Shown here: positions 1-64,000 of the stretch, one piece after another | How positions within the stretch are numbered: position 1 is the stretch's first letter | How the letters are laid out: every line of letters starts with the position of its first letter | Source of the DNA: an uncultured Muribaculaceae bacterium | Lineage (GTDB): Bacteria > Bacillota_I > Bacilli_A > RF39 > UBA660 | Length of the DNA: 64,000 nucleotides | Direction of reading: 5' to 3' | Assembly (NCBI GenBank): GCA_964458035.1 | Contig: CAYWFZ010000004.1 | Location: 361 to 64,360 of the forward strand | Translations under genes and position numbers: made by a program | Notes under the pieces: generated by a model | Database searches by the model: none | Told to the model about the DNA's origin: nothing | The model's input: the letters and a program-made list of their open reading frames with translations, nothing else

Positions 1-21124: not shown

Positions 21125-22288
21125 TTATGCCGTCTTAATTACTACATTTTCTGTAGTCCATGAGGACGGACATTCAACCCCATAACCTTTTAGCACCATG
21201 TTCTGAGCTTTAGCATCTTTTACTTTTACAATTGCCTCTGCTGGCATATTATTAAAAACATCATATTTATGTGACATATTGCTTGTATCAAATGAACTTA
21301 TATCCAACATAGTTAAATTAGTACATCCAGCGAACATCTTATTCACACAACTAACCTTACTCGTATCAAAACTACTCAAATCCAAAGACTTTAAATTCTT
21401 ACAATTCATAAACATTTCTTCCATATTTGTTACATTGCTTGTATTAAAGGTACTAAAATCTACTATTTCTAAAGAACTACAGTCTCTAAACATCCAATGC
21501 AAACTTGTTGCACTACTTGTATCAAAGCTGCTTATATCCAAATTGACTAAAGATTTGCACGCATTAAACATCGCAACCATATCCGTTACATTTGAGGTAT
21601 CAAACGAGCTTAAATCTATTTTTATTAAATCATAACAATAGGCAAACATATTTCCCATTTTTATAACTTTATTTGTATTGAAACTGCTTAAATCTAATTC
21701 TATTAAAGAATCATTAGAAAAAAACATACATCTCATATTCTCCACGTTACTTGTATCAAAGTGACTTAAATCCAAACTAGTTATACTACTGCATCCATCA
21801 AACATACTTTCCATATTTATCACTTTAGCAGTATCAAAATTACTTACATCAAGGATCATTAGACTACTACAATGATAAAATAATCTTTCCATTGAAGTTA
21901 CATTTCTCGTATCAAATGATCTTACATCCAAATTGTGCAAATTATTGCATCCTTCAAACATACTTGTCATATTCGTTACGTTAGACGTATCAAAATTACT
22001 TGTATTCATTTTCAATAAAGTAGTACATCCTTTAAACATGCTAGACATATCAGTTACATTCGAGGTATCTAGATACTCTAATCCTTCTATTTCTAGTAAA
22101 TTTGAAAAATAAGAAAAAAGACCTGAACAGTTTTGACTTGCCTTTACACCTGTAATAGATTGAATATATAGTATATATTTGGGGCCTGAATCTGGAAACA
22201 TCTCATTCTTAGTCTTCTCAATATAAACATCAAATTCTTCATCTGTTGCCTCTTGCTGTTCTACAGCATATTTTTTTAAATTCCTCAA
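21125..22288 (-). CDS. BspA/DUF285-type leucine-rich-repeat protein, C-terminal portion of a frame-split gene
   Basis: 387-aa ORF, opened by the ORF track with TTG. Contains 10 repeats of the ~25-aa unit L..LD.S.FDTSNVTNM..MF..C. The C-terminus aligns with that of the 849-aa paralog, and there is no signal peptide of its own. Confidence 0.8.
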   Translation of the reverse strand: MRNLKKYAVEQQEATDEEFDVYIEKTKNEMFPDSGPKYILYIQSITGVKASQNCSGLFSYFSNLLEIEGLEYLDTSNVTDMSSMFKGCTTLLKMNTSNFDTSNVTNMTSMFEGCNNLHNLDVRSFDTRNVTSMERLFYHCSSLMILDVSNFDTAKVINMESMFDGCSSITSLDLSHFDTSNVENMRCMFFSNDSLIELDLSSFNTNKVIKMGNMFAYCYDLIKIDLSSFDTSNVTDMVAMFNACKSLVNLDISSFDTSSATSLHWMFRDCSSLEIVDFSTFNTSNVTNMEEMFMNCKNLKSLDLSSFDTSKVSCVNKMFAGCTNLTMLDISSFDTSNMSHKYDVFNNMPAEAIVKVKDAKAQNMVLKGYGVECPSSWTTENVVIKTA

Positions 22289-23213
22289 TAGTCATTCCCA
22301 ATTCTAATTCTATATATTTTTCAAAATAATTGTTTTTTTCTTTGTCTGACAAACCAAAAAATCTATTTTTTAATAATGCAAGTTCAATAAGAGCTGAGCC
22401 CTCAGTATTTATATCATTACCTTGCCTTTCAACAAGATTCTTTATATATTCTTCTTCAGTCATTCCTGTTAATACCATTAATAGTTCTTTAAATTTTACA
22501 TCTTTTTCTTCATCTGATAAAACAAAAGGAACTAGATAGCCCATTACGCTTCCATTATGTTCTTCAGATAAATCAAATGTTAGGTCATCTGTTGTTTCAT
22601 GTGGAATAACTTTATTTTCAAAAGTAGTTTTTAATACAGCATCCCTATATGCCCACAACCCAGTTGGCTCGGTCTCATCATTTGTAGCAGTCATCATTAC
22701 GCCACCTTGGCTAAATGGTTCAATATATTCTTCTCCTAAAGATTCTCTTTTTTTAGCATTAGCATTTAGCTTACATTCTATATGAAACTCCTTTTGTTCA
22801 TTTACCACCTTTTTTACTGAAACAATTAATGTACCTGTCTTTGTTTCTCCAGCTAAAACATTCATCTCTTTAGGTTGAAAATCAAATGATATGAACTCAT
22901 TATCATCAGAAGAAAAGGCAATAGTTACATTAGCATCATAGTTTCTCGACGTATTTGTGACGTTATATATTAGAGTTGTTGACTCTCCTAGTTCCTTAAG
23001 CTCCTTAGAAACAAATTCTATACGCTGTTTATCGTCTGATATAAAATCCTTTCTTATCAATCCATCAAGTTTTGCACTTGTAAATATTACATTGAAATCA
23101 TCTTTATTTTCTCCTATACCAACAAGCCCATTAATCACAAGTGTTGTACTAACAGCTGCAAAACCAATTGCTAGAAAAATAATCAATATGATTATTATAT
23201 TTCTTCTTTTCAT
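22239..23213 (-). CDS. N-terminal portion of the same frame-split LRR surface-protein gene (signal peptide + conserved N-terminal module)
   Basis: Start MKRRNIII at 23213 (AGGTG upstream). The N-terminal ~160 aa are very similar to the paralog at 23316..25859. The frame ends 10 codons after an A7 tract (22271-22277), and the downstream ORF continues in the +1 frame. Confidence 0.8.
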   Translation of the reverse strand: MKRRNIIIILIIFLAIGFAAVSTTLVINGLVGIGENKDDFNVIFTSAKLDGLIRKDFISDDKQRIEFVSKELKELGESTTLIYNVTNTSRNYDANVTIAFSSDDNEFISFDFQPKEMNVLAGETKTGTLIVSVKKVVNEQKEFHIECKLNANAKKRESLGEEYIEPFSQGGVMMTATNDETEPTGLWAYRDAVLKTTFENKVIPHETTDDLTFDLSEEHNGSVMGYLVPFVLSDEEKDVKFKELLMVLTGMTEEEYIKNLVERQGNDINTEGSALIELALLKNRFFGLSDKEKNNYFEKYIELELGMTIEEFKKICCRTARGNR

Positions 23214-23302
23214 ATATACACCTACTACTATTACTACATTCATTGTATCAAACATTTGATGGACTAACACTACTTTAAGTGTATAATGACATATTGATTG
23301 AC

Positions 23303-23327
23303 AAAAAAAAGAAGCTTATACAGCTTC
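23303..23327 (-). terminator. Rho-independent terminator after the 849-aa LRR gene
   Basis: Stem GAAGCT/AGCTTC (23311-23316 and 23322-23327), 5-nt loop, then T8 on the minus strand (23303-23310). The stem overlaps the stop codon. Confidence 0.7.
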
Positions 23328-25859
23328 CTTAATTACTACATTATCTACTGTCCATCCAGTTGGTCTATCATTACTGCCTAGTGCAAGAGCCCAATCTTGT
23401 ACAGCTTTATCTTTAACATATACAGTAGCAGAAGAGTTAACCCCATCAAATATATAATTTTTACTAGAAATAGAATTAATTCGTTCATAATCTAGATTAC
23501 TTATATCTAATGTTATTAAACTATTACAATTAAAAAACATAAAACGTATATCAGCCACATTTGACATATTTAAAGATGAGAGGTCTAAATTTTTTAATTT
23601 TTTGCAATTCGAAAATAGTTGCGACATATCAGTAACATTACTTGTATCTAATGCAGTTAAATCCAAGCTTATTAACCCCTCACACTTTTCAAACATCGAA
23701 CGCATATTTGTTACATTAGATGTTTGAAAATCACTTAAATCTATACTTGTTAATACGCTACATTCCCTAAACATATTAGACATATTTGTTACATTAGATG
23801 TATCAAATTTAGTTAAAACTATATTTGTTAATTTGCTACATCTGAAGAACATGCCCGACATATCTGTTACATTAGATGTATTAAGACCTTCCAAGTCTAT
23901 TTTTGTTAGACCACTACAGCCACTAAACATGTCAGACATATTTGTTACATTGCTTAAATTTATTGATTTCATATTTATATCATTTAAAGCCATACACGAT
24001 TCAAACATATTAGACATATTTGTTACACTGCCTGTGTCCAATGGAGTTAAGTCTATACTTGTTAACCCCCAACAATTTAGAAACATCTCGGACATATTTG
24101 TTACACTGCCCGTGTCCAATGGAGTTAAGTCTATACCTGTTAAACCGCTGCATCCCAAAAACATACCCGACATATTCGTTACACTTGAAGTATTTAATGA
24201 GGTTAAATCTATATTTGTTAAATTTCTACAATTCGCAAACATTCCAGACATATTGGTTACCTTACTTGTATCTATCGAAGATATAGTTAGGCTTGTTAAT
24301 GAACTACAATTTCCAAACATTCTAGTCATAGCTGTTACATTACTCGTATTTAACGGAGTTAAGTCTATACTTGTTAAGCCAGACTCAGAAAACATTTCAG
24401 ACATATTTCTTACACTGCTCGTATCTAGTAAAGTTAAATCTATAGATTTTAAAGCATAGCATCTGCCAAATAGCGAGGACATATCTGTTACATTTCTTGT
24501 TCCATAAGAAGAAAACAATACAGATGTCAAAGCAATGCATTCATAAAACATTGAAGACATGTTTGTTACACTCGACATATTTAATGAAGATAAGTCAACA
24601 GCCAATAATGCCCTACAGAATTCAAACATTGAGGACATATTAACCACATTACTTGTATTTGCTGATGTTAAATTTATACTTGTTAAACTGCTGCATTCGT
24701 AAAACATTCTTGCCATATTAGTTACATTAACAGCATTAAGTCCCTCTAAATCAATTGTTGTTAAACTACTACAGTTGCTAAACATGTAAGACATATTTGT
24801 TACATTATTTATATTTATAGATTTTAAATTTATATCATTTAAAGCAGTACACCCCGCAAACATATAACTTATATCTGTCACTTTTGAAAAGTCTATTTGA
24901 TTTAAGTCAAAGCTTGTTATACTTTCACATCTACTAAACATAGATTGCATAGAAACGGCATAACTTGTATCAAAATACTGCATATTTCTTATCTCTTTTA
25001 ATTCTCCGAATCCTGCAAATAAACTACTCGAATCATAATTAGCATAAACCATCTCGTTTCCTTGAATATATAAAGTATATCCATTTGTTGTTTCAGTCAT
25101 ACTACCATCACCATTACGCAAATAATGTGAATCTTCAAATGTATCTTCATTTTTTACTAAATACGCCATTACAGATCTGTCTTGTGCGACTGACACATCA
25201 AACGACATAGTTCCTTCTTCATCATGCGAGTATAAAGTGTTTTCAAATTCAACTTGGGTTATTACACTAGAATTCTTCCAAAAGAATCTTTCAGCAGCAG
25301 CAGCTCTAGTTCTAATTGAATTTGATGGGAATCTAGACATCATCATTCCTGGCATACCATATTTTGTAAATTCTCCAACACTATCTCGCGCTAAAGCTTT
25401 TGCACCTAATGTAAGACTTACTTTAATTTCCTTTGGCTCAGTTAATGCCTTTTTTAATCTAATACGTATACCCCCATAGTTGCTTTCTCCTGCTGCTAAT
25501 TGCATAGTACTTGGCTCATATTCAACATCTACTAAATCATTTTCTTCTATATTATATGTAAAATCTATATCTGCATCATAACCTTTAGAAAAATTGGTTA
25601 CTTCAAAAATTAAAACATATTCTTCTCCAACTGTCGATAACTCATATGTTTCAAATTCAATATTCTTTCCTTCATTAGTTATAAAATACTCACTTACATC
25701 TTCATCATACACCATTGCTTTTGTAAAAATTACTTTAAAGTCATCTTTGTTCTCGCTTATACCAACAAGTCCATTGATAACTAGTGTTGTACTAACAGCG
25801 GCAAAACCAACTGCTAGAAAAATAATCAACATAATTATTATATTTCTACGTCTTTTCAT
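23316..25859 (-). CDS. BspA/DUF285-type leucine-rich-repeat surface protein (intact paralog)
   Basis: Start MKRRRNIII at 25859 (AGGTG upstream). It has a signal peptide, a conserved N-terminal module, and 19 recognisable 25-26-aa repeats (L.SIDL..L.TS.VTNMS.MF..C). Confidence 0.88.
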   Translation of the reverse strand: MKRRRNIIIMLIIFLAVGFAAVSTTLVINGLVGISENKDDFKVIFTKAMVYDEDVSEYFITNEGKNIEFETYELSTVGEEYVLIFEVTNFSKGYDADIDFTYNIEENDLVDVEYEPSTMQLAAGESNYGGIRIRLKKALTEPKEIKVSLTLGAKALARDSVGEFTKYGMPGMMMSRFPSNSIRTRAAAAERFFWKNSSVITQVEFENTLYSHDEEGTMSFDVSVAQDRSVMAYLVKNEDTFEDSHYLRNGDGSMTETTNGYTLYIQGNEMVYANYDSSSLFAGFGELKEIRNMQYFDTSYAVSMQSMFSRCESITSFDLNQIDFSKVTDISYMFAGCTALNDINLKSININNVTNMSYMFSNCSSLTTIDLEGLNAVNVTNMARMFYECSSLTSINLTSANTSNVVNMSSMFEFCRALLAVDLSSLNMSSVTNMSSMFYECIALTSVLFSSYGTRNVTDMSSLFGRCYALKSIDLTLLDTSSVRNMSEMFSESGLTSIDLTPLNTSNVTAMTRMFGNCSSLTSLTISSIDTSKVTNMSGMFANCRNLTNIDLTSLNTSSVTNMSGMFLGCSGLTGIDLTPLDTGSVTNMSEMFLNCWGLTSIDLTPLDTGSVTNMSNMFESCMALNDINMKSINLSNVTNMSDMFSGCSGLTKIDLEGLNTSNVTDMSGMFFRCSKLTNIVLTKFDTSNVTNMSNMFRECSVLTSIDLSDFQTSNVTNMRSMFEKCEGLISLDLTALDTSNVTDMSQLFSNCKKLKNLDLSSLNMSNVADIRFMFFNCNSLITLDISNLDYERINSISSKNYIFDGVNSSATVYVKDKAVQDWALALGSNDRPTGWTVDNVVIKEAV
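23460..24960 (-). repeat. Tandem 75-78-bp coding repeats (LRR units)
   Basis: Periodic DNA is visible by eye. The best pair is 24013-24066 versus 24091-24144, which differ at 2 of 54 positions. Confidence 0.85.
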
Positions 25860-25996
25860 ATACACACCTACTACTATTTATTCTATTGTATCAAACATTT
25901 GACGGTCTAACACCACTCTAACTGTATAATAGTTATCTAGTTTACGAATAATAGCGCACTTTCATGTCAATAAAAAAAGAACTACAAGAGTTCTTT

Positions 25997-27451
25997 TTAA
26001 ACATATATTAATATTGCTAATATAACAAAGATTACTAATAAAATTGCTAAAGCAAATTTCCAAATAAATTTGAAGTAATCTTTAAATTTAATATCTAAGC
26101 ATGAAAGACCTAACATTAATATTGCACTAGTTGGAGCAATAAATTGAATTACACCATAAGCAGATTGTAATATTAATGCAGCAACATTTGCATCTTTAAA
26201 GTTTAGGAATACAGAACCAACCGTACTAACAGTATATTGGAAATCAACTGCAAATAAACTAGTTAATGCACCTGATGCAAATAATGTGGCAAAGTTGTTT
26301 CCTAAACTCATGATTTTATCAACAAAGAATGATATTGTTGGGAATATAATTGAAATCTCTAATACTAAGTAAACCATCATTAGAATTGCTACAGGTTTAA
26401 CAATTACTTTAAATCCTTCAACATATTCATCTAACATTTTATCAAATGGAACATGGTAAACAAATTTAATTACTAAACTAGCGAATAGTAATAAACCAGC
26501 ACCAGCAAGTAGATCCCATTCACCAAATGGAACTAATGAATTTCCTAAAATATAAGAATAAACATTTTCACCAAATAGTGTTGCATTTTGAATCCATTTA
26601 GTTGCATTTGTAAATACTTTAACATTAAATGCAGCTTCCCATCCAATATAAGCAAGAATAGTAACAATAAATACTATTGCAAGAACAACTACTAATCCAA
26701 CAGCAGATACTCTTCTTTTCTTCTTTTCTTTAGTTTTCTTTTTCTTATCTTCTGGCTTAACTTCTTTAATAGTTATAAATGGATCAACTAATAATTCATA
26801 AGCATTACCTTTTTTATCTTTACCTTTACTCATTCTTCCTAAAACGAAATAAGTAAGTAATAGATAAGCAACTGCAAACAACACGATAGTTGATGCAATC
26901 TCAAATCCATAAGATACGCCTAAACCATTAGTTGCATCAACTAAAATACCAGTGATTTTTGGTGCATAAGTAGCTCCAAGAATACCAACAAGTATTCCAC
27001 CAAAAGTTGCAACTAAACCAGATACTTTATCAACATTTAATTTTGTAAGTATACTTATAACAAATGGAATAAGTGCAAATAATACTAAGTAATCTGTACT
27101 AATTCCTGCTAAAGCACCAAATACTAAGATTGATAAAGCAACTAAGATTTTTTCCTTTCCTTTAAATTTTGCTGCAATACTACTTGTTAAATTATCATAA
27201 GCTTCAAGTGATCCTATAAATTTATAGAATCCAGCAACAACAATAACAAACATAAATACAACAGTAAAATAAAACATTTGTAACAAACTATAAGTTGTTA
27301 AATCAAATAGTCCAACTCTGTTGAAACCATTGTCTGCTAAAGTTCCTGATGCGAAGTATGATGAACTTACTAACCAAGTTAATAATGTAGCAATTAAAAC
27401 AAAAATTCCAGTAAGTTTGAATAAATCATGCTTTTCAAAAAACTTTTTCAT
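25997..27451 (-). CDS. Polytopic membrane transporter, YfcC/DcuC-like
   Basis: Start MKKFFEK at 27451 (AGGAGG 7 nt upstream). About 12 TM segments, an N-terminus of the YfcC type (LIATLLTWLV...), and a Lys-rich cytoplasmic loop (KPEDKKKKTKEKKKRR). Confidence 0.55.
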   Translation of the reverse strand: MKKFFEKHDLFKLTGIFVLIATLLTWLVSSSYFASGTLADNGFNRVGLFDLTTYSLLQMFYFTVVFMFVIVVAGFYKFIGSLEAYDNLTSSIAAKFKGKEKILVALSILVFGALAGISTDYLVLFALIPFVISILTKLNVDKVSGLVATFGGILVGILGATYAPKITGILVDATNGLGVSYGFEIASTIVLFAVAYLLLTYFVLGRMSKGKDKKGNAYELLVDPFITIKEVKPEDKKKKTKEKKKRRVSAVGLVVVLAIVFIVTILAYIGWEAAFNVKVFTNATKWIQNATLFGENVYSYILGNSLVPFGEWDLLAGAGLLLFASLVIKFVYHVPFDKMLDEYVEGFKVIVKPVAILMMVYLVLEISIIFPTISFFVDKIMSLGNNFATLFASGALTSLFAVDFQYTVSTVGSVFLNFKDANVAALILQSAYGVIQFIAPTSAILMLGLSCLDIKFKDYFKFIWKFALAILLVIFVILAILIYV

Positions 27452-27530
27452 TTCTAACCTCCTAACACAATTATACCACAATCTCCAAGCAGTGTATGAA
27501 AAATTGGTGAAAAAAAAGGACAAAAATTAT

Positions 27531-28307
27531 CTATTTTTGTCCGTTTATATACTTTTTATACTCATTGTTAATAAGTTTCAATGTTTTAAACTCTTTATTT
27601 GTTCCACTTACAATTGAATGAAGTTCAGATGGAATTTGTTTTTGAAAACCTAACTCTTCAAATTTAGTCATAAGAATTCTTCCATCAAATGTCTTTCTCT
27701 TTTGACCATATGGTGTTTCTCTAAAAACTATTAAAGGAGAGTAAAAAACATTTTCTTCATCGATGCTTCTTCCATAATAAGATGTTTTACGATAAACAAG
27801 TGGTCCAAACTGTTTTAAGTATTGAAATCTTATATCATCAGGTAATTGATAATATGTATATGCTAAAGATGACTCAAGTGTTTTTCTTACAGTAACATCA
27901 TATTTAAACTCTAATAAAGAATTAATGTCCCCTATATACTGTGAATACTCAATTACGTCTCTTGGATAGTTATCCTGAGCTGGTAAATAAGAAACTCTAG
28001 TTTCTAAAGTACCAAGTCCATTTGTTTTAATAACTTCTTTCATATTTGAATCAACTACATTATATATAAATTCAGTTGTTCCAAAAACTTGAAAAATTGG
28101 ATCTTCTATATTTATAAAATAAGGATTTAATTTCTCTCCATCATCTTCTACAATTCCAATAGCTGACTCACCATTTGCAACATAATACTTTCTTCCCTCA
28201 AAAATACTTTCTGCAAGTTTATCTATTGAACCATTGACATCATACAATAAATCAATTTGTTTTTGAATACCTTCTTTTTCATTATCACTAACTAATCTAA
28301 ATTCCAT
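27531..28307 (-). CDS. Hypothetical cytoplasmic protein (258 aa)
   Basis: Clean ORF followed by a strong hairpin (GGACAAAAAT/ATTTTTGTCC) plus T8. No recognisable motif. Confidence 0.7.
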   Translation of the reverse strand: MEFRLVSDNEKEGIQKQIDLLYDVNGSIDKLAESIFEGRKYYVANGESAIGIVEDDGEKLNPYFINIEDPIFQVFGTTEFIYNVVDSNMKEVIKTNGLGTLETRVSYLPAQDNYPRDVIEYSQYIGDINSLLEFKYDVTVRKTLESSLAYTYYQLPDDIRFQYLKQFGPLVYRKTSYYGRSIDEENVFYSPLIVFRETPYGQKRKTFDGRILMTKFEELGFQKQIPSELHSIVSGTNKEFKTLKLINNEYKKYINGQK

Positions 28308-28394
28308 ACCTCATCCCTCTTTAAGAAATTATCTTAACACATTTTAATAATATTTAAAACACTAAATACATAAATATATATCGAGGTGAAAAAA

Positions 28395-28724
28395 ATGAAT
28401 GGAACATATTATCCAAATCCCACATTCCCAAACAATATGACAAACTTCGCACCAGAACAAGAAGTAAGTACAAATACTCTGCCTATGGAACAAAGTTATA
28501 TTGAAAATATCTTAAGATTAAATAAAGGAAAGAAAGCCAAAGTATTTTGCTCCTTCCCTGATTCAAATGAATGGAGAGATAAAATCTATAATGGAATTAT
28601 TGAACAATCGGGTAAAGACCATCTTGTTATGTCATCTCCCGAAAGAGGAGATTGGTATTTAATTCCAATGATTTATGTTAATTGGGTAGAATTTGAAGAG
28701 CCAATTAATTTCAAAGTATTTTAA
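28395..28724 (+). CDS. gerQ: Spore coat protein GerQ-like
   Basis: Core MEQSYIENILRLNKGKKAKVFCSF...GKDHLVMSSP...YVNWVEFEE matches my recollection of the GerQ C-terminal domain. ATG at 28395 has GAGGTG 6 nt upstream. Confidence 0.7.
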   Translation: MNGTYYPNPTFPNNMTNFAPEQEVSTNTLPMEQSYIENILRLNKGKKAKVFCSFPDSNEWRDKIYNGIIEQSGKDHLVMSSPERGDWYLIPMIYVNWVEFEEPINFKVF

Positions 28725-29257
28725 AGTATAGTTAAAAAATAATTTAGATTGTTTATTTCATCCCCTAAAGTAGTTACTCCAAAATGTCCAGGCATTAATG
28801 TTATATCGCTTGGATATTTTAAAATATTCTTTATACTCTGTTTCATATCAAAAGGACTTGCACCCATCATATCAGTTCTACCTATTCCCCCTTTAAAAAT
28901 AAAATCTCCAACAAACATTACTTTATCATCTTTAAAATAAATACTTATTGAATCATCCATATGACCCGGAGTACTTATTACATCAAAAGAAAAATTTTCA
29001 ATTACATGGTTACCTTCATTTAAATTGTGACCATTATAAAGTCTTGTATTATATTTATTTAAAAGTTCTAAAGAAGCACCTGTATGATCATCATGACTAT
29101 GAGTAATAATGATTCCGAGTACCTTTTTATCACTTGATATATTTGATGCAATCAAAGAAGCATTATCCCCTGGATCAATTATTAAAACAGAGTTGCCCCT
29201 TTCTAAAATATAACAATTTGTTTGTAAACTCCCTACTATAACACACGTTATTTTCAT
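28721..29257 (-). CDS. MBL-fold metallo-hydrolase (glyoxalase II-like)
   Basis: 178 aa with the metal-binding motif THSHDDHTG and a later HMDD/GH pattern. Confidence 0.8.
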   Translation of the reverse strand: MKITCVIVGSLQTNCYILERGNSVLIIDPGDNASLIASNISSDKKVLGIIITHSHDDHTGASLELLNKYNTRLYNGHNLNEGNHVIENFSFDVISTPGHMDDSISIYFKDDKVMFVGDFIFKGGIGRTDMMGASPFDMKQSIKNILKYPSDITLMPGHFGVTTLGDEINNLNYFLTIL

Positions 29258-29304
29258 CTAGTATATAACATCCTTTCATGATATAATTAACATAAGGTGA
29301 TAAT

Positions 29305-29853
29305 ATGGAAATGATTTTAATTATACTCTTAACAATTATAATAATAGCGTCCCTTTTAGCTATGTCCTATATTATATTATACAATAAAATTCAATTTTCT
29401 AAAATCAGAATTGAACAAGCTGAAAACGTTATTTTAGAAGAATTAAAAAATAGATATGACTTGATAATAAAATGTAAAAAAGCTGTTGAAAAAAATACTA
29501 AAATGGATTTAACATTATTCTCTGACTTAGAGAAAACTAAACAAGCAAACATTACAAGTTATGATTTAGAAAGAAAAATAAATGATGCCGTTAATACTAT
29601 TTATTTAATTAAAAATGATTATCCCAAAATTGAAGAGAAAAAAGATTTTAAAGAAGTCATTAGAAAACTAAATGAATCAGATACTAAAATAAATGCTGCT
29701 AAATCATTCTATAATAAACACAATAAAGAATTAATTACTTTAATAAAATCATTCCCATCTAATATAATTGCTTTAATTCATGGAATAAAAATTCAACCAT
29801 TTTATGAAGCGGTTGAAATATTTAATGAATCAGATGATGGTATTAAAATCTAG
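29305..29853 (+). CDS. lemA: LemA family protein
   Basis: 182 aa with an N-terminal TM followed by a helical LemA pattern (YN..Q..K..IEQA...I...L..RYDLI ... FYN). Confidence 0.8.
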   Translation: MEMILIILLTIIIIASLLAMSYIILYNKIQFSKIRIEQAENVILEELKNRYDLIIKCKKAVEKNTKMDLTLFSDLEKTKQANITSYDLERKINDAVNTIYLIKNDYPKIEEKKDFKEVIRKLNESDTKINAAKSFYNKHNKELITLIKSFPSNIIALIHGIKIQPFYEAVEIFNESDDGIKI

Positions 29854-29938
29854 TTGAATAATTAATAATTATTATGCTATAATTTAAATAAGTGAGAAGC
29901 AGATTATCTCTTGGGTATGATGCTTACCACGGTTGGTT

Positions 29939-29971
29939 ACATCTTTATTCAGAAGAATAAGGATGTTTTTT
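29939..29971 (+). terminator. Rho-independent terminator downstream of lemA
   Basis: 12-bp stem ACATCTTTATTC/GAATAAGGATGT (one G-U pair), loop AGAA, then T5. Confidence 0.8.

Positions 29972-64000: not shown

Follow-up and report, generated by a model that had tools for sequence, protein, structure and literature searches.

A gene for a leucine-rich repeat (LRR) surface protein is split into two overlapping reading frames exactly at a run of seven adenines, and the question which this locus raises is whether the run works as an ON/OFF switch, whether it marks a gene that was inactivated recently, or whether a homopolymer was simply miscounted in the assembly. These three alternatives had been put forward in a sequence-only reading of the DNA and turned out to be the right ones to weigh. 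Throughout the text, the window denotes the whole stretch of DNA that was analyzed (64,000 nucleotides, 28% GC). As outlined in the following, a fresh knockout mutation is the most likely explanation and a sequencing slip a less likely one. The gene itself consists of these parts:

22239..23213, minus strand: 5' part of the split gene with a 324-aa product, identical to the database protein P0001 (ORF list; AlphaFold2)
21125..22288, minus strand: 3' part, read in the +1 frame (ORF list, Pfam, NCBIfam)
22271..22277, minus strand (T7 on the plus strand): A7 run at which the reading frame changes, with A6 (Lys-Lys) as the in-frame state (sequence and alignment A1)

In agreement with the sequence-only reading, two open reading frames of 343 aa (22239..23270, minus strand) and 387 aa (21125..22288, minus strand) were found in different frames with an overlap of 50 nt (ORF list), and re-reading of the sequence placed the A7 run at 22271-22277, where one additional nucleotide splits the gene. 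On the minus strand, one frame reads ATT GAG GAA TTT AAA AAA ATA TGC TGT AGA ACA GCA AGA GGC AAC AGA TGA (22288-22239), while the other frame of the same segment begins TTG AGG AAT TTA AAA AAA TAT GCT. Removal of one A yields ...GMTIEEFKKYAVEQQEATDEEF... and a single open frame of 695 aa, just as had been proposed. The likeliest upstream start is the ATG at 23213 (MKRRN...; MKRRNIII...) with an AGGTG ribosome binding site (RBS) 6 nt before it, and the truncated product therefore comprises 324 aa and the restored protein 695 aa. The truncated product ends with ten out-of-frame residues, ICCRTARGNR, followed by TGA (C-terminal end EEFKKICCRTARGNR).

The joining of the two ORFs is not a matter of chance, because a 403-aa query spanning the repaired junction matched intact proteins of 585-628 aa nearly end to end, with 98-100% query coverage; the best match was P0002 (E 7.8e-101, 47% identity). 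In alignment A1, which is gapless at the junction, EEFKK followed by YAVEQQEATDEEF is set against EELKQYALEQGATEEEF of P0002, EEFKNYYIEEGNTEEDF of P0008 and EEYKKNIMQEEGITEEEF of P0009, and in a wider view GMTIEEFKK followed by YAVEQQEATDEEF is set against GMTLEELKQYALEQGATEEEF (P0002), GMTIEEFKNYYIEEGNTEEDF (P0008) and GMSLEEYKKNIMQEEGITEEEF (P0009). The junction EEFKK/YAVEQQ of the restored protein thus has its counterpart in EELKQYALEQG of an intact homolog, and EEFKKYAVEQQ and EEFKKKYAVEQQ would be junction peptides of the restored frame. Homology to the intact proteins is found in the upstream frame until KK and in the downstream frame from Y onward. Since A1 aligns residue for residue, the frame change lies between TTT (F) and TAT (Y), within the A run, and the in-frame ancestor, as judged from this alignment, carried A6 (Lys-Lys). 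The colinearity noted earlier also withstood the comparison with the homologs, in which SVMGYLV/SVMAYLV and YILYIQ/YTLYIQ form invariant columns of A1.

The downstream ORF had been described as lacking both an ATG and a signal peptide. The first part of this description had to be dropped, as in-frame ATGs are present, the first of them at codon 30; the second part stood, and neither a signal nor an anchor nor any other targeting signal of its own was found on the 3' part of the split gene. A TTG at 22288 is accompanied by a weak GGGA 8 nt upstream. Separate translation of the downstream ORF into a functional surface protein was considered and rejected, because neither the TTG nor the ATG at codon 30 supplies a signal sequence.

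The encoded protein was analyzed together with its neighbor:

23316..25865, minus strand: intact tandem paralog of 847-849 aa, 17 PARCEL repeats, N-terminal module shared with the split gene (ORF list, Pfam, NCBIfam)

The likeliest start of the paralog is the ATG at 25859, corresponding to 847 aa, and the split gene and the paralog share about 34% protein identity overall. Membership in the PARCEL/DUF285 family was assigned where tandem repeats of about 25-26 aa scored above the curated cut-offs of PF03382 and TIGR02167. The 3' ORF reached an E value of 9.9e-80 and 264.5 bits for PF03382 (cut-off 25) and an E value of 2.1e-90 and 295.5 bits with 11 repeats for TIGR02167 (cut-off 30); the paralog, with 479.8 bits for PF03382 and 411.7 bits for TIGR02167, likewise lies above the curated cut-offs. 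By these sequence scores the locus clearly belongs to the PARCEL/DUF285 family. The frameshift divides the protein in such a way that the 5' part comprises the transmembrane (TM) anchor at residues 2-31, the Ig-like beta-sandwich at residues 40-155, the first section of the LRR-cap region and most of a helical insert, and the 3' part carries the end of this insert, about 11 PARCEL/DUF285 leucine-rich repeats and a conserved C-terminal cap. The insert of about 110 aa is located between the invariant motifs SVM.YLV and Y.LYIQ and was found in only some of the homologs.

An AlphaFold2 model of the upstream half, built on 49 homologs, showed a confident beta-sandwich over residues 40-155 (pLDDT above 90), followed by a mixed region and by the low-confidence helical insert (253-320), inside which the frameshift falls. 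Only the upstream half of the split gene carries the hydrophobic N-terminus KRRNIIIILIIFLAIGFAAVSTTLVING, for which the model shows a helix from residue 2 to residue 31, and this predicted N-terminal membrane anchor would place the repeats of the intact protein outside the cell. No Pfam or NCBIfam family was assigned to the upstream half, and in a fold search of the beta-sandwich module against the PDB no match was obtained at E below 1e-3, so that it can be described as a generic Ig-like sandwich only.

The N-terminal module, i.e. the TM helix and the Ig-like beta-sandwich, can be recognized by the motif GFAxVSTTLxxNG...DDFxIxFT. It also heads a Gly-rich 446-aa protein of the window (38679-40019, minus strand) with an ALK/LTK-type glycine-rich domain (PF12810), and among the database matches P0061-P0120 it heads proteins with PF19789, PF09479, PF07603 and PF00657 domains. 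Because it precedes several other C-terminal domains, the module may be regarded as a generic anchor or stalk, and it looks like an undescribed generic stalk for surface display. A further protein of the window (47085-50186, minus strand, 1033 aa) combines a Big_2 domain with a C-terminal type I dockerin domain, which hints at cohesin-dockerin surface assemblies in a 28% GC spore-former.

With respect to the integrity of the gene, its expression signals are of importance:

23214..23295, minus strand: promoter-like region, 5' UTR and RBS of the split gene (TTAGTC-N17-TACAAT, AGGTG RBS), shared with the region upstream of the paralog (alignment A2)
23308..23330, minus strand: intrinsic-terminator-like hairpin and T run, overlapping the stop codon of the paralog and separating the two transcription units

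The stretch that starts with the promoter-like site and extends through the anchor closely resembles that of the paralog (TTAGTC/TTAGAC-N17-TACAAT, AGGTG RBS, nearly identical anchor; A2). Both halves of the split gene are fully open in a window of 28% GC, where out-of-frame stops are frequent, and all of its LRR repeats score strongly in Pfam and NCBIfam. Besides the frameshift, no further disabling lesion was found in the split gene, and the promoter, 5' UTR, RBS and anchor are kept as in the paralog. The several lesions or lost expression signals of a decaying pseudogene are thus not seen, and if the gene is a pseudogene it would be a very young one. A young age of the lesion follows from the lack of any other lesion in stop-prone sequence and from the expression signals conserved with the paralog; the single lesion is either young or not real. 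As a separate observation, the two paralogs are only about 34% identical as proteins and yet closely similar in the stretch 23214-23295 / 25866-25945 (minus strand) into the anchor, which suggests gene conversion or a strong constraint on a common expression cassette.

An intact gene with a single frame change could also be one whose two frames are joined during expression, either because ribosomes shift into the +1 (or -2) frame on AAA AAA A or because the RNA polymerase slips, with one A lost or two added in part of the transcripts. Indeed, A7 lets tRNA-Lys re-pair in the +1 or -2 frame, and a 6-bp hairpin, UGCUGU-AGA-ACAGCA, begins 2 nt past the run. This hairpin (22254-22268) gave -8.1 kcal/mol for a 66-nt segment with a z score of -1.9, however, and 13 of 200 shuffled sequences folded as well as the native one; being weak, statistically not unusual and not conserved in the homologs, it is at best a poor candidate for a stimulator of recoding. 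Read on the plus strand, the same positions resemble a terminator, with a hairpin and a T run behind it. Furthermore, the A site would hold neither a stop codon nor an evidently slow codon, and the homologs spanning the region, none of them a close ortholog, are all single ORFs without the run, so that no conserved frameshift site is seen. Efficient transcriptional slippage generally needs runs of at least nine, and efficient slippage on A7 would damage many genes, as A7 is so common in coding sequence. Programmed recoding is consequently very improbable.

The possibility that the extra A is an artefact, i.e. that the gene is intact in the organism, with A6 and 695 aa, and that the consensus miscounted the homopolymer, draws on the well-known proneness of homopolymers to indel errors, on a gene which is otherwise perfect, and on a sequence which is known from a single assembly only. 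An error-prone consensus, however, would be expected to break several genes. All homopolymers of the window (A/T runs of at least 5 and G/C runs of at least 4) were checked for positions at which two long open stretches would become one upon a change of frame. This gave four sites, among which the split PARCEL gene was the only real gene split. The sites at 34321 and 31044 were rejected as natural boundaries between genes with different complete domains, and 46441-46447 was rejected as a second split gene, being a natural TGATG stop/start overlap. At this last site (46436-46447, minus strand) an A7 lies 3 codons before the TGATG overlap of a 191-aa and a 247-aa gene, which have no Pfam match. 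The window contains about 200 A/T runs of at least 6, 68 of them of at least 7, and no other one breaks a gene. Since no other gene is split at a homopolymer, a systematic homopolymer error of a noisy long-read or flow-based consensus is unlikely. Moreover, the affected gene is an accessory surface gene and belongs to the class in which real inactivations concentrate. An isolated miscount thus stays a tentative explanation, possible but on the unlikely side, and the extra A is probably present in the DNA of the organism.

Other copies of the locus were looked for in several collections. In a protein search of 5.8 billion clusters the only entry at more than 56% identity was P0001, the window's own truncated product, whose cluster has 1 member, located on a single NCBI contig (68,899 bp). 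Among the GTDB representative genomes, which do not include the source genome, only LRR-level matches in unrelated taxa were obtained. In the JGI metagenomes no match was obtained with the junction DNA pattern, in which the tract was allowed 5-9 bases, or with a scan guided by the protein. Recurrent homopolymer splits were not found among the homologs; the one other broken member, P0030 (a relative of P0005; L031 2234-3633), is disrupted by a deletion that removes about SVMGYLIPNEDT and shifts the frame, the LRR part continuing in another frame. As the coverage of the L031 contig is low (3.4x), this break may be either a mutation or an assembly error. P0029 appears to stop at the end of its contig, and P0047 is an in-frame short form.

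The gene occupies a position which differs between relatives, as shown by these two features:

21123..25959, no strand: 4.84-kb block with both PARCEL genes and their promoters (blastn, boundary sequences, gene maps of the relatives)
[quoted passage not shown]

Contigs of relatives were identified by way of the protein clusters of pheT and pheS. In the closest relatives, pheT is 96% identical and the nucleotide identity is 92-94% on both sides of the block; their position 4008 corresponds to window position 25960 and their position 4011 to window position 21122, and the 4,837 bp between are absent (blastn). Here, the DcuC terminator is followed immediately by the pheS promoter, and the same DcuC-pheS adjacency is found in a more distant, very widespread relative (pheS 90% identical). 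As closest and distant relatives both keep this adjacency, the block was gained in the lineage of the window by parsimony, and because the whole block is missing from the closest relatives the split gene is accessory and recently acquired. The block ends 3 nt past the stop codon of the split gene, just before the pheS promoter-like site; neither flanking direct repeats nor mobility genes were seen at 21123-25959. For the same reason, namely that a recently gained two-gene block is absent from the closest relatives, the gene appears dispensable and its loss cheap.

Further observations concern the surroundings of the block. The T-box leader reached 91 bits (E 1e-20), which falls just under the Rfam gathering score of 93, and was therefore missed by a default scan. 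Another Rfam match, RF03531 (n00280, a Clostridioides difficile sRNA inside a helicase gene), was obtained with 71.4 bits at 12826-12925 (minus strand) and falls within a PcrA/UvrD-type helicase ORF (12536-14638). The slot just downstream of pheT (16072-17391, minus strand) is a second variable site, which holds a 439-aa protein without Pfam match in the window, an unrelated 854-aa protein in the closest relatives and one of about 348 aa in more distant ones. The window also contains a GerQ spore-protein gene, and the host is on this account a spore-former and not a Mollicute.

A dedicated phase switch would require that slipped-strand mispairing converts A6 (ON, full LRR protein) and A7 (OFF, truncated) into each other, that the consensus caught the OFF state, and that the rate suffices to maintain both states in the population. 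The frameshift lies exactly in a homopolymer, as the sole lesion of the only homopolymer-split gene in 64 kb, and it affects a variable surface protein of a family that is linked to homopolymer contingency tracts in Mycoplasma (PMC2996958). In vaa of Mycoplasma hominis, in the account of PMC524362, A8 toggles with A7/A9 at 1e-3 to 1e-4. A young frameshift in a surface gene also resembles the OFF phase of a contingency gene, a likeness that counts against a plain slippage mutation.

These points are to be set against the properties of the run itself. The window holds 22 A7 and 36 T7 runs, nine runs of 8 and one of 9, i.e. 68 A/T runs of at least 7 in 64 kb or about one per kb at 28% GC, and the density of runs, with G/C runs of 5 or more included, is 1.5 per kb in the PARCEL pair and 1.2 per kb in the whole window. 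The coding strand of the split gene alone carries three A7 runs, two of which (22333-22339 and 22748-22754) are in frame. About 68 other A/T runs of at least 7 thus equal or exceed the junction run, which also has two in-frame A7 runs beside it in the same gene, and the ON state would be merely A6. It begins at nucleotide 937 of 2089, i.e. 45% into the gene, and is not 5'-proximal. Among the homologs the run is absent: the paralog has no run longer than 6, the junction codons read TTG AAA CAA TAT in P0002 and TAT AAA AAG AAT in P0009, and P0002 is identical and intact on 7 of the 7 contigs carrying it.

Mismatch repair sets the slippage rate. In repair-proficient Listeria, whose rates may not be those of the host, inlA slips at about 5e-7 (A6-to-A7) and 4e-8 (A7-to-A6), far below classical phase variation (PMC2831843). 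Compared with contingency genes, the run is a coding homopolymer in which a change of one base switches the frame (A7 versus A6); by the window-wide count it is neither longer nor more frequent than the background, and it does not lie near the coding 5' end as the tracts of vaa, p78 and inlA do. As far as sequence can tell, the locus thus appears to share only the trivial property of contingency genes and to lack their tract length, position and conservation.

The slipped-strand ON/OFF switch of Mycoplasma style which the sequence-only reading had suggested came out negative for each signature that can be tested in sequence (length, A6 in-frame state, mid-gene position, homologs). Nothing marks the A run as a purpose-built on/off switch, and a dedicated switch is unlikely. 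Still somewhat less probable is the wider claim that A6/A7 forms a working switch which turns display of the PARCEL LRR array ON and OFF in a gut-type Firmicute that forms spores and is low in GC; the anchored beta-sandwich would still be displayed in the OFF state. If true, it would extend coding-tract PARCEL phase variation as proposed for Mycoplasma to a walled commensal and would represent a mid-gene 'domain-shedding' switch.

The explanation we favor, with a probability of roughly one half, is a recent A6-to-A7 slippage mutation in a dispensable surface-protein gene that resulted in a truncated, LRR-less allele. The intact gene would encode a membrane-anchored PARCEL/DUF285 LRR surface protein of 695 aa. 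Replication slippage would have added one base to an ordinary Lys-Lys run (AAA AAA) in the middle of the gene, converting A6 to A7, most probably a short time ago. From the intact promoter and RBS a 324-aa anchored protein would then be made, which keeps the N-terminal beta-sandwich and loses the LRR array, and the LRR part, having no signal sequence of its own, would not be displayed. The truncated product would presumably be without LRR function, and the allele in the assembly a null or truncated one. As with any A7, the run could slip back to A6 at a low rate. A slippage mutation of this kind fits all observations, needs no special assumption and suits the tendency of accessory surface genes toward inactivation; the family also has another sporadically disrupted member in P0030, although its break lies outside any homopolymer.

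If the extra A is real, the locus adds one more surface-protein gene to those inactivated by homopolymer slippage, which is a frequent event and well understood. The locus also documents that surface genes of the PARCEL/DUF285 family are recently gained, strain-specific and quickly lost in this lineage, which matters for reading strain-level variation in metagenome bins. Furthermore, the locus may serve as a reminder that position alone should not make a phase switch out of a homopolymer frameshift in an AT-rich genome.

Among known systems, several Mycoplasma genes offer themselves for comparison. PARCEL, the palindromic amphipathic repeat coding element, is known from Mycoplasma and other microbes, where it occurs in surface proteins (Roske et al. 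2010, PMC2996958), and for MAG1330 and MAG3260 of M. agalactiae poly-G tracts were proposed to give frameshift phase variation (PMC2996958). By family the Mycoplasma PARCEL proteins are nearest to the split gene, which has in common with them the PF03382/TIGR02167 repeats, the membrane-anchored topology and an accessory, horizontally mobile distribution (PMC2996958). It differs from them in its anchor, an N-terminal TM helix with an Ig-like beta-sandwich in place of a lipoprotein signal, and in the location of the run, which is mid-gene here, whereas the tracts proposed for Mycoplasma PARCEL genes are found where the N-terminus is encoded or in the 5' flank (PMC2996958).

In vaa of M. hominis a 5'-proximal poly-A run acts as phase switch with A8 as the ON state (Zhang and Wise 1997, as cited in PMC524362), so that, according to the same account, switching there does rely on a short coding poly-A run (A7/A8; PMC524362), and p78 of M. 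fermentans is mentioned with a poly-A tract at the 5' end (as cited in PMC2831843). To the extent that these secondary accounts describe them, vaa and p78 resemble the split gene in that their coding regions, which specify surface proteins, contain a poly-A run of 7-9, where one A more or less leads to an out-of-frame OFF state. Unlike vaa as described there, the ON state would be A6 here, the run lies at 45% of the gene and the host is a spore-former and not a Mollicute.

The closest parallel to the split gene is provided by the A6/A7 alleles of Listeria monocytogenes inlA, in which a 5' poly(A) run is in frame as A7 and gives a truncated protein as A6 (Orsi, Bowen and Wiedmann 2010, PMC2831843). 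This tract starts at nucleotide 6 and is polymorphic across 106 isolates (PMC2831843). Both genes encode LRR surface proteins of Firmicutes and contain a short coding poly-A run of 6 or 7, in which a change of one base truncates the protein. They differ in the repeat family (PARCEL/DUF285 here, internalin LRR in inlA), in the position of the run, which is mid-gene here, in the longer allele (A7) being the broken one here, and in the single isolate from which the present allele is known. Because the reversion rates of inlA are low (~1e-7 to 1e-8), its alleles are to be regarded as heritable knockouts with occasional reversion, and the split gene is a new instance of this known and common kind of event.

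Follow-up and report, generated by a model that had tools for sequence, protein, structure and literature searches.

A candidate N-terminal export-and-display module shared by proteins with unrelated cargo domains in uncultured small-genome gut Bacilli

Three genes on the minus strand of a 64,000-nucleotide stretch of DNA, referred to here as the window, raise the question of what is encoded by a common beginning that is followed by unrelated C-terminal domains. The initial annotation described two LRR proteins and a glycine-rich protein with a shared N-terminal part, and proposed that it is a lineage-specific adaptor for secretion or attachment, to which binding domains of various kinds have become joined by shuffling. 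All three ORFs are as described. The shared module exists as well, its length being about 165 aa, with the end at a conserved A-x-E-R, and not about 150 aa as first estimated. Every testable part of the adaptor proposal holds, and we infer the function in export or attachment.

Gene A (23316..25859, minus strand; 847 aa) comprises the module, a pre-LRR region and DUF285/PARCEL repeats. Its module (residues 1-165; 25365..25859, minus strand; HMM E 2.4e-82) consists of a leader or transmembrane helix, a linker and an Ig-like beta-sandwich, and is also backed by alignments with homologues. The 5' upstream region of A (25868..25930, minus strand), a member of repeat family D6, is 81% identical to that of gene B (23225-23287) and contains an extended -10-like TGATACAAT together with an AGGTG ribosome-binding site. 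Gene B (21125..23213, minus strand), with module and DUF285, reads as two ORFs, 22239-23213 and 21125-22288, on the minus strand. The frame is broken at an A7 homopolymer (22271..22277, minus strand; T7 on the plus strand). Deletion of one A from this run restores a 695-aa ORF, whose product aligns over its full length with homologues that are not interrupted, such as P0091 (residues 1-694). Judged by this alignment, gene B is a single gene split by a one-nucleotide frameshift in the A7 run, so that the count of two LRR proteins stands with the second of them interrupted. The module of B (residues 1-165; 22719..23213, minus strand; HMM E 7.8e-87) served as input sequence for both AlphaFold2 models described below. 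The span 22719-25859 extends from the ATG of A (25859) down to the end of the module of B (22719). Gene C (38679..40019, minus strand; 446 aa) joins the module (residues 1-145; 39585..40019, minus strand; HMM E 3.8e-63), with two loops shorter than in A and B, to an ALK/LTK-type glycine-rich domain. The N-termini of these minus-strand ORFs are MKRRRNIIIMLIIFLAVGFAAVSTTLVINGLVGISENKDDFKVIF in A, MKRRNIIIILIIFLAIGFAAVSTTLVINGLVGIGENKDDFNVIF in B and MKGRFFLVLTLIFCLLVGFAAANTVLDITGSLNVAENLEDFKIEI in C, and the VTNxSxxYDA motif noticed at first reading is found in all three proteins, within LIFEVTNFSKGYDADI, LIYNVTNTSRNYDANV and LEYTVTNYSYQYDASI.

The homology of the modules goes beyond the signal peptide, since BLASTP matches stay significant after removal of the hydrophobic segment (B against C, E 6e-13 over 134 residues; A against C, E 6e-6). 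When the window was translated in all six frames, an HMM of the three N-termini retrieved exactly A, B and C, and the match that followed them had an E of 0.19. No curated family matching the module was found in Pfam or NCBIfam, either with the full-length window proteins at E up to 1 or with the isolated homologous module at E up to 10, and a search of PDB sequences with the module gave no match. The initial statement that no family could be named is thereby confirmed, and in these three collections the module maps to no characterised family.

The cargo is known better than the module. In A it matches DUF285 (PF03382, E 1.9e-129) and the PARCEL repeat (TIGR02167, E 7.7e-127) at 425 bits, with a cut-off of 25, and is made up of 17 PARCEL repeats, 26-aa tandem repeats with a DNA period of 78 nt (78-nt repeat families). 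The second ORF of B also matches DUF285 (E 9.9e-80, 264.5 bits). The earlier label "BspA-LRR" needs correction as to the family, which is DUF285/PARCEL and not BspA LRR_5 proper. In C, residues 170-444 align with positions 7-243 of the 243 positions of PF12810 (E 6.4e-39, 134.8 bits, cut-off 24.5), the domain formerly called Gly_rich and now named ALK_LTK_GRD. Among 103 representatives of the wider family, DUF285 and ALK_LTK_GRD are the cargo of 20 each, Flg_new of 13 and DUF6273 of seven. LRR_5, Laminin_G_3, F5_F8_type_C, GDSL lipase and Lcl_C occur in the same set, and List_Bact repeats and lectin-like domains are further types, joined to the module through a variable linker. At least 10 cargo families, unrelated to one another, have been found behind the module. 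For two of the tails, the GDSL lipase and a Cys-rich tail of about 115 aa in the most abundant subfamily, binding to the cell need not be assumed.

The exhaustive HMM search yielded 2,204 protein clusters with the module. In the best 150 of them the module is N-terminal, occurs once per protein, begins no later than residue 15 and occupies residues 1 to about 168 of proteins of 130-2446 aa. Short proteins with the module alone or little after it (165-201 aa) exist beside the long cargo-bearing ones. The genome matches are all gut MAGs of 23-34% GC, mostly labelled "uncultured Bacilli", with Firmicutes CAG:582 and some Muribaculaceae among the other labels. The 1.04 Mb of relatives' DNA contain 129 module ORFs, and each of three MAGs has at least 20 distinct paralogues. 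A carrier contig of 1.35 Mb suggests a genome of about that size, and the module is probably the main route by which these small-genome gut bacteria export proteins and hold them on the cell.

The most conserved part of the module lies at its beginning. A basic tip (MKKK-like) precedes a hydrophobic uncharged segment with a median of 27 residues in 280 sequences, the first half of which is free to vary, while the second half is nearly invariant: (I/V)GFA(A/S/T)(V/I)STTLx(I/L)NG. The motif is GFAAVSTTLVING both in A (residues 18-30; 25770..25808, minus strand) and in B (residues 17-29; 23127..23165, minus strand), and C has a divergent version, GFAAANTVLDITG (residues 18-30; 39930..39968, minus strand), as seen in the alignment. 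In the columns of 66 diverse homologues, the 13-residue motif has G at 100%, F at 98%, A at 100%, T at 91%, L at 95%, N at 86% and G at 98%. Synonymous differences between A and B within the motif indicate selection on the protein and not on the DNA. The motif is followed by an acidic 12-residue linker (IxxNxxDF); the pattern.T.L.I.G......EN given for this region was right except for its spacing, as five and not six residues separate the conserved G from EN. With K/R ahead of the helix and an E/D-rich stretch directly behind it, the charges follow the positive-inside pattern. The first 19 residues can be divided into an n-region of five, an h-region of 11 and the invariant G-F-A, which places G at -3 and A at -1, and the uncharged run extends to 27 aa. 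The other exported proteins of the window have lipoboxes or signal peptides of the ordinary, non-conserved kind, and the module proteins therefore form a separate export class. With so invariant a motif, a dedicated partner or a new sorting signal may be suspected.

Known classes of exported proteins were compared with this leader. A lipobox, [LVI][ASTVI][GAS]C, ends the leader in none of the 280 modules, and only 12 of them have any Cys in the first 30 or so residues; a bacterial lipoprotein was rejected on the former count. The lollipop form, a 27-residue N-terminal hydrophobic helix with a beta domain, agrees with a divergent type IV pilin-like ("modular pilin") subunit, in which the helix would lie in a filament core and the sandwich would form the head with grafted cargo; such pilins with functional modules at the C-terminus occur in streptococci. 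However, a class III signal is lacking, no conserved G/A stands at -1 ahead of the hydrophobic stretch, where the residue varies (S, N, K, L and others), and an equivalent of E5 is absent, as none of the 280 sequences has an acidic residue inside the uncharged run. No N_methyl or pilin family of Pfam or NCBIfam matched, no pilin of this type was among the fold matches, and the variable half is the first half of the helix, opposite to what is seen in pilins. With class III signal, E5 and N_methyl all missing, the pilin reading is largely refuted and must be regarded as very improbable.

Behind the linker, the predicted beta domain is an eight-strand Ig-like sandwich with an invariant VTNxSxxYDA turn and the AxER end. 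The deeper AlphaFold2 run, with 66 diverse sequences (mean pLDDT 89.3), predicts eight strands within residues 42-155, the block means being 94-97 over residues 41-150, and makes residues 2-28 one continuous helix. Residues 22-34 were unstructured (pLDDT <50) in the first, shallower run, and the long helix must therefore be viewed with reserve. A pair of Cys is present as C/C in 267 of the 280 sequences, and elsewhere the two positions change together, to V/V, L/L and similar pairs; this covariation indicates that the pair is presumably disulfide-bonded and the domain extracytoplasmic. The sandwich has weak Pfam matches to Ig_3 (E 0.002) and FixG_C (E 0.048). With Foldseek, the top 50 PDB matches were MSP, ASH, PapD-like, CfaB and cupredoxin sandwiches (E about 1e-3, TM 0.3-0.45), and the weak matches included the pilins CfaB and Caf1. 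The best BFVD matches were to the WSSV proteins VP24/VP26/VP28 (E 3e-5 to 1e-3, TM 0.33-0.44), and PDB entries 5hlj and 7dda of such proteins were among the PDB fold matches. As modelled, the domain is a generic Ig-like beta-sandwich, and the fold searches give only generic matches of this kind. The TasA/camelysin-like or pilin-like folds suggested earlier find no support in the fold search or in hhalign. Membership of TasA/camelysin (Peptidase_M73, TIGR04088) was rejected, with no HMM match and no TasA-like jelly-roll among those 50 PDB matches.

The proteins were also searched for other means of attachment. A C-terminal LPXTG-like sorting signal is present in none of 427 proteins, four motif matches being incidental, with no transmembrane segment behind them; a sortase substrate was rejected accordingly. 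Only one of the 427 has a second strongly hydrophobic segment (17-mer), and no CnaB, Big or SLH domain was found in the module proteins. Pfam, NCBIfam and motif scans thus agree with the first impression that LPXTG, lipobox, choline-binding and SLH elements are missing. As the proteins have no other anchoring element, their adhesin-like cargo (LRR, glycine-rich, List_Bact repeats, lectin-like) would be kept on the cell by the N-terminus.

These features argue, somewhat more strongly than for any other reading, that the unit of about 165 aa is a lineage-specific N-terminal export-and-display module with an uncleaved signal anchor. The basic tip and hydrophobic segment would target the protein to the Sec translocon in an N-in/C-out topology, and the beta-sandwich would fold outside the membrane as a membrane-proximal pedestal. 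The helix would remain uncleaved, with the small, polar GFAxVSTTLxING face in the outer leaflet packing against a common membrane partner or other copies. In these small-genome bacteria the module would fill the place of lipoboxes, as in Mycoplasma PARCEL lipoproteins, or of LPXTG/sortase signals, and gene duplication and fusion would have shuffled the cargo behind it. In the related orders RFN20 and ML615J-28, srtA/B have been reported as missing, from which genome surveys inferred "reduced surface protein expression" (PMC10868615). Several observations speak against parts of this picture. The first 19 residues resemble the ordinary cleavable signal peptides of the organism, with G at -3 and A at -1 suiting signal peptidase I, and LepB-type peptidases occur in relatives. 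The shallower AlphaFold2 run leaves residues 22-34 out of the helix. The motif is conserved on all faces, which a recognition site for an enzyme would fit at least as well as helix packing. In the neighbourhoods examined, no conserved gene was found that might encode a partner, and cargos such as the GDSL lipase and the Cys-rich tail would not require attachment to the cell.

The main rival to the uncleaved signal anchor is cleavage after GFA, a less probable reading. The new N-terminus, AVSTTLxINGxxxI, would be a donor beta-strand or docking peptide that, together with the sandwich and in the manner of TasA, archaeal threads and chaperone-usher pilins, connects one subunit with the next, or else with the wall. 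Cargo domains would decorate the resulting heteropolymeric fibre or lattice, in which the module-only proteins would be the major subunits; the occurrence of such proteins, or nearly such, beside long ones is in line with this. Conservation does not end with the fully conserved G at -3 and A at -1 and continues from +1 to +10, as in SipW-type substrates. Between V21 and I33, hydrophobic or small residues stand at every second position (V, T, L, I, G, V/T, I), as is typical of a long amphipathic strand, and the shallow AlphaFold2 run found no place for this stretch in the monomer. The weak matches to CfaB and Caf1 point the same way. On the other hand, the deeper run has residues 2-28 in one helix, TasA is absent from the top 50 PDB fold matches, and hhalign gives a probability of 1.7% for similarity between the module profile and a TasA sequence. 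A regex for the SipW-like SGSMEP motif found none in the 1.04 Mb around the 129 module genes, nor in the window, and LepB-type box D motifs were the sole signal peptidase motifs found in that DNA of relatives. No usher- or chaperone-like neighbour accompanies the module genes, and cargo of up to 2,300 aa per subunit would crowd a fibre.

Recognition of GFAxVSTTLxING by a dedicated membrane enzyme, an intramembrane protease (e.g., rhomboid) or a transpeptidase, is distinctly less probable. Such an enzyme would process the proteins and possibly also link them covalently to an acceptor, either a lipid or the wall, and would thus be the N-terminal equivalent of the lipobox/Lgt-Lsp and LPXTG/sortase systems. 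Proteins otherwise 30-50% identical have 13 positions in a row conserved on every face, behind a variable h-region, and such a pattern is characteristic of lipoboxes, class III signals and C-terminal sorting signals. In a distant sister family the motif recurs, as (I/V)GYAA(Y/F)DxxLxIxG, on a different sandwich. Around GFA|AV, the residues at P4 (I/V), P1 (A) and P2' (V/I) would agree with the rhomboid recognition motif reported by Strisovsky (2009). Rhomboid substrates are usually N-out, however, and no candidate enzyme gene is linked to the module genes in the neighbourhoods examined. The sortase-B-like genes near some module copies can be explained by chance at about one module gene per 70 kb.

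Taken more broadly, GFAxVSTTLxING may be an unrecognised N-terminal sorting signal read by a dedicated membrane enzyme or an assembly partner, a proposal that we consider unlikely. The proteins would then be cleaved and covalently attached, or their modules would polymerise, through donor strands or a helix bundle, to form a surface structure decorated with cargo. If true, these uncultured gut Bacilli, related to Mollicutes, would have a new surface-display system instead of anchoring by sortase or as lipoproteins.

For the reduced-genome carriers, the module reveals a large encoded surface proteome, all of it hung on a single unannotated N-terminal unit. One HMM provides a handle on the adhesin and host-interaction repertoire across metagenomes and marks a candidate new sorting signal. 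The compact leader-plus-pedestal cassette is already used in nature to display very different domains.

Several known systems resemble the module in part. The PARCEL (DUF285) lipoproteins of Mycoplasma and Listeria have the same cargo as A and B, 26-aa amphipathic LRR-like repeats. PARCEL proteins form multigene variable surface families in reduced-genome Bacilli and Mollicutes, like the module proteins (PMC2996958), and those of Mycoplasma are anchored by a lipobox and acylated Cys (PMC2996958; NCBIfam Mbov_0838 family), whereas the module has a conserved leader motif and an Ig-like domain, which they lack, and no lipobox. Like the module, TasA and camelysin have a leader whose conservation runs on into the mature N-terminus (G-x-aromatic-A|), and behind it a beta-sandwich in which one strand has the motif V-x-N-x-(G/S). 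Cargo domains are absent from TasA, however, and the module has no match to its families even at E 10, in keeping with the hhalign value given above. Type IV and modular pilins likewise combine an N-terminal hydrophobic helix, a globular beta domain and optional C-terminal modules; in contrast, the module lacks the class III signal, Glu5 and a prepilin-peptidase site, and conserves the distal half of its helix. In type II signal-anchor proteins and in N-terminally anchored beta-barrel envelope proteins such as WSSV VP24/VP26/VP28, an N-terminal transmembrane helix holds a beta-sandwich or barrel above the membrane, as proposed here, but there is no sequence kinship, the fold scores are weak, and the viral proteins have neither modular cargo nor a conserved transmembrane motif. 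LPXTG/sortase adhesins follow the same design, a generic anchoring signal, an Ig-like spacer and a variable binding domain, and the module reverses their polarity by placing the anchor at the N-terminus.

Three minus-strand genes of the window, A (23316-25859, 847 aa), B (21125-23213, present as two ORFs at 22239-23213 and 21125-22288) and C (38679-40019, 446 aa), encode proteins that open with one homologous N-terminal unit, a hydrophobic leader bearing a near-invariant motif and then an Ig-like beta-sandwich. The window has a GC content of 26-32% and was read with genetic code 11; it carries the housekeeping genes pheST, ligA, pcrA, dnaB, rplI, ssb, rpsF and prfB, almost all on the minus strand. 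All motifs quoted in the initial annotation for the common start were found in A, B and C, and the likeness outlasts the signal peptide: with the leader removed, B and C still align by BLASTP at E 6e-13 over 134 residues, and A and C at E 6e-6. An HMM of the three N-termini matched only these genes in the six-frame translation of the window, the next match standing at E 0.19. The shared N-terminus is therefore real, specific and extends beyond the signal peptide. It measures about 165 aa rather than the ~150 aa first proposed, and the LRR cargo of A and B, taken for BspA, consists of DUF285/PARCEL repeats and not of BspA LRR_5.

Gene B is interrupted by a single surplus A within an A7 run (22271-22277, minus strand). 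Removal of this A gives a 695-aa protein of module plus DUF285, alignable over its full length with intact homologues, and the truncated 338-aa product occurs in identical form in the protein database (entry P0049). The split could reflect an assembly error, a pseudogene or phase variation of the kind seen in Mycoplasma surface genes. The regions upstream of B (23225-23287) and A (25868-25930) are 81% identical, and contain an extended -10-like TGATACAAT and an AGGTG ribosome-binding site; identity over the 5' regions is 81-86%. A and B are recent tandem paralogues, the duplication having taken in the promoter. Inside the motif the two genes differ at synonymous sites, which places selection on the protein. 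The same differences speak against the conserved 5' coding region being a DNA-level recombination or phase-variation cassette comparable to Mycoplasma vsp/vsa, an explanation also rejected on the lack of inverted repeats around the genes and on conservation that persists at 30-50% protein identity across genomes.

Column statistics for the module were drawn from an alignment of 66 homologues, whose mutual identity is below 62% throughout. Residues 1-5 are basic and residues 6-16 hydrophobic, with freely variable sequence. They lead into the motif at residues 17-29, (G 100%)(F 98%)(A 100%)(A/S/T)(V/I)(S/T)(T 91%)(T 86%)(L 95%)x(I/L)(N 86%)(G 98%), and a linker keeping I33, N36, D39 (92%) and F40 (95%). 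In the beta domain, N87 and S89 are invariant, Y92-D93-A94 are conserved at 94-98%, C100 and C147 at 91-92%, and E155-R156 at its terminus at 88-89%. Both cysteines are present in 267 of 280 modules, and losses are mostly joint, towards hydrophobic pairs such as V/V, L/L or V/I. From sequence covariation, such a pair implies a probable buried disulfide and hence a predicted extracytoplasmic fold. An intramolecular isopeptide bond between K135 and N87 was discarded, since the deeper alignment shows no conservation of K135.

AlphaFold2 supplied with 16 sequences gave a helix at residues 3-21, an unplaced stretch at 22-34 (pLDDT <50) and a confident sandwich. Supplied with 66 sequences, it gave a single helix at residues 2-28 followed by a linker; the eight strands of the sandwich were unchanged and fell between residues 42 and 155 (block-mean pLDDT of 94-97 for residues 41-150; pLDDT averaging 89.3 overall, pTM 0.71). 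The uncharged run surrounding the motif is 27 residues long at the median and contains D or E in none of the 280 modules, and the charge pattern follows the positive-inside rule for an N-in/C-out topology. Motif scans bore out the reported absence of lipobox and LPXTG, and the module proteins carry no other anchoring signal. The helix at 2-28, the 27-residue uncharged run and this lack of another anchor favour an uncleaved signal anchor. Export would be Sec-dependent and N-in/C-out, the small, polar GFAxVSTTLxING stretch would lie in the outer leaflet in contact with a common partner, and the mostly adhesin-like cargo would be retained via the N-terminus. Two other models are kept live by the fit to SPase I, by motif conservation on every face and by a strand-like alternation. 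The first 19 module residues form a good SPase I substrate, with G at -3 and A at -1, and the alternation V-x-T-x-L-x-I-x-G-x-V-x-I would suit a donor strand after cleavage; a leader that is cleaved and then assembled is nevertheless somewhat unlikely beside the signal anchor. That the motif is a sorting signal for a dedicated enzyme appears distinctly unlikely. In broader terms, it is unlikely that its invariance is the mark of a genuinely new system for sorting or assembly.

The gene neighbourhood was searched for linked processing or secretion genes: every ORF of 120 aa or more in 80 loci (1.04 Mb) was clustered, and no neighbour family was enriched beyond local synteny. Module genes are dispersed among housekeeping genes, and their Pfam-annotated contexts are housekeeping only. 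Sortase-B-like genes are found at a distance of 1-2 genes from module genes, with synteny conserved, in five relatives' loci (L020 8-1684, L024 2542-4194, L030 6624-8300, L074 10418-12094 and L075 5912-7606). They encode proteins of 551-565 aa in which a large cytoplasmic region at the N-terminus is followed by one TM segment and, at the C-terminus, by a sortase-B-like domain (TLSTCFSHTTRHVVHA). The module proteins have no C-terminal sorting signal, and this closeness is probably coincidental.

The window's other exported proteins have ordinary signal peptides (for example 47085-50186, minus, 1,033 aa, and 50190-51269, minus, 359 aa) or lipoboxes (for example 54026-54475 and 62131-62874); the module is thus a distinct class and not the generic signal peptide of the organism. 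The 47085-50186 product combines Big_2, GLUG and a hyaluronate-lyase N-beta domain with a C-terminal type I dockerin, unexpected in so small a genome, and the next gene, 50190-51269, encodes a Thr-rich protein with a C-terminal TM segment. At 42101-43729 (minus) lies a 542-aa protein whose N-terminal half is a long Q/N-rich low-complexity region; it has one TM segment, and its C-terminal domain has no Pfam match. A homologue of the spore coat protein GerQ (28386-28724, plus; PF09671, E 3.6e-31) suggests that the organism probably sporulates.

The proposal that different C-terminal domains stand behind one module holds well beyond the window, where C carries ALK_LTK_GRD. Many unrelated cargo families occur among 103 representatives: DUF285 and ALK_LTK_GRD (20 each), List_Bact repeats (Flg_new, 13), DUF6273 (7), CarboxypepD_reg (6), BspA LRR_5 (3) and, once each, Laminin_G_3, F5/8 type C, GDSL lipase and Lcl_C; in many the cargo has no Pfam match. 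Flg_new repeats make up the bulk of several of the longest module proteins. In the commonest subfamily (281-289 aa) the module is followed by a Cys-rich tail of ~115 aa without a Pfam match, and short members of 165-201 aa are the module alone or with little behind it. The tail has about 10 cysteines, YYYAFGTPTTASATDYTTLGKNVF...C..C..C, and is found in the homologues P0016, P0022, P0032, P0034 and most of P0190-P0297.

A word-indexed search returned 42 homologues; repeating it with a profile raised the number to 562. All are unnamed, and none has a precomputed Pfam domain. An exhaustive HMM search of 1.84 billion representatives gave 2,204 clusters at E <= 1e-3, 922 at E <= 1e-10 and 388 at E <= 1e-30. 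Among the 150 best of the 2,204, the module occurs once per protein and begins no later than residue 15, the proteins being 130 to 2,446 aa long. A scan of GTDB species genomes yielded 164 module copies, from which 77 loci were fetched. These belong to gut MAGs named 'uncultured Bacilli bacterium' (Hadza, mouse MGBC and others), to Firmicutes bacterium CAG:582 and to a few MAGs labelled Muribaculaceae, with a GC content of 23-34% at every locus fetched. The range of the module is confined to a single group of low-GC gut MAGs, uncultured and for the most part labelled Bacilli. The module contigs of the 'uncultured Muribaculaceae bacterium' MAGs (L001, L005, L009, L032, L046, L065, L071, L075 and L076) have 26-34% GC; these MAGs may be mislabelled or mis-binned, since in gene content they are similar to the Bacilli MAGs. 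Relatives' loci hold 129 module ORFs in 1.04 Mb, up to five per 12 kb, with at least 20 distinct paralogues in each of three MAGs; one carrier contig reaches 1.35 Mb, fitting small genomes. A mobile-element origin was rejected, as tblastn found no match in 50,697 phage and 72,556 plasmid records.

Some module-bearing MAGs also encode a distant sister family of ~190 aa, with the leader S(I/V)GYAA(Y/F)DxxLxIxG and a beta domain that differs from the module's (KPGDVYEFTVDVKNAGSFNAKL); hhalign relates the two at a probability of 69% (E 4.6e-5). Neither Pfam nor NCBIfam matches its members at L001 (11703..), L002 (14310..), L003 (12892..) and L045 (5990..), and each of the family's 18 homologues is entered as 'hypothetical protein [Bacilli bacterium]'.

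The initial annotation could name no family for the module, and this stands. Neither the full window proteins (E up to 1) nor a homologous module taken on its own (E up to 10) had a relevant match in Pfam or NCBIfam, PDB sequences searched by profile gave none below E 0.1, and the searchable literature contains no instance of the motif string. The suggested TasA/camelysin-like or pilin-like fold was not recovered: Foldseek against the PDB returned generic Ig-like sandwiches only (MSP/VAP, ASH, PapD-like, CfaB, FixG_C and cupredoxin; E about 1e-3, TM 0.3-0.45). TasA/camelysin homology is rejected on these fold searches and on an hhalign probability of 1.7% against a B. subtilis TasA sequence. 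A type IV pilin is essentially excluded, the modules having neither class III signal nor Glu5.

The best fold matches in BFVD, with weak scores, are envelope proteins of the WSSV VP24/26/28 type, which are likewise N-terminally anchored beta-barrels. The module itself is absent from curated libraries and searchable literature; the kind of device is already familiar, a signal for export or anchoring at the N-terminus being combined with an Ig-like spacer and a binding domain that varies. With its thousands of clusters the family is large, and it dominates the surface proteome predicted for a gut lineage that is poorly understood. In a survey of related orders, not necessarily the carriers' own, reduced surface-protein display was inferred from missing sortases (PMC10868615); the module family suggests a different anchoring solution from sortase.
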